Part shown: in pieces, positions 1-64,000 of the stretch
Layout of the letters: each line of letters begins with the position of its first letter
Position numbering within the stretch: position 1 is the first letter of the stretch
IMG/VR virus record: IMGVR_UViG_3300031992_004562
Coordinates: 1-64,000 of that record
Source of the DNA: a virus
Taxonomy: Duplodnaviria > Caudoviricetes
DNA length: 64,000 bases
Direction: 5' to 3' (one strand)
Made by a program: the position numbers and the translations under genes
The notes under the pieces: generated by a model
Told to the model about the DNA's origin: nothing
Database searches by the model: none
What the model saw: the letters and a program-made list of their open reading frames with translations, nothing else

Positions 1-195
1 ACTGAATTTAGAGAGTTATATCTTAAGTCATTGGAAGAATTTGAGTTATAGCCAATTTATAAAGATTTGATTGAACTATATTATGAATTCAAAAAGTCTA
101 AACTTAAGTATAGACTTTCTATAGATTAGTTTAATCTATAGTTTTCTAGTTTAAATTCATCTAAGTCTAACGTTAGTGCATTTATATTTTCTTGA
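1..195 (+). CDS. tnpB: C-terminal end of a TnpB-like RuvC nuclease (5'-truncated by window edge; paralog of 18023..19417)
   Basis: With TAG=Q, frame 1 reads TEFRELYLKSLEEFELQPIYKDLIELYYEFKKSKLKYRLSIDQFNLQFSSL..., matching the C-terminus of 18023..19417 (LYLKSLEEFNLQPNYKDLIELY...YRLSIDQFNLQFSSL). Ends at TGA 193-195. Confidence 0.85.
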
Positions 196-367
196 AGCTT
201 TTGTTCTAAAAGTTATATAATTATATAAATGTTAATAATTTAAACACCTAAAACAAACTTTTTATGATAAATTAGAAGAATATTCAAAGCTTAAAAAGGA
301 TTGGATTTCTGGTGGTAAACCAATTCATAAAGATATTATTGAAACTTCTAAGATAATAATTGATAGA

Positions 368-598
368 ATGGAAAATCTTGAACATTGGAATATTGCACCA
401 TTTATTAATGGTTCGATTCTTATGGATTATAGATATGCAAAAAATCATGGTTGTATTAATATTGCACAAAAAGGTGTTTCATGTTATGTGGTAGATAATA
501 ACTATAAAACATTTCAAAAAAATTTTGGTAAAAATAAAGAAAAAGTTATTAATGAACTAATTGATTTTATAAATTTATCATGGCAACAATAGTATTAA
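368..598 (+). CDS. hypothetical phage protein (true start may lie upstream)
   Basis: ORF-track 368..592 plus TAG-TAT-TAA. The frame is open upstream to 239 (FYDKLEEYSKLKKDWISGGKPI) without an ATG. Confidence 0.6.
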
Positions 599-707
599 AC
601 GAATTATCATTCCAACCGCATTGTTTGACTTTTCATAGAAATCCATTAAAAAAGCTCCTAAACAAAAATGGACACTTTGGAATGGATATGTTGATGATGG
701 TTTTGAT

Positions 708-1445
708 ATGATTGAAGAACAACGTGAAGGTTATATGAGAGAACTTCATGATTGTATGCTTTTGCACTTCAGAGAGAAGCCTACAGACCCATATCATCTC
801 AAATATTTATGGAACTATCATACAACACCTGAGGAAGTATATAAATTCTTTGGGTATGACATTCACGACCTCAAAGGACCTATTTACATTGAGAATGTTG
901 ATCCTTGGTTGTGTTTCACGGAAGATAATGAGTTAGTACTTTATTTTGGTGAAGACAAACCTGTTTTGAAAACAAAGTCTTCAAAGATATTCACAAAACA
1001 TGCAAAAATCTGGGCAAGACATTGTACATGGACAAGTGGTGTTAATGAATACAAATACTGGGATGTAAAGGACAAATCAAAATTGTTATTTTGTGGGCAA
1101 TCAACAATTAACAGAGTATTCCCTGAATTTGATTGGAAGAACATAGATCCTTATGGGAAATGTATTCGTTACATTGAACTTGGTGTATTTAGAGCATCTG
1201 ATCCATATGATTATTCAGATGAAGAGAAAGCCGAAATTTTAAGAAAGAAAGCCGAGGCAGAAGAACGCCATCGTCAATATCTTGAAGAACTAGAAAGACG
1301 TAAAAACACACCAGGATTTTGCTGCAGATGTGGGTGTGAAGGGGCATCTTATGTAGAAGACCCATATGATGCAGATATTTATGGAGTATCAAACTATAGG
1401 TGGTTATGCAGTAGGTGTTATGAAGATATTGCAGGTGATATTTAA
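708..1445 (+). CDS. hypothetical protein with C-terminal Cys (Zn-ribbon-like) motif
   Basis: 245-aa ORF; CCRCGC...LCSRC at the C-terminus. Confidence 0.7.
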   Translation: MIEEQREGYMRELHDCMLLHFREKPTDPYHLKYLWNYHTTPEEVYKFFGYDIHDLKGPIYIENVDPWLCFTEDNELVLYFGEDKPVLKTKSSKIFTKHAKIWARHCTWTSGVNEYKYWDVKDKSKLLFCGQSTINRVFPEFDWKNIDPYGKCIRYIELGVFRASDPYDYSDEEKAEILRKKAEAEERHRQYLEELERRKNTPGFCCRCGCEGASYVEDPYDADIYGVSNYRWLCSRCYEDIAGDI

Positions 1446-1483
1446 CTTCTATTTTTTAGTTTAAGAAAAAAGTATTAATTTTG
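1444..1483 (+). promoter_or_regulatory. early (host sigma-type) promoter: AACTTCTATTTTTT...TAnnTTTG
   Basis: 40-nt fixed-spacing motif recurring at 1444, 1762, 3007, 5525, 27472, 27575 and 51634; the 3' part matches the Bacteroidota -7 element TAnnTTTG. Confidence 0.85.
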
Positions 1484-1512
1484 CATCATAATAAAATAAA
1501 AAATATATTTGT

Positions 1513-1746
1513 ATGGAAAAACAATTTATTTTAGCATATAAAGATGCTGATGGAAAAGATTTTAATGGGTTTCCTTGGTTAGAAAATTTTGGAAATGATA
1601 TTAATGATTTGAAATCATTTTTGAAAAACTGTAAACATATTACAAATCCTATAGTTTTTCAATGTACTGAGGAAGAATTGCCAGAATGGGTATCATGGGA
1701 ATTTGTAAATGAACATAAAATTGAATTAGATGAAATTTTGAAATAA
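1513..1746 (+). CDS. hypothetical early protein
   Basis: 77-aa TAG-free ORF after an early promoter. Confidence 0.7.
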   Translation: MEKQFILAYKDADGKDFNGFPWLENFGNDINDLKSFLKNCKHITNPIVFQCTEEELPEWVSWEFVNEHKIELDEILK

Positions 1747-1761
1747 TAAATGTTCTAATTA

Positions 1762-1801
1762 AACTTCTATTTTTTAATTTAAATGCAAAGTATTATTTTT
1801 G
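1762..1801 (+). promoter_or_regulatory. early promoter (same motif)
   Basis: aacttctatttttt-aatttaaatgcaaagtat-tatttttg. Confidence 0.85.
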
Positions 1802-1816
1802 TATCGTTAATTTAAA

Positions 1817-2956
1817 ATGAGTAATATGAAAACATCACACATCAATCATTTAGTACTTTATGCAAAGAATTTTTACCGTCATACTGGTAATGTTATTAAG
1901 GATTGTCAACGATTCATGCAAATGGATGGGCATCCTTGGAAAAAGATTAATACTCCAGAGAAAGTTTGGAATGTAATGCGTAAAGATTTTTTGGAGTGGG
2001 CAGAATCTATTCCAAAAGATAATTATGACTCTCATCTTGTAAATGATGCAGATAGTGTTGTTGCATGGGCAAATGGTGTAGAAGCACATATTTATCATAT
2101 TCTTATTGTATATGAAATTTATATTCCAATGACAGGTGCGCAACTTGGATATCCTAAATATGATCAATATCATATGCCTCAATTTGGTGTTCGTGAAAAT
2201 CTATTTGATCCTAATGGAACGTTTGAGGATTGGAATAAAGCTGCAAAAGATTTTCTTGATACATCTCTTGAAGATCGTTGTGATGAATATATGAATCAAC
2301 TTATGGACAAATATCCATTTGAAGATTTGGCTAAAATCTATAATGCTCTTCATGATGAAGTTACAGAAGATCAACTTAAAGATGAGCTTTGGAATCTTTA
2401 TACTGAGTTCATGGATGAAAATACAGTAGGTGATGGTACTGTTACACTTGGAAATTTTACAAAATATTCTGAACACTTTATCCTAGATATTCGTACAAAA
2501 GCAAGTGCCCCTGGTTTTGATGTACATGCAATATTTACAAAGGCAACATATACTGTTCCTGGTGAATGCACAAAGGAAAACCTGGAAAAATTATATGATA
2601 TGGCAATTCATGATGAACAATTTATTTGGGATCGTATTGAAATTTCCAAAAAGATCAATGAACTTTTCCCGGATAATTATGATTATACATTTAATGAAAA
2701 CCAATTGGATTATGGTTGGATTCAGGATATAATTGTAGAACATAAAAATAATATGGTTAACAATGAACATGGCGGATTTGATTATTTGCTCAAAAATAAA
2801 CATACGTGTGGTGGTTCTGGATATTTTGAGTTGAATACTGAAATTAAAGATGATCATATAAAACTTACAGTAATTTTCCATGCAATATTTGCATGTACTG
2901 CAATGGAACGTAAACTTTGGAATCCAGGAGTATGCATAGATGACAAAAAATATTAA
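1817..2956 (+). CDS. hypothetical early protein
   Basis: 379-aa TAG-free ORF. Confidence 0.8.
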   Translation: MSNMKTSHINHLVLYAKNFYRHTGNVIKDCQRFMQMDGHPWKKINTPEKVWNVMRKDFLEWAESIPKDNYDSHLVNDADSVVAWANGVEAHIYHILIVYEIYIPMTGAQLGYPKYDQYHMPQFGVRENLFDPNGTFEDWNKAAKDFLDTSLEDRCDEYMNQLMDKYPFEDLAKIYNALHDEVTEDQLKDELWNLYTEFMDENTVGDGTVTLGNFTKYSEHFILDIRTKASAPGFDVHAIFTKATYTVPGECTKENLEKLYDMAIHDEQFIWDRIEISKKINELFPDNYDYTFNENQLDYGWIQDIIVEHKNNMVNNEHGGFDYLLKNKHTCGGSGYFELNTEIKDDHIKLTVIFHAIFACTAMERKLWNPGVCIDDKKY

Positions 2957-3006
2957 ATCTCAATTTTTAAATTAACATTTTTTGATAGAAGCTAAATGAA
3001 AATTTT

Positions 3007-3046
3007 AGCTTCTATTTTTTAGTTTAGATAAAAAGTATTATTTTTG
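3007..3046 (+). promoter_or_regulatory. early promoter (same motif)
   Basis: agcttctatttttt-agtttagataaaaagtat-tatttttg; the downstream tatcgttaatttaaaa is shared with the 1762 copy. Confidence 0.85.
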
Positions 3047-3073
3047 TATCGTTAATTTAAAAAGGAAGGAATT

Positions 3074-3664
3074 ATGCCAGTAGTTAAAACTTTAGGTGAG
3101 CAACAGTTATTTACAGAGAAACAGCTTAAGAGCTTGGATCAAACCCAAGAAACTCGTAAATATGCAATCCCATTAGAGATTGATATTTATGGTGATATTC
3201 TTATTCATCATTTTTGGCCTCAATCTATGTTTGAGACTGTACGTGCTCGTTATCTTCAAGAGACGTTTAGTTTAATGAATCTTAAATTCCACGAAGACAA
3301 TATCAATATTGAGTGTGGTAACTGTCTTGAAAAAACTGCATTAATATTTGATTTGTCAATGACAGATGAAAGCAGCAAACTTTTTAAAGAGTTATTGTAC
3401 AATGTTGCACGTTATACCAAGACTTCTCATTATCCTGCAATTGGCATTGTAGAAGTTCCTATAGGAACAAAATACATTCCTGTTAAAGATGTAGCAGGAA
3501 CTGTAATGGTAGTTGATAGTGATATCAAATTAACCAATATCATTTGTGGATTTAGCAATGATGAAAAGTTTTTTGAGAATTTTGAGTTTACTGGTTATGA
3601 CCAAGATAATGTAGAAAAACTTCCACAAGTTACTAAGCTTCCTCTTAACTATAATATGTACTAA
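3074..3664 (+). CDS. hypothetical early protein
   Basis: 196-aa TAG-free ORF. Confidence 0.75.
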   Translation: MPVVKTLGEQQLFTEKQLKSLDQTQETRKYAIPLEIDIYGDILIHHFWPQSMFETVRARYLQETFSLMNLKFHEDNINIECGNCLEKTALIFDLSMTDESSKLFKELLYNVARYTKTSHYPAIGIVEVPIGTKYIPVKDVAGTVMVVDSDIKLTNIICGFSNDEKFFENFEFTGYDQDNVEKLPQVTKLPLNYNMY

Positions 3665-3762
3665 AATTTTTCATTTTCATAATAAATTTTTAAATTAAAC
3701 TTTTAAATTAAACAATAAATTAATTGATAAAGGACTGTCGAGAGATAGACCTTTATTTTTTG

Positions 3763-3789
3763 AAACTTTATCATTTTTTGAATTATAAT
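3763..3789 (+). promoter_or_regulatory. putative middle promoter AAAC-N17-TATAAT
   Basis: Motif recurs about 12 times upstream of DNA-metabolism and other mostly TAG-free genes. Confidence 0.75.
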
Positions 3790-3818
3790 AATTGAATTGT
3801 TAAAAATATTTTAAAACT

Positions 3819-4274
3819 ATGGAATTAAATAAAGATTATAAACAAATTTTTCTACATGGTAATTCTGACTATAATCTATTAAAGGATAAAGTGGTAGATA
3901 AAGTTGCATTTACTAATACTGGTGATTATGACACACACATGTGTATTATTACATTTACAGATAAAACATTTATAGCGTTAGGTGTCATATATAATGATTT
4001 AGAAAATTACAAAGATGAACCAAAATTAAGTAATGAATTCATCATTCCACCACAAAATTGGAATAGTGGGAATTTTAGACTTTATATGCATGTAGATAGC
4101 AATAATAAAATTATATATAAACCATATATTCAGATTTTAAAAGATTTTAATATCTGGCAATTTACTGATGAAGAAGAACTGGCTATTATTGAAAAGCATA
4201 AAAAAGACAAGGAAGATTATGAATATAAAGAATATCTCCGGCTAAAAGAAAAATTTGAAAATAAAAACAAATAA
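3819..4274 (+). CDS. hypothetical protein
   Basis: 151-aa ORF. Confidence 0.75.
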   Translation: MELNKDYKQIFLHGNSDYNLLKDKVVDKVAFTNTGDYDTHMCIITFTDKTFIALGVIYNDLENYKDEPKLSNEFIIPPQNWNSGNFRLYMHVDSNNKIIYKPYIQILKDFNIWQFTDEEELAIIEKHKKDKEDYEYKEYLRLKEKFENKNK

Positions 4275-4276
4275 CT

Positions 4277-5056
4277 ATGAAAATTATAAGTTATAACATA
4301 AATGGACTTAATTCTTTTGTTACTAAAAATAAAATTATTGAGCTATTTAATGAACATAACGCTGATGTATATTGTTTTCAAGAAGTTAGAGCAAATGATT
4401 TAAAAATTAAAGATCTTCTTGCACCATATCTTAATGATTATACTTATGTTACATCATTAAACAATGTTAAAAAGGGATATGCTGGTGTAATGACATTAAT
4501 GAAAAATGATATCTACAAACAATCACTTGATGTAGAAGAAAATGTATTTAGTTATAATGGTGATTTAACATATACATCTGGACGTATAATTAATGTTGAA
4601 TTTAAAGATTTTTATTTAATAAATGTTTATGTTGTAAACTCTGGAAACAAAATTGAAATCCGTAAAGATTTTGATAATCAATTTAGAGAATATTTAAAAA
4701 CATTATCTAAACCATATATTGTATGTGGTGACTTTAATGTATGTGCAACAGAACTTGACTATTGGGGAGATTATAAAAAAGCTATTAATACAATGCCAGG
4801 CTTAATGGATTTTGAAATTGATGGTTTTTCTAAGTTATTAAATGAATGCAAACTTACTGATACATTTAGAATGTTATGTAATAATGAACGTAAATATTCG
4901 TGGTTCTCACCAATGGGAGGAGCTCTTGATAAAGGACATGGTTGGAGAATAGATTATTTCTTATGTTCAGAAGATATGAAAGATAAGATTAAATCGGCAG
5001 AAATTTTTGAAGGCTATCAAGGTGCAGATCATTCACCTATAGAATTAGTTTTATAA
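4277..5056 (+). CDS. xth: exodeoxyribonuclease III / AP endonuclease
   Basis: MKIISYNING, CFQEV, GYAGV, CGDFN, YSWFS, GWRIDYFL and DHSP motifs of the ExoIII/APE1 family. Confidence 0.95.
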   Translation: MKIISYNINGLNSFVTKNKIIELFNEHNADVYCFQEVRANDLKIKDLLAPYLNDYTYVTSLNNVKKGYAGVMTLMKNDIYKQSLDVEENVFSYNGDLTYTSGRIINVEFKDFYLINVYVVNSGNKIEIRKDFDNQFREYLKTLSKPYIVCGDFNVCATELDYWGDYKKAINTMPGLMDFEIDGFSKLLNECKLTDTFRMLCNNERKYSWFSPMGGALDKGHGWRIDYFLCSEDMKDKIKSAEIFEGYQGADHSPIELVL

Positions 5057-5073
5057 AAATAAATTTAGAAATT

Positions 5074-5526
5074 ATGGGATGTTATTGGAAAAGCGATACA
5101 GCTGATATTACAGTTGCGGGTGAAGAAGTAATTAATGATATTTCAACAAAAGCTCTTGAATTAGAATTGGAAGATCGTAAAGAACTTCAACGCACAGACC
5201 CAGAAGAATTTAAAAAACAAGAAAGAAATAGAGATGGTTTAGCAACAGTAACTATTGAATTAGATGATTATAATCTAATAAATAAAGATGATGTAGATCC
5301 AGATTTTTTCGCTGATGAAGATTTAATCGAATTTTTAGAAACACATAGAAGTTATGCAGTTTTTTATAAAGGCGCAGTTGGAACATCTGATGCTGATAGT
5401 GTATGTACATATTTAATGGATTTGCCAAAATATAAGCTTAAAGAGTTTATGTGTGATACACTTGGATTAAATCATTTTGCAACAACTGATGATATTATAA
5501 ATGAACTAAAAATGAGATTAAATTAA
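5074..5526 (+). CDS. hypothetical protein
   Basis: 150-aa ORF. Confidence 0.75.
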   Translation: MGCYWKSDTADITVAGEEVINDISTKALELELEDRKELQRTDPEEFKKQERNRDGLATVTIELDDYNLINKDDVDPDFFADEDLIEFLETHRSYAVFYKGAVGTSDADSVCTYLMDLPKYKLKEFMCDTLGLNHFATTDDIINELKMRLN

Positions 5527-5564
5527 CTTCTATTTTTTGATTTAAATAATTTGTATTAATTTTG
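5525..5564 (+). promoter_or_regulatory. early promoter (same motif)
   Basis: aacttctatttttt-gatttaaataatttgtat-taattttg. Confidence 0.85.
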
Positions 5565-5587
5565 CACAAACTTTAAAATATAAAGTT

Positions 5588-6124
5588 ATGAAAGAAAATT
5601 ATTCAGATCCAAGATTATCGGCTATTAACCAAATTTTATGGGATGGCGGGTCAAAAGAATTTGAAATTAAAATCATTGATGATAAAATTATCATTAATGG
5701 TGATATATCAATTTCTCATAAATGTGGTGAACTTCCATATAAAATTTATGAGGTTTATGGTAATGTAATTATTGATAATTGCAAAGAGCCTCCACGTTAT
5801 GGTGTTTTAAAAAGTCTTAAGAATTTTCCAACAAAAATTCACGGCAGCTTTATATGCAAAATGAATCCTGATTTAGTATCATTGGAAGGCGGGCCTGAAA
5901 TTGTAGATAAAGATTTTCATTGTGTTGGGTGTGGTTTAAAAAGCATTGAGCATTTGCCAAAATTCATTGGTGGAAATCTTCTTCTATTTAATAATGATAT
6001 TAAAGACTTAACACCTATTCTTAATAGCAAAATACATGGAACAATTGATGCACAATTTAATCCATGTGAATCAACTGAATTATATGCTAAACTATTAAAT
6101 GAACATAAATTGTCTGTAATTTAA
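5588..6124 (+). CDS. phage LRR-like repeat protein
   Basis: Repeats LKSLKNFP..I.GSF.C / LVSLEGGP..V..DF.C / LKSIEHLP..I.GNL. Confidence 0.7.
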   Translation: MKENYSDPRLSAINQILWDGGSKEFEIKIIDDKIIINGDISISHKCGELPYKIYEVYGNVIIDNCKEPPRYGVLKSLKNFPTKIHGSFICKMNPDLVSLEGGPEIVDKDFHCVGCGLKSIEHLPKFIGGNLLLFNNDIKDLTPILNSKIHGTIDAQFNPCESTELYAKLLNEHKLSVI

Positions 6125-6292
6125 AATAAATATTTTGATATTTAATTTAATATGATCAATTACCGTATCAGATAAAATATTTTAAGTATACGCTAAATCA
6201 TATATTTAATTATCACACGATAGCAAATGGAATGTACCGGTCTCCTTTGCTATCGTTTTTATAATAAATAATAAAATAATAGTTTAATTATA

Positions 6293-6910
6293 ATGTTTTA
6301 GTTTGATAAAGAATATAAATTATATAATTTAGCAGAAGCATTATCTCTCGAGGACTATGATGATATAGAAGAACCAGTCGTTGATAAACATAATGATATA
6401 TCATCAGATATTATAGATATTAATCCATTTGATGATTTCGCTAAATTAAGATTAATTGGAAATAATGATACGCCATTATCACCAATGGAATAGATATTAG
6501 TTAAAAATGTTAATAATGATTCTAAAGGTGAATATGATGCATTAGTGTCAGTTTCAGATGAAGCTGAATTAGTTAGTGTTCTTCAACATGGCGTAAAATA
6601 TTTCGGTTATGATGGAAACTATAATTGGATTGACACATCAAGAGTTAAAAAATTCGTTAATTTATTTGCACTTGCATTTGGTAATGATGTATCTAAATTT
6701 AATGGAGATATATCTAAATGGGATGTATCAAGTGTAACTAATATGATGTATACATTTAAAGGCTGTCAATCATTGACATGTGATATTTCAAATTGGAATA
6801 CTAAAAATGTTAAATTCTGGTCAAGTGCATCATTTGCAGAAACAAATTCAACATTTATGAAAATATGTAGACAATTGAAATTTCCAAATAAAACACTTAG
6901 AACATTATAA
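6293..6910 (+). CDS. DUF285/BspA-like repeat protein with acidic N-terminal leader (TAG-recoded, 205 aa)
   Basis: ATG 6293, TAG at codon 3 and once more, in frame with 6545..6910; FNGDISKWDVSSVTNMMYTF and DISNWNTKNV repeats. Confidence 0.8.
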
Positions 6911-6924
6911 AATAAAATCCAGAA

Positions 6925-7761
6925 TCATTTATAGATTCTGGATTTTTTATATGCAAATTCAATTATATTATCTAATAGTTTACTATTATATTCAAACCCC
7001 TGTTTATGTATTAAAAAGTTTGTTCCATTTTCATTTGGTTCTCGTAAAAATTGGCAAATATAAACATCTATATTTTCTGGAGAAGCAATTTCATAAACTT
7101 CTGATAATGCCTTTTTATACATTTGAACTTGAACAGTATATGAATTTAAATCACATGCATCTTTATCATATAGTGGGCCAAACATTTTTTCCCATTTATT
7201 TTCTCTACTAAGTTCACCATTAGTTTTCCAATCTACAACTAAATACTTATTTAATTTTGGAGAATAGAATAAACAATCAAATCTTCCATTAATCCATTCA
7301 TCTGTTTTATTAGATTTAATGAACATTTTTTCTTCTCTACAAACATATTCATAATCTGTTTTTTCTGTTATAATTTTATAAAATTGATCAAAGCCTTCAC
7401 ATAAAGCATGAATTCTTGGGTCATAATCATAATTATTATCAAGTTTCCATGATTCAATGTCTTCTGGTTCATTCAAACATGTTCCAATATAACTATCCAT
7501 TAAAGACCCATACATTCTTGATTCTGCAGCTTTATTTTCCCAAGATTCAATTATTTGGTTTACTTCCATTTTATAATATTTTGATTCTGGATCATTAAAA
7601 CCTTTATCATAACATTTCTTAGCAACACCTTCTCTATCAAATTCTTTATGCATGTAATCAATAACTTTTGACACAGACAATGTTTTTGTTTTTAAAGATG
7701 CTTCTATTTCTTTATTTTTTTCTTTTATTTTAACTTTAATATCATTCATATATAAAAACAT
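6925..7761 (-). CDS. PD-(D/E)XK exonuclease (RecB/Cas4-like phage exonuclease)
   Basis: GRFDCLF...VVDWKT...QVQMY motifs. Start at 7761 or 7749, because a middle-type promoter lies at 7772-7799. Confidence 0.8.
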   Translation of the reverse strand: MFLYMNDIKVKIKEKNKEIEASLKTKTLSVSKVIDYMHKEFDREGVAKKCYDKGFNDPESKYYKMEVNQIIESWENKAAESRMYGSLMDSYIGTCLNEPEDIESWKLDNNYDYDPRIHALCEGFDQFYKIITEKTDYEYVCREEKMFIKSNKTDEWINGRFDCLFYSPKLNKYLVVDWKTNGELSRENKWEKMFGPLYDKDACDLNSYTVQVQMYKKALSEVYEIASPENIDVYICQFLREPNENGTNFLIHKQGFEYNSKLLDNIIEFAYKKSRIYK

Positions 7762-7835
7762 ATCTTTATATATTTTATAGAAAAACATTGGCATTGTTTA
7801 ATTAATATAATAAATATAAAAATTAATGAAATAAT

Positions 7836-8240
7836 ATGGTAGAATATAGACAAAAAAATTTAGATGAACTTATATTTGATGGTCAAGATTTAACAGATTC
7901 TATTTTTGATAGATGTAATTTATTTCATTGTTCATTTAAAAATTGTATAATGAATAATGTAACAATTGATAGATGTAATTGTATAGAATGTAATTGGGAG
8001 GGTGTTAATAAAGATGCTATTAATTTTATTTGTTCTAATATTATTGATAAAGAACCAGAAGAACAACGTAAAATTAGAGAATTAATGAAATCAAGAAGAA
8101 AATAGATTGAAAACACATCAGAACAAGAACAAACTGAAGATATTATAGAATCAGAAATTGTTGAAGAATAGGCTGAATAGCCAGAAGCAATTGAAGAAAT
8201 AGAAATTGTTGAAGAATCAACAGAAAAACCTGAAGAATAA
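7836..8240 (+). CDS. pentapeptide-repeat protein with acidic tail (TAG-recoded)
   Basis: FDGQDLTDSIFDRCNLFHCSFKNCIMNNVTIDRCN; reading through 3 TAGs gives a Glu-rich tail ending at TAA 8238-8240. Confidence 0.75.
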
Positions 8241-8260
8241 AAAATTAATTTAGTAAAATT

Positions 8261-9037
8261 ATGAGTGAAAGACATCCATATTCATTAATTGGTATAGATG
8301 GAAATGCATTTTCAATAATGGCATATACCACTAATGCTATGAGGCAATGTGGATATTCAAGAGATGCAATATAGTGTTATAAAGATGAAGCAATGTCTGG
8401 TGATTATGACCATTTATTAAGCACATCTTGTATAATGGTTGATAATTGTAACAAATTAAGTGGATTTGATGAATTTCAACAATTAATGAAAGGCCACGAT
8501 GATTTAGATTATGTAGATTATCCACATTGTGGTACATAGAATAGAACAGAACAATTAATTGATGAATCATTTGATCCATTTGACCCATGGGGAGATTTTG
8601 ATGATGAAGAAAAATCTTCTGATTTAGATTTTGATGATAAAGAGGATAATTCAGATGATGAATATTATCAAAGTAATGATTATTCGCAATTATATAGTGC
8701 AGTTACCTCATCTGTTAGATTTGTTTTAAATAATCATATTGGTTATGAAGATGAATTTAAAAAGGGTGATGTTAAATAGGCATTATTGGATATATTAAAT
8801 GATAAAGATTTTTGGTATGATTTAGATTAGGAAATTCCTGATAAAAGATTAAATGAAGACTTAGGCCCAATTTCTGATTATCTTAAATATGATATTCAAT
8901 CAATTTTAATATAGAAATTAAATGATATATTGGAAGATGGTGTTAAATTTTCAAAATATGATTTAAAACACGCATTCTTACAATTAATTAATAGTTATTA
9001 GTTTTGGAATAGTTTAGACAAATATGTAGAAGAATAA
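8261..9037 (+). CDS. hypothetical protein (TAG-recoded, 258 aa; absent from ORF track)
   Basis: MSERHPYSLIGIDGNAFSIMAY...EAMSGDYDHLL, a common phage motif; open to TAA 9035-9037 with TAG=Q. Confidence 0.8.
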
Positions 9038-9067
9038 GAAGAGACTTTTAAATCTCTTCTTATTCTT

Positions 9068-9748
9068 TTAAATACGTACTTGATCTATTCCAGATATTTT
9101 CTAAATAGCTTTCAAAGTATCACCTTTATCAAATGAATCATAATTTAAAAATGGAATATATTTCCACTACCAAGGCTCAATTAATCTAATATCTTTTATA
9201 TTAGCAATTGCGTAATTTCTAAATATACATTTATAATCTATTCCAGAATATGCACGCTCAAGTTCTTTAATTATTTTTTCTTCTGGGTTTCCATTAGATA
9301 AAAATGTGTAAACCTTTTCAGACATTGGTGCAATTTTATTAAATGCCATTTTCTATGCTCTTCCTTCAAAATAAAAATCTTCATCCATATTCATTATCAT
9401 ATTAAGAATAAAGGTTTTAAGTGCTTTATTACAAAAATTTAAATTGATTCCTTTAATTGTTGAAGAAGTTTCACCTATCATTAATATAACTGGTAAAGAA
9501 TCTGCAAAATAAATTTCTTCACCTTTATATGAATATTTTGTTGGATTCTTTGCAGAATATGTAAATATATACATATTTCCTCTATATAATTTACCATTAA
9601 ACAATGATTCAGAATCATATGAGTCCAAGCCTTCAAGCTTTTCATTCTATCTTTTTCCTTGTGCCATTAAAGATCTGATAATAGCATTTTCTGCATCATC
9701 CTTTTTAATGTCTCTAGTATTCTTTATTAAATTTATAAATGTATCCAT
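9068..9748 (-). CDS. T4 gp2-like DNA end protector (TAG-recoded, 226 aa)
   Basis: Fuses 9353..9628 and 9167..9349; GNMYIFTYSAK...LPVI...GINLNF...IEPWQW resembles gp2 GRIYAFAYDAK...FPLI...GLNLHY...IAPKDW. Confidence 0.7.
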
Positions 9749-9750
9749 AA

Positions 9751-12700
9751 TTACATTGGTGCAGGTCCATCACCCAAATCAGATTCACGGGTTAAAACCT
9801 ATCGTCTATCATATTTTTTAATATAATTGTCTCTCTTTTTAGCAAGATTTGTTATTCCTTCATCAACTTTTTCTTGAGTTGCTTGGCTTTTATCTTTTAT
9901 ATTTTCCTATGTTTGCGAAAGTTTTGCATTAGCATTATTTAATTTAGAAGGTTTGTTTAATTGTTCCTATAAGGCTTCATTAAATTGCTTTTCAATTAAT
10001 GCTTTATTTTCAATAGGAATAGCTTTGATAATAGATGAATATGTTCTAAATTTTTCTATCGCTTTTTGAGCAATTTCATTTTCATTTATATATCCCATTA
10101 ATAATTGATTTACCATCATAGGTATTGTATTTTCTACTGTTTCTTGAATTTTCTTAAATATGTCTTTAGCAATTTCAAGAGCAATTTTTAAGAATATCAT
10201 TACATCAATATCATCAGATGATAAATTAATCATTAATATAATTGGTGCTGGCCACATACCACGAAGTGCAATTCCAAATACCATTAATACATTAACAATT
10301 GGAATCATTACAGGTGGAGCAATTGGAAGATATATAGCAGGAAGTGGAAGTGGAACCATAAATGGTGGAATATCAAAACCATCTGCCCAATATATAGGAA
10401 TTAAAGTAAATAATGTTGCGTTTAGCATATATACTAACCAATATTCATAATCAAATATTGTTATTGGGTCATTTTCTCTAATATCTTTAACATCTTCCAA
10501 ATCAATAATTGGGTCTTTTATATTATCTTCTAAATTGTCCATATCTTCTTCAACATATGGAATTTCCGCAATAGATTTTTTTGGTGTTTTAAATGGATTA
10601 GTGAATGTATATAATTCATAATTTGTATTATCAACTTTAATATTAAGGCTTTGAGGCCATTTAGCATTTGAATTTAAACCATTTGCATAATCTTGAATAT
10701 CTTTTATGGCTTTATCAACATTATACGTTGATTTATATTCAGTTATAATCTTTTTCCAAAACTCATCAATTTTCTTAGCTTCATCCTTGATCATCTAATA
10801 AAACATATTATTCTTTGCAGCATCTTCAAAAAATTGTTTTGTTTCACTATCCAAATTACTTGTTCCTTTTTCTTTAACATTTATTAAATATGTAACAATT
10901 TTCTCATCTGAATCAAGAAGAGTCATAATGCTTTTAATAGTAGCATTTTTAATTTGTTCATTAGTCACACCCATTGGATTACTAGACATTAAAGATTCAG
11001 TAATCTTTTTATATACAGCATCATATAAATCATTAAAATTTGTATATTGTGTAGAATTATATGTTATTTGTTTTTCATTACTAATATATAATGCCTCTAT
11101 ATTTTTAACAGTCTAATCTATATCTGAACCACTATAATCACGAATATATGTTGCATTTTCAGTGTCTTTATATAAATTGCTAACCTTTGTTTCATCATTT
11201 CGTATATCAGAATTACTAATATACATAAATAATGTTAATGCCTATTTGCATACTTCAAAATAGTCATTATCTCTTTTATCATTTTCAGCTTTATTAATAT
11301 CTTCTGTTGTGGCTTTATTGTCTAAACGTAATTTATCTTTTTTAATTTTATTTAATATTTCCTATGTATTATTTCTATCAATATTGTTTTCATTTATATA
11401 CTTATTTAAATAATCATATGCATTATTGACTTTTTGCGCAAATAACCCATTAAGTATATGTTCATTATAATATTTTGTAAATACATTTATCATTGTAGTG
11501 ATATTCTACTTTTCATATGCAAGACGAATATCAATAATATTTTGAACTATAGTTCTAAATTCATTTATATAATCAGGACCATCTTCATCTAAATTAATAT
11601 TATTTATATTTTTTACCATATCAGTGGCGCTAAATAGGCTACTATCCATGTTTACATGATATCCTGCAGATATAGATGCATCTGGTAAATGCAATTTATC
11701 TATATCAGCTTGAATATCTGACATACTAATATTAATTGTGGCTGTTTGTTTTTGAGTATCTGGTATTGATCTTAATAAATTTATATAATAGTTATTATAT
11801 TCTAATGTATCATCACCAACTGTTCTTTTAAATGTAATATTTGGATCATATGCAAGACCAATACAATCAAGATATTGAACATCACCATATACACTTTGAT
11901 TAACTGCATTTTCATATGAATTTATAGCTAATTCAACCATTAATTTTCTATCATTAAGCATATCATCTTTTAGTTTTTCTGCCTTACCAGGAGAAATATT
12001 AACTACTTCTTTTCCACCAACAGTTGTGTTTTCATCTTGGCCAGATAAATTAGATTTAAGATTTTCACTCTATGTTTTAAGTTTTTCAGCAAATGCATTT
12101 ATTGATTCATCATATTTTTTAATTATTTTATCATATGATGTATATACAGTATTTGCTTCTGCAGGTGCAACCATAAATGGTGATCCTGCAACATTTGGTT
12201 GTGATTTACGATTTGCATTTACCAATAGTCCAGGTAAAACTGATAATGGCATACAATTTATAATAAGTGCTTCCAACTCAGTTGCCTTTTTAAATTTCTA
12301 TTGTAATGACATTACATCATTTATATTATAATCTGATGCAGAACATTTAACTGGATTATCTATGATAATATGTCTACCAGCCATTGATGGATATAAATGT
12401 TTATAATCACTATTAGATTCATCAATAGATCTAATTATTCCTGTATATTGTGTTCTAATTGGAATTTGTTTGCCATCATCTTTAATATATCCTAATATAT
12501 CTCCTTCAACTAAAGTCTAACCAGGCTTAACAACTAAATCATAATTAACTTTATTACCAAGTGTATATTCATCACCAAATTCAACAATTACTGCACTATC
12601 TTCTACAGGTTTGCTTTTGCTTTTACTTTTATCTATTGAAGAAGGCTGACATAAATTTAAATCACATATGCTTAATGTCTATTGGCCTTCAAATTCATCA

Positions 12701-15540
12701 GATGTAAATGTAATAGCATCTAAAAATGATTTAGTATCATATTTTTCTTCTGTCATTTCAATTTTAGGCTCTTCATAATATGGATTAACATTTTTCTTTC
12801 TAGCTCTAAGAATTTCACTAGAAATTGTTGATCTTCTTTGTTTATCATAATAAACTTCACCTAAATCTCTATTAATTTCAATATTATCTAAACCAATAGA
12901 TGTTCCATCATTATATCCACCATGTTCTATTCCCCAATCATCAAAATATAATGTAGTTCCTTTTAATAAATTTAATGGATAATCTGGATTGATTGCATGT
13001 ACTGCACAATAAGTATTTAATGTCGTTGTGTCTAATATTCCAATTGTAATAAATCCTGATTCGTCTGGCTATTGTCCAAATTCTGATAACGCCCAATCTG
13101 CCATTTCTTTTGTTCTAATTGTAAAGAAATTTGTGTCTTTTAAATTAATTAAATCTTTAAGACCATTAATTAATTGTGCTGCCTATTTTAAAGCATTTGC
13201 TAAATTTACACGCTATCCTGTTCTAACAAATTCTTTATTAATCATATAATTTTCAAGGATATGTGCAATAACCTATAATATCTAAACAATTGGTTGTAAT
13301 ATCTTTAAGAACTAAACAACCTCATCAAACATTAAAATTTTTCTTTTACCAGTTTCTGGGTCATATAAAACAGATTCAAGTAATGCAGCATCAATATTTA
13401 TATTAACTTTTGTTAGCTATGATTCTGCATTTTTGGCAGCATTCATAACATTATCTGTTGCACCAGATGCCATGTTTTCTGCATTATCTAACATACCAGA
13501 TGCTTGGCCTTTAGCCCCATTTAATGTTGACATTGCTCCATTCTTTATATCTGTACCAGAATTTTTAGCTTTTGATAATAAATCATCTTCAATATTAGTT
13601 TCAGATGATGCCTAATTTGATTCAGATTTTTTTCTAGCATCTTGATTAATATTAAATGTGAAAATATAAAATTTGGTTACTCCATCAACAATTGCTTGAA
13701 TTTTTATTTCAATTGTATCATTTATATCCCATGCATCTTTAAATGCGTCTTTTATTTGTTTAGTTGCACCATTATTAAATATTTCTTTTGTTCCAGATCT
13801 AAATGATTTAATAAATGATGATATCGCTAATAAATGCAATGATGGATTTTTATTAATTGTTATATTAATATAGATATTTTTATTTTCATTTGACTATGTA
13901 TATGTAAATGCCTAAGTTTCAATTACTGGAATATCACCATTAGCAATTGCATTCATATCCATATTTAATCCTGCACCAATAATATTTACAGCACCCTAAT
14001 CTACCATTCCTGCAACAATTTCAGAACCAACAGCACCTGCAGTATTTGCTGCAACTTCGCCTGTGTCAATATCACCATTAATTGAATTATTCATTGCATT
14101 ATCTGCAAACCCCATTGCTTTATCAGAAATGCCTGCAACTGTTCCTTTTGCATCTTGAATAACATTTTCAGAAAGAACTGTGCCACCAGCATTTCTAATG
14201 GCCTCATTCTATTCATTTATCATATTGTCTGTAAATGCTTGAGCATTATTCTATACTTGGTTTCCCATATCAATAGCTGTTTCTACTAATGTTCCTGCTG
14301 CAGCCATACCAAGTTTTTTCAAATCCTCCATTGTTATGCCTTTAGCATCCGGAGTTAAACCAAGCATTTCAAATATTTCAAGAATATTATTAATAGTATT
14401 TAATAAATCCATCTAATTTTCTATAGATGTATTCTATAATTGTGAGATGAATTGTTTAATAGATTCTATTGTATCTTTAATTATTAAAATTTGGAAAGCA
14501 TTCTAAATCATTATTGATTGGTCTTTAAGCCAAATCATTAATTTTTCTTTAGATTGTTCAATTGATAAATCTTTAGTTTTTTCTTCCCATTTCTTTTTAG
14601 ATTTTTCAATTCTTTCCTTTTTTAATTTTTCTTTTTCCTCTTTTGTTAATTTTTGTTTTTTCTTCTTTTCTTCTTGAGTTTCTTCTGCCTATTCTTCTTG
14701 AGGTTGTTTATTTTTCTCTTCTTTCTATTTACGTTTATTTGCAGCTGCACGCTATATCATACCAATATATGCAAAACCTTGATTACATATATTTCTAATT
14801 TCTGATAATGTGTGACCAGTATATTTTTGAAGAACAGGATCTAAAGCAGGTTCAATAACTTCTAATATATTATTAACAGATACTACAATATTATCCAATA
14901 CAGCATCATTAGAAGTACATATCATTGAATTATAAAATATAATTAATTGTTGTTTTAAGGCTTCATACTATGCTTTTAATTGATTAATTAATGAAGCCGT
15001 TAATGCACTTAAAGAATCTTTTACAGATGGAACACACATCACATCTGCATCCTACATTTTATTAAGTTTTAATAATAGTTTTTGAATATTTCCAATAATT
15101 GTTGCAATAGATGTTGCATATTGAAGACCCATTTTAGCTAATTCAACAGTGCCCTATGTAATTTGCATTCCTGTTTTAATAGCATCTATAACACCACTCT
15201 ATCCTAAAACGACTTCAATTTCATCTAATATTATATTAACTAATTCTTCAGGTGCATTTAATCCCATAGCTGCTAATTGCTATGTGTATCCTTGAAGATT
15301 ATTTGCTAAATTAGTTAATCCCTATTCGCCTGTTAGATTTACAGCAGCTGCAATATTATCAGCAATAATTTGGTCAGTTGACCCAGTGCCAATGTTAATA
15401 CCTGTTGATGCAACAACATCACCTGCACCTGCGCCAGCAGATATAAGCATATCTTCACCAAAATTCTATGTTGATGTTTTTAAACCATCAGCTAATTGTT
15501 CAGATTGCCCACCTTGTTCTATTTCTAATTCAAAATCCAT
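9751..15540 (-). CDS. very large TAG-recoded protein (about 1,929 aa), probably virion-associated
   Basis: Five ORF-track fragments (13612, 12070, 11506, 10795, 9967) share one frame and end in TAG. The ATG overlaps the RuvC-like stop (TAATG). Hydrophobic Pro-rich C-terminal segment. Not every codon was checked. Confidence 0.8.
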
Positions 15541-16202
15541 TATTTAATAAATCCCTCTTTTTTAAGCATTGTTTTTAATGCCCAATAACTATCAACTATA
15601 TCATCAACACAATGTATATATGCAGTTTTATTTATAAAATCATTTGTTTTTAATCCTGCACTAAATCCATTATTAACTTCTTCCAATTTAAATGCATCTA
15701 TCATTGGTGTTTTAGATGTTTGTTTATTTTTACCTGCACATCCAGCAACAGATTTTAATGTAATTGGAGAATATGTATAAAGACCATATAATCTATCTTT
15801 ATAGTGTTCATATAATTTACTTAATAAAACACCTTTATATGTCGCCAAATTAAGTGCAGCATCACCCGTTGATCCATATGATAAGCCTTCTGATGAAATA
15901 TAAATTGGCGTATCATTAGGAATATCATACTTATTTAAAAATTCATCTATCGTTTCAACAATCAAATTTGCAAGATCTGTTGATCTAATTGTATGTTCTA
16001 AAACAATTTGTGAATTTTTATCTTTTGTTGATACTGCATCTAATCCACGAGAATAGCAAAAAACGCCATGGTCTTTATAAATCTAAACATGTTTTTCTGC
16101 TAAATCTACTGGCCATATAAAATGATAAAATTTCTAATCATATAATGCAGTCGCAGCAGGTTTATTCATACTAAAATCAAACCCAATAAATACACTTTTC
16201 AT
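15540..16202 (-). CDS. RuvC-like Holliday junction resolvase (TAG-recoded, 220 aa)
   Basis: Read-through restores N-terminal MKSVFIGFDFSMNKPA (first catalytic Asp); also SEGLSYGS, SPITLKSVAG and DDIVDSYW. Confidence 0.85.
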
Positions 16203-16274
16203 AATCGTCTTTCAATAGTTTTATTATTTATTGTATAAATAAGTTAACTGTAAGTTTTAATAAATATATTGAAT

Positions 16275-16997
16275 ATGAAATTATATAATTTACATAAAAT
16301 ATTATTTGAAAATAATTCTGGTGAAGAGTTTTATTTTAAAGATGAATGGATTCCAACTGATAAAGATTGGGAAACAATGATTATGAATATGAATAATCAT
16401 AGTAATCTTGATAATATCTTTAGAAAAACATCAACATTTAATGTAGATAAAATGGTTAGATGCTATCTTGTTGCTAAAGTTTTAGGATGGCCAAAATTGG
16501 AAAGATATCATGAAACTATGCGAAGAAGACTTAAAGATGCCGGAATATTTTATGATGAATTTGAAATAATAGATAATCAATTTATAGATCTTCCAGAAGT
16601 TTGGAAAGAATTAATTCTTGATTTAGAATAGTATGACAAACTTGGAGGGGTTGCATTAAGACATCAAGATATGGGAGAATTATGTGATGATAATGTTTTA
16701 TTTAATGCTTTTAAATATATAGATAAACATATTAACACTATATAGTTTTCTAAAATCTCATTAGATCGTGGGGATTTTCATCCAAATCAAAGAATAATCA
16801 AAATTAATTTTAGAAATGGGTCAATTGCATATATTAAAGTTGTAAGATGGAGTGCAAATGATCATTCTTTAAAAACCCGCGATTATTTTGATAATAATAT
16901 TAAAAAATCTAGATTTTCAACATTATTTCAAATATATTTAAATAGATATATTAATGAAGTAATAATTGATCCAACATGGACACCTGAATATTTATGA
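16275..16997 (+). CDS. hypothetical late protein (TAG-recoded, 240 aa)
   Basis: Open through 2 TAGs to TGA 16995-16997, which overlaps the next ATG. Confidence 0.75.
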
Positions 16998-17761
16998 AAT
17001 TAAATAAACAAATATTAGAAGCTATTAATAGAGGCATATAGTTGGCACTCGATGATTATGAAGATATAGAAACTAGTAATTCTATATCTCATAATAATGA
17101 TGTCATAAATAGTGATGATGTAATTCAAACAGAAATAGATTTTTGGGATTAGTGGGTTGATTTAGGCCTTCCTTCTGGTACATTATGGGCAAAATCTAAT
17201 ATTGGTGCAGATTGCGATGACTATGAGGAAAGCTGGTATGGAGAACATTTTGCATGGGGTGAAACTGAACCAAAAGAAAAATATGATTGGGAAACATATA
17301 AATTTGGAGAAGCAACATAGCTAACAAAATATTGTTATGATACTAAATACAGTGCAAATTATATTATTCCACGTACAGATGATTTAAATGAATTACAACC
17401 AAAAGATGATGTAGTATCAGTATTATTGAAACATCATTCACATATACCTACAAAGGAATAGATGATAGAATTATTAAATTATACATCGCAAACAGAAATA
17501 TTCAACTATAATAACATAGATGGTTTACATGGAATTATATTTACAGGCAAAAATAAAAAATCAATTTTTATGCCAATGGCCGGATCTATGTCGTCGTCAG
17601 TCAAAGTTTCAATGAATGCAAGATATTGGACATCTACACTATCAAAAGAAACTCCTATGGATGCATATTATTTAGATTGGGGACGTGGCTATCAAACCGG
17701 TTAGTTATTACATGATTATAGATGTTATGGTTTTTCAATTAGACCAGTTTATAATAGATAA
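16994..17761 (+). CDS. CLec-fold (VDLGLPSGTLWA, DUF1566/FISUMP-like) protein with shared leader (TAG-recoded, 255 aa)
   Basis: WVDLGLPSGTLWAKSNIGA...FAWGET...IPTKEQMIEL...YWTST...GFSIRPV. Confidence 0.85.
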
Positions 17762-17790
17762 AAATAAGAAGAGGTAAATGCCTCTTCTTA

Positions 17791-18000
17791 TTAATTTAAT
17801 ATTGGAACTTCTTCTAATGATTCATATAATTTAGATTCATAAACTCGTGTTAAAACATGAAATTGTGAATCTTTATTTTTTTCTCTAATGGCTTCAGCTG
17901 CTTTTTCTGCAACTTCTTTATTAGTGAACGCTGAAGTTTCTGTCATCATTGTAACAGTTCCATTCATTGCTCGCATTTCAACATTCCAAACTGTTTTCAT
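17791..18000 (-). CDS. small hypothetical protein
   Basis: 69-aa ORF; bidirectional terminator hairpin at about 17766-17789. Confidence 0.7.
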   Translation of the reverse strand: MKTVWNVEMRAMNGTVTMMTETSAFTNKEVAEKAAEAIREKNKDSQFHVLTRVYESKLYESLEEVPILN

Positions 18001-18022
18001 AATGTATTTGTTTTATAATAAT

Positions 18023-19417
18023 TTATAATAAAATATTCTTTTTATATATAAACTAACTTATATAAGATTTAGTTGAAAACAAACTAGAAAACTATAAATT
18101 AAACTAATCTATAGAAAGTCTATACATAATTTTAGACTTTTTGAAATAAGCATATAGTTCTATCAAATCTTTATAGTTAGGCTATAAATTAAATTCTTCC
18201 AATGACTTAAGATATAGCTTTTTAAAACTAGTCAAACTTGGTCTAACTATATTCTTTTTTATTTCTTTTTGCTTAGCTATATGCTATGCATTAAATTCAT
18301 AAGCTCTTCTAGATAGTTCTATAGATGCAAGAACCATATCAGGTAAATTTAAGCTTCTATATAAAAAGTTTCCAATAAAAGAACTATATTCTGGTTTGAC
18401 TTTTAATAGTTTGATATTAAATATATTACATCTTTTAGTTAAATTATTAACAAACTAGTTTCTATTCCAGGAATTGTTAACTAGTTTATTATAATGCTTG
18501 CCTAATTCTTTATCAGAAGATTTTATATTTAAATCTTCTATAGAAACTATCTAACATTTATAATAAATTGCTTTATTAATTATATTTTTAACTATTTGAA
18601 TAGTTTCATAGTTTCTTTTATTTGAAATATAAACTCTTTCTTTAGAATCACTAGAAAATCCTTTTCCTTTAAGACTAAAATCTTTATCATTAAGTTCTTT
18701 AATAGAATAAATTCCAGATTTAATAACTTTAAATTCTGATTCTGATTTCCAATCAACTATAGACCAACCTATATAGTTTGGATTCATATCTATTCCAAGA
18801 ACTCTATTATTAATTTGTTTATATTGTTGTTTATTCTATAAAACTATAGTTTCATCAAACTAAATATAAACATAATTCTAGTCTATTTTATATGTTATTG
18901 GACAATCATCATTAATTTGGTGTTTATAAATTTCAATTAACTATTTTTTATAATTCTAATGAAGTTGTTTAGGAAGTTCAATCTAGATTTTTCTTTCTTT
19001 TAGCTTTAATGTTATAAACTATAAAGTTTCATCTAATTTAAATTTTCTATTTCCATGAACATTTTTCGTTCCTGAACTTTTTTCTCCAAAACTAGTTAAT
19101 GGAACTAATCTATTTTGTTTATATTGTTCTTTAGTTATTAAACCTTTTAATCTATTAAAGAAATTTTTCTTTCCACCAAATATAACTTTATTAGTTTCAT
19201 TTAATGAATATAAAATTTTAGAGTCATAATTAGCAGATTGAATAAACCATGAATCTAGTTTTTCTATATTATTTAATTTATGAGTATTTATTTTAGTTTT
19301 ATTTTGAAGACAATTAAATGCAACTCTATAAACTGAATTATATTGTTTAATATATTCATTAAGCAATAACTAATCTTCATTAGAAGAAATAAAATATTTT
19401 AGTTTTATAGTTTGCAT
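18023..19417 (-). CDS. tnpB: TnpB-like (IS200/IS605 accessory, Cas12f-related) RuvC nuclease, 464 aa, TAG-recoded
   Basis: ATG 19417 to TAA 18023 with about 15 in-frame TAGs; GNRKF, RuvC-I VLGIDMNP, RuvC-II IVSIEDL, VKPEYSSFIG, RuvC-III PDMVLASIELSRR. Confidence 0.85.
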
Positions 19418-19533
19418 TTATAATATATTAAATAATATCTTCTTTTTATATTTATCTAAATTTATTTTGAAAATATTTAAATTACTAAAATAATAAAAAA
19501 TATTATAATATTAAAAAGAATAGAATAGATTTT

Positions 19534-21165
19534 TCATAATATCTAATTAAATTCATATTTTTGTTCATATGTAGGGAAATTTTGTTCTTTATATATAGTC
19601 TTACGGGTTTTATAATGAGACCACATATAATTATCATAATATTTCTTTTTCTTATCTTCAGAATATCTTAAATCATCTACAAAATCATATAAAATACATT
19701 TCTCTTTTCCAGATGCATTTCTTAATCCACGGCCAATAACCTGTCTAACCATTCTATCAGATTTTGCAGAATTTACTAAGAATATTGATTCAATGTTTGG
19801 TACATCGATGCCCTCGCCGAATGTTCCAATAGATCCAACTATAATAGTTTTGCCATCATGATCTTCGGCCATGCATTTCTTATAATATTCTCTATTCTCT
19901 GATGGTGTTTTTCCATCAACATAATAAACATTCTTATCAGAATTGTCTTTTATATATTCTGCCATTTTTCTTCCATATCCACCTTTAACATCACAGAAAA
20001 TTATCAATGTATTCTTTGCCATTTTTATAGCATAATCGCCTATAAATTTTAAACGAGTATATGAATTATTTACAAACTCTTGTTCTTGTTTTAATAATTT
20101 GCTTCCAAGAGTCATATCTTCGTCATTTATGGCTTTTTGGGCTCTATTATAATATAATTGTCGTTTTTCATCCATTGTGGCCCAATTCATTAATTGGAAT
20201 ACAACATAAATTGGTGTAGCTGCGTGTTCTTGATTAATTAATTGGTCAGATGTTAATTTATAAACTACAGGTCCAATATAAGATTGAATTTCAAGATTCG
20301 TTATACTATTTTGTTTTGGGAACGTACCAGTTACACCAATAGAATATCTAAGATTAATACACTTTGTCAAAATCTTTTTAATTGATGTTGTTCCTGAATG
20401 GTGGGCTTCATCACAAATACATGCACCAAAATCTTTAAAGAATTCATCACCTCTTTTGCATAATGACTGAAATGTACCAAATAATATATTACATGATTCA
20501 ACACGTTCTTTTTCAGCTTTCTTTAATCCAGATCTTAAAACACCTATCTCCCAATTATGATTATGTTTTGCAAGATATGATTCATAATCTTCATATTTTT
20601 CTGCTGATTGATTTGCTAAGTCAACTGATGGAACAATATAAAGAACTTTCTTGACACCCATATCTACAAAATACTTGAATAATATAAATGATATAAGTGT
20701 TTTACCAGCAGATGTTGAAATTTCACCACAGGCTTTTCTATATTTAATTAAAGTATATGCTGCTTTAATCTGATATTCATGTGGTCTAAAATCGACATAA
20801 TCCTCAATTTCGCCATCATCATTTTTAATTGGCATTTTAGCACCTTCAAACATATTGTCAACATATATTTTAAATGCTTGATAATCCAATTGAAAATTAT
20901 TGACGTACTCAACCATTTTTGGTGTCATTGTTGCAGTGATATTACATTGTTTGCAAAATTGCAAAACCTCCAACCACAAACCAATTGGCACCATTCCATA
21001 TTCATTTATGAAACAGCGGTCAGTATTAATATATGACATCTTCTTTTTAAACAACCACGCATTCTCAATTTCTCTTGTTAAAAAATTCTTTAACAATTGA
21101 AGTTCATACGGGTAATCAGAATTACATACCATATATTGGTTGTCATATGTAATATCTATTTGCAT
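19534..21165 (-). CDS. uvsW: UvsW-like SF2 DNA helicase
   Basis: STSAGKT, IVPS, DEAH, GVTGT, GTFGEGID, QVIGRGLR and LYDFVDD motifs; TAG read-through adds QIL before TGA. Confidence 0.9.
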
Positions 21166-21394
21166 TTACGTCTAATTAGACAATATTATTTTATTATTAT
21201 ATAAGGTTTTTAGACTTTTGTTTTTATGTATGTCTGACTGCAAAAAAACTTTTTTGCCCAGTGGACGTAAAATAATTACTATGTAATTAACTGAAAGATA
21301 AACATTTTTCTAGTTTAACTAGTTTTTATATCCCACCCTCTCACATAAAACAAAAAATAAGATTCTTAAATTTCTCTAAGAATCTTAAATTATT

Positions 21395-22423
21395 TTAAAA
21401 ATCAGTTCTCTGACGACGATTGACAGAATCTTGATTCAGTGCATCCGACATATATTCTTTAAAAATATCATAACAATATTCAGGATTAGACAATTTATAA
21501 ACTTTAACATTATTCCATTTTCCAATTTCTGAATCATTGTTGATAAGAATATCAATTTTATGTTTGCCTTTAAAACGTTTATTCATTGTATCTTGAATTT
21601 GATAAACACCGTCACGATCTCCTGTTCCTTCTATTTTAACTAAATCACCATAAGATAAATTATATTGCTTCATCATTGTTCTTTCCATCGCAATAATTCT
21701 ATGAGATTCTGGATCTTCAAGATTTAATTTGAACATTGAAGCTGTATTCTAAACATCAGAATTACACTACGATTTTTTAGCATGATAAACAGTTACTTCA
21801 GTATCATTACATAATAATTTCCATTGTGGTTCCATTTTATCTTCTTCATCTTCATCATAGATATAAAAATGTTCGGCTTGAACAATATTACTATCATTAA
21901 TATATCCTAATTCTCTTACCTATGAATCAGTTAATGCAAATGATGATAATACAATAGTTAATAATGTGCCAATTGTAGTAGCTTCTACAGCGTATTTTTT
22001 AAATGCACGCTTAATATCTTCAAATGATTTACATTTTCTTAGTTCTTTTATAAATGAATGAATACTAAATTTTGAATATTCATCTTCATATGATTCAAAA
22101 ATAAAATCATTTTTCATTTCTAAAACTACATTATATCCATATTTACGTGTAGGGATTAATCTAATTTTAGCATTTATTTTTATATTGTTAATCTCTATCA
22201 ATAATGGATATTCATTTAAATATGTTTTATCATTATCGATATCATAATAATTAACCTATATGCAATTTCCTAAATCAACATTTGTTACTTCAGGAAGACT
22301 ATTAATATCTTTGGCTAAATTATATACATCCTATGTCATATTATGTCCATCAGTTGAAATATATTTGTCTAACCAAATTTTATTAATTTTTTCTATTATA
22401 TTATTGAATTCTGCTCTATTCAT
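21395..22423 (-). CDS. 3D-domain (lytic transglycosylase-like) protein, TAG-recoded, 342 aa
   Basis: Fuses 21920..22201 and 21395..21736; VTVYH..QCNSD..TAS, IIAMER, YGDLVKIEG, IQDTMNKRF and KIDIL are typical of the 3D domain; hydrophobic segment upstream. Confidence 0.75.
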
Positions 22424-25400
22424 TATTTTACATTATATGGTGATTTTAATTTTTCAGGATTTGATGAAAGATTAAATAATCTTCTATTAAATTCATATTT
22501 TTCTTTAAATTCTGTTAAATTGTTAATATGGTCAGTATCTGTACCAATTGATGGTCTACGAAGCATAAATGCATTTATTCCTTTAGTTTCATAATTATAT
22601 GCTATACGTGGTTCTATATCATATAATAATGTATAAGGAATCATGTTAGTACCATATGATGAATCTGTTAAATCTGTTAATGCATTATAATAATCTTTAT
22701 ATGCGCTAGTATCATCAGTTAATTCACCATTTGTGGATGTATTATTATTTAAGAAATTATCAAATGCAGAAACAATTCTATATGGAATAATACCTTGTTT
22801 ATCATAATATGGGAATTCCCAATTAATATCATATAAGAATCCTCTAAAGTATTCACCATTATTTGGTTCATCTTGTTTCATTGGCTCAATATTAACTTCA
22901 TTAATTCCAGAATACATATTAATATATTCATTATTTAATGATTTTACTTCACTAACGCTTAAAAATTTATTATTAATTTCAATATCTTTAGCATTTGATT
23001 CTAATATTTGTGTGTATCCATTTCCATATAAACTTAATACACCTGTATATGTATTATCATTCTTTTGATATTTTTCTGCATACCAATCATTCCATTTATC
23101 CATAGAATTAATTAATAAATCATCACGCAATTCAATTGATTGATCATCATATGCAAATACTGGAAGATTATTAATTTTCTAATCATATTTAGTACGAGAA
23201 TATTCTGTATCATTATAATAGAATGTGTATTTACCGTTTCTTATTCTTGGCTGCATTAAAGTTGAATGATATACTATACCTAAATATTTGTTGCCTTCTA
23301 TAAAATCTAATACATTATGTATATATAATTGATCATTTATTTTTGTTGATTTATTACCACTAATGTCAGTTTTCTTAATTAAATCATATAATGAAGTTGG
23401 TTTAACATTTATATTTTTAACGTTATCCTAAATATATGATTTTTTAACTAATAGATTTTTAAAATCATAATATATATTATCACGTATTGCAGATGCATCA
23501 AATACATATTCATTTGTAGAATATAAATTTGAATTAAAGAATTTAAGTTCTTTAGTTATCTATTCTGTAATGCCATATTTATAAATATCACCATATATAT
23601 TAGTGTATGAAGATTCTACATCTTCAGGAGTTATGGTATATGATAATGGATTGAATGTGACATCTATAGAATCTGATATGTATTTATATTTTAATTTTAC
23701 TATATTAGATTCATTTGCATATGATTTTGTATCAATATTGCATAAATATGTTGATTGCGCGGTTTCACTAATAGATTCTGGAACAAGTGTATAGAAGAAT
23801 TTATCAGAATTAGCAACATTAATTTTTATGTTTTTAACATAGAATCTATAATACATATTAGCAATGATAGGATTGCCAAATTCTGTTGTTAATTTTAATC
23901 GTATTTTGTCCTAATCATTTTTAATTTTAATATCTGTCAAATTAATATAGACATCATTCTATAGGCCTGAATTAATATTTTTTGATGTTCTCATTACATT
24001 AATGAAATCCCAATCAAATATTATATATTTTCCATTACTTTTAGTTGGATTGGATTCATCTGGTATTTGGCCAAATTCATCGATAATCGTAGGATTATAT
24101 GATCTATCTTCATTATCATATAATTTAGAATTTACATCTATTGATATATTGTCATTTGTTAATGATGACTCAACGACATCTATGTTAAATTTTACATAAT
24201 TATTTAACTTTCTAATTTTTCTAAAATCATCATTTATTTCATATATTCCTCTAAATGTTCTTCTATCTGTTAATCTTTGAATGACATAATTATTTTGCCA
24301 ATCCAAATCATATTGTAAATTATGTATAGTTAAATCTAATGAAACATCTCTAACATTTGCAAATTTGCCCCAGCATTTTTTAAAGTCTGAAATATCAATA
24401 TCTAAATATGTTACAAATTGATTTGGCAAAACATTATTTTCAATTGAGTTAAATGTCTAAAGATCTGTGATATTTGAATGTGCATTTAATTCTATTTTTG
24501 GAATATCACGTGTATCTTCAAATCCTGGTTGAACAATATTAAAGTTTTCATAATAATATTCATCACTATCTTTAAACTTATATTTTACTGTTACCAAAAT
24601 TGAGCGCTATTTTGTAGATTCTACAATATATCCATTTTTTAAATTTGCAAATAGTGGTGATTCAATATCCTCAGAATTTGATGAGCCTTTTAATATATAC
24701 TCATCCATTGTTGTTGCAGCACTTGGATCACCTATAAATATTGGCAAGTTTGTAGAAAGATCTAATGTATATGAATTAATATTGTAAGGATATTTAACAA
24801 TATGCGACCAATCATTTACATATAAGTGTGCAATTCTTGACCTTACTGATATAGGTGTGCGATGATTAAACATAACTGAATCAATTTCTATATTATCATC
24901 ATTTGGATATATGTTTATTGATGCATTATTACATGCTTCAGCAGTGATATTTGAAACACTAAAAATAATATTTCCAGATAATTTTTCTCTTGTTATTTTT
25001 TGATCATCACCAATAATATCAATTTTAAATGATGTTATCTATTGTCTCTTTGAATTGATATAATCATTCAATGAATCATTAGACAAATTAGAAGATTCAG
25101 TAGAGAATTTTCCAATTGCACTATCATATCCAGTTGGCAATTTCATTTTTTTGATTTTATTTAAATATTTAAAATTTGAATATGTAATAGATAATTTAGA
25201 CAATTTACTATAATATTTTAGGCCTGTACCATATGATGCAAACATCTAAATATAATAAACATTATTATTAACATTTGGAACAATTTTTACAACTAATTCT
25301 TTTTCAGTTGATGCAATTGTATCTATTTTTTCCATATCTTTATTATATATGTCACATCCATAGAAATAATCATCTAATTTATCAACATTATAAAAATAAT

Positions 25401-27381
25401 CTTCTGCACTTATAGTCTATATAAATGCTGATGAGTACATACTATTATTATCATAATATAAATCAATATCCAATAAAGGCTTAATAAAATTATTTTCATA
25501 TAAAATAATATTTGAATCATACACCAATTTATTTAATTCAACATTTGTCAAAGAAGTTAAATTTGTAGTATTAACATATAAATTATTCATTTTTAATTGA
25601 ATTTCTGGATAACTTCTTGTCTCAGGCTTAGTCTAATTTATGTTAAATGCAAATTTATTATCTTCAATTTTCACATAAGCTTTTTTAGCAGACTTTCCAG
25701 GTACATTCATCATTCCAAATGATACATTTGAACATAACATTAATGGTGATTTTGTGTATTCATCTGCAATTGAAATAAAAGATCTATTTGATAATTTTTT
25801 CAAATCATTACAATATACGCTAATATCATTATCATATAATACTGCAACATTGTAAAAACTACATAAACGGTTATTTAAAATTTCATTAAATATTTTAGTA
25901 TCTAATGGGTCTTGCATTATAGCTGCAGCCTATAATTTATCAGGTGTACAATTTAATAAATCTTCTGTTATGACAACCATATATTCTATATTATTAGTAT
26001 TAGCAAATTGATATGTATCTGTATAAAAATATAATACGTCACCAACTTTATACTTACTACTTAATGTAAATGGAATAAAAATTTCAGTATCGTCTTTATT
26101 TAATGAATAATATATACGTGATTGGTCGTTTGATACAACTACTTCTGCACGGTTAGAATAATATTGGTCAGGTTGATTATAATAATTATTAAATTCAGAA
26201 ATTTTTGATGTAGATGAATTATTTATAGTTGTATAATTATCATTTTCTCTGTTAAATACAATGCGTGTTGGCATACCATAGTATGCATTATTATCTGAAT
26301 CTAATAAATCACCTTCTTCAATGATATTTTTACGTGAAGTAATAGGATCATTTTTATTAATTTTTTCTGATGATTTAAATACTGTTTCCCAATGTTGTTT
26401 TGCATTGTCTTTTTCGATGCCTTTTACATTATCTGGTATATATGCATTATATCTATTAAATGCACTTTCACCAACTATTTCACCTTCATAAATCTCTCCA
26501 TCTAATATTGCATTAGAAACATTATAAAAAGGATTTTTAATATCTTCACGTGTATATGTTATAGATGTATCTTTATAATTTATATAATATTGCGAACAAA
26601 CATCATTATCTAAAAATTGACCAGTTTCATATAAATCTCCAATAATAGAACTATTATAATATATTGCATCATCTGTATCATATGGAATTGCTGACCTATT
26701 ATCTCCTGGTGCTTGTTTTGCTATTTTAATAGCAGCATCTGGTGTAAATTCATAATGTGATATTTTATGTTCTATATTATGATACATTGAAGATAATGAA
26801 TTTTCAGATTGATCTAATGGTTTACCAACAGCTAAATCATTATCAAAATTATATTGAGAAACGTCTTTTAAATCACTACTTAGAGATGAAATCATAAATG
26901 ACATTGAAATAAAATCACCATTAATATCTAACTCAACACGCTTTGCATCATTAATTGAACCATCGACATCATTATAATAATCAATCATACTGCTATTTAA
27001 CATTGTAGATGATGATAATCTATTTCCAGTATAATAAAATGTTTTATAATTAATATATGGATTCTCAATATCATTTGATGAATCTTTAACAAATGCATAT
27101 AATGATGCATTATAATACTAATATAATTCAGCCTCTGTTGCCCTCCATGCAGATCTTGCAGTATCTTGAATTAATTTTTTTATATCATCATCAGGCTACC
27201 CATTTTCTAGCATTAATCTCTTAGCAGCATAAACATATGTTTCAACACTTATTAGCTATCCATCAAAGAAATCATTAATGAATCCAAAATATATAGAATT
27301 TCCTCTATCTCCAGTTTGTCCGGTCTAGCCATTAACACCTAAACCTGGAAGACCATGATAATTCTGTTTTAATAACTTCAT
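22423..27381 (-). CDS. very large TAG-recoded protein (about 1,652 aa), probably virion structural
   Basis: Seven ORF-track fragments share one frame; N-terminal collagen-like GLPGLGVNGQTGQTGDRGN; the stop overlaps the next ATG. Not every codon was checked. Confidence 0.8.
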
Positions 27382-27471
27382 ATATTATAAACATTTAATA
27401 TTTTTTTATTTATTTTCAGTATTTATGCAGTCTCATATGAGATGAATAAATAACTTTGATGGTAAAATTTA

Positions 27472-27614
27472 AACTTCTATTTTTTATATTCTATAATATA
27501 TTATATTTTTGTAACGTAAATGATTATGTTGCCAATGAAATCAACAAAAATTTATTAGTTATGAAAAATAATTTAACTTCTATTTTTTGGTTTGATAAAA
27601 AAGATGTATATTTG
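27472..27614 (+). promoter_or_regulatory. tandem early promoters upstream of the sigma factor
   Basis: Two copies of the 40-nt motif at 27472-27511 and 27575-27614. Confidence 0.8.
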
Positions 27615-27725
27615 TATGCAAAAGTGTAGAAATACATTTTTGTGAATATGCTATATGTTTAACTTATTAACAAATTTTTGAATTATGAAAAATAAAAGTT
27701 TGAATACATAAAAACAATTGATTAT

Positions 27726-28571
27726 ATGGATAAAGAAATTTTTGACATGATTAATGAAAACTCAGACCATGTTATCTTAAGTGATCAAGAAATTGATGAA
27801 GAAATTAATGCGCTTCTTAACGTGTCTGACGAAGAGATTCAAGAATCTCTAAACAAAGCTGAAAAGGCTGAAAAGAAAGCTGGGCGAAAAAAGACAGCTA
27901 CTTCTATTCAGGCTGATAAAATCGTTAATGATTTCCTTATGGATCGTAGCGAGCAAAACTGGAAAGCCCTCCAAGAATTTTTTTGGTATGGAATCAAACA
28001 ATACGCAGAAAAATATGTTGGAGAGGGTGATGATGCATATGATATGACTATTGAAACATTTATTAATGCGTATAACAATATTCATACATATGACCCTGAC
28101 AAAGCTAAGTTCTCTACATGGCTTTGGACTATTTGTCGAAATAATTGTTTGGGATTTATTAAACGTAGAGCACGAATTAATATTGTAAATAATGATTTGG
28201 GTGATATCTATGATTCTGAATTGGTTGGAGCTTCATATAAACAAAACAATTCAGAGTTTGAGAATGGAACATATAATAATGGAACATTCGAAACAAACAA
28301 TTTTTCAGATGTTACAAAAACATTGTATGATGTTTCAGTTGCAGAAATGGTTAACATTCCTGGAATTGGAGGCCAAATTCTTCATATGAAATTGGTTGAG
28401 GGAAAGAAAATTCGTGAAATTGCAGTTGAACTTTCAATGAATGAGTCAACTGTAAAAAACTATCTTTATCGTGGTAAAGAGAATCTAAAACGAATTCTTT
28501 CAATCAATCATAAAGATTTGGTTGATACATACAATGATATGAATGAAGCTTTAGAAGCTGGATAGTTATAT
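27726..28571 (+). CDS. sigma-70 family, ECF-like RNA polymerase sigma factor
   Basis: Region 2 (DAYDMTIETF...YDPDKAKFSTWLWTICRN) and region 4 HTH (KIREIAVELSMNESTVKNYLYRGK); terminal TAG-TTA-TAA. Confidence 0.9.
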
Positions 28572-28607
28572 AACTTATTTTATTAATCTTTTAAACTTTT
28601 TAAAACT

Positions 28608-28880
28608 ATGAGACATACCTCTTTTTACAAAGTATCTCACAATCCTAATTATCATTATTTTCTAATTAGTCCGAAGCTAATTGAAAAGGAAAATGTTTTG
28701 AAATTTGTTTATTCCGAAAATGGAAAGACGGTTGAAAAACTTGTACATGTCAAAGAAATTGGCCCACACTTGAAGTTTAGGCGAATGTATAAATGGGATG
28801 AAGACCTAATGGTTAATGTTCCAAATGGATATGTATATTACGTAAATGAAAATGTAGTTTTTGAGGCACCCGCACTTTAA
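28608..28880 (+). CDS. hypothetical protein
   Basis: 90-aa ORF overlapping the terminator gaggcaccc...gggtgcctc-T. Confidence 0.65.
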   Translation: MRHTSFYKVSHNPNYHYFLISPKLIEKENVLKFVYSENGKTVEKLVHVKEIGPHLKFRRMYKWDEDLMVNVPNGYVYYVNENVVFEAPAL

Positions 28881-28952
28881 GGGTGCCTCTTTTTTGCGAT
28901 AAATAAACAAATTATAAAACAATACATAAAATATAAAATTGGGTATAGTTAT

Positions 28953-29474
28953 ATGAAAACTAAATTTGGAAAATAGATTAAATAGTTTTTTGATAATATC
29001 AAACAAATCAAAATTGATAGAGATGTAAGAAAAGCCTTCTTAAACGATATCAAATATGAAATTCAAGATCCTAAATCTGAATTTAATCATTTACATCTTT
29101 CTACAGATGAAAAATATGATTCTATAACAACAATCATTTCTATTCCTGAAAGTTTCTAGTTAGCAGGTTCTGATATTATGAAATATCAAAAACTTCAAGA
29201 ACTTGCTAGGCCTATTAATGCATATATCAATAAGAAATTAAATTATGGTGAATATTTTTTAGCACCAGAATTTTATTATATTGATAATGTTGATGATAAA
29301 AATGAAGATGGTGAAGAAATTCTTGAAGAAGTTTCGTGTTCTTATGTAGCAGAATGGAAATATGCTCCAGTTCTAGATAATTACCCTAATTTTAAATGGG
29401 AATTAACTGGTTTTATTGGGGCAAATACACTGCTGATCGGTGCACTTATAACATTACTAATAATACTTATTTAA
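28953..29474 (+). CDS. membrane-anchored hypothetical protein (TAG-recoded)
   Basis: ATG 28953, 3 TAGs, C-terminal TM helix TLLIGALITLLIILI. Confidence 0.7.
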
Positions 29475-29480
29475 ATTGGT

Positions 29481-29690
29481 ATGAAAGTGTACAGGAATAT
29501 ATATTTTTATGGTTCAAGAATACTTACAAGTGGAAAAGGTTCTATAGATATATAGTATACTGGCAATATTGTTAATAATGCCAAAAATATAAAAGATTTT
29601 GATAAAGAATTTGATAAAGATCAAGATTTGTTAATAACTTGTCATGATTGTGCAAGTAAAAAATATAGAAATATAACTAAAAAGAAGTAA
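29481..29690 (+). CDS. small hypothetical protein (one TAG)
   Basis: 69 aa filling the gap exactly; CHDC motif. Confidence 0.55.
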
Positions 29691-29693
29691 GTT

Positions 29694-30197
29694 ATGACAG
29701 ATTACGAAAAAGATTTTAATCACTGGCAAAATGATCATTCTGTTTATAGTGATTTTACTCCAGAACCTAAACGTTCTGATTATGATGAATATGGCTATAA
29801 ACCAGAGAACGTAGTATATGATGGGAATTTAGTATTAGATAAGTATCTTGTAAATACATATGGTATTGAATATGCTAGAAAAAATCCACGTGAGGTTTTA
29901 CGCAAACATACTAAAACTATAGAAATACAAGAAAATAATAAACTAACTGAAGACGAAGTTTTAAAAATTGCTAAGGCTATTTATAAGAAAACATTAGGTT
30001 ATCAGTTAGATAAAGTTGAAATAACAGAGAATGGCGTTAAACATTATCATTCAGATGAATTTTTAGACAACTACCCAGAAAGAAGACAAAATCCTGAATT
30101 TACTAAAGAGGAAGAATTGGAGGCTCTAAACTGGGTTGCATAGATGGCAAAAACTTGTGATAAATTAGATAATACAATATATAAAGATAAAAAATAA
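29694..30197 (+). CDS. hypothetical protein
   Basis: ORF-track 29694..30143 plus read-through to TAA 30195-30197. Confidence 0.65.
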
Positions 30198-30211
30198 ATC
30201 GATTTATTAAT

Positions 30212-30937
30212 ATGGCAAAAAAGAAAACTAATGAAAAATTTGACGCAACTAATATGTCAGATGCCCAATTGAAAAAGGTTCATGACAAATTCCGTAAGGA
30301 TATGCGTGAGAAATTTGACAAATGGATTAATGTCTTTGATGAAGAAGCAACTCCAGAAGATGTTGCAGAAGCTAAAAAACAATTTGATGAGGAAGTTGCA
30401 AAGTATTCTAATAAAACATATGTTATTATGGAGAAAGATGCTTTATTATATGCAAAACTCCTTCAAAATTGGAATGCAACATTAAACCGTTGGGAAAAAG
30501 GCTCTTGGAAGGGTATGATTATGTTTGATAAAGTTATTTCTGAACTTATTGCAAAATATGAGGCAGATGAAACACTTCCACTTGAAGTTGATTATGCAAC
30601 ATTAATGTATCTTTACCAAACAATGTCAAATCCAGCAGGTGTTGGTCTTGAATCAGCAAGAGCAATGGCAACATTTGAAGGTTTTGATCCAGTAACAGCT
30701 GAAAAGAAAGACGAAGAAAATTATGTGACTTATAGTCATGTTCTTCAAAATATCATGGAAGTTATTCGTAATCTTGTTAATATTGATAAGAAACTTAAAC
30801 TTATGCGTGAACGAATCAATATTGAAACAGCAGGTATCAAGTTTGATTGGAAAATTTCAGAACTTGAAGAATTTATTGAACTTCATGATGCATGGGTTGG
30901 AGAAGCAGTTGCTAATGAACCACTTTCAGAAATGTAA
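30212..30937 (+). CDS. hypothetical protein
   Basis: 241-aa TAG-free ORF, middle-type promoter at 30151, terminator at about 30942-30970. Confidence 0.8.
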   Translation: MAKKKTNEKFDATNMSDAQLKKVHDKFRKDMREKFDKWINVFDEEATPEDVAEAKKQFDEEVAKYSNKTYVIMEKDALLYAKLLQNWNATLNRWEKGSWKGMIMFDKVISELIAKYEADETLPLEVDYATLMYLYQTMSNPAGVGLESARAMATFEGFDPVTAEKKDEENYVTYSHVLQNIMEVIRNLVNIDKKLKLMRERINIETAGIKFDWKISELEEFIELHDAWVGEAVANEPLSEM

Positions 30938-31001
30938 TTTAAAGAGGAACCTAATAAGTTCCTCTTTTTTCTGATATATAAAAATTAAAATTTTAAACTT
31001 T

Positions 31002-31349
31002 ATGACAAACACACCTTTAATGGACAAAAAATGGGCAGATGAAAATGTAAGAAAATGGTCATGCTATACGCATGCTTCAAAAGTTGAAGATCTTTCTTCT
31101 GGAATTTTCTGGGGACGAGATATTCATACATATGAACCTAAATACGGTGATCCAACTTATTGGCATTATGAAAAAGGAGTTGAGGAAAAGATTAAAGATG
31201 ATTACCAATATAAAGTTTGGTATACATATAGTGATGCGGCAGATCCTTGTGATATGACAACATCTTATAATGTATATTATATTGAAGAAATTTCGCCAAT
31301 GAAAACTGCTATGATAGAAGCAGCTCAAGAATTTTTAAGAAATCTATAA
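31002..31349 (+). CDS. hypothetical protein
   Basis: 115-aa ORF. Confidence 0.7.
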   Translation: MTNTPLMDKKWADENVRKWSCYTHASKVEDLSSGIFWGRDIHTYEPKYGDPTYWHYEKGVEEKIKDDYQYKVWYTYSDAADPCDMTTSYNVYYIEEISPMKTAMIEAAQEFLRNL

Positions 31350-31454
31350 AAACTTTAATGTAAAATCAAAATAAAATATTAAAGTAATTCATGTGTTATG
31401 TTATGGATTTGCTTTTTTAAAAATGAGAGGGCTTGAGAAAGTCCTCCATTTGTT

Positions 31455-31799
31455 TTATAAATTAAAAGTGGAAGATTTCATTCTCTTCCACTTTTTTCTT
31501 ATTATATAAAATCCTATTATCATTAGCATTAAGGGCCACGGTGTGTCACCGATTGGATCTAAAAAAGGATCATATGGGTCACGACCAACTTTTCTAATTC
31601 CTGGCTTTCCATTATATTGATTTTGATTATGTTCTTCATAAACTGATGTTGCACCAACTTCTGTTATATGAGGAGTATAATTTACATATGTTATTTGTTT
31701 ATTAACACTTTGAAACTATGCCTATGGAAACTAAACATATTCTATTCCATGCAAATAAATTGAAACAAATAATAATATAATTGTGTATAATCTTTTCAT
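31455..31799 (-). CDS. small secreted protein with PIGD-type C-terminal sorting signal (3 TAGs, 114 aa; absent from ORF track)
   Basis: MKRLYTIILLFVSIYLHG signal peptide ... GKPGIRKVGRDPYDPFLDPIGDTPWPLMLMIIGFYIIRKKWKR. Confidence 0.8.
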
Positions 31800-31806
31800 A
31801 ATAACA

Positions 31807-34800
31807 TTATCTTATTTGATTTCCTAAAACATTATATATATGGTCATGTTTCTTTATATACATGTTATTATTATATATAAATTTTTCAATATTATTAATC
31901 TTCATAAGCATTTCAATATCAGTTGGTGTATCTTTAATTTTGCGTTTTGCTTGAATAATAAAGTTTCCATTAACTTCAACAGTTTCTGATTTCAAATCAT
32001 ACCAATTATTATTATAGTTTGCATATATGTACTCAAACTTATTTACATCAACTTTAGGATCTAAATAAAGTGTTCCTTGAGGTGCTGTAACTTGTACACC
32101 ATGTTCTATTATTGAATCATTAATTGCAGAATATAATAATTTATAACCTCCAATTGATTGATATATTGGGTAACGTGATTCCAAGTCATCTCCTGGTTCA
32201 TATTCATCTGTGAACTTATTTGATATGAACATGCCTGTTTTCCTTTCACCAACTTTGACACGGAGGAATAGTTCCTCATCTTCATCAATTGTTTGTTGAT
32301 GAGCAACTATTCTATTAATTGGATTTGCACCTATTGGTTTAAAAGCTAATCCTTGTATATCATCTTCATTTCCTCCAATTTGTACAAAAAACGCGGTGAA
32401 TGGTAATAATATATAATCATCTAATAATTCTGATGCATAACCGCCAGCAGCTGCTTCATCAGCTGACCATTTTCTCCATGTGATAGGAATAACAGCATAT
32501 CGCAAATTACGTTTTACTGATTCATTATCTAATATCCAATGTCCATTCCATTGTCCAGATAGTGTATCTTTTACCAATTTACCAATACTTATAGGTGTTA
32601 TAATATCAGTTGTATCATTATCAGTAAATGGATTTCCAATTAAATTCCATCCTTTATGATTAGGCGCAAGATTATTATCATTGCAACCCCATGCACGAAG
32701 TCCATGAATTCTTTTTGATGATGATTCTATATTTACAGAATCATTTGGAAATTTAAATTTATATGTTTTCATTTTATCACCATTTAAATCAACACCAAAT
32801 AAGAATCCTTGTCCGGCACTAAATATGCTATCATAATTTACGTCTTCCCAACCATTTTTATGGTTAATTGCTCTAACTTGGCCATTATAATGTCTTATAA
32901 ATACTTCAGAACCAAGTTTAATTAATTTTCCATTATTTTCTTTTATATTTGATACTTTATGATTTGTTGGTAATGTCATCCATCGCCAATCAGTTGCATC
33001 TGTACGTAATTCAAAGAAATAATTTGAATCATTAGATAAAATAATTTTACCATTATTTAATAAGTAAGGCACTATATTATTTTCTCTACGAAGAGTTAAT
33101 GAATTTATTTTATATTTTTTATTTTGTGGAACAATTAAACGAGCACCTGGGTAAACAATTACATTCCTATTTTTTAATGTATCATCTGTATTAACATTTA
33201 ATGAACTACCACTTAAAATAACAACATCACATGAGTCACAAACAGATTTTGATAATATTGGATATCCAGAACCAGATACAATAGAATCGGATTTTATAAA
33301 GATTGGAACTTTATATGTTTCTTCTTTTTCTGTATTATCTGAATATTTTAAAGTGAATTTCAAATCAGTACATGGTAATGAATCTAAATTATATTTTGAT
33401 AAATCAAATACAAATGTATATGAACTATCTGATGTAAGTACACCTGGTGTAGATAAATCAGTTTCATAAATTTGAGTAAATGAACCATAATAATTTCCAT
33501 AATCAAATGATCCTACATAATCAAAATTTTTGCATGTTGATGAATCATGTTTTATTACAGGAACGCCAATCCATTCTATTGGCAATGTTATAAAATCTGT
33601 TGTATTATATTTAATAGCAGTATCACCAGAATGAACAGTTGATTTACGAATAAGTAAACATAAATTTGTACCTATTACGTTACTAAATCCATTTATATTA
33701 TCTGCTTTATCTGTTATCCAACAATCTAAATCAATTGTATGTCCCAATGTGTCTTTTGGATTACTACCAGATGCATTAGTGTTGGATAAACCTGAAACAT
33801 TTATAGATGAACTATTTCCAGCACCTATAATATCAATTAAATTATTATTTTTAAACAATCCTATAGCATCATCTCCATTAAATTGCAAATTACCATTAAC
33901 AACACCACCACTCTATACACGTATGTAATTAGTAAATCCTCCTGTTTTTGAATAATTTGATATACATTCTACAACTTCATCTGTATTTGTGTCACTTGAA
34001 TAAGAATACAAAATAATTTCTTCATTTGAATGAATCCAACCTAATCCACTTAAATTATATGTTCTATCCCATGTTGTTTTTCTATCACCAGCTGCAGCTT
34101 TAATTACATAATTTGATAAACTAATAGAATCACTTGTTCCATTAAATATACCTAATAATTTAATTGTAGTTTCTGCTTCAAAATACTTACTAAAAAACAA
34201 TTCTGTTGCAATATTTTTAACATCATCTAATTTTTTATTCTCTATTGATACCGCAACAACGTCTTTATCATTTATATCTACTTTAATAAATGCAGTATCC
34301 CATACTACAATATCAACTATATTTTCTTCTGGTGTTGGTGGAGTTGGTGGTTCTTCTGAACAATCAGGAAGTGAAATATAGTACGTTGCGGTTTCTCCAT
34401 CTATTCTCTTGTATAATTTTACTAATCCTGAGGTTGGATTTGAATACGGCCTAAAATCAGACCCCCCATCCGCTATTTTCCTAGATGTAGTTCCAACATT
34501 TGTAATTGTTGTTGTCGTTAAAGTCCAAAGATATGAATTGCTAGAGGCAGTCGGCTCGACTGAATTTTTTGAAAAATTTGTACTGCTGTTATATCCAAGA
34601 TAATCTCCATTATTCGGGAACCTAATTGAATATTTATTAGAAGATACTTTTGTTATAGTAAATTCATAGTTTAAATATTCTATGTTACCTGGAGTTAGTG
34701 ATATTCTAGATAAATGATTATTATTATATCCACCATTAGCTGTAAAATTTCCAGTACTTAACAGATATTTTCCAGTCCAATCATCTGGTTCAACAGAAAT

Positions 34801-35502
34801 TGGTTCATATCTAGCAAACCCACTTCCTTCTTTCGTTTTAATATAAACAGGATATAGATCAATATTTCCTGTTGGCAAATAATTTCCAGAAGGGATTATT
34901 ATCGGTTGTGTTGATGTCCATTCTGTATTATTTGTTATGCTCCACCCAATAAATTCGTATCCTTCACATCCGTCTCTTGATGGTAAAATAACATCGCTGG
35001 AATAATCAGTTTGTGTTAATTCAGTGTTATCATCTTTTAATGTGACCGTGTATATACTTTGTATTTGGCTTGTATATGTAATTTCAATGCTTGACCAATA
35101 AGCAGCATTACTGCCGCGAGTTATTTTAAAATAAGTATTATTCCCGTTAACTGATATTGTCTGTGAGCCTGAAAAATTAGTCACATTTGTTGTTGGTTCA
35201 GAAGACGTTCCATAGTAAACTGTAGTAGGCCTTTCCATACCAGTATGTGTTATTTTAATTTGTGTAATTTTACCAGGGAATGCTGTACTATTATATATTA
35301 CACCAGTTGATGCCTTTGCTTGTATATCACTGCCATTTTTCATTAAATTTGAATAGATAAAAGTTACGCCATCTACTGTCTTTTCTGTGTTTGTTGTATA
35401 ACTACCAGTTAAACTTAATGAACTTTGTGTTAATGTAATAGTAGCACCCCACACTCCAATACTCATTAAGAGAAAAGATAAAAATAGAAGAATTTTTTTC
35501 AT
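31807..35502 (-). CDS. type IX secretion cargo-like surface protein with lamin-tail-like domain (1,231 aa, single TAG at 33913-33915)
   Basis: Signal peptide MKKILLFLSFLLMSIGVWG; LTD-like ELFFSKYFEA..KLLGIFNGT..ISLSNY...FNGDDAIGL spans the TAG; GWNLIGNPF; C-terminal TPTDI...KFIYNNNMYIKKHDHIYNVLGNQIR resembles a Bacteroidales T9SS CTD. Confidence 0.8.
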
Positions 35503-35786
35503 ATGTTTTAATTTAATTTACTATATAAACAAAGAGAGAGCCTATATTCTTAACAAATATAGACTCTATAAATATGATATGTAGAATATTTCATTGCTCG
35601 TTCATATTTCTCTTTTATTATTTATTTTTATTCTAAAATTACTCCCAATTTAATAATTTTTTATACTCCATTATTTCTTCTGGAACATATTTCTCAGATA
35701 TCATTTTATTCTTTAATAATTCCATATAAAGATAAAAATCTTTAGGCATATGTTCACCAGTCAATAATTCATGCAGTGCATCCATA

Positions 35787-36020
35787 TCACCAAGATATTT
35801 TTATTCTAGCAACATCACCTTGTCCAGTGACAACAGTGAATCCATTCTCTCTAAGTTTGTCAATAACACCTTTGCTAAATAAATCTCTGTCAACAAAAAT
35901 ATAATTCAGATGTGCCCAATTAGCATCCCAAATCATATTAGATATTGCAAGTTCTTCTTCAGCCCAATCATTAAGATTAGCTAATACAGTTTCTTTTAAG
36001 TCTTCTTTCTTAGGTATCAT
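35787..36020 (-). CDS. hypothetical protein
   Basis: 77-aa ORF in a run of small minus-strand genes. Confidence 0.65.
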   Translation of the reverse strand: MIPKKEDLKETVLANLNDWAEEELAISNMIWDANWAHLNYIFVDRDLFSKGVIDKLRENGFTVVTGQGDVARIKISW

Positions 36021-36195
36021 AATATATCTCTTTATTTAATTATTATATCTCTTGAGTTTTTCCAATCTTCAATTCTTGCTTTTTCAGATTCCTTTATAGC
36101 CTTTTCAATACAATCATCATATTTTGACAATTCTTCTTGACTAATTTCTCCTACAATAGGATAATCTTCTATTTTCTTAAATTCTTCCATAATTT

Positions 36196-36429
36196 TTAAT
36201 AATTTATTATATTATACCGGTGTCGCCAAGCCGATCTTATAGGATGCAGTCTTTTAAGTGATTCTATATATTGTTGTGCATCTTCAATAGAGTCAAATCT
36301 TATGGCATCATTTATATCATCACTATATGGACATAAACTATTATGACCATCATAATAATTAATTTTAAATAGGTCATATGGAGAATAATCGCCTAAAATA
36401 CAATGTTCTATTATATAATACGTTTTCAT
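36196..36429 (-). CDS. hypothetical protein
   Basis: 77-aa ORF. Confidence 0.6.
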   Translation of the reverse strand: MKTYYIIEHCILGDYSPYDLFKINYYDGHNSLCPYSDDINDAIRFDSIEDAQQYIESLKRLHPIRSAWRHRYNIINY

Positions 36430-36652
36430 TGTTTATCTAATTCTTCCATAATTATTAATGTTGTTCATATGGCCATATTGGGCATAATTGATTATAACCT
36501 CTAAGATTAGATCCTCGCTCTACTCCACTAACAAATGGACTCATTGGAGGATATTCATTTTTTATCCTCTCATATTCTTTGCGACGTTCATCTAAAAGCT
36601 CAAACATTTTTCCATCTGATATCATAGTCTTTATAAAATTTTTAATTGTTTA

Positions 36653-37138
36653 TTAGCTCCAATCATCATCTGTTGCAAATCTTAAACCCTCACCAGTAGT
36701 ATATTCCATTTTGCCAATAGGAATTCTATGAGGATATTTTTCTTGATTATTATCATAATCTTCACCATTGATAGCAGTTTCTGAATTATGATAAAGACAA
36801 TATCCAATTTCTTCATTAAAGAATTGGTCTACTGTAAATACCTTTCCTTCCTCATCAACAATTTCAACATCACTTCTAGACAAATAATCTCTAATAGATT
36901 TATAGTTATCTTCCCAAGGTGATATAATTTGTCCAGTATTCCAGAAACCTTCTCTTGTTTTAATATGAGGAACAAATTGGAATTGCCAACCAGAACTACG
37001 CTTACCAATATGGTATTGATGTTCTGCCTCATCAATTAATTTACGAAGTCTTTTAAGATCTTTATTCTCTAAAGCTTCTCTCATTTTTGCATATTCTAAT
37101 TTAGAAGGAATATGTCTTGCATAAAAATTCATTCCCAT
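36653..37138 (-). CDS. conserved phage hypothetical protein
   Basis: MGMNFY...HIGKRSSGWQFQF...IVDEEG, a common phage family pattern. Confidence 0.75.
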   Translation of the reverse strand: MGMNFYARHIPSKLEYAKMREALENKDLKRLRKLIDEAEHQYHIGKRSSGWQFQFVPHIKTREGFWNTGQIISPWEDNYKSIRDYLSRSDVEIVDEEGKVFTVDQFFNEEIGYCLYHNSETAINGEDYDNNQEKYPHRIPIGKMEYTTGEGLRFATDDDWS

Positions 37139-37139
37139 A

Positions 37140-37538
37140 TTATAATATTGTTATATCTTTTTTAATTTCCAAATTTTTAAATATATGTTGCAATTCATGA
37201 ACATATATCATTCCATTAAATGCTAAATTTAATATTATTTCATTATCATGATCAACCTTAATCTTATTGGTGTTTAGATCTACTTTTACACAATAACCAT
37301 AGATATTAAACCATTTGTACACATTATCTTTTCTAAGACTCATATCAATGTATGTATCATGAAAACCATTTTTTTCAAGAATATCATTTGTAAGAGGAAC
37401 TGGTTTAAGATCATAAGTCATTGCACTATGAAGTTTATTAGATAATGTACATCCATTATCATCTGTCAAACTCCGGATTTTATTAAGGTTATCATCAAAT
37501 AAAACCCAATCACCTATCATTAAATCTTCTGCAAACAT
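37140..37538 (-). CDS. Bacteroidota phage hypothetical protein (YopX-like)
   Basis: DLMIGDWV...PVPLT.DILEKNGF...YVHELQH. Confidence 0.7.
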   Translation of the reverse strand: MFAEDLMIGDWVLFDDNLNKIRSLTDDNGCTLSNKLHSAMTYDLKPVPLTNDILEKNGFHDTYIDMSLRKDNVYKWFNIYGYCVKVDLNTNKIKVDHDNEIILNLAFNGMIYVHELQHIFKNLEIKKDITIL

Positions 37539-37692
37539 AATCTTAACATATTATAGGAAATACTCCATGAACATAAAATTGTAAATATTTCTTATCGCCA
37601 TTTGGCCTATCAATCAAATCCAAAAGCTTTTGATACATTTCATCATATGAACCTTTATACCATACTGGTGCAATACTCAAAGGTGGAATAAA

Positions 37693-37950
37693 TCAAATCT
37701 TATTTTCACGTGGTAAAAGTTCAAGTCCAAAGATCTTTGTATCCATTGGATTCATATCTTTATCTTTTTGAGTTTTTTCTCTCCAAACTATATCTTCATT
37801 CCAACGCATTCTCCAATAATGAATAGAACGAAGCCAATGTGATAAAACATCATAAGGATCATCAAATCCTAATTCTTTAATTTCTTTTCTGAATTTAGCT
37901 TGAAGATCCATTTCAAGTTTTTCATGTTCTGCTAAATTATTCCAATTCAT
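37693..37950 (-). CDS. hypothetical protein
   Basis: 85-aa ORF. Confidence 0.6.
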   Translation of the reverse strand: MNWNNLAEHEKLEMDLQAKFRKEIKELGFDDPYDVLSHWLRSIHYWRMRWNEDIVWREKTQKDKDMNPMDTKIFGLELLPRENKI

Positions 37951-37955
37951 AATTA

Positions 37956-38546
37956 TTATTTTTTAAATCTCATAAAATATTCTGTTGTTAATGAATCAAT
38001 ATTATTATGGAAATTCTCCATATCTTTATATCGAAGCATTCTTCTAAATGTAAGTTCTCTATTAATTCTTGATGGGAATTCAATTCTTTCGCCATTTAGC
38101 ATTTTTATACAAAGCTTAACTTCTCTTATAGTCAATCCTTCATACTCATCAACCTGAACAAAATTAAATAATTGCTCATCTGAATATTCATTTTCATCAT
38201 CAAGAATTACATATTGATCTATTTCATTTTCATGCTTATCAATCCATCTTTGAATTTCTTCCCCTCTGTCATTTCCCATAGTATCAGTTACATCATAAAT
38301 AGAATTAACAAATATTGGGCAATCTGATACTATATCTTTTGATTTATGAAAATTAAATAGTTTATTTACAAACTCATCTTTATTTCGTGTTCCAACTCTC
38401 CATGAAGATGTCACAACAATTTTTGCACCAGTAGCAGATAATATTTCTTCTAATAGTGCAACTTTTTCTATGTCTAATTTCATTCCCTTTTCATGTGTAG
38501 AAATGACACCATCAAAATCAAGAAATATGATTTTTAATTTATTCAT
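37956..38546 (-). CDS. HAD-family phosphatase (Swiss-army-knife RNA-repair-like HAD)
   Basis: IIFLDFDGV, KIVVTSSWR, RGEEI..W and YVILDD motifs. Confidence 0.85.
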   Translation of the reverse strand: MNKLKIIFLDFDGVISTHEKGMKLDIEKVALLEEILSATGAKIVVTSSWRVGTRNKDEFVNKLFNFHKSKDIVSDCPIFVNSIYDVTDTMGNDRGEEIQRWIDKHENEIDQYVILDDENEYSDEQLFNFVQVDEYEGLTIREVKLCIKMLNGERIEFPSRINRELTFRRMLRYKDMENFHNNIDSLTTEYFMRFKK

Positions 38547-39113
38547 TTAAAGCATTCTGCAAAGTTGTTCACCATTATATTCAAATAATCCATGTGGATA
38601 TTCAACTAGGTCTCCATTTTCATTAATTTCTATCTTTTCACCCCGGAAAATAAGATAGCAGCCTTTAAGATTCTTTTCTTTAATTTCTGCTCTAACCCAA
38701 TTAAACTCCAAATCAGAATTTGTTCTAATAATAAGATTATTCTCATTATCATATATTTCTACATATTCATTTACAGGACAATTAATTTTATCTATTATAG
38801 ATGAATATTTTGGCCATTGTTTAGGTTCAGACAAAGAACACATACATATTTCTGCCGTTATATGCGTATTTATATCAAATAATCCATTGGGCCAACCATT
38901 AATTCTGCCACATGAATCTATAGTATACTTTTTATTATTATATATAAGGTAACACCCTTCAATTTTATGTTTTGCAATTTGTAACCTAATATAATCAAAT
39001 TCTATATCATGTGAAGTACTACATATTTTAATATCATCTCTGTCATATATAGTTACAACAGGATTTTTTGGACATTTACTCATATCCAATATTGATCTAA
39101 GTAATTTACTCAT
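38547..39113 (-). CDS. tandem-duplicated DUF3696-like domain protein
   Basis: Two units of about 94 aa: CP.N..V.IYD...D.EF..IR..I....GCYLI....I...G....WP/YP.GLF. Confidence 0.6.
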   Translation of the reverse strand: MSKLLRSILDMSKCPKNPVVTIYDRDDIKICSTSHDIEFDYIRLQIAKHKIEGCYLIYNNKKYTIDSCGRINGWPNGLFDINTHITAEICMCSLSEPKQWPKYSSIIDKINCPVNEYVEIYDNENNLIIRTNSDLEFNWVRAEIKEKNLKGCYLIFRGEKIEINENGDLVEYPHGLFEYNGEQLCRML

Positions 39114-39183
39114 ATGCTTTTATATATAAAATTTCAATTATTTTATTTAAAAATAAACAAAAGTTTCAAAAAATAAGAGAGAT

Positions 39184-39843
39184 TTAAGATTGTTTTTGTT
39201 TTTGTAATCGTCTTAAATCTCTCTTTTTGCATTTATATAGTCCATATCCTCCAGTTAATAATAGTAATAAATGTGGTGGAATATCTCCTATTGGGTCTAA
39301 GAATGGATCATTTGGATCTGGTGGTCCTCCTTTAGTAGTAGTCCATTCGTTAGCATTATTATATTTTCCAAATGTCATATCGCTTCTCCAACATTCTCGC
39401 CAATCAGTCAAACCAAAAAACCAACCTCTCCATTGAAGCCATCTTCCATCACCTTGGTTAACCCACCAGTCATTACCATCATATCTATAATTCCAATCTG
39501 GATTATCATTATCACCGCCTGGCGTATATGCAGTATCATTTCCATTATAAACAGGAATGCGTCTTAATCCGGGTTTACCCGCAGAATTTGCAGGTGTATA
39601 TGTTCCGCCATATTGACTATAACCACCATAACTAGATGTATAACCAATATTTGAATTTGTACACATAATTTTGCTAGCAGTATTAAATCTATCACCATTA
39701 CTATATGTGTTTATTCCACTTGCATATTCTACACGTGTATACCTATTATTAATATTAGAATATGCTGTGCTATATAAAGCATGACATTCTAAAATATTAA
39801 ATAATGCCAAAAATATGTTTAATATTATAAATTTTTTCATCAT
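39184..39843 (-). CDS. secreted protein with PIGD-type C-terminal sorting signal
   Basis: Signal peptide; GKPGLRR; DPNDPFLDPIGDIPPHLLLLLTGGYGLYKCKKR; paralog of 31455..31799. Confidence 0.8.
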   Translation of the reverse strand: MMKKFIILNIFLALFNILECHALYSTAYSNINNRYTRVEYASGINTYSNGDRFNTASKIMCTNSNIGYTSSYGGYSQYGGTYTPANSAGKPGLRRIPVYNGNDTAYTPGGDNDNPDWNYRYDGNDWWVNQGDGRWLQWRGWFFGLTDWRECWRSDMTFGKYNNANEWTTTKGGPPDPNDPFLDPIGDIPPHLLLLLTGGYGLYKCKKRDLRRLQKQKQS

Positions 39844-40044
39844 ACATTACAAAATATTAAAACCACTATGTGCTAGTAGTTCATAATTACAAAATTTTTA
39901 TTATTTATTAAAAAATATTTTATAACAAAATAACAAAAAGTTTATTTTTCTGTAAAATGAAACAAAATGGAAATTTATTTTATAATATATGTTAGGTGAC
40001 CGAAAGCCTAATTATGTTTAACAAAATTAAAAAGAATTAAGAAA

Positions 40045-40548
40045 ATGGCAAAAAGTAAATTTACAAATCTTCCTGCATCGGAGCAGGATAAGTCGAACAC
40101 AGTTCGTTTTTATGATGACGCAAAGAGTGGTGTAACGGTATGTTCTTTGTATGACCGTTGGAATGATCGTACATTTGTAGCTCGGACACGAGTTCATGAT
40201 GTAGACCAATATGATCAGCAAACTGGCCGTGCAATTGCATTTAATAAGGCTCGCCGTAAGGAGTTGCTTAATGATATTGCAGAGCTTCAACGTGAACGTG
40301 AACTTATTACTCGTCGTTATGAGGCAATTATGAATCGCATTGATAAGAATGAGGGCCTTAAGCATATTTACCTTGCAGGTGTAAATGATGAGCTTAATGA
40401 GCTTATGGGTTATACTGATGCAGATGAGGATTGCAATGTATGTGATTTTGCTTCAGATGCTGATGAGCCCGTGGAGGCATAGGTTGTAGAAGAACCAAAA
40501 GAAGATGTATCTAAAATTAAATTGACACAATTTGCAAAAATTAAATAA
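40045..40548 (+). CDS. Gp49/Acb4-like domain plus coiled coil
   Basis: VTVCSL...FVARTRVHDVDQYDQQTGRAIAFNKA; strongly biased codons; TAG at 40480 reads through to TAA 40546-40548, abutting the next ATG. Confidence 0.6.
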
Positions 40549-40549
40549 T

Positions 40550-41014
40550 ATGGGAAATTTTGTCGAAGTTAATAAAGTGCTTGGAGAAAGTGTAGTTAAT
40601 ACATCTCATCTCCAATGTAGAGAAATGAGATTAAGACCAAGAGATTGGAATTATCAATCTGTTCGCAAAATGTTCTGTGACAATTTGAAGGCAAAAGGAT
40701 ATGATAAAATCATTAATGATGGAAGTTATATTATTGCGTCAAACGATAATGAGAAAGTCACATTCTATTTTGCGGCACACAGTCCTCAAAATAAAAACTA
40801 TTGTGTTTCAACAGTGTTGAAATATAAAGTTGATTATTTTGCTTTTTATAATAATAAAACAGATGTTGTATACACTGTTGGATATGGAATCGTAAGAAAG
40901 TATTGTAAATCTCTTAAAGATGCATACACATTCTATGATTATCGAAAACCTAAACTATTCATACCTGATAGTTGGGCACTCCAACAAAAGATTAATACAA
41001 TGTTGCTTTATTAA
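40550..41014 (+). CDS. hypothetical protein
   Basis: ATG 40550, 154 aa; terminator aaggactct-aaattt-agagtcctt. Confidence 0.7.
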   Translation: MGNFVEVNKVLGESVVNTSHLQCREMRLRPRDWNYQSVRKMFCDNLKAKGYDKIINDGSYIIASNDNEKVTFYFAAHSPQNKNYCVSTVLKYKVDYFAFYNNKTDVVYTVGYGIVRKYCKSLKDAYTFYDYRKPKLFIPDSWALQQKINTMLLY

Positions 41015-41047
41015 AAATTAAAGGACTCTAAATTTAGAGTCCTTTTT

Positions 41048-41989
41048 TCATTCTATATAAATTGGTCTTATTTTACCAGTTACTGCTGGAATTGATTCAT
41101 TATTCCAAACAATATATGAATTACATTTAACATTAAAAATAGAAGACATTTTTATTTTTGCTAAATATAAATATATTTTATCTTTAAGTTGATTGTTCTT
41201 AGGATTTTCTCTATAAAGTTCAGATGTCTAATATAAAGCAAGGTCTTCATATGGGAACCATATAAAATTAAGTGGGTCTTTTTTAGAAACTAATAAATAA
41301 CCAAGATCTGGCATATATTCATCAAGTTTAAGATGATATTGTTTTGTATCTGTGAATAATTCAAGAAATTGAAACATTGTTGGCGTTCTATAATGTTTAT
41401 CAACATTATATGCTGCATCATCTTCTAATTCTAGTTTAAAACTATTCTTAGATTTATCTTTAAACTATTTAATATAGGTGTTTTTGAGCTTTTCTGTTTT
41501 ATCCCCTCCAGCATCTGTTCTATTAGGCATAGTATCACCCCAAACATAATATGAACCATTTTCTGCATTAAATTGAATTCTATTAATAGTAAATACATAA
41601 TCCATCTTTTCAAGATTTTCAGTGCACCATAAAGTGCCAGATGGCAAATTAAGATCAACGTATTCTCTATAAAAAACATTTTTTAATTTTAGATAATCCA
41701 TTAATATATCAACTTCAACTTTAGATAATGGAAATCTTTCTAATAGGTTCTCTTTAAATAATTTTAGATTATCTTTATATATAATTAATGAATAATAAAA
41801 TTCTAATATAGCATCTTCGTGAAGAATTTTTGGAAAAATAATATGTTTGCAGAATTGAAGTTTTTCTTCTTCTCCTGTATCAATTATATCTTGTTTTTGA
41901 TTATCCTATTCATCATTAAAATCAAAATCATCTAATGCTAAACTAACACCTTTTCCTATTGAATCTATTATGTTTTTTGTTGATTTCAT
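41048..41989 (-). CDS. CLec-fold (VDLNLPSGTLWC) protein with shared leader (TAG-recoded, 313 aa)
   Basis: MKSTKNIIDSIGKGVSLALDDF...YVDLNLPSGTLWC...YVWGD...GKIRPI. Confidence 0.8.
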
Positions 41990-42069
41990 TAAAAATATTT
42001 AATATTTTTATATTTATCACTTATACATATATAAAATAAATAATAAAAAATAAAAATGCTTTAAGATAT

Positions 42070-43806
42070 ATGGCAAAAAAATTTGTAATTAGCTACAGTT
42101 TAGATAAAATATTTTTATCATATAATTTATCTGAGAGAACAGCAGTTCTAAAAGAATCTGAATCATATGATGAAAATTCAATAATTTATATTCATGATAA
42201 TGAATATGGAAACTGGATTTATGTTAAAGGACATTTATATGGAGTTGATTATGAGTTAAATAATAACTTAAGTTAGCTTGAGGAATTTATATGTGATCAT
42301 CATGAAACGCTATCTAAACAAGATGATAAGATAAGATATATTGAGGATTATACAAAGCTTAATGTTGAAGATCTTAGCACAAAAATTAGCACAGTTGAAT
42401 TTGATACTTAGATTCATCATCAAACAACATTTAATATATCAATTAATGAAAAGTATGATCATACATATTCATATGAAGTTACAAATAACTATGATTAGTA
42501 TTTATTAGAATATAATAGGTAGTTATCCAGATTGTTCAATCTTAAATTAATATCACTTGAAGAATTTTTTTATAAAATGCAATATTCAATAACGCCAGTT
42601 GTCAATTTAAATATTTTTCCATATGATTCATCAAGTATTCATGTAGATTGTGTGGCACTATTAATTAATTACATTTTTGATACTTCTGGCCAAGTTGGAA
42701 ACAGTTTCGGTCAAAAACTGCATATATTTGTGTAGGATGGAAAATATATAGTTTTTACACGAAAATTTGATAGTAATAATTTAGTATTTGAAGATTGGCA
42801 ACTTATTTCATATGGTTCAGGTGGAAATGTTGATCCAGAAATTATAGATAATATAAATTCATCTATTAATGAAATTAAAACCACATTTGAACAAACTGCA
42901 CAATATGTTGTTAATGAATTTAATAATGTTAACTCATCAATAAATGATATTAACACAAAATTAAATAATCTCAATCTTAAGTATTATGCTGGATAGAATA
43001 TTTCAATAAATGATAATAATGAAATATCTGCATTAGGATATATTTATGATAATGAGAAAAAATGTTTTATTGAAGGCCCTGGGTATTATATTGAATGGCT
43101 GGATGCTAGCAATGCATTAGATGTTGATATGAGAGTTGATATATCTGGATCTGCTGCTGCAACAACTTATACATATACTGGTGATAGTGAAAAAATTCAA
43201 AATTTTGAGAATAATATTAAGCATGTACAACCATATTATGACATATATTTAAAAATTTCAAACAATAGAATTGCACAATATGTTTCTAACAGTTTAGATG
43301 TTGAAAATAAAACATTTAATGTTGTACGATCATTTGATAATAATCAAGATATACATAAAGAGGATTTAGTATAGGTTGGTGGCAAATAGTCAATAAATAT
43401 TGACAATGTAAGTATAGGCACACATATTGAAGACACATTTAATACTGCACATGGTGAATATTCTCATGTAGAAGGCGTATTAAATGGTGCTATTGGATAT
43501 GCTTCACATGCTGAAGGATATGGCACAACTACAAATAATGAATCTGAACACGCTGAAGGAATTTCTAATGTGTCTCACAAAGCATCTGATACATATGGAG
43601 ATGCAGGTAACACTCAACATTCTATAGGCATAGATGGAAAAAATGCAATAGAAGTAATGCAGAATGGTGATATGTATTTGATTGGTGTTGGTGGATATCA
43701 AGGAACTGATACTAAAGCACAAGATCCAACAATTAAAACTCTCCAAGAATACATTGCATCCCTTGAAGAACGTATTGCAATATTTGAAGGAAATACAATT
43801 AAGTAA
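42070..43806 (+). CDS. tail fibre-like protein (TAG-recoded, 578 aa)
   Basis: Four fragments in one frame; AGQNISINDNNEIS, SHVEG/SHAEG/EHAEG beta-roll repeats and HSIGI..KNAIEVMQNGDMYLIGVGGY, typical of Bacteroidota phage fibres. Confidence 0.8.
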
Positions 43807-43826
43807 AAATTTTAATAAAATATTTT

Positions 43827-46166
43827 ATGAACAATATAATTAAATATGATAAAAATAATTTGCCAAAATTTCAATATTTAAAAGAAAAAAACAATCTTGA
43901 AATTATTGGCAATGTTATATCACAAAATTTATATGACAAAGTTTCAACAGTTGGTGAAATATATGCATTAGATTTTACTGGATATTTACCACCTGAAATT
44001 AAACCATTTGCAATAGATCCAGACACTGAAGAAACTTTAGACAATACAGCTTCAATAGAAGTTTTGTAGGAAATTAGCCAAATATTTTTATTGTTGACAG
44101 TTGCTGGATCTTTATAGTTGGGAATATCAACACTTATTTCTATTCTTTTGGCTAAATCATTAAATGTCAATATTAATGTTGGTGGCAAAGTATCTTTAGA
44201 AAATTTTCATGAAGCATTAAAAAAACTTCCAGCAATTAACAGATTTACTGGTCATAAAATAGATTTAATATCTTTTGATCTTGATAATAATTATATATAT
44301 GCTTTAACAGATTGCGAAAAATATGTGAATAGATTCAAAATTATAAAATACTATATAGATAAAGAAACATTAATAAGTGAAGATAAAAATCTAGAAGCGC
44401 TATAGCATATATACAATCAAAAGAATTTATATAATAAAAATATATCACATGGTGGATATGACTTTAGTGCATACTGTGCTGGTGTATTGACATCATATGC
44501 AAAAATAAATGCTAATGATAACTATATAATTAAAATTGATGGGCATTCAAATGATTATGGAACATTTAGTAATGTGAAATCTGTTGCAATTTATCCAACA
44601 TTTGATACAAGTTTGAGTGAAACAACCATAAATGATATTGAATTATCAATGGCATATAATGGAACAGTTGAAGATAATAATACATATGTATATCAAATAG
44701 ATCGATTAACTATATATCCGGAACATATTGGAATATTAAAAAAACAAGAATTTATTGATAACAACGCATATATAAGAATTGGAGATGAACAATATGTAAG
44801 TATGGCAAGTTTGCCAATTATAATGCATAATGATAAAGAATATTTTGATATTTCTGAAATATTTCCAGATTTTGATTATGTTATTTCGCATTATAGTATT
44901 AGTATGAGAATTTCATTTAGTGAATCATTAAATATATATCAAGATGGATATGATGCCGGGCAAAGCGATTAGCAGGCAGGTTACGAATATGGTAATACAC
45001 CAAATCCATATAAAAACCCTGCTATAGATAAATGGAATGAAGGATATGATATAGGATATGATATATATGATACATGGTATGAAGGAAGAGAAAATAATCC
45101 ATACAATGCTGAAGATATGCCTAATCTGCATGATGCGTGGAACGAAGGATATAGTTCAGGATTTGCTGATGAAATAAGTAAATCAGATGAACATTATTAT
45201 AATCCATATGAATCAGAAACTGAAGAATATAATGCATGGGAAGAAGGATATACATATGGAAATTAGTATACAGATATTAAAAATCCATATGATGTAAACA
45301 CATCAGAATACACATGGTGGAATGAAGGCGCTAATACAGGATTTGGTGATGCATAGCGCGTTGAGCCAAAATGGTATTCACCGAATCCATATGACAATCC
45401 TGAAGAATATAGTGAAGAATATAAAGAATGGTAGGCTGGATATGATGATGGATATAATGGTTTTGAACCACAACCTATAACACCTGGCATTCCAGATGAT
45501 ACAACATTATGGTTTCATTTTGATTAGATAGGACGTTCATTAATAAGTTATACGGATCCTGAAAATATTCATGAAGGTACATATAATTATACAATTCCTC
45601 AAGATGCAAGCACTCAATTAACAATTCAATATTTAGATTATATAACACCAAATATTGGTATAACAGCAGGATGTTTAATTAAAGGCACTAAAATAACAAT
45701 GGCTGATGGGTCTTTAAAAAATATTGAAGATATTCAAATTGGTGATTATGTTCTTGGTTCTGATGAAAAACCACATAAAGTATTTTGGAATCAACCAATG
45801 AAGCATCAGTGTGATGATCATTATACATTATATAAATTGCCAGATGGAAAAGAACTTGGTGTTATTGCAGATGAACGAATCTTCTGGAATGGTAAATTCT
45901 AGTATATTTCATGCATTTCAGAGATCACTTCAGAAAGGATTAATGGAAACTATAAACCATATGAAATTTGGGTTTCTGAAGATGATTCATTTTATGCAAA
46001 TGGTATTTTATGTGGAAAAATTTATTCTAATATAAAATGCAAACCAATTCGTTGGATAATGCAACAAATGTATAGAATATTATTTTTGCATAAAAAAGAT
46101 TATAAGATGATGAATTGTATTCATGATTTTATTGGATAGAAAATACTAAAACACAAACCTAAATAA
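43827..46166 (+). CDS. virion-associated protein with NPY..W.EGY repeats and C-terminal Hint domain (TAG-recoded, 779 aa)
   Basis: GCLIKGTKITMADGSLKNIEDIQIGDYV...YEIWVSEDDSFYANGILC; five NPY repeats at about 45000-45460. Confidence 0.8.
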
Positions 46167-46371
46167 TTATGAGACAAGGAAAAAATTTAGAAGACTTTTT
46201 AATAAGTCATAAAGATCAATTAAACGCTATAATTAGACAATATCCATTTTATAGACAATTGGAAGATGCAATTAAAAAATATTATGAAGGAGGCAAATAA
46301 ACCTCCTTTTTAATTTATAAACAATTAGAAAGAGCAAATATATAATATATAACAAATAATGTGAATAGAAC

Positions 46372-48288
46372 ATGAAAGCAAAAGAAAAGACAATTGAAGA
46401 ACGATTTAAATCAATGTCAGAAAGAGATCATATTTTGAATCGACCTGGTATGTGGGTGGGTTCTATTAAATATGAAGAATCACAACAATTTATATATGAT
46501 ATTGATGAAGCAAAAATGAAAGTTGCAGATGTTGCATATATTCCAGCAATGTTAAAACTTGTTGATGAGGTTATTTCTAATTCATGTGATGAGTTTAGAC
46601 GTAAAGGAAATATGGGACTTACAAAAATTAAAGTAACTATAAATTCAAATGGATACATTACTATTAGAGATAATGGGGGTATTCCAATTGTTAAACATAA
46701 AGAAGCTGGAGTATATCTTCCTGAATTTTTATTTGGCCAGCTTCGTAGTAGTTCTAATTATGATGATACTGAAGAAAGAGACGTTGTAGGTACAAATGGC
46801 GTGGGCTCAGCGTTAACAAATGTATGGTCAAAACAATATGAAATTACTTCTGCAGATGGAAAGAAACAATATCATCGAACATGGTCTAATAATATGGAGA
46901 TGAATGATGATTTAAAAATCTCTATTACATGCGATCACTTTACAGAAACCAAGTTTTTACTTGATTATGATAGATTTGATGAAGAAGATGAATCATATAT
47001 AACTGAAGATTTTATTGCTATTATTGAAAAGAGATGTATTGATGCTGCCGCAGCTAATCCAGGATTAACAACTATATTTGAATATATTGAAAATGATAAG
47101 ACTGTAAGAAAAGCAGAATGGAATTTTAAAACATTTGAGGAATATATTGAACTTTATTCTGATTATATTGATCAGGAGAATTGTATTTCATTTAAGGATA
47201 AACAAAAACAAGTTTGGGTATATCCAGATGGTGGATTAAATATTGGTTTTGTTAATGGTGCTGAATGTTCTAAAGGAACTCATATCAAAGCTATTAGAGA
47301 TGAAATTAATAAAGCAATTGCTACACAGATTCTTCAAAAGAATAAAATAGATGTAGGACCTCGTAATGTTGATGGAAAATATACAATGTTTTGTATATAT
47401 CATGTAGCAAATCCAAGTTACGACTCTCAGTTGAAAACTTGTCTTACTACGCCCATAGAGAGATTCTCATTAGAACACGATTATAAATTTTCTATTCCAG
47501 ATAAGTTTATTAAGGATTGTTGCAAATCAGAGATTGTTAATATTGTTATTGATTGGTATAAACAAAAAGCTGAAGTTGAAGATCAAAAAACAATTAGAAA
47601 ACTTAATAAACAAGCAAAAACAAAAATTAGAAATTCAGATAAATTTATTGATGCAAATACTAAAGTTCGAAAAGATCGAGAACTTTGGTTATTTGAGGGT
47701 GCATCTGCTGCAAGTTGTTTCCGTGTAGCAAGAAATCCACAAACTCAAGCAGCTTATCTTTTAAGAGGAAAACCATTAAACACCATTTCTCTTGGCCCAA
47801 GTAAGATTATGTCAAATCAAGAGTTCAGTGATATTATTACTATATTAGGTTTGCAATGGGGAGAGAAAAATAAAGTTGATGGATTAAACTTTGGAAAAAT
47901 AGTTTTCTGTTCTGATGCTGATGAGGATGGAAGTAGTATTTGTGGATTATTGTTAACATTCTTTGGAATCCATTTCCCAGAATTATTTGATGAAGGAATG
48001 ATTTGTAGAGCAATTTCTCCAATTATTGTTGCTGAAAAGGGAAAAGATTATAAAGCTTATTATAAATTGGAAGATTATAGAAAAGAGATGAATTCTCTTA
48101 AAGGCTATAAAATTAAATATGTTAAAGGTCTTGGTACATTATCAACACCAGAATTTAAAGAAATGATGCAAAAACCAATTTATCATTATTTCACTAAAGA
48201 TGATATGTATGAATTGAGTTTAAGATCATGGTTTGGTAAAGGTAATGCATCTGAACGTAAAGCAATGTTAAAAGAAGACGTAGAATAA
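46372..48288 (+). CDS. type II DNA topoisomerase, large/ATPase-TOPRIM subunit (T4 gp39+60-like)
   Basis: HILNRPGMWVGS, DEVISNSCD, DNGGIP, GTNGVG, EGASA, LRGK, DADEDG and YVKGLG motifs. Confidence 0.95.
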   Translation: MKAKEKTIEERFKSMSERDHILNRPGMWVGSIKYEESQQFIYDIDEAKMKVADVAYIPAMLKLVDEVISNSCDEFRRKGNMGLTKIKVTINSNGYITIRDNGGIPIVKHKEAGVYLPEFLFGQLRSSSNYDDTEERDVVGTNGVGSALTNVWSKQYEITSADGKKQYHRTWSNNMEMNDDLKISITCDHFTETKFLLDYDRFDEEDESYITEDFIAIIEKRCIDAAAANPGLTTIFEYIENDKTVRKAEWNFKTFEEYIELYSDYIDQENCISFKDKQKQVWVYPDGGLNIGFVNGAECSKGTHIKAIRDEINKAIATQILQKNKIDVGPRNVDGKYTMFCIYHVANPSYDSQLKTCLTTPIERFSLEHDYKFSIPDKFIKDCCKSEIVNIVIDWYKQKAEVEDQKTIRKLNKQAKTKIRNSDKFIDANTKVRKDRELWLFEGASAASCFRVARNPQTQAAYLLRGKPLNTISLGPSKIMSNQEFSDIITILGLQWGEKNKVDGLNFGKIVFCSDADEDGSSICGLLLTFFGIHFPELFDEGMICRAISPIIVAEKGKDYKAYYKLEDYRKEMNSLKGYKIKYVKGLGTLSTPEFKEMMQKPIYHYFTKDDMYELSLRSWFGKGNASERKAMLKEDVE

Positions 48289-48289
48289 T

Positions 48290-49402
48290 ATGAAATGCTA
48301 TGATTTTTTAATAGTTGGTGCTGGTTTATTTGGTGCAACATTTGCATATAAAGCTAAACAAGCTGGAAAGAAATGTTTAGTTATTGATAAGCGTAAACAT
48401 CTTGGTGGAAATACTTATTGTGAAAATATTTACGGAATTAATGTTCATAAATATGGTGCACATATATTTCATACATCAAATAAGGAAATTTGGGACTTTG
48501 TAAATTCACTAGTCCCATTTAACAATTATATTAATTCACCTCTAGCCAACTATAAAGGCGATATATATAATTTACCATTTAATATGAATACATTTCACCA
48601 GATGTGGAATATTAATACACCAAATGAGGCTGAGAATATAATTAATGAACAAAGAAAAAAATTAAATGGAAAAGAACCTGAAAATTTAGAAGAACAAGCT
48701 ATATCTTTAGTTGGTAGAGATATTTATGATATATTAATTAAAGGTTATACAGAAAAGCAATGGGGAAGAAAATGTTCTACACTTCCAGCATCTATAATTA
48801 AACGGCTTCCATTAAGATTCACATATAATAATAATTATTTTAATGATACATATCAAGGAATTCCAATTGGTGGATATAATAAGTTAATTGAAAAATTATT
48901 GGAAGGTGTAGATGTTAAATTAGATTGTAATTTCTTTGATCATAAAACTGGTGCACTTGCAGATAAAATAATTTATACTGGTCCAATAGATGAATTTTAT
49001 GATTATCAATTTGGACATCTTGAATATAGAACAGTAACATTTACTCATGAAGTTATTTTAGACTATAATTATCAAGGAAATGCTGTTATTAATTATACAG
49101 ATAAAAAGACTCCATATACAAGAATAATAGAACATAAGCATTTTGAAACATTTGGAGGCAGTGTTTATGATAATCCAGTAACTGTTATTTCAAAAGAATA
49201 TAGTTTGGAATGGAAACCTGGTATGGAACCATATTATCCAATTAATGACAATAAGAATAATCGAAAATATAATTTATATAAAGAACTTGCTGATAACGAA
49301 CCAGATGTGTTCTTTGGTGGAAGATTGGCAGAATACAAATATTATGATATGGCACCAACTATAGAAAGTGCAATAAAATTGGCAGAAAAAATAATTAAAT
49401 AA
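48290..49402 (+). CDS. glf: UDP-galactopyranose mutase
   Basis: IVGAGLFG, HKYGAHIFHT, GYTEKQWG, YQGIP, EPYYP and GRLAEYKYYDM motifs. Confidence 0.97.
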   Translation: MKCYDFLIVGAGLFGATFAYKAKQAGKKCLVIDKRKHLGGNTYCENIYGINVHKYGAHIFHTSNKEIWDFVNSLVPFNNYINSPLANYKGDIYNLPFNMNTFHQMWNINTPNEAENIINEQRKKLNGKEPENLEEQAISLVGRDIYDILIKGYTEKQWGRKCSTLPASIIKRLPLRFTYNNNYFNDTYQGIPIGGYNKLIEKLLEGVDVKLDCNFFDHKTGALADKIIYTGPIDEFYDYQFGHLEYRTVTFTHEVILDYNYQGNAVINYTDKKTPYTRIIEHKHFETFGGSVYDNPVTVISKEYSLEWKPGMEPYYPINDNKNNRKYNLYKELADNEPDVFFGGRLAEYKYYDMAPTIESAIKLAEKIIK

Positions 49403-49407
49403 AATAT

Positions 49408-50163
49408 ATGGAACAAAAATTTTTATATTCAATATTAACAGTTAACACAAATCATTATGAAAAAATACATGAGGTTCAAAATCCAAATCCTAATGTAGAG
49501 TATGTATGTGTAACAGATGATGAAACATTAACATCTAAAACATGGAAACTTATTTATAAAAAAGATATTTGGTTTCTTGATGTAAAGCATAATGTATTTG
49601 ATTATGTTTCTACAGATGTTTGCTTATGGCTTGATGGAAGTTATCAAATAACTGATGACCCAACAGAAGAATTTGTTATGCCATTTATAAAATCAGATAA
49701 AGAAATGATGATATCATTGCATAATTGGCGAACAAATGTCTTTGATGAATTATGCCAATGGTGGATTGGCAGAAATGTTCAAACAAAAAATGTAAAAGCC
49801 CTATGTTCTATATTATGTAAAAATGATATGTCAGGAAAGGATATTTTATTCCAAACATCATGTTATTTAGTAAAGAAAACTGAAAGTGTTATAAAATTAT
49901 ATAATACTATTAGAGAAGTAGAAAAGGTATGTAGTATTGATGGACCATATAGAGATGACCAAGTTATTACATCAATGTGTATTGCAAAATTATTCCCAAA
50001 TTGGAATAAATTAGTATTAATGGATTTTGGACATATTTCAAATAACAAATATTTCCATATGTGTGCGCATGGTAGTGACCAAGCATATCGTTTTACAGCA
50101 CTTAAAAACAGATGTTGGGATAAAGAACAACACTTATATAAAATTGGGCAGCCTTTTGATTAA
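49408..50163 (+). CDS. putative glycosyltransferase (DUF616-like GT-A)
   Basis: YE..H......YVCVTDD, LWLDGS, H..RT.VFDE and RDDQV; immediately follows glf. Confidence 0.65.
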   Translation: MEQKFLYSILTVNTNHYEKIHEVQNPNPNVEYVCVTDDETLTSKTWKLIYKKDIWFLDVKHNVFDYVSTDVCLWLDGSYQITDDPTEEFVMPFIKSDKEMMISLHNWRTNVFDELCQWWIGRNVQTKNVKALCSILCKNDMSGKDILFQTSCYLVKKTESVIKLYNTIREVEKVCSIDGPYRDDQVITSMCIAKLFPNWNKLVLMDFGHISNNKYFHMCAHGSDQAYRFTALKNRCWDKEQHLYKIGQPFD

Positions 50164-50326
50164 TCATGTTTTGGAAATTGTTATGTTAGGTGCATTTATA
50201 TTTTTAGTTTTAGGAATTGCTTTTATATATTGGATTGCGTATAAAAATGGAGACATTTAAAATAAGTCTCCATTTTATTTTGTAAACATTTATGTAAATA
50301 TGAATATAATCTTTAAAAATTAAATT

Positions 50327-50899
50327 ATGATAATTATGGGAGAACCAAAAAAGCCATATACATTAAAAATATCTAAATTATATTTAGAAAGATGGGGTGG
50401 TTGGTATTTTCAAAAATATTTAAATGAAATTCAACAAACCATTGATAAAATTTATGTTTCAAAAGATGATGGAAATGTCGATAAAGTATTAAAAATTGAT
50501 TTAATTAATACTGATAATGATGATTTAACACAGGAAGATATCGATAATAGAAAAGAAAAAGGGCTTATTACTGGAAATGTAAAAACCCATGAATTTCGCT
50601 ATCTAAATAGTTTTTCATTTCATAGATTGGAATTAGATAACAATGATTGTTTAATTTTTTATGAAAAAGCATTTGATGAAAATCAAATCATAAAAGAAAA
50701 ATATATAGAAAATGAAAATAAACTAGTTAATTATTTATGGGGAAGTAATGTATATGTAATTTCAACTAATGATATTAAAGAACTTATGAAAGATCCTAAA
50801 AACAATATTAATGATAGAGGATCAAATGGTGAATTTTTTGGTATTCCATTAAGTTGTGTAAAAGAACATTCACATGCATATAAATTTGGAGAAAAATAA
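50327..50899 (+). CDS. hypothetical, possible PD-(D/E)XK-fold nuclease
   Basis: DKVLKIDL...NVKT pattern shared with 57642..58202. Confidence 0.5.
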   Translation: MIIMGEPKKPYTLKISKLYLERWGGWYFQKYLNEIQQTIDKIYVSKDDGNVDKVLKIDLINTDNDDLTQEDIDNRKEKGLITGNVKTHEFRYLNSFSFHRLELDNNDCLIFYEKAFDENQIIKEKYIENENKLVNYLWGSNVYVISTNDIKELMKDPKNNINDRGSNGEFFGIPLSCVKEHSHAYKFGEK

Positions 50900-50911
50900 A
50901 AATGAAAATAT

Positions 50912-51397
50912 ATGAGCGAAAATATTTATTTTTCAAAATCAATTAAACTTTTAGATATTAAAAAGAAATGTAAACAACTAAAAGTTGGAAAGCAAGAAAA
51001 TTTATATGGAGATTCTGACATTCCAACATATTCTATAACGCATAAAGAATTTCCAAACGAGAAGGTTTATGTTATTTTTAATAGGTATAAAGATAAATCA
51101 TTAGATGCAAAATTAGGTGAAAATTGTGATGATAAAGAATTTTGTGAAGTAGAAAGATTTTATGAAAATGGTGATTATCATATTTTATTAATTTTAGCTG
51201 GAACATTTGACATTGAATATATTACTGAAATTGATGAATGGAGTGAAGGAAATTTTGATAGATTTGTTTTACAGCCACATGTTAATAATGAATTTGCACC
51301 TATATTTGAAAAAGTTAATTTTCATACATTTTTTAAAGAAAAAGATGAGATTCCATATGAAGGAAGTCCAAAACCTGTAGAAAATTTATTTGAATAA
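50912..51397 (+). CDS. hypothetical protein
   Basis: 161-aa ORF. Confidence 0.7.
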   Translation: MSENIYFSKSIKLLDIKKKCKQLKVGKQENLYGDSDIPTYSITHKEFPNEKVYVIFNRYKDKSLDAKLGENCDDKEFCEVERFYENGDYHILLILAGTFDIEYITEIDEWSEGNFDRFVLQPHVNNEFAPIFEKVNFHTFFKEKDEIPYEGSPKPVENLFE

Positions 51398-51399
51398 TT

Positions 51400-51624
51400 A
51401 TGGATAAATCTGAATTAAGAGCGCAAGCTGCTATATCTATATTAAATAGTTTATTGGAAACAACATCTCATTCAGTAATTGAATGTATAGCCATTAAAGA
51501 AATATATGCAAAGATTGCAGTTATGTATGCAGATGAATTAATAAAAGCTTTAGATACACCAGAAATTAATATAAAAGATGTAGAAAAAAGGCTAAAAGAA
51601 ATAATTAAAAATAAAGGAGTTTAA
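51400..51624 (+). CDS. hypothetical protein
   Basis: ELRAQAAI...AV.YADELIKAL, a common phage motif. Confidence 0.7.
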   Translation: MDKSELRAQAAISILNSLLETTSHSVIECIAIKEIYAKIAVMYADELIKALDTPEINIKDVEKRLKEIIKNKGV

Positions 51625-51695
51625 TGAAAATTAAACTTCTATTTTTTCGTATAAATAAAAAGGATTAATTTTACACAAATTAAAATTATAAAATT

Positions 51696-53225
51696 ATGGA
51701 AAGCAGTTTAAAAAATTTGATTAATTATCTTCAAGACAATGTTATTGATCTTAATGATGATAATGAAATATCTGAAACATTAGTTAAATACATTGAAAAT
51801 GATAAAAATTATTGTGAGAAAATTAAAAATATAATTAATTCTCATAAGGATGATGATTGGGAAGGCGCAGAATTTGTTGATGAGTTTAATGATGATTTTG
51901 GAATAGAGCTTCCAAATTATGATGTATTGGATGCAATGGAGACAAATGAAATTCCAAATGAATTTGCAATTAATATTATTTCACCAGACGAGTGTTTTAA
52001 AACATTAAATGTTACATTAAAAGATAATAATGGAGTATTGGAAATTGAAGATAAAACTCCTGGTTCTCAAATTAACATAAAAAATAATCAAGACAATGAT
52101 ACACGTTTGGCTGATTATTATTATGACCTTGGTGTAAAGACTGGTCAAAAAATGTATTTTGAAATGGCCAAACGTTTAAAAGACCAAGCAAATATGCAAG
52201 CATTAAATGACATTCTTAAAAGAGCTGAAAATACGCCTGATGACGAAGATGATGAAGATGAAGATATTGATACAAGTGATATTGATGAAGACAATAAATT
52301 TGTAATGGAAGTTATTACTAAAGATTATATTTGTAATGAAGAAGGATATTGGGGTAAAGATGATTGGGATGATTTAGTAAATGATGGTAATATCTTATGT
52401 TATATTTATGATGCTAATGAAGAACCAATTACAGATTTTTCACCTGATTGGTTATATAAGATATTAGGAAAATATGAGAATATTCCTGGAGGATATTGCT
52501 TAGAAGATATGGAAAGCACATTTATAGTATCAAAAGAAACATATGATGCATTGGCAAAAGACCCTCATTGCGATAGTGCAGATGATTATACAGAATGTGG
52601 ATATAATTATAATGAAGATAATGAAGATGATGAAAATTCAGATTTAAGTGATATTGTTTTCAAAGGATGGAATCTTCACATGCCAATAAAACACGGTGGC
52701 AGAAAAGCACCAAAAGGTGGTAAAGAACATCTTGAATTTCTTAGGTATGATAGAAATTGTAATTTTTATAATTTCCTTTTAAGCGATGAAACTGATGATT
52801 TTGATGGGCATGGAAAACATGTTAATCTAACAACAATGAATAAATGGGCATTAAAAGATATAGATGAGAAAATAAATTGGAGTGCTGAAAATGCTGAGAT
52901 TATTCAATTTGGAACAACTAAATCTGGTATTGATTATGTTGCTGGTTGGGTTTGCATGGATTATGGATTGCCAATGGTAATATTCTTATATTGGGATGGT
53001 AAACATATTAGAGCATTTGTTCCATATCGTGGAAACTGTGTCGATACTGTAAGCAAATGTATGATTAATGAAGATTATGATAATAGTGCATACTTCAAAA
53101 AATATTATAATATTGATATGGGCCCTGATTTCATTTATGATTTGGGAGAAATGCTAGGGTCCGGTGATCAATTTAATTTTAAAGATTGCTTAGAAGAATT
53201 CGAAGCTCGTTTGGAAGCAATTTAA
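51696..53225 (+). CDS. acidic hypothetical early protein
   Basis: 509 aa, TAG-free, early-type promoter at 51634-51673. Confidence 0.8.
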   Translation: MESSLKNLINYLQDNVIDLNDDNEISETLVKYIENDKNYCEKIKNIINSHKDDDWEGAEFVDEFNDDFGIELPNYDVLDAMETNEIPNEFAINIISPDECFKTLNVTLKDNNGVLEIEDKTPGSQINIKNNQDNDTRLADYYYDLGVKTGQKMYFEMAKRLKDQANMQALNDILKRAENTPDDEDDEDEDIDTSDIDEDNKFVMEVITKDYICNEEGYWGKDDWDDLVNDGNILCYIYDANEEPITDFSPDWLYKILGKYENIPGGYCLEDMESTFIVSKETYDALAKDPHCDSADDYTECGYNYNEDNEDDENSDLSDIVFKGWNLHMPIKHGGRKAPKGGKEHLEFLRYDRNCNFYNFLLSDETDDFDGHGKHVNLTTMNKWALKDIDEKINWSAENAEIIQFGTTKSGIDYVAGWVCMDYGLPMVIFLYWDGKHIRAFVPYRGNCVDTVSKCMINEDYDNSAYFKKYYNIDMGPDFIYDLGEMLGSGDQFNFKDCLEEFEARLEAI

Positions 53226-53290
53226 ATTTAAAAAGAGGATATTTAAATCCTCTTTTTTAATAAATAATAAAATAAAGCTTTATTTAAAAT

Positions 53291-53860
53291 ATGAATAATA
53301 AACATTTATACAATAAAATTATAAATGCTATAAATGAAAGTGTCTAGAATGCATTAAATGAATATAACAAATATGAAAATTCTGATCATCATCGTGGTGG
53401 CAATATTCATGATTTAAAATTTCTTGCATAGGTACTAACTAATAAATATGGTTATAAAGCATATCCTGTATCATCTACACTTGGAAAACCATATTAGTTA
53501 ATTTTAAGAAGAGAAAGTGGAGTAAGAAAAAATGTTTATGTTCAACAACGAAAAAAGGGAACAACTTCAGGAAATATTGCATTAAGACTTAAAAAATATG
53601 GTGAAACATTATCATTATTAGACAATCCAGAAATTAATGAAATTTGTTTGATATGCCCGCCTGTAATGAATTATGATCCAAGAGGTGAAGTAGTTGATAA
53701 TACTAAAGCTTGTTTTTTTGAAAAAGATTATTTAAAAGATAAAGTTGAACATGGGGAAATTCCAATAACAAAAACACGAGATGGTGAAATGTTAATGCTT
53801 TCAGAAAAATGGATAAAAGAAAATGCAAAACAAATTATTTCATATAAATATATACGATAA
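53291..53860 (+). CDS. hypothetical late protein with INES/LNE leader (TAG-recoded, 189 aa)
   Basis: MNNKHLYNKIINAINESVQNALNEY..., in frame with 53648..53860. Confidence 0.75.
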
Positions 53861-53888
53861 AGAGAGTTTAAAAACTCTCTTTTTATTT

Positions 53889-54740
53889 TTATAAATTTAT
53901 TACTGGACGAACGCTAAAACCAATATAACGATTGTTAGTGAATACACGGATATTGTCTGAATAGAAATGCAAGTACCAAGCGTAATTGGGAACGCCTAAA
54001 TAAAGACTTGAAGACCACAAGTTACAGCCAGAACCAATGCCGTAGATATCAGAATCATTATGATAACCAGCTGCAGGAATAAACAATTGATTTCCATTCT
54101 TTCCTTTAAATATCCTGCCATTTAATCCTTGAATTCCTCCATCAACTTTTAGATTATGCTTTATTTTATTAGGATTATAATTATTAACCCAATAACTATG
54201 AGTATAATTTATTAATTCTATATACTGTTCTTCAGTTGGAATATGAAATTTAAAATTATGTAATTTTTTATTCTAGTAAGCAGCATCATCTTCAGGCAGT
54301 AATTCTGTTAAATTATCAGTAAATCCCCAAGTTTTTGTTATTTGATTATATCCCTTTTGAGGATTATTACAATATTTTGTTAAACAATCTTTTTCAGATA
54401 AATCTGTATAGTGTTCTGCATATTTATATGTAGACCAACTGAATTCTGGTTTATTTGGTTTCAATTCGCCCCATGCATAATATCCACCATACCAATCTTC
54501 GGCTTTAGACAACTAATTCTAATTAACTCCTAAATTATATTTGCACCATAAAGTGCCTGAAGGCAAACCTAAATCAACAACTTCTTTTATTAAATCATAT
54601 TTCTATTTAATAACATCTTCTGCATTAATGACATCATTATGTTGAGATAATGAACTAATTGGTTCATTATCTTCAAAATCATCAAGTGCAAGTTTAATGC
54701 CTCTATTTACAGCTTCTAATATCTGTTTATAATTTTTCAT
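53889..54740 (-). CDS. CLec-fold protein with shared leader; putative DGR target (TAG-recoded, 283 aa)
   Basis: MKNYKQILEAVNRGIKLALDDF...VVDLGLPSGTLWCKYNLG...YAWGE...FIPAAG...LWSSSL...GFSVRPV. Confidence 0.85.
53901..54074 (-). other. putative DGR variable region (VR)
   Basis: 58 codons with no Lys/Glu/Gln and 15 C-ending codons in an AT-rich genome; variable positions are NNY. Confidence 0.65.
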
Positions 54741-54808
54741 AATTCAATATATTTATTAAACAAAATAACAATTTATTCATATAATTTAAAAATAATAGAG
54801 TGCTTTAA

Positions 54809-55768
54809 ATGAAAATATTACAACCAAGTTTTTAGATATTAGAACAAGAACCAGGATTAAAAGGTATTTATAAAGCAATTGAATATCCTGGACGTATTTG
54901 CTATAATTCAACAGATAAAATAACAGAAGATTCTGCCGAAGAATTTGTTCATAATAGGTTAGAAGCATCTAATCATGGTGCACCTATGGAACATGGCGCA
55001 GTTTATTTGTATATTACTAGAAATGTTGATTATGATGAATGGCTTTCCCCTAGTCCAGAATATGGCAAGTATGATGAACTTTTAGAATTTTATAGTGATA
55101 ACAAATATTCAAAAGTTGAAGAACGAGTATGTGTAGATTTAAAAGATCATTTATATATTTCGACTAATTATAGAGTTTTATTTGAGAATAATAGATTAGA
55201 TGACTTAAAATATTTATGTGAACCAACAGAATATCACCATAAAAGAGTAACTGTTAAATTCACTTGCAATATTGGAGTATCTCGTGAATTTAATAGACAT
55301 CGTGCGGATTCTATTAATGAGGAGTCAACAAGATATTGTAATTATTCAAAAGATAAGTATGGTAATGAGATTTCTATAATTCAAAATAACAATAAACTGA
55401 GCAGATTTGATTTTAGTGCAGGAGTTAGAGAGTTTATTGATTATTGCAAGATAATTGTAGATAATGATAAAGAATATAATAACCCAAGAAATGGTTTTGG
55501 AGAAATAGATTATTGGCTATTTTCTAATGAAGCAGCTGAATGGTCATATATTGGTTTGACACAATACTGTGGCTGGAATGCACAAGATGCAAGAGATGTA
55601 TTACCATTGGATACCAAATCTATATTGGTTCATAGTGCATTTATAGATGATTGGAAGCATTTCTTCGATTTGAGAGCCATTGGAACTACTGGTGCACCTC
55701 ATCCTCAAGCAAAAGAATTAGCATCGCCATTAATGGAAGAATTTAAGAAAAGAAATTTAATTGATTAA
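54809..55768 (+). CDS. thyX: FAD-dependent thymidylate synthase
   Basis: RHRADSINEESTRY motif, ARDVLPL, W.HFFDLR and AHPQ; the N-terminus MKILQPSF(TAG)ILEQEPG...GRICY..MEHG needs read-through of TAG 54833-54835. Confidence 0.93.
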
Positions 55769-55771
55769 ATT

Positions 55772-56056
55772 ATGGATGTAAATACGTATAAATTAACTCA
55801 TAAAAAGCCAGAGAAAAGTTTTGAATATATTGGCATAGATGGAGAATATATTAAATATTTTTGTTGGAATCAAAATGGTTTTAATAATGCATTATATGAT
55901 CATTTTGCAGGGGAAGAGATAAAAGATAGTGAGAAAAAAGATATAAGAGAAAAAGCATGTTATAATTATCCTTTACATTATCCATGCATTATGAAAATAC
56001 ATACTTATAATTCATTTGAAGCTGGAAGATTAATAGCAGAATTTGAATATGAATAA
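55772..56056 (+). CDS. hypothetical protein
   Basis: 94-aa ORF. Confidence 0.65.
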   Translation: MDVNTYKLTHKKPEKSFEYIGIDGEYIKYFCWNQNGFNNALYDHFAGEEIKDSEKKDIREKACYNYPLHYPCIMKIHTYNSFEAGRLIAEFEYE

Positions 56057-56078
56057 TGAATAAAAATAATTTAAAGTT

Positions 56079-56648
56079 ATGAAACAATTAGATTGGAAAC
56101 ATATTGAAAAATTATCAGAAGACGATCATTTAAAAAATATTGAATTAGCAGAATCTGAATATAAAAAGATTTTTAAGAAATATAGAGAATATGATGATAA
56201 GCTTCACAATATAGAATCATATATGTATAATATACATTATCAATATATGTTAAAATATGTGAGATATAAAGACAAATATATTAAAATTGATTTACCTCGA
56301 AAAACAATATATATGTATGTTATGCATGAAACATTTGAAACATACAAAGATAAAGATGGGAAACAATGTTATGAATATGAATTAAGAGGTGAAGGCTATA
56401 TTCATGAAAAAGAAGCACTTCAAAAATTTATATATCCTGAAAAAGATTGTTACACAGATGATGAGGTAAAAAGAATATTGTATGATGGATATAATATATC
56501 AAATCATTTACAAATATATGTGTCAAATGATAAAGGAAAAATTGGTCCACGCAAGCCAGAAGATATTGAAATAATTTCTAAAGAAGAATATGAAAATAAT
56601 GTAAAAACATATTTAAAAAAGCTATTAAAAAATTATGAGTCAAATTAA
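56079..56648 (+). CDS. hypothetical protein
   Basis: 189-aa ORF. Confidence 0.7.
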   Translation: MKQLDWKHIEKLSEDDHLKNIELAESEYKKIFKKYREYDDKLHNIESYMYNIHYQYMLKYVRYKDKYIKIDLPRKTIYMYVMHETFETYKDKDGKQCYEYELRGEGYIHEKEALQKFIYPEKDCYTDDEVKRILYDGYNISNHLQIYVSNDKGKIGPRKPEDIEIISKEEYENNVKTYLKKLLKNYESN

Positions 56649-56937
56649 AATTGGTGAAAATGGGCCAAGATTTAGAATTGATAATGAATATGAAACTTGG
56701 AGAACAGATAAAGAATATTGGGTTGATAAGTTTAATGAAATTAAAGATTCATATGATTTAGCATTTCCAGATCAACAAACACTTGCTGATTTAAGATATA
56801 AATTGCATAGATGGCAAATGTATGTTAATATGGCATTTAATATTCATAATTGTGATGCAATTAATGTTTCATTTGATTATGATACATGCACATTATATAT
56901 TCATATGAATGAAGAACTTCAAAAAATATTTGATTAA
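56635..56937 (+). CDS. hypothetical protein
   Basis: 100-aa ORF. Confidence 0.65.
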   Translation: MSQIKIGENGPRFRIDNEYETWRTDKEYWVDKFNEIKDSYDLAFPDQQTLADLRYKLHRWQMYVNMAFNIHNCDAINVSFDYDTCTLYIHMNEELQKIFD

Positions 56938-56942
56938 ATATT

Positions 56943-57134
56943 ATGAGCGTAAAAATTTTAAATAAAAAACCAGGATATAATGCTAAAACATGCAGCCAAT
57001 GTGGTACAGTATTTAGTTATAATGATAATGATATTCAAACTGAATACTATGACGTAGCTGCCTGGTGGGGAGACGACCCTTATAGTTATTACATTAAATG
57101 TCCAAAATGTGGACATAAAATTCAATTAGGATAA
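56943..57134 (+). CDS. small Zn-ribbon protein
   Basis: CSQCG...CPKCG. Confidence 0.7.
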   Translation: MSVKILNKKPGYNAKTCSQCGTVFSYNDNDIQTEYYDVAAWWGDDPYSYYIKCPKCGHKIQLG

Positions 57135-57135
57135 T

Positions 57136-57594
57136 ATGAAAATTTTAGATCAATATGAATATTACAAGTTTCTTAAAATAAAAAGAAAATATTATAAGAG
57201 ACATTGCATAAAAAGAATAGATCATTTTAATGGTAAACGATTTGTTTCTTATTGGGAAAAAGAAGATTGGATTGGTTATGTAATTCCATCTTATTTATCA
57301 TATACATTAGATAAATCTATTGCTAAAGAAGTAAAATGTGTAATTGGTTCAGAATTTTATGATAGTACTTTAGATACAGTAAAAGATTTATATGACAATA
57401 TTTGGAAACAATATAAATTTTATTATGATAATCCTGTAACAAATGAAAGAAATGAATATATAGGATATTTTATTGGAGTTATATTAACTAATAGAGATGC
57501 ATATTTCTTAGCTAGTGATAAACAATATTCTAAAAATAAAAATGATTATCAATTAGTTCCAATGTGGTGGAACGTAAAAGAACTAAATGAATAA
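57136..57594 (+). CDS. hypothetical protein
   Basis: 152-aa ORF. Confidence 0.7.
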   Translation: MKILDQYEYYKFLKIKRKYYKRHCIKRIDHFNGKRFVSYWEKEDWIGYVIPSYLSYTLDKSIAKEVKCVIGSEFYDSTLDTVKDLYDNIWKQYKFYYDNPVTNERNEYIGYFIGVILTNRDAYFLASDKQYSKNKNDYQLVPMWWNVKELNE

Positions 57595-57641
57595 TATACG
57601 CTGATAACAAATAAAATAAATATAAAAATAAATTTTATATC

Positions 57642-58202
57642 ATGGAAGAAAAACAAATATATCAATTATCAAGAAAAGCAATAGAACCTATTATTGGAGT
57701 TATTGCCGAAAAATTATTTGGTGTTGAATTAGAACAAACTTCTGATGCAGAAGATAAAGCGTATAAAATAGATTTAAAAACAAATGATTTAAGTTTTAAT
57801 ATACAAGTTAAAACTAAAAAAACTATCAATAATCATTATTACTATAAATCTGAAAAAGAAATCGAAAATAATACATATATTGCATTTTTAAAGGCTCCTA
57901 TTAATGATGATATCATTGATTCATTAGGCTTGTTATATAATAAAAATGCAATTAAAAAGTACTTATTAGATAATCCAACAATATATTTTGTTGATACTGA
58001 ATACCTTAAAATGCTTGTAAATGAAGAAGAAGTTGAATATAAAAAACAATATAATGAATTTTGGATAAAAGATTTTAATAATATTGAACATTATTATGAT
58101 ACTGAATATTATAAAACAACAAATGAACCATATGTAACAGAATATAAAATAACAAATGAAGATTTGAATATTTTAGATTTAACATATACACATATGAGAT
58201 AA
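57642..58202 (+). CDS. putative PD-(D/E)XK nuclease
   Basis: G.IAE...EDKAYKIDL...IQVKT. Confidence 0.55.
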   Translation: MEEKQIYQLSRKAIEPIIGVIAEKLFGVELEQTSDAEDKAYKIDLKTNDLSFNIQVKTKKTINNHYYYKSEKEIENNTYIAFLKAPINDDIIDSLGLLYNKNAIKKYLLDNPTIYFVDTEYLKMLVNEEEVEYKKQYNEFWIKDFNNIEHYYDTEYYKTTNEPYVTEYKITNEDLNILDLTYTHMR

Positions 58203-58284
58203 TGAGGAAAACATTTTCCTCATTATTTTTTTAAACTTTGTTGTTAGTATTTAATAAAATTAATTAAACTAATGAATTATTAAT

Positions 58285-58812
58285 ATGGATAAAGATGACG
58301 AAATTTTTTATAATCCTGACAAAGCAGGAGAAATATTTACTAAGCCTCATATAGTAAATTATGAAACTGTTCATCTTAAAGGCGATTTATTTCATTATGA
58401 TAAACCATTCTGTGGAAGAGTATATGATAAAAATGCAATGAAGCGTGCAATTAATAAATTTAGAAAACAATTAAAGATGGGTGAATTAAATCATAAACCA
58501 ATGTTTGGTAGTTTTAATAAAGATGCTAAAACCATTGAGGATTTTATAGGTACTGCTTTTGATGTTGGTCTTGAACATATTTCCCATAGAATTAATGATG
58601 TATATAATAAAGGTGATAAAGCATATGTAGATTTAGATATTTTAAATACACCTGCAGGTGATGATATTAAAAAATTATTAGATGCTGGTATGAAATTACA
58701 TGCATCACCTGAACTTATTGTAAATGGAGATAAAGTTATACAATTGGTTTCTATTGGTCTTTATCCAGATACAATAAATAATCAAAATTTACCACCATTA
58801 GAAAAAGTATGA
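58285..58812 (+). CDS. T4 gp21-like prohead protease paralog, degenerate
   Basis: GRVY, MGELNH, LEHISHRI and ILNTPAG..IKKLLDAG; GVSSRG is replaced by HASPEL. Confidence 0.75.
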   Translation: MDKDDEIFYNPDKAGEIFTKPHIVNYETVHLKGDLFHYDKPFCGRVYDKNAMKRAINKFRKQLKMGELNHKPMFGSFNKDAKTIEDFIGTAFDVGLEHISHRINDVYNKGDKAYVDLDILNTPAGDDIKKLLDAGMKLHASPELIVNGDKVIQLVSIGLYPDTINNQNLPPLEKV

Positions 58813-59123
58813 GTAAACAAAAAGAATATATACCAGCATATATGTACAAAGATCAAATCTGGAAAGTATATGATAATGGGAAAGAAGAAATGATATGGGA
58901 AAATTCACTACGAGAAGATAGTTGGGGAAGTGATAGTGCACCAGATTCCGAATATAATAAAATGATGGAGCTTGAAAGAGAAACAGATTTTTGGAAGGAA
59001 TGGGAAGATTTGGACTGGTGGTTTGAACATAGAACCATTAGAGTATCGATGAAAGGAAAAGATAAAGGTAAAGAACAAGTAATTAAATATGAATCTTTAT
59101 TAATAGAATTTGCAAATACATAA
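58809..59123 (+). CDS. hypothetical protein
   Basis: 104-aa ORF with ATGA overlap. Confidence 0.65.
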   Translation: MSKQKEYIPAYMYKDQIWKVYDNGKEEMIWENSLREDSWGSDSAPDSEYNKMMELERETDFWKEWEDLDWWFEHRTIRVSMKGKDKGKEQVIKYESLLIEFANT

Positions 59124-59137
59124 AATAAAAATGAGAG

Positions 59138-59695
59138 TTAATTAAACTCCCATTTTTTTAATTCTGGATTTTCAAAATATCCAATTTCATGTGTATAATA
59201 AAATTTAACTAAATCACAATGCATTATTCCTTTACATAATGTAGCAGAATATTCATCAATATCACCATTTGGCATTTTAATTTTATCTGACATATAAATT
59301 AGTAAAGGATACTTATTTAAATAATCAATAATAGTTTTTAAATCTTCTGATGATAAATCATTAATATGAATTTTCCCACCAATTTCTGTACCATTTTTAT
59401 CACGTTTCATATAAACAATTGATTTTTCCTCGGTGCAAAATGCAATAACGTTATTGTCATTCATAAAATTTTTAATCCAATCTGGTTCATTAATCCATAA
59501 ACGTTTAATACAACGCTTATTTAGCAAATAATCCATAAAATTGGATAATAAAATTCTAGAATTATTAACAGCCCATATATCATTTAAATTAGATATATCA
59601 TATTCAAATGACTTTTGAGATGGTGTAATTAATTTAACCACACCATTTATTGTATCTGTAATATTATTTGCAAACTGTTTAAATACATTTACCAT
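59138..59695 (-). CDS. hypothetical protein
   Basis: 185-aa ORF with a middle-type promoter at 59700-59727. Confidence 0.7.
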   Translation of the reverse strand: MVNVFKQFANNITDTINGVVKLITPSQKSFEYDISNLNDIWAVNNSRILLSNFMDYLLNKRCIKRLWINEPDWIKNFMNDNNVIAFCTEEKSIVYMKRDKNGTEIGGKIHINDLSSEDLKTIIDYLNKYPLLIYMSDKIKMPNGDIDEYSATLCKGIMHCDLVKFYYTHEIGYFENPELKKWEFN

Positions 59696-59699
59696 ATTA

Positions 59700-59759
59700 A
59701 TTATAAATTAAATAAAGATAAAAGTTTCATAAAAACTTATGTTGCATTTTAACTATAAT
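59700..59759. promoter_or_regulatory. divergent pair of middle-type promoters
   Basis: Minus strand AAAC-N18-TATAAT (59727 to 59700) and plus strand AAAC-N17-TATAAT (59733 to 59759). Confidence 0.7.
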
Positions 59760-59783
59760 TTATAAAATAGGTTTAGTAAAGAT

Positions 59784-61205
59784 ATGCCAATTAGAAGAAA
59801 GTTAAATAATTTAGATGCAAGTTATAAAGTAAGTACTGGAAACAAAATTACCAGAACAATTACTGATTTTTTAAATACTGAATATAGAGAATATTCAAAT
59901 TATGTTATATCTACACGTGCTCTTCCATCATTATGGGATGGAATGAAAGTTGGCGGTAGAAAAATTCTTTATTCAGCATTTGTTGGTGGTTTAAAAGATG
60001 GTTCAGAAAAGAAGCTTTTGAACTTAATTGGTGATGTTTATAATAAAACATTATATGCTCATGGCGATGCATCACTTATAGGTGCATCTTTGACACTTGG
60101 TTCATATTATTCAGATAATTTAAATCCAATTGAGATTGTTGGCCAAGGCGGCAGTTTAAGAAATTCACAAGCAGCCGCAGCTCGTTATCTTTATTGCAAA
60201 TTATCTAAATATGCAAAGCTTCTTTATAAGGTTGATGAGGATCTTCTCCAATATGTTTTTGATGAAGGTGAGTATCTTGAGCCTGAACATTTCCTTCCAA
60301 TAATTCCACTTGTTTTAACTGCAAGAACAGAGGGATTGGCACCAGGATATAAATTTTCTTCATTTTCATATAATCCAATAGATATAATAGATGGGTGCAC
60401 AGAAGTGATTAAGAATGGCCATCTAGAGAAAACTATTATTAGACCATATGTTAGAGGAATCAAACAAGATAAATTTGGTTTCGATAAAGATTCTAATAAA
60501 TGGTATAATGTTGGTGAATGGTCAATAGATGAAAAAAATGATATTTTAAGAATTACTGATCTTCCATATGATGTTCAATTTGATAAGTTTGAAAAGAAAT
60601 TGAATTCATATATTGAAAATGGATATATCAAAGAATGGAAGAACTTTTCACATGATAATGATTTAGATTATAGAATTTTATTTGATAAATCTAAATTAGC
60701 AAGAGAAGCTCAACCAGATAAAAAGGAACAATTGCTTAAGAAGTTTATGCTTCAAACAAATATTCCAAATGATTTATTATATGTTTTGGATGAAAATAAA
60801 AAAGTTAAGCATTTTCAAACTAAAGAAGATTTATTAGAGCATTTTGTTAAAATTCGTTTAGAGAAATATAATGATCGCAAAGATAGATTAGTATCAGTAA
60901 AAGAAAAACAACTGGAAGAAAATTCTAATTTATGCAAATTCATTGAACTTGTAACATCTGGAAAATTAGTTCTTAATAATAGAAAAATGGCAGATGTTAA
61001 AAAAGATTTAGATGCACATAAACTTCCATATAATGTATTAACAATTCAAGTTTCAAAATTAACTCAAGAAGAAAAGGAAGAAATTCTTAAAAAGAATAAA
61101 GAGATAGAACAAGAACTTGAATATATTAAGAATACTACAATTGAACAAATGTATCTTGATGATTTAAAGAATTTAAAAAAAGAACTTATTAAAGATTTTG
61201 AATAA
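59784..61205 (+). CDS. type II DNA topoisomerase, breakage-reunion subunit (T4 gp52-like)
   Basis: RALPSLWDGMK..RKIL, YAHGD, AAARY (catalytic Tyr), EPE.FLPIIP and ITDLP. Confidence 0.95.
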   Translation: MPIRRKLNNLDASYKVSTGNKITRTITDFLNTEYREYSNYVISTRALPSLWDGMKVGGRKILYSAFVGGLKDGSEKKLLNLIGDVYNKTLYAHGDASLIGASLTLGSYYSDNLNPIEIVGQGGSLRNSQAAAARYLYCKLSKYAKLLYKVDEDLLQYVFDEGEYLEPEHFLPIIPLVLTARTEGLAPGYKFSSFSYNPIDIIDGCTEVIKNGHLEKTIIRPYVRGIKQDKFGFDKDSNKWYNVGEWSIDEKNDILRITDLPYDVQFDKFEKKLNSYIENGYIKEWKNFSHDNDLDYRILFDKSKLAREAQPDKKEQLLKKFMLQTNIPNDLLYVLDENKKVKHFQTKEDLLEHFVKIRLEKYNDRKDRLVSVKEKQLEENSNLCKFIELVTSGKLVLNNRKMADVKKDLDAHKLPYNVLTIQVSKLTQEEKEEILKKNKEIEQELEYIKNTTIEQMYLDDLKNLKKELIKDFE

Positions 61206-61232
61206 TTGTAACAAAAACAAATATAAATGAAT

Positions 61233-61799
61233 ATGAGACCAATAGATGAAGTATTAAAACAAGAACCAACTTTTAGCTTAGATTAGGAACAAGTTGAAGC
61301 AATTTGTGATTCTATTCATGGGAAACTAATTGATAATCTTATGCCTAAATTAAAAGAAGAGGTTATAGAAGAAGTTAAAGATTATTTAATAAAAGACTTT
61401 GCAAATGGTGTTCAAAAATGGGTTTGTGAAGAATTTGCGCCAGAAGTACAAAATTGGGTAGTTAATGAATTTTCTCCAGAAATTGAAAAATGGGCAAAAG
61501 ATTATATGAATGATAAGCGTACTCAATTACATATTAAAGATTTTTGTGTAAATGATGATGATAGATGTGGACAATGTGTAACAACTGAAGAAATAGAGGA
61601 TCCTATTAGAAAAATGGGAACTGTAGAACCAGAATGGAATGATGAGAAACATTTAATTACTAAAGCTGGTAGTATTCAAGATGATGCACTTGCATTTATT
61701 TATGGTGCCATTAAGAAATATGGTCAAAAGCCAGAATTATTTAATGATTTAAAAGAATATATTATTAAAGAAGCAAATTATATTGGAAAAATAATATGA
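61233..61799 (+). CDS. helical-repeat protein, possibly related to prohead core scaffold (one TAG)
   Basis: 11-aa repeats VQKWVCEEFAP/EVQNWVVNEFSP/EIEKW; start at 61227 or 61233 by read-through. Confidence 0.55.
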
Positions 61800-62155
61800 A
61801 CTGGAAATACGATAAACATAATTGGTATATATCATGGTATAATTTGGATAATTTACCAGAAGATAGTTATGAGAAAACATTTGCTCGTAAAGATATAACA
61901 GATAAAGGTGATAAAGATTGGAGAAAAATATTTAATTTTAGATATAAAGTTAAAGACTATATGCAAGATGGATATATGGAATCTGAATATGTCGGTTTGC
62001 AATATGTAAATGATTATGCAGAAACATCTTTAACTTGGATTGGAAGATATAAGATTTATAGATTATTTTTTAGAGATTCCTTTAGTTATCGTGATAAAGG
62101 CAAATGGTGTTTAAAATATAAATCATGGAGAAATGACCACGTATGTGGTGGATAA
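61796..62155 (+). CDS. hypothetical protein
   Basis: 119-aa ORF. Confidence 0.65.
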   Translation: MNWKYDKHNWYISWYNLDNLPEDSYEKTFARKDITDKGDKDWRKIFNFRYKVKDYMQDGYMESEYVGLQYVNDYAETSLTWIGRYKIYRLFFRDSFSYRDKGKWCLKYKSWRNDHVCGG

Positions 62156-62172
62156 AATAATTATGTTTAATT

Positions 62173-63048
62173 ATGGAAAAATAGATATTTGAAGAATTAT
62201 CAATATCAGATGAAATAAAATTAGAAGCTGAAAATTTAGCAAAAGTTATATTAACTGATTCTAAATTAAATGCTTATATTATTAAAAGAAATGGATTTAA
62301 TAATATATTAAAACACGAATTTGTTATTAAATTATTTGGTGTTGATTATAACATAATTTATTACATATATAGTATTGATAATATTTCAGAATTAGATATT
62401 AAATTATATAAAAACCTCATATCAATAACAAAAAATAATGAAAATGAAATATTATTAAATCTTTTGTTTGTTTCAAATAATCCAGATAAAGAATATTTTT
62501 ATAGTTCAATTTATCATGAATTAACACATGTATATCAATATATTAAATCTAAAAATGATGTTTTAAAAAATATAAAAATAAAAAATTTATATAATCTTAT
62601 TAAAGATATTAAAAATAATAGTCAATCTGAATTAGATATATTATTTACAAATGCTATATATGCATGTTTTGATTTTGAACAAGATGCTTTACTTCATGAA
62701 ACATATTGTGAATATATGAAATCATATCAAATATATCACCTTAATTTTGATATAGAAGATTCTAATGCATATAAATTTATAGAAGATTTAAGAAATGCGA
62801 TTAATAATATAGATAAATTAGATGAAAAACTATTTAAAAATTCACAAGATTTTTATTTAAATTTGTTCACCAAAAAACTTAAAAGATTTGAAACTAAATT
62901 TGGAAAACTTATAATAAAAATCAAAAAAGATTTTTATGAAAATCATTTAAATGAGGGTTTGCTGCCTGGAAATTTTAGAGCAATTTCATTAATAATAAAA
63001 GATGATAGTAATGAAATTAATAATTATATAGATGATGAAATATTTTAA
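62173..63048 (+). CDS. HExxH zincin-like metallopeptidase (TAG at codon 4, 291 aa)
   Basis: SIYHELTHVYQ...FEQDA; N-terminus MEKQIFEE. Confidence 0.65.
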
Positions 63049-63060
63049 AAAAGGTTCTAA

Positions 63061-63999
63061 TTACTTAGAACCTTTTTCAATTTCTTCACGATTTGCATTG
63101 TACCATTCATTGAACTTGTAATATTCATCAATTCCAACTTGGTGAATTGCTGCATCAAGTTCTGCATAATCACAATGCTTAATCTTTACAATAATTCGTT
63201 TTCCACGAGGATCCTTAATAGGAACAATAGGACGTGCTACAATACCTTCCTCAAGATAATCGGGATTTGATGGGCAAGGAACACGGGTCTTAAAGCCCTT
63301 ACGAACCATTGCTTCTGCTTGGTCGATTGTCATTTGGCCAATATAAGGTGCCCAAGGCAATTCAAGCTTTACGCAGTAATCCATCATCATATCCTTTGGT
63401 ACATACCAGCCTTGTACACAGATATCAAATACAGCGAAACGGTTATTATCCTTGTCATAGTTGCCACCAGCCTGGATTTTCTTACCATAGAATTCACCGT
63501 AAATATATACTGGTGCCTCCTCATATTCAACTACGTACACGCCTTCATGCGTTGATTTATCAATTGGCTCATTTGGACGATAACCTTCAGCTACATCAAA
63601 TTCATACATAACCGGAAGATTCTTATCATTCATTTTTGGTACAAACTTAGCAGACGATGCAGGGAACAATTGTGCCAAAGTAGGCTTAATTCGTTCAATA
63701 ATTGCATCAATGAAAGCCTTTTGTCCAGTACCAATAATATTAGCATTATCAGTTTTACCAGAACAGAAACATTCACCAGTAGAAGGATAGTACACAATCT
63801 TAGTGTTAGTGCCATCAATCTTAGAGAAGCAATCATACATCAAATCCTTGATATATGCCATATGTTCATCAGAGTAATCACCCATGATGATTTTGTTTTG
63901 GAACACCTTCCATACTGGATTAGGAAGAGTTACTTTACCAAGGTTTTGATAACGCTTGTACAGCGTGTTAATTTTTGTGTAAGTTTGAGTTTTTGTCAT
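63061..63999 (-). CDS. RNA ligase, Rnl2 family
   Basis: Nucleotidyltransferase motifs KIDGTN, YGEFYG, FAVFDI, EGIVARP and IVKIK. Confidence 0.88.
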   Translation of the reverse strand: MTKTQTYTKINTLYKRYQNLGKVTLPNPVWKVFQNKIIMGDYSDEHMAYIKDLMYDCFSKIDGTNTKIVYYPSTGECFCSGKTDNANIIGTGQKAFIDAIIERIKPTLAQLFPASSAKFVPKMNDKNLPVMYEFDVAEGYRPNEPIDKSTHEGVYVVEYEEAPVYIYGEFYGKKIQAGGNYDKDNNRFAVFDICVQGWYVPKDMMMDYCVKLELPWAPYIGQMTIDQAEAMVRKGFKTRVPCPSNPDYLEEGIVARPIVPIKDPRGKRIIVKIKHCDYAELDAAIHQVGIDEYYKFNEWYNANREEIEKGSK

Positions 64000-64000
64000 A

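Follow-up and report, generated by a model that had tools for sequence, protein, structure and literature searches.

A probable IS607-family, ISCaje4-like element with a TnpB-type nuclease gene and no tnpA in a Lak-like, code-15 megaphage

The closest described elements and nucleases

ISCaje4 from the Campylobacter phage CP220 (NC_027997) is the closest named member of an IS607-type lineage whose hosts are large T4-like and jumbo phages. It was catalogued as an insertion sequence in 2010 by Timms et al. (PMC2853527), and is annotated with defined ends and a resolvase-type tnpA upstream of tnpB. The element was filed under IS200/IS605, whereas the transposase of its family is actually of the IS607 type, and no RNA or nuclease function has been described for it. 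The TnpB of ISCaje4 shares 44.8% identity over 97% of the protein with the product of a tnpB-like open reading frame at 18023-19417 (minus strand) of the window, by which we mean the whole 64,000-nucleotide stretch of viral DNA that was analysed. Both elements are phage-borne, belong to the same protein family and score weakly with the TIGR01766 model. In contrast to the window copy, which contains 15 TAG codons and has no tnpA, ISCaje4 is written in the standard code and keeps a truncated tnpA of 80 aa. No ISCaje4 was reported in CPt10, a relative of CP220 (PMC2853527).

Among the structurally characterised TnpB proteins, that of ISFba1 (PDB 8iaz) shares with the window protein the association with IS607, the fold (Z 13.8) and a D-E-D RuvC site. 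The guide RNA of ISFba1 is encoded at the right end of the element, and the putative scaffold in the window likewise lies near the right end. Characterised IS607 TnpBs are accompanied by RAGATH-18 RNA, and the ISFba1 RNA is located wholly outside the ORF (Ren et al. 2024, PMC11061315), whereas the window scaffold lies inside the last ~100 nt of the ORF. ISFba1 TnpB is also shorter (~390 aa versus 464 aa), the zinc finger is absent from the window protein, and the sequence similarity between the two is below family thresholds.

In ISDra2, the omegaRNA overlaps the 3′ end of the ORF, an arrangement that resembles the placement of the window scaffold. Most, though not all, members of the TnpB/Cas12 radiation have a CxxC...CxxC TNB zinc finger. 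The best structural matches of the window protein are AsCas12f (PDB 8dzj, 8j1j) and ISDra2 TnpB, and the RuvC-II Glu aligns in a profile search. Unlike these two, the window protein has no CxxC...CxxC, and its RuvC-I motif is DxNPN, not D-hydrophobic-G. The window family has no link to a Y1 transposase, in contrast to ISDra2 (IS200/IS605), and the window locus has no CRISPR array, in contrast to Cas12f. Another virus-borne TnpB relative with IS607 ancestry and a similar fold (Z 12.2) is Fanzor2 of giant viruses (PDB 9b0l). Fanzors have a DPG motif and a relocated Glu beside the zinc finger (PMC10711439), whereas the Glu of the window protein is in the usual xEDL strand and the zinc finger is absent.

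The seg/mob homing endonuclease genes of T4-like phages also lie between intact genes, have late-type promoters and vary in presence, but they encode GIY-YIG or HNH enzymes, whereas the window enzyme is of a RuvC, putatively RNA-guided type. To our knowledge, these seg/mob genes are not found repeatedly at numerous unrelated sites, and their family has no associated transposase. The kind of system found in the window is already known, and the known picture of TnpB elements is unchanged by the findings on this element. The literature searched appears to contain no description of its variant features or of active copies in Lak megaphages, and the main Lak papers covered by that search make no mention of transposons.

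The reading frame and the nuclease

The window is part of a record of 111,625 bp with an estimated completeness of 22%. Its assignment to a Lak-like, code-15 megaphage rests on homologous contigs of ~540 kb and on matches in all published Prevotella phage Lak genomes. Many genes in the window need TAG to be read as Gln, and one block of genes is wholly TAG-free. Under the standard code, 18023-19417 (minus strand) is split into short ORFs and is untranslatable as a tnpB-like gene, as the original prediction (made from the DNA letters and their reading frames) had proposed for host ribosomes; with TAG read as Gln it becomes one ORF of 464 aa. This ORF contains exactly 15 in-frame TAGs, where about 15 had been counted, and the TAG share of its Gln codons (54%) is the highest in the window.

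The upstream neighbour (19534-21165, minus strand) encodes an SF2 helicase with ResIII/DEAD and Helicase_C domains (PHROG 'DNA helicase'). This gene had been taken for uvsW; the helicase assignment stands and the protein is 26% identical to the gene product annotated as UvsW in phage CP220, so 'uvsW-like' is a reasonable, if tentative, label. The same helicase is split in other Lak phages by a classical endonuclease-bearing insert. On the other side lies a gene for a 69-aa protein (17791-18000, minus strand). Neither a Y1 nor a serine tnpA is present in the 111,625-bp record (22% complete), and no CRISPR-like array occurs within 10000-28000, in agreement with the earlier observation that both are missing beside the nuclease gene. 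The start of the window (1-250, plus strand) holds the 3′ part of a second, diverged copy, with the last 65 codons at 1-195, a scaffold at 84-188 and then the right end; its 5′ remainder is lost to the contig end. The last 65 aa of this copy are 69% identical to the 18023-19417 protein, and the three TAGs it contains fall opposite Q412, Q438 and Q442 of the latter, so the three conserved TAG positions reported before are genuine.

The 464-aa protein gave no match in a Pfam search, including the TnpB models PF01385 and PF07282, and reached 20.5 bits with TIGR01766 ("TnpB-related"), for which the cutoff is 32. PHROGs and a single-sequence PDB search produced nothing useful. The family itself is large, with 2,987 matches in one collection and 969 clusters (50% identity) in another. 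Across 48 diverse homologues, D210, E294 and D360 are invariant, as are N212, P213, G349, R370 and R371. A profile of these 48 members matched Cas12f chains with an E-value of ~1e-3 and aligned E294 with the RuvC-II Glu, which agrees with the D-E-D RuvC triad recognised in the original prediction.

The AlphaFold model of the protein (pLDDT 89.6, pTM 0.83) matched Cas12f in Foldseek with an E-value of 1e-10. Structural comparison gave the highest score for AsCas12f (Z 17.5; 313 aligned residues within residues 1-396, rmsd 4.2), followed by ISDra2 TnpB (Z 15.3), ISFba1 IS607 TnpB and Fanzor2. A WED-REC-RuvC fold spans the protein and aligns with Cas12f/TnpB over ~290-313 residues. The TnpB-like RuvC nuclease that had been proposed is real and intact, its model matching Cas12f/TnpB over the full length, and the product of 18023-19417 (minus strand) is probably an RNA-guided enzyme of this type. 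The dN/dS values between copies at different loci are 0.07-0.23, indicating that the protein is under purifying selection.

Several features set the family apart. There is no zinc finger between RuvC-II and RuvC-III, with no CxxC in the protein and no conserved Cys in the family, and the spacing between E294 and D360 is only 66 aa. The RuvC-I catalytic motif DxNPN is unusual for TnpB, and RuvC-III is followed by a C-terminal extension of ~85 residues (about residues 380-464), a candidate for the segment that takes the place of the zinc finger. These proteins add a zinc-finger-less DxNPN branch to the TnpB/Cas12 radiation, which could be of interest to those studying or engineering compact RNA-guided nucleases.

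Insertion site, transposase and copy number

Comparison with empty sites delimits the whole element, comprising the left end, the tnpB-like ORF and the right end, to 18000-19534 (minus strand; 1,535 bp). True empty sites were found via contigs that encode the 69-aa protein (L100, L102, L103 and L104), and relative to them the window has an insertion of 1,537 bp. Empty alleles between the uvsW-like gene and the 69-aa gene, which the original prediction had proposed to look for, therefore exist in precise form. In these contigs, the stop codon of a 543-aa helicase overlaps the start codon of the 69/70-aa gene (ATGA) with no intervening DNA, and the 69-aa gene is not cargo of the element. The element sits exactly in this 4-nt overlap. 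Contig L003 was rejected as an empty site, the 69-aa gene being missing there too.

The left end with the 5′ leader (19418-19534, minus strand; ~117 bp) is common to paralogous copies and carries a 27-nt tandem repeat at 19470-19522, and the right end past the stop codon (18000-18022, minus strand) finishes with ...ACATTA. The element is bordered by a TG dinucleotide on both sides (19535-19536 and 17998-17999). Reading the locus as L-TG-[element]-TG-R restores the empty site exactly and leaves undamaged the terminal I-L-stop codons of the helicase, which are kept despite the insertion, and the ATG of the 69-aa gene. The sequence TTATGAAAA is present at both junctions (19531-19539 and 17994-18002), so the placement of the element is uncertain by up to 9 bp.

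IS607 elements have no terminal inverted repeats or target duplication and use a 2-bp crossover. The junctions of the L010 copy suit the same scheme with TA, whereas those of L011 and L105 fit less cleanly than L010 and the window; a 2-bp crossover is thus what we infer. The junction repeat in the window (8-9 bp) is, at 9 bp, atypical of IS607, and it may represent a 2-bp crossover at a target resembling the element ends. The left flanks of the copies showed no recurring motif from which a TAM could be derived, their AT-rich boundaries being uncertain by a few bases.

The original prediction described a transposase-less family, and this part did not hold. In at least 11 distinct copies among those sampled, the gene immediately upstream encodes an intact IS607-type serine transposase, and the IS607 TnpA proteins next to related copies score 172-177 bits on NF033518 (cutoff 110). 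Two more loci have partial TnpA matches only, one of them being the truncated tnpA of ISCaje4. The Lak-A1, Lak-B7 and Lak-C1 genomes contain one intact 2.1-kb element each; its tnpA gene (201-aa product) has 5-7 TAGs and its tnpB-like gene (449-aa product) has 10-11. The family thereby offers a naturally occurring example of mobile DNA in which a virus-specific genetic code is used by the transposase gene as well as by the nuclease gene. A cognate tnpA elsewhere together with insertion sequence ends, named in advance as the result that would make these ordinary non-autonomous copies, was found in related elements, including those of the three Lak genomes. Because related copies have TnpA and discrete ends, the window copy is best read as an ordinary non-autonomous insertion sequence copy. 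A connection with Y1 transposases was rejected: the sole Y1 TnpA found (G003) belongs with a canonical zinc-finger TnpB encoded next to it.

In a quick version of the phylogenetic tree, with SH-aLRT as its only support measure, the TAG-rich copies all fall into a single clade (SH-aLRT 96), within which solo and TnpA-linked copies are intermixed, and the TnpA label changes at least seven times across the tree. The simplest reading of this intermixed pattern would be repeated, recent loss of tnpA. A comparison of the full copy L012 with the solo copy L014 revealed no simple internal deletion of tnpA; these copies have only the right flank in common. Neither a Y1 nor a serine tnpA was detected in G001, a complete 553-kb Lak-like genome with four solo copies; since the 111-kb record has none either, trans-mobilisation within such genomes is unexplained.

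Paralogues within one genome share ~115-125 bp 5′ of the ATG and ~45 bp 3′ of the stop codon, and diverge abruptly beyond. The closest homologue of the window copy (91% identity at the protein and 88% at the DNA level) has wholly different flanks and aligns only over 17999-19551. This unit recurs at 88% identity and with unrelated flanks in L105 and L106, and the element unit is found also in L010 and L011. Complete megaphage genomes contain four full copies (5 and 4 matches in all) as well as decayed remnants, in line with the multi-copy nature that had been predicted. The published Lak-A, Lak-B and Lak-C genomes have 2-5 matches each, including full copies and fragments. Lak-B7, B8 and B9 hold the 2.1-kb full element, whereas Lak-B1 to B6 are without it although the flanks are 99% identical; the insertion in Lak-B7 relative to Lak-B1 is not clean, with ~34 nt of B1 replaced. 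The copies in Lak-A, B and C genomes and their differing recent insertions indicate that ISCaje4-like elements help to shape megaphage genome variation.

These data bear on a possible transposase-independent, RNA-guided homing element comparable to the free-standing homing endonucleases of T4, in which TnpA would have no role in Lak-type phages. The four solo copies of the complete genome G001, the clean insertion between two genes that both remain intact, the endonuclease-bearing insert in the helicase of other Lak phages, and the intact catalytic triad under purifying selection would all be expected of such an element. Homing, however, converts allelic sites only, and it fails to account for near-identical units at unrelated loci of one genome (L010/L011, 92%; L016/L017, 91%). 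The full tnpA-tnpB copies of Lak-A1, B7 and C1 nest among solo copies, and the junctions are consistent with a serine-recombinase-type 2-bp crossover, both of which also make this alternative unlikely. It overlaps in part with the non-autonomous IS607-family reading, which itself contains a homing step.

The copy number data also speak against a nuclease domesticated by the phage for use against competing phages or host DNA, or converted into a TldR-like RNA-guided regulator. Copy number and position vary among 99%-identical genomes, copies decay, and there is no conserved syntenic locus, while the catalytic residues are intact, in contrast to TldR. Furthermore, every scaffold belongs to the ORF that contains it, and the guide it is presumed to have is just the flanking DNA at that site. 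Against this background, the late-type promoter, the strong conservation and the wide distribution in Lak genomes, which a domesticated enzyme could explain, leave this possibility very improbable.

A putative guide RNA scaffold and a late-type promoter motif

The final ~100 nt of the tnpB-like ORF are conserved at the DNA level far beyond the needs of the protein. This region contains an omegaRNA-like scaffold (18045-18149, minus strand) inside the 3′ end of the ORF, which was delineated by covariation, RNAalifold, a covariance model (R1, 79.5 bits) and alignments A4-A7. Hairpin 1 occupies 18116-18139 and is followed by hairpin 2 at 18092-18114, the near-invariant sequence AGTTTTCTAG at 18084-18093, and a probable hairpin 3 at ~18051-18074, for which compensatory variants were seen (all on the minus strand). 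Two TAG codons lie inside hairpin 2, and this location partly explains why two TAG positions are conserved in both window copies.

The two adjacent hairpins are preserved by compensatory, mostly synonymous changes, such as AGTCTA/TAGACT versus AGTCGA/TCGACT versus AATCTA/TAGATT, where Ser codons pair with Arg codons. Hairpin 1 is paired in all 27 sequences compared, with three pairs changed on both sides. For 15 pairs in the 27 sequences, 91.4% of the cells can pair, as against at most 44% when the partners are slid, and the observed pairing was reached by none of 500 shuffles. RNAalifold recovered both hairpins unaided in the Lak clade. The hairpins are visible only comparatively, the single-sequence fold of the 3′ region being no better than shuffles (z -0.28), and a search of Rfam assigned this region to no family, with no RAGATH-18 hit among E-values up to 10. 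With the covariance model, every ORF had a single scaffold, and no scaffold was found apart from an ORF.

The hairpins are located 90-140 nt inside the right end and the scaffold overall 20-140 nt inside, positions that are occupied by omegaRNA scaffolds in other elements. The scaffold may therefore be transcribed as RNA with the flank as its guide, and the putative guide would then correspond to flanking DNA from ~17999 onwards (TGAAAACAG...). The same position argues against an enzyme that is not RNA-guided and that serves the transposon as a RuvC-fold DNA-processing accessory, with the hairpins acting as DNA-level sites for the transposase or as signals for mRNA stability or translation. 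The missing zinc finger, the unusual DxNPN motif, the lack of a Pfam or Rfam family match and the similarity of the protein core to RuvC resolvases (Z 12.2) are compatible with such an accessory. However, the alignment with RNA-guided TnpB and Cas12f (Z 17.5) covers WED-REC-RuvC over residues 1-396 and thus extends beyond the RuvC core. IS607 transposases, moreover, act on double-stranded DNA, and we regard the accessory role as highly improbable.

It is likely, taking the model as a whole, that the locus holds a copy of an IS607-family (ISCaje4-like) element which lacks tnpA and is non-autonomous, and in which the nuclease and an omegaRNA support homing. In this model, the tnpB-like gene would be transcribed from the element's own late-type promoter, and its translation would have to wait until TAG is decoded as Gln. 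Processing of the 3′ portion of this transcript would yield an omegaRNA with the DNA just past the right end as its guide, and the nuclease-RNA complex would cut alleles that lack the element, at a TAM adjoining the flank sequence, whether in sister genomes or in those of co-infecting phages. Recombinational repair would then restore or spread the element, while new insertions would depend on a full copy to provide TnpA in trans. Cleavage of empty alleles with restoration by repair has been demonstrated for other TnpB elements. Compared with the original prediction as a whole, the intact multi-copy TnpB-like nuclease and the late-type motif are retained, a structure at the omegaRNA position comes in as support, and the transposase-less family is given up.

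The ATAAATA motif that had been noticed is present at 19449-19455 (minus strand), 38 nt upstream of the tnpB-like ATG, as part of the promoter-like motif AGATAAATA (19449-19457) in the left end. The heptamer occurs 63 times in the window compared with 104 expected copies, so its presence alone is uninformative and its position is what carries information. It was found 12-50 nt (observed 16-38 nt) upstream of 10 of the 19 genes with at least two TAGs versus 3 of the 31 TAG-free genes (Fisher p=0.0019), a distribution that makes it typical of TAG-containing, presumably late, genes. The fuller form of the box is ATAAATA(A/T)(A/T)AAAA, and TAG-free genes show Bacteroidota-like TTTG or TAnnTTTG boxes instead. 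AGATAAATA itself was rejected as a general phage promoter, as the 9-mer is present once in the window and only the shorter ATAAATA box is shared.

The box position and the 54% TAG share support the "late, code-locked" picture of this gene as a description, and together the late box and the TAG usage give the appearance of an element that has long resided in its phage and adapted to it. A broader and more doubtful proposal is that ISCaje4-like elements form a lineage that has specialised in lytic phages of the T4-like and jumbo types, with phage-matched promoters, both tnpA and tnpB written with TAG as Gln, late-only activity, and a zinc-finger-less TnpB whose ORF-embedded guide RNA would make it an RNA-guided gene drive between co-infecting megaphages. 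If this were true, the use of the TAG=Gln code by tnpA and tnpB would confine the activity of the element to the late phase and exclude it from the bacterial host, and promoters would be of the ATAAATA type in Lak-like phages and of the TTGACA/TATAAT type in others. Distant copies in other phages do have TTGACA/TATAAT-like boxes. Among the 66 non-TnpA loci, 32 have ATAAATA within 80 nt upstream, and in most closely related solo copies it lies 31-49 nt upstream of tnpB. In several full copies, the ATAAATA box is located upstream of tnpA instead.

Element ends and related insertion sites

The left end of the element contains a 27-nt tandem repeat (window 19470-19522, two copies, 82% identical), which could be a subterminal transposase-binding repeat. 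In L105, the closest homologue of the element, which has other flanks, the tip of the right end is duplicated together with 14 nt of flanking sequence beyond that end (L105:3040-3120). The spacer between the two right-end repeats consists of 9 nt resembling the start of the left end, and the duplication looks like a miniature remnant with left and right ends in tandem. A comparison of the polymorphic site carrying the full element in Lak-B7 (L093:934-3043) with the matching site in Lak-B1 (L094:990-1035) revealed a stretch of approximately 34 nt in Lak-B1, which is absent from Lak-B7. Because parts of this stretch are similar to both tips of the element, it could represent a scar or a target mimicking the element ends.

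Other nuclease genes and insertions

An insert of approximately 1.6 kb interrupts the uvsW-like helicase gene in some Lak-type phages (L008:4376-6000, L009, and Lak-B4, MK250023 385773-388686). This insert encodes a 405-aa protein matching PHROG endonuclease and HNH families, and on this basis it resembles a classical insertion of the homing-endonuclease or intron type.

The window also encodes a 220-aa RuvC-like Holliday-junction resolvase (15540-16202; PHROG 159, E 1.8e-6), which is located 1.8 kb from the element and is separate from and unrelated to the TnpB-like gene. The 215-kb phage genome G003 contains a canonical IS605 element (L082:124-1868), whose Y1 TnpA and zinc-finger TnpB both have Pfam matches, as well as a zinc-finger-less copy of the window element's TnpB family approximately 1.1 kb away. 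Thus, two TnpB lineages are present within a single phage genome.

TAG codons, promoters and the helicase gene

ARAGORN found no tRNA genes in window 1-64000, and hence no TAG-reading suppressor tRNA there; the source of TAG decoding is located outside the window, elsewhere in the genome. TAG-free genes are preceded by TTTG...TAnnTTTG-like boxes (seen ahead of those with starts at 1817, 3074, 5588 and 51696), which resemble Bacteroidota host promoters, whereas TAG-containing genes have ATAAATA boxes. The window therefore contains two promoter classes, which follow codon usage.

The uvsW-like helicase of the window has a single in-frame TAG (19543-19545), three codons ahead of its TGA stop, and consequently its protein is nearly identical under either reading (540 aa with TAG as stop, 543 aa with TAG as Gln). 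This near-identity fits an early gene that needs to function under both code states.

Follow-up and report, generated by a model that had tools for sequence, protein, structure and literature searches.

Results

The locus and its gene

The window, which is the whole 64,000-nucleotide stretch of viral DNA analysed here, carries on its minus strand one long gene preceded by a promoter-class motif and a terminator-like hairpin. The features are listed below by window coordinates and strand.

31807..35502 (-): whole gene, 1,231 codons plus a TAA stop, with TAG read as Gln; homology to one-ORF relatives is continuous
35446..35502 (-): signal peptide, aa 1-19 (MKKILLFLSFLLMSIGVWG), by inspection, nearly invariant in relatives with unrelated mature N-termini
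34318..35445 (-): variable N-terminal 'head', aa 20-395, which differs between relatives
33820..34203 (-): lamin-tail-like domain (LTD), aa 434-561, with the TAG inside (PF00932, 24.2 bits)
33913..33915 (-): in-frame TAG, the only one in the gene, codon 530 (gta TAG agt), in a variable loop of the LTD
32323..33405 (-): conserved beta-rich middle, aa ~700-1060, with the motifs CDVV..NRNV.VYPG and PNHKGWNLIGNPF (model mc83fccf92046, pLDDT 74.6)
31942..32271 (-): last beta-sandwich, aa 1078-1187 (model m11f1a25f16c5, pLDDT >90; no PDB match)
31891..31938 (-): flexible linker with TPT/DI (pLDDT <50), resembling the PT/GI cleavage motif of type IX secretion system (T9SS) CTDs
31810..31890 (-): mini tail, aa 1205-1231 (EKFIYNNNMYIKKHDHIYNVLGNQIR), a predicted three-stranded sheet at the extreme C-terminus
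35611..35628 (-): promoter-class motif AAAATAAATAATAAAAGA, containing ATAAATA at 35619-35625, 123 nt ahead of the ATG
35537..35567 (-): terminator-like 13-bp hairpin with a U-rich tract, between the promoter motif and the ATG

Under genetic code table 11 the frame is broken into 529 aa (33913-35502) and 693 aa (31807-33888). Read with TAG as Gln, it forms one 1,231-aa ORF in which Q530 (TAG) is the sole odd codon. TAG-to-Gln recoding (code 15) is evident from a suppressor tRNA(CTA) at contig position 73556-73629, from 247 in-frame TAGs spread over 55 of the 110 ORFs on the contig, and from the pairing of TAG columns with Q in relatives: codon 530 is Q in P0003 and P0005, and column 1158, a TAG in L053 and L001, is occupied by Q in P0011 and P0021. 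Homology to 12 relatives runs unbroken across the TAG in an alignment, and invariant residues lie on both sides of it (FFSKYFEA at 436-443 and C513 before; F541, G543, D557, I559 and G560 after). The idea that the 693-aa half is translated separately from the TTG at 33888 was set aside, since the LTD with its invariant residues extends across the TAG, and in no relative do the two halves occur as separate genes. The ORF with a single mid-gene TAG described in the initial annotation is thus confirmed as one phage gene read through the TAG.

The contig represents part of the genome of a Lak-like megaphage in which TAG encodes Gln. CheckV gives a completeness of 22% for 111.6 kb, so the genome would measure about 500 kb. 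The gene is syntenic in two other phage contigs, L053 (a 204-kb viral contig) and L001, where it lies among the same phage genes; its phage-clade relatives are 40-57% identical to it, its bacterial relatives merely 24-30%. The INPHARED phage collection gave no match in a protein or a DNA search, and a PHROGs search gave no family for the protein. An IMG/VR scan returned nothing with the single protein as query; later, with an alignment as query, it returned L053 and L054.

Domain layout and upstream region

The N-terminus, MKKILLFLSFLLMSIGVWG followed by AT, has by inspection the look of a Sec/SPase I signal. Its canonical n-h-c layout and its near-invariance across relatives fit the Sec signal peptide that had been proposed. 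Within the head, aa 21-145 match segments of large bacterial proteins (L014, L020) at 52-53% identity, and a weak Listeria-Bacteroides repeat is found at aa 151-202. The Pfam LTD match lies below the gathering cut-off in this protein (24.2 bits versus 34.3; E 4.7e-5; profile positions 7-107 of 109), yet 9 of 13 family members match at E<=1e-3 (best 2.2e-9), and relative P0013 matches the LTD part of the exonuclease ExeM. In this protein the match covers aa 434-561 and so extends over the TAG. For the beta-rich middle, the best VIA matches (Z 4.7, with the larger model) were to beta-helices of the autotransporter, pertactin and SRRP type, which is a hint only. Foldseek against the PDB found no match at E<=1e-3 for the 693-aa model or the 172-aa C-terminal model. 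The last beta-sandwich is common to bacterial homologues of both tail types described below, and T1194 in the linker is invariant in 13 relatives. An exported, adhesin-like protein is supported.

The ATAAATA reported upstream of the gene was recovered on the minus strand, and its association with genes rich in TAG exceeds chance: it precedes 24/39 genes with at least two TAGs by no more than 150 nt, versus 11/55 TAG-free genes (Fisher p=7e-5). The extended 18-nt motif is invariant in three relatives. These patterns support ATAAATA as a real promoter-class signal linked to TAG-rich genes. The arrangement with a hairpin is kept in L053 and L001, with differing hairpin sequences. A Bacteroidota-type -7 box (TAnnTTTG), 59 nt upstream and inside the hairpin, was dropped because it shows no enrichment ahead of any class of genes on the contig.

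A C-terminal tag shared with Paludibacteraceae

A tail profile of 40 columns (A4) has 81 matches in one Paludibacteraceae genome (G001, 2.0 Mb), 37 in a second (G002) and none in three other T9SS-positive Bacteroidales. It matches 2 of 121 genomes sampled across the order and 6 of 61 sampled across the family. All 20 sampled tail matches finish 0-4 residues ahead of the stop codon, and all 43 representative matches of the C-terminal module lie at the protein end. The proteins that carry the tail are Sec-exported (signal by inspection) and come from T9SS-positive organisms, and the tail occupies their extreme C-terminus. It is a C-terminal sorting tag specific to one lineage, a subclade of rumen and gut Paludibacteraceae, with tens of copies per genome, and the C-terminal end of the phage protein is, as judged by sequence, a tag of this sorting type.

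Relation of the tail to the type IX system

The end of the protein had been described as T9SS-CTD-like, with the CTD HMMs set beforehand as the refutation test. Neither the whole protein nor its last 172 aa matches PF18962, TIGR04183 or NF033708 even at E<=1, and the same holds for eight bacterial proteins with the same tail, whereas control homologues pass TIGR04183 (cut-off 23) at 38.1 (L056), 37.4 (P0064) and 43.3 (P0051) bits. The tail is hence no canonical CTD. Type A CTDs carry motifs B, D and E in an Ig-like sandwich of ~70 aa; the tail has 27 aa and three strands, and its sole CTD motif is a motif-B-like IY[DN]..G..[VI] at the very end. The strand order is GxY-I-like, then motif-B-like, then a terminal K/R, instead of B-D-E. 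Motifs D and E are regarded as essential in studied CTDs, and their absence or displacement here counts against a T9SS reading.

What stands of the earlier description is a sorting-type tag with similarity to the motif-B half of CTDs. In homologues, the position behind the shared sandwich is taken either by the mini tail or by a canonical type A CTD (28-43 bits on TIGR04183 for L056, P0064, P0048 and P0051), and the phage-clade relative P0013 ends instead in a short B-D-E CTD (20.4 bits, E 4e-4). In hhalign, the tail profile matches just the first half of the CTD profile (score 24.3, probability 62%), and the alignment stops at motif B; none of 60 column shuffles exceeded 14.1. G001 encodes SprA and PorV and holds just 12 type A CTDs versus 81 tails; SprA and PorV were found in every fairly complete tail-bearing genome that was checked.

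A complex model of the G001 PorV with the tail reached an ipSAE of 0.78 in three runs, versus 0.00 for the best of three controls, with contacts that agree by at least 81% between runs and a partner pLDDT of at least 64. This mark was reached by 58/80 solved complexes and 2/110 mismatched pairs, counts that hold only roughly here because our own shallow alignments were used. The model's pass may stem solely from likeness to solved PorV-cargo complexes. A wide VIA-align search with the C-terminal model gave a best Z of 4.5 (HPr) and no T9SS CTD structure, an absence that is uninformative either way. The in-place replacement of the CTD, the PT/DI motif, the profile similarity to the motif-B half and the PorV model are the grounds on which the tail is probably a sorting tag served by the host T9SS. 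Most likely it is a very short, uncatalogued T9SS signal that docks on PorV.

The single TAG

The column of codon 530 holds Q, Q, K, T, T, G or M in relatives, and K, T and T in those whose DNA was read. Homologous genes contain no TAG (L054), two (L053) or four (L001), all at other positions. The relatives P0003 and P0005, among others, are recorded as single ORFs in the same database that records the gene of the window as split, which suggests that they carry ordinary Gln codons at this column. On the contig, 16 of 110 genes hold exactly one TAG. Compared with its genome, the present gene is poor in TAG: the codon makes up 1 of its 24 Gln codons, for which the genome-wide TAG share gives P(<=1)=0.018. 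ATAAATA also stands 17 nt ahead of the suppressor tRNA.

Discussion

The best explanation of the locus, to which we give a probability of roughly 60%, is a single gene of a Lak-like megaphage encoding a Sec-exported, modular, adhesin-like protein that ends in a Paludibacteraceae sorting tail and contains one TAG acting as an ordinary Gln codon. Its modules would follow one another as an invariant signal peptide, a swappable head, the LTD, a beta-rich body, a beta-sandwich, the PT/DI linker and the 27-residue tail. The phage would thereby make the infected cell export or display the protein by way of the host's own type IX system, and its host would be a tail-bearing member of the Paludibacteraceae and not Prevotella. 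The initial annotation had likewise proposed that the host T9SS displays or secretes an adhesin-like protein; export and probable service by the T9SS hold up. The analysis shows that the gene is continuous and recoded, how the tag is distributed, where in proteins it lies, and that it stands in for canonical CTDs; T9SS dependence, surface display, the identity of the host and the biological role are what we infer. The terminator-like hairpin between the promoter motif and the ATG counts against the best explanation as regards the mode and timing of expression.

Several other readings were weighed. The 'provirus' label of the IMG/VR record and the bacterial origin of the closest cellular relatives could suggest bacterial DNA, from a provirus flank or a mis-assembly, in place of a phage gene. 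This is hardly credible, because the gene, like its neighbours, requires TAG=Gln, its GC content (~29%) is like that of the remainder of the contig (27% for the contig), it occupies the same phage-gene setting in L053 and L001, and its identity to the phage clade exceeds that to bacterial proteins. A structural role in the virion, for instance as a fibre or decoration protein whose beta-helix-like body and variable head recognise the host and which lacks a true signal peptide, would account for the combination of variable head and conserved body known from receptor-binding proteins, for the weak beta-helix hints that include phage tail fibres (Z 3.2-3.5), and for the late-type promoter motif. 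We consider it very improbable, given the invariant n-h-c signal layout, the lack of a PHROGs match, cellular homologues that are all giant secreted surface proteins with sorting tails, and a tail that recurs as a bacterial sorting tag tens of times per genome. Scarcely better placed is the localisation switch of the initial annotation, in which the TAG is a selected gate that yields a 529-aa, tail-less product before suppression and a full-length, tail-bearing, exported one afterwards. The TAG is real and unique in a TAG-poor gene, the tail depends on suppression given any in-frame TAG, and a TAG just before the tail (column 1158) is common to L053 and L001. Nevertheless, the TAG, whose conservation the initial annotation had itself set as a test, is conserved neither in position nor in number; the single-ORF records of relatives suggest plain Gln codons; genes with one TAG are common; and since the TAG lies inside the LTD fold, with invariant residues beyond it, the short product would stop partway through that domain. 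Moreover, the suppressor tRNA and the gene share the ATAAATA class and should appear together, which leaves little room for a phase before suppression and makes a gated switch unlikely. We read the single TAG as an ordinary Gln codon that would have arisen in this lineage, with no regulatory role beyond the general dependence on the suppressor tRNA of the phage. In recoded phages, a solitary in-frame TAG is not to be taken for a regulatory device unless it is conserved.

An unlikely reading that nonetheless carries some weight holds that the tail is a T9SS-independent sorting or anchoring module sharing only a distant origin with CTDs. It would either direct proteins to a different export or attachment route or, as a small binding module, fix them to a polymer of the cell surface. 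Such a module would account for the failure of all CTD models, the displaced motifs D and E and the presence of three strands only; the 81 tails and 12 canonical CTDs of G001 could then mean two tags for two routes, and the C-terminal signal of neighbouring phage genes belongs to yet a different type (P[IV]G[DE] plus helix plus basic). Arguing for the T9SS instead are the position-for-position substitution of the tail for CTDs in homologues, the PT/DI motif in the linker, a CTD profile similarity well above that of shuffles, the PorV model with its control, and the co-occurrence with SprA and PorV.

A more far-reaching reading we regard as tentative, with the odds against it. The tail would be a new, minimal type IX signal, a CTD that has been halved or permuted yet keeps its docking on PorV, and would have largely replaced the canonical CTD in one Paludibacteraceae lineage. 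A recoded megaphage of about 500 kb would have copied it and would load head-swapping adhesins onto the surface of the infected cell, with a late promoter driving expression across a terminator-like leader that is conserved, for instance by antitermination. Its host would be a tail-bearing member of the Paludibacteraceae instead of Prevotella, a re-assignment for a Lak-like phage. The published tie of Lak phages to Prevotella through CRISPR spacers (PMC11165621) counts against this host. If the tail is a working T9SS signal, it would be the shortest known form of that signal, a megaphage would be addressing proteins to the surface machinery of its host by the private tag of the host lineage, and the tag would provide a sequence-only host marker for an uncultured megaphage, pointing to Paludibacteraceae and not Prevotella.

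Comparison with known systems

Stop-codon recoding is said, in work by Borges and colleagues (2022, Nat Microbiol), to regulate late or lytic genes in phages. As there, the in-frame TAG of the present gene needs a phage suppressor tRNA, and TAG-rich genes of the contig share a promoter motif. It differs in that the one TAG of the gene is unconserved and one relative has none, so nothing marks specific gating.

The 'short' type A T9SS CTDs of Prevotella intermedia, for which the PT/GI cleavage motif was defined (Ye et al. 2025, Open Biol 15:240335, PMC11969387), resemble the tail in several respects. Both lie at the extreme C-terminus behind a flexible linker with a PT/GI-type motif (here TPT/DI), and the tail, too, is predicted to fold as one sheet of three strands, contains a motif-B-like strand (Y..G..V), ends in a basic residue and is modelled as PorV-binding. 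Unlike them, it does not follow the order B-D-E, a GxY-I-like strand preceding the terminal motif-B-like strand; it is missed by TIGR04183 and PF18962, being known here from sequence and models; and its distribution is confined to one subclade of Paludibacteraceae and the phage of that subclade.

Phage-encoded T9SS cargo is already known from one published precedent, the 'Cryophage' (Bellas et al. 2020, Nat Commun 11:4403, PMC7468147). In both cases a phage gene bears a C-terminal secretion tag of the host type, and the cargo differs strongly from one phage variant to the next. In the Cryophage the sorting domains are canonical ones of type A, attached to enzymes and to a PA14 protein, whereas here a non-canonical mini tail is found on an LTD-containing, adhesin-like protein, and the phage is a TAG-recoded gut megaphage.

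The giant LTD-containing T9SS surface proteins of Paludibacteraceae (for example P0064 and P0059; loci L055-L073) are homologous to the phage protein over aa ~390-1231 at 24-30% identity. Both have the LTD, the beta-rich body and the last sandwich, and some of the bacterial proteins also have the mini tail. The bacterial proteins measure 2,000-3,400 aa, bear different head domains and in many cases terminate in a canonical CTD. Members of the phage clade, in contrast, are shorter, are 40-57% identical to one another, and are marked by an invariant signal peptide and by TAG codons.

Genomic context and continuity of the gene

The window covers the first 64 kb of one contig, G000, which is 111,625 bp long (27% GC) and for which IMG/VR/CheckV gives a completeness of 22%; this implies a genome size near 500 kb. 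The DNA helicase and topoisomerase II subunits encoded near the focal gene are consistent with a large phage, and the 693-aa half of the gene was also recorded from a 498-kb contig. Because its neighbours are the same in L053 (a 204-kb viral contig) and L001 (a metagenome contig), the focal gene is a stable phage gene rather than bacterial flank. The local features are as follows.

31807-35502 (-): focal gene, 1,231 aa with TAG read as Gln
33913-33915: its sole recoded codon, Q530
31455-31799 (-): 114-aa ORF directly downstream, with three TAGs and no family match
31464-31495: strong, bidirectional terminator-like hairpin

Under translation table 11, the focal frame is split into products of 529 and 693 aa. 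Reading TAG as Gln yields one ORF, whose alignment is unbroken across codon 530 in 12 relatives, with invariant residues flanking this codon on either side. A lamin tail domain (LTD) match covers aa 434-561 and so spans the TAG; it scores 24.2 bits, below the gathering threshold of 34.3, and the domain is matched in nine of 13 relatives (best E 2.2e-9). The unbroken ORF and its relatives bear out the initial annotation of one gene with a single in-frame TAG mid-gene in an LTD-like region, and the ATAAATA it placed upstream, at 35619-35625, is present. The T9SS-CTD-like end that it described is matched by no CTD model.

The TAG, probably an ordinary glutamine codon

The same annotation saw in the TAG a localisation switch, by which only a 529-aa product lacking a CTD could form before suppression. 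However, contig G000 contains 247 in-frame TAGs distributed over 55 of its 110 ORFs, and 16 of its genes have exactly one. Among relatives with readable DNA, L054 has no TAG within the gene, L053 has two and L001 four plus one in-frame TGA; none lies at codon 530, where the residues in these relatives are K, T and T, and the same column reads Q, Q, G and M in relatives known only as proteins. L053 and L001 have a TAG in common at column 1158; this column is Q in other relatives, which supports a Gln reading rather than a conserved gate. Moreover, the focal TAG sits in a variable loop within the LTD, so that the 529-aa product would end as a broken domain. The only tRNA on the contig, a CTA-anticodon suppressor (73556-73629), starts 17 nt after a ATAAATATTAAAAAT motif (ATAAATA; 73539-73629 for motif and tRNA, outside the window), and message and suppressor should appear together because the same motif class precedes both. 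The motif class lies before most TAG-rich genes, with which the suppressor appears to be co-regulated. The single TAG most likely serves as a plain recoded Gln codon rather than a localisation switch. Only one of 24 Gln codons in the gene is TAG (P=0.018, given the share of TAG genome-wide), and we take this low count to be a vestige of membership in a gene family that bacteria also have, rather than a designed feature. The in-frame TGA of L001 (6406-6408) falls in the variable head of the homologue; it may stem from a sequencing error, or mark a pseudogene or the boundary of a gene.

Promoter motif and leader

ATAAATA, in its extended form ATAAATA[AT][AT]AAA, occurs within 150 nt upstream of 24 of 39 genes with at least two TAGs, versus 11 of 55 TAG-free genes (p=7e-5). 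Its usual distance from the ATG is 13-45 nt on this contig, and 123 nt at the focal gene, where a hairpin intervenes.

35567-35537 (-): hairpin with 13-bp stem and U-rich tract, between ATAAATA and the focal ATG
Window 35500-35632 (-), L053 5853-6003, L001 5010-5154: conserved leader, same layout in all three

The leader consists of an 18-nt promoter motif, invariant in all three, followed by ~55 nt, a strong hairpin with a U tract, ~40 nt and the ATG. In the window, the ~55-nt stretch includes tiny ORFs (MNEQ* and one of 14 aa). The hairpins are unrelated in sequence, and those of the two relatives have z values of -5.7 and -6.6. The layout looks to be under selection. The hairpin could be the upstream gene's terminator, read through by late transcription, or an attenuator.

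Architecture of the protein and its relatives

35446-35502 (-): putative signal peptide of 19 residues, MKKILLFLSFLLMSIG(V/M)(W/F)G, almost invariant in relatives P0003-P0025 too

The proteins that have this signal peptide in common share 35-57% identity, and the ~375 residues that follow it are unrelated from one protein to another, a pattern that suggests recombination in which heads are exchanged while the 5' end and the 3' body stay fixed. Modules in the head include Listeria-Bacteroides repeats and Big_2, among others; in the focal protein, aa 21-145 match parts of large bacterial proteins at 52-53% identity. In the conserved part, from aa ~396, the LTD is followed by a beta-rich body with weak hints of a beta-helix/adhesin fold (Z<=4.7), a last beta-sandwich that is modelled confidently, a disordered linker and a three-stranded tail. 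The cellular homologues, at 24-30% identity, are with few exceptions giant proteins encoded by Paludibacteraceae MAGs from the guts of ruminants and other herbivores. In P0039, a relative of 737 aa, the C-terminal body and tail of the family follow a GGDEF diguanylate cyclase domain at the N-terminus (aa 9-168); this arrangement may be a fusion or stem from chimeric gene calling.

Just upstream of the focal homologue, L053 has an extra gene (5225-5857) with no counterpart in the window; its 210-aa product has a signal peptide and, at the C-terminal end, a TLYIIRDNKKYDTQGNRIN that resembles the tail (weak profile match, E 0.008). Small G/Y/W-rich exported proteins (window 39184-39843 (-); L053 4556-5221; L001 4380-5024) end in DP[IV]G[DE], a hydrophobic helix and a basic tail, a layout resembling that of exosortase/PID-CTERM signals. 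Their gene is closely upstream of the focal homologue in L053, with one gene intervening, and in L001, so that a second kind of host-type C-terminal signal lies in the same phage neighbourhood.

A lineage-confined C-terminal tail

Beyond the shared sandwich, some bacterial homologues end in a type A CTD of the canonical kind, recognised by TIGR04183, and others in the same short tail as the phage protein (K[FIV][IL]..[GDN]..[YF]I...G..Y[DN]..G..[VI]), which passes no CTD model in phage or bacteria; both endings were found in a single genome. P0013, a relative in the phage clade, ends in a short B-D-E CTD (TIGR04183, 20.4 bits). A 40-column tail profile found 81 matches in the Paludibacteraceae genome G001 (2.0 Mb), which has 12 canonical CTDs, and 37 in G002, versus none in Bacteroides salyersiae, an Alloprevotella and another Bacteroidales chromosome; SprA and type A CTDs are present in all five. 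In all 20 matches that were sampled, 0-4 residues separate the end of the match from a stop codon. Among sampled genomes, the tail is present in two of 121 across the order and six of 61 within the family. The tail is short, has tens of copies per genome, lies obligately at the C-terminus and is restricted to a single lineage, which is the signature of a sorting signal.

We give a probability of about 0.6 that this tag is served by the T9SS, by which the initial annotation had the phage secrete or display an adhesin-like protein. In favour, the tail replaces CTDs position for position in homologues, and the linker motif TPT|DI is close to the PT/GI cleavage motif. The three-strand sheet of the tail matches that of the short CTDs of P. 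intermedia, which are cleaved and glycosylated (PMC11969387). Alignment of the tail and CTD profiles by hhalign scored 24.3 over 41 columns, ending at motif B, versus at most 14.1 for 60 column shuffles and 7.8 for a reversed profile. When the phage tail was modelled in complex with G001 PorV, the score was 0.78 in three runs, versus 0.00 for the best of three controls; in calibration, 58 of 80 solved complexes attained this mark, as did two of 110 mismatched pairs. Contacts agreed by at least 81% between runs, with partner pLDDT of at least 64. Against T9SS dependence, the tail matches no CTD HMM, lacks motifs D and E in the usual order, and has no structural match to a CTD, and the complex model may pass by its likeness to solved PorV-cargo complexes.

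Comparison with known systems

The focal gene is real and single, and very probably encodes an exported adhesin-like protein that borrows the private sorting tag of the host lineage. The new elements are the occurrence of the tail in a phage, where a phage protein bears a non-canonical tag, and a host among the Paludibacteraceae, as this tag implies for the Lak-like phage; Lak phages have been assigned to Prevotella (PMC11165621). The one published precedent for T9SS cargo encoded by a phage is that of the 'Cryophage' genes (PMC7468147), whose cargoes also vary between phage variants. The Cryophage cargoes carry canonical type A domains, whereas the protein described herein carries a non-canonical tag.

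Follow-up and report, generated by a model that had tools for sequence, protein, structure and literature searches.

A leader-tagged lectin-fold protein of a TAG-recoded phage ends in a hypervariable tip that carries DGR footprints

The gene P0001, in a 64,000-nucleotide stretch of DNA from a giant gut phage (the window), closes with about 50 codons whose composition differs sharply from everything upstream, and the question it raises is whether a DGR wrote these codons and, if so, whether it is still doing so. The original prediction, made from the letters of the window, held that the gene encodes a protein with a C-terminal CLec fold that is the remote target of a DGR whose RT and template lie elsewhere in the genome. 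The window comprises the first 64 kb of a 111,625-bp IMG/VR record (G000; 27% G+C) to which CheckV assigns a completeness of 22%. This value implies a phage genome of ~0.5 Mb, and since the record covers only about 22% of it, DGR machinery may sit in the unsampled part.

Under translation table 11, the interval holding P0001 breaks into four short ORFs on the minus strand, and with TAG read as sense (Gln) it forms a single ORF of 283 codons interrupted by none of its four in-frame TAGs (Table 1). The ORF is genuine only under this code, which is indicated by three observations: many long ORFs of the window open only when TAG is sense, aligned orthologs carry CAA (Gln) opposite the TAG positions of P0001, and the sole tRNA of the 111-kb record (73556-73629, beyond the window) has the anticodon CTA and is an amber suppressor. 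TAG recoding with a suppressor tRNA, a G+C content of 27% and an inferred size near 500 kb fit a Lak-like megaphage, a class defined here by its traits (TAG-recoded, about 0.5 Mb, about 26% G+C). No relative of the phage was found in the GenBank phage collection. In a 491-kb ENA relative (L157:1-4806), the family B DNA polymerase is apparently split, with intein-splicing domain matches between the pieces.

Table 1. Coordinates of the features discussed (positions in the window unless another record is named).
Feature	Coordinates	Strand	Remarks
CDS P0001, 283-aa leader-tagged lectin-fold protein	53889..54740	-	stop included
N-terminal leader, codons 1-45	54606..54740	-	first ~26 residues nearly invariant in family
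In-frame TAG, codon 46	54603..54605	-	
In-frame TAG, codon 74	54519..54521	-	
In-frame TAG, codon 76	54513..54515	-	
In-frame TAG, codon 156	54273..54275	-	
FISUMP/DUF1566-type C-type-lectin-fold domain (predicted), residues 48-283	53892..54599	-	profiles and AF2
Variable region, codons 227-276	53913..54062	-	NNY, C3-rich, A-poor, fixed scaffold
Hairpin, 10-bp stem	53859..53882	.	-11.1 kcal/mol, z -4.1
Full-length paralog	16994..17761	+	43% identity, no codon signature
Leader-sharing relative	41048..41989	-	ends ...KIRPIYIE, no codon signature
Leader-bearing loci, window	16269-17761, 41048-41989		
Leader-bearing loci, 111-kb record	66260-69883, 77815-78606, 82410-84127		
DGR locus of G014 (L324)	353570-358597		coordinates in G014

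Downstream of the leader, residues 48-283 match the Lcl_C profile (PF07603; E 0.0036, 18 bits against a cut-off of 34.9) and, of the FISUMP profiles considered (TIGR02145 and PF09603), TIGR02145 (E 2e-4, 21.9 bits against a cut-off of 41.65), in both cases below threshold; a real DGR target (L327) and the translation of a real template likewise fall below the cut-off. HMMER returned 14,954 relatives of these residues, the best of which are long multi-repeat proteins. An AF2 model built from 63 sequences gave a pLDDT of 88.4 for the lectin domain and low confidence for the leader, including a low-confidence helix at leader residues 4-24; it was used in place of a model from only 18 close sequences, which reached a pLDDT of 35. 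The top VIA-align matches of the 63-sequence model are all C-type-lectin or FGE-type folds (Z 5-7.7), among them the C-terminal domains of Bd2740 (Z 7.7) and of Legionella Lcl (8q4e, Z 7.4) and the DGR variable proteins TvpA (2y3c, 6.7), Mtd (1yu0, 6.5) and TaqVP (5vf4, 6.1), where a Z below 8 denotes a shared fold and nothing beyond. TvpA, Mtd, TaqVP and the Lcl domain share the C-type-lectin fold with the P0001 model at Z 6.1-7.4, values in the fold-only range, over 116-154 residues and with sequence identities of 10-13%. Foldseek with the AF2 model gave no significant match and a profile search of PDB sequences gave none. The profile matches and the model support a CLec-fold (DUF1566/FISUMP, CLec2-type) domain at the C-terminus, bearing out this part of the original prediction.

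Orthologs of P0001 are 59-73% identical to it, and the matching clusters number more than 7600 at 90% identity. The record itself holds five full-length family genes (53889-, 16994+, 68358+, 69086+ and 77815-; 37-43% identity). The leader is found on at least nine other genes of the record and is common to genes with other C-terminal domains; at least four further genes share only the N-terminal ~45 residues with P0001. BLASTP aligns the minus-strand gene at 41048 with P0001 residues 1-183 at 27% identity, most clearly in the leader. This ~45-aa leader (…ILEAVNRGIQLALDDFED…) heads both lectin-fold proteins and DUF285/BspA-like repeat proteins and is a portable N-terminal module. A second leader (MK.DNKKALYESIMTS.AKEVKK…) heads lectin-fold genes of a related record, G004, whose tips bear the codon signature described below.

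The leader does not resemble a signal peptide. In relatives, family members stand in tandem next to genes for the portal and a gp13-like neck protein; two ENA relatives (L303:1136-3643 and L299:2330-6846) carry three tandem paralogs directly upstream of a T4-type portal gene, near a gp13-like neck gene and preceded by a TnsA-like endonuclease ORF. This portal and neck neighborhood only suggests an association with the virion, and it would fit a shared virion-docking module carrying exchangeable binding domains. The earlier proposal of packaging in the head and delivery to the host found no support.

The last 58 codons of P0001 before its terminal INL include 15 that end in C, compared with a mean of 3.4 (sd 2.5) in 2727 58-codon ORF windows of the record, and none that is AAA, GAA or CAA. 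The fraction of A falls from 0.41 to 0.22 and that of G+C rises from 0.27 to 0.39. Only one ORF supplies windows with more C-ending codons than the P0001 tip, and it is antisense: the record's highest count is in ORF 1850-2527 (-), which lies opposite 1817-2956 (+) and is most likely a shadow of G-rich third positions on the sense strand rather than a gene. Among the real genes of the 111-kb record, the P0001 tip is the strongest outlier in C-ending codons. The abrupt change of composition was thus correctly described at the outset, as was its absence from the genes at 16994 and 41048, whose tips have C3 values of 0.07 and 0.02 and show no shift.

When 48 family genes from related IMG/VR loci were split by the C3 of their tips, 15 bore the signature and 33 did not, in keeping with the expanded family of members with and without it that had been foreseen. 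In the 15 signature-bearing genes, third positions of the tip are A.17, C.19, G.09 and T.55, versus A.38, C.06, G.09 and T.47 outside it. TAC makes up 34% of the TA-prefixed codons of signature tips (about 35% of Tyr) and 4% elsewhere, and Arg is encoded by CGN in 44 of 53 cases in the tip and in 5 of 44 outside it. The 33 other paralogs have no C3 shift; they use CGN for 34 of 101 Arg codons, which may be an older, fading trace. The shift in synonymous usage is confined to the tip of signature-bearing members.

Alignments of 18-121 relatives show that the first ~225 residues are well conserved and that the last ~50 are hypervariable on a fixed scaffold (AAGY..(variable)..LWSSSL.L..P..A..L.F.S..I......RY.GFSIRPVINL), with about 27 hypervariable positions. 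Among 121 representatives, 94% of the residues in the 27 most variable columns belong to the NNY-coded set, and K, E, Q, M and W together account for 5.8% of residues in hypervariable columns versus 25.7% in variable columns elsewhere in the protein. In 21 tips of the same length, the codons of the 24 columns that hold 6-11 amino acids are 90.5% NNY, and whether the third base is C or T depends on the column: the variance is 0.068, compared with 0.012 after shuffling, a value that 0 of 2000 shuffles reached; for example, C fills the third position in 79-80% of codons at two columns and in 0% at another two. A column-specific third base is what AAC and AAT codons of a template would leave, as an indirect mark. 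It could also have come about by descent, because the compared tips are kin and the synonymous sites of the family are not saturated, so that the pattern may be inherited.

A search of short proteins with a profile built from 13 tips brought up P0505, which is the template repeat (TR) of a real DGR called as an ORF. This 117-aa gene (L329:739-1092; ENA ERZ27234646 k141_187597) is flanked on one side by a 183-aa ORF and on the other by an RT that has IGNLTSQ and YVDD, and its translation forms a gapless alignment of 61 residues with the P0001 tip. At the 20 AAY codons of this template the family has an entropy of 3.09 bits, compared with 1.13 at the other 41 (Mann-Whitney p 9e-10), and the entropy rises with the number of adenines at codon positions 1-2 of the template (Spearman 0.81). 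Sliding the labels by 1-3 residues reduces the entropy difference to 0-0.8 from the observed 1.96. The agreement between AAY codons and hypervariable positions could also reflect structural constraints on a common binding surface. The L329 template cannot be that of P0001, since it lies on a bacterial-type contig of 61% G+C and has no DNA-level similarity to the gene. P0505 has a Pfam hit to PF26707 (DUF8237), as do many tip fragments, and profiles of this tip family evidently match translated templates. Hypervariability on a fixed scaffold, NNY codons, CGY Arg codons and the match to AAY template codons all give the tip the footprints of a DGR, which the original prediction had read from a single gene.

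In several respects P0001 resembles the CLec2-type DGR variable proteins of category 'd' of Wu et al. 2018, for example Legionella LdtA (PMC5758913): the variable region (VR) is C-terminal, matches to DUF1566 and Fib_succ_major are weak and mixed, the protein ends in ...G.SVRP(V), and the variable positions are NNY. It differs from them in having a phage-specific leader instead of a lipoprotein signal, in belonging to a family of 5-15 dispersed paralogs per genome and in having no RT, Avd or TR within reach.

Parallels also come from huge phages. A more distant, TAG-recoded megaphage (G014, IMGVR_UViG_3300045988_166570; 553,716 bp, 100% complete) has a full DGR with a 117-nt template, a 676-aa RT carrying IGNLTSQ and a convergent 310-aa target with a DUF1566-like end. 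The RT is unusually long, having a ~270-aa C-terminal extension and four in-frame TAGs, and a 131-aa ORF may be Avd, judging by position and size rather than by a Pfam match. Cassettes in the order target, Avd, TR, RT, with Lcl_C-type targets, were found in other gut jumbo phages at L327/L328 (29% G+C), L331 and L332; L326 has the same order but a G+C of 46.5% and a portal of the P22 type, and may be a prophage. In the cassettes checked (G014, L327 and L328), the changes from TR to VR fall at adenines, in G014 at 24 of the 25 differences. The jumbo-phage DGRs (G014/L323-L324, L327/L328, L331 and L332) are alike in coming from AT-rich huge phages and in having Lcl_C-type targets of ~310-320 aa, and their variable regions are C3-rich with CGY Arg codons in an AT-rich genome, as in P0001. 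They differ from P0001 in that adenine changes are visible and the target sits beside the RT cassette, as it does in all five real jumbo-phage DGRs, four times directly upstream of Avd-TR-RT and in G014 convergently, just downstream of the RT; for P0001 no cassette was found. The P0001 family is itself absent from G014.

From these footprints, we infer that the tip was written by a DGR and is now an orphan variable region in a lineage that has lost the cassette, a reading to which we give about an even chance. The protein would be a modular binder that joins a short conserved leader to a DUF1566/FISUMP (CLec2) lectin domain, the last ~50 codons of which would form the ligand-binding tip. An AAC/AAT-rich template would have been reverse-transcribed with errors at adenines and copied over the 3' end of the gene, leaving about 27 positions with NNY codons among scaffold codons that are fixed and poor in adenine. 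RT, Avd and template, which stand beside no family member in the lineage, would most likely have been lost, and the orphan tip would since have changed by ordinary substitution and by allele exchange under diversifying selection.

Alternatively, a DGR in the ~78% of the genome that is unseen could still be rewriting P0001 and its signature-bearing paralogs, as the original prediction proposed. All of the tip footprints (NNY codons, column-specific third base, CGY Arg, AAY match) are as expected for such an active remote target, and G014, a related TAG-recoded phage, has a working DGR whose target is of the DUF1566 type. Cellular DGRs are known to have remote targets, but in phages nearly every known target is located no more than 50 kb from the RT (PMC5758913), and no member of the P0001 family adjoins a cassette. 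Given the evidence that follows, we consider an active remote target unlikely, and the specific arrangement it would call for, in which one DGR of a ~0.5-Mb genome keeps rewriting dispersed leader-tagged lectins, several per genome, that are separated from the RT and from one another by more than 50-100 kb, is doubtful as well.

Neither an RT nor a template repeat, the two elements by which a remote DGR was to be recognized, turned up in the 111-kb record or in related fragments amounting to about 2.4 genome-equivalents. Searches with PF00078, BPP-1 Brt and the G014 RT, which detected the G014 RT as a positive control, covered G000 (22% complete), G003 (76%), G004 (41%), G005 (24%) and G009 (53%) together with small records; beyond the 111-kb record, about 1 Mb from five related fragments was covered. 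G000, G003, G004, G005 and G009 all carry signature-bearing genes, and with random, independent coverage the chance of missing a shared cassette in every one of them is about 4%. An RT motif scan and tblastn over 778 kb of sequence were empty, and at ~25 loci inspected with 10-kb flanks no RT adjoined a signature-bearing gene. In addition, none of the best 120 of 5006 RT homologues lies on the family-carrying contigs of 491 kb, 275 kb and 254 kb, no close relative of the G014 RT turned up elsewhere in IMG/VR, and the accounts of Lak phages consulted here mention no RT. The weight of this negative evidence from large contigs is lessened by signs that DGR cassettes assemble poorly and often go missing from long contigs: the cluster of the G014 RT has 361 members, none of them on a contig longer than 6.2 kb.

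A template was sought as well. BLAST, an adenine-tolerant scan and a six-frame search of G000, G003 and G004 revealed no non-coding copy of the tip, the tips of these records matching only coding paralogs in their own records. Pattern scans of IMG/VR for a template repeat were negative: the template-shaped pattern W-S-S-S-L-N-x-x-N-P-N-N-A had no match, the exact 21-mer given in the original prediction for the 3' end had none outside its own record, and a 15-mer scaffold pattern was unspecific (119 mostly random matches). At the DNA level, IMG/VR contains 18 copies of the conserved 3' end TTCGYCCAGTAWTAAATTTA, each of them closing a family gene. A scan of bacterial genomes gave only weak matches to Nitrospirota lectin domains; because the peptides used came from upstream of the tip, it carries no information on a template in the host. 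The paralog L029_4385 was considered as a coding template and rejected, since it has Asn at only five tip positions and is Asn-rich throughout. With neither RT nor template in the fragment or its relatives, P0001 is probably a stranded target.

Close alleles bear on the same choice. A DGR at work should leave variation restricted to A positions, as had been predicted, and the alleles compared have an ordinary spectrum instead. In one ortholog group (eight DNA sequences, six alleles), variable sites of the tip are distributed over the three codon positions as 18/14/19 and those of the rest of the gene as 43/10/80, so that 19 of 57 third positions vary in the tip (0.33) and 80 of 225 in the rest (0.36). 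Sites whose variants do not include A make up 37% of variable sites in the tip and 32% in the rest, with T/C the largest class, among alleles (P0007-P0010, P0124 and P0134) that come from different samples and not from one population. One pair seems at first to favor a DGR that is still active: with codons 14-28 set aside, P0009 and P0010 have 4 differences over about 600 nt, whereas their tips disagree at 32 of 171 nt. However, 12 of the 57 third positions of the tip are among these differences, mostly as T/C, which is impossible from one shared AAY template, and import of a divergent allele fits better than recopying of such a template. Tip alleles share blocks in mosaic fashion, and identical proteins or VR alleles recur in different samples, which also speaks against a tip under active rewriting. 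Inside 90% clusters, the variability of the tip does not exceed that of the rest, in a comparison that is biased by the clustering itself.

Over longer distances the tips have been randomized: those of more distant orthologs are 22-49% identical, with identity at the synonymous sites of the conserved part still at 75-86%, and signature-bearing members combine the shortest branches in the conserved part with saturated tips. This suggests that diversification went on well after the family had expanded, and the same pattern would also fit diversification that continues today, a point against an orphan tip. Taken with the close alleles, the evidence leans against ongoing rewriting. What stands of the predicted remote target are the footprints in the tip; the RT, the template and adenine-restricted variation among close alleles were not seen.

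A third reading does without a DGR altogether. A lectin binding surface under diversifying selection, with alleles exchanged between strains and paralogs, could be rich in Tyr, Asn, Asp, Ser and Gly and would be NNY-coded for that reason, and a recombination-linked GC bias or some local effect could supply the C-ending codons. The ordinary substitution spectrum and third-position diversity of the close alleles, their block-wise mosaic structure and the failure to find RT or TR in the lineage records searched are all as expected under this reading, and G-ending codons also increase among the purine-ending codons. Nevertheless, it leaves unexplained the switch of conserved Arg codons from AGA to CGT or CGC in the tip only, the roughly 9-fold rise of TAC over TAT and the column-specific third base beneath 6-11 amino acids. 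Moreover, the 33 paralogs without a C3 shift have the same fold and binding surface, and chance or convergence would have to account for the one-for-one match to AAY codons of a real template. The synonymous-codon evidence makes a tip driven purely by selection less likely, and we judge it improbable that no DGR was ever involved.

DGR homing needs a template nearly identical to its target, which here would have to include the AT-rich 3' end of P0001. That a DGR carried by the bacterial host or by a co-infecting phage rewrites the tip in trans is very improbable, as no near-identical template was found in IMG/VR and the sole template found with the same scaffold is that of 61% G+C, unalignable at the DNA level, even though gut jumbo phages and bacteria commonly carry DGRs with Lcl_C-type targets and avd-TR-brt of BPP-1 act in trans from a plasmid, according to work cited in PMC5758913.

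An orphan variable region would be invisible to current surveys, which detect targets only beside an RT (PMC8144416); because they need an adjacent RT, orphan and remote variable regions go uncounted. The P0001 family indicates that an orphan may be recognized from the gene alone, by hypervariability at specific positions, by NNY codons whose third base depends on the column, and by Arg codons free of adenine within an AT-rich genome. The mechanism of DGRs is known, and what is added here is the family, its leader-tagged modular build and its occurrence in Lak-like megaphages: more than 7600 clusters of modular lectin-fold proteins, which are candidates for host-glycan recognition. If the DGR has been lost, the family would record the persistence and drift of a diversified repertoire after that loss. 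If it is still present, phage DGRs would serve many distant targets, and P0001 and its paralogs would be the first phage case with truly remote, multi-copy targets, a repertoire of variable binders for a megaphage.

Finally, the hairpin noted downstream of the tip exists, but it does not look like a conserved DGR element: family members followed by another paralog lack it, and members at the end of an array are followed by unrelated hairpins. In the window it lies between two convergent genes and has T-runs on both sides, and from its sequence it reads as a bidirectional intrinsic terminator rather than a DGR target element.
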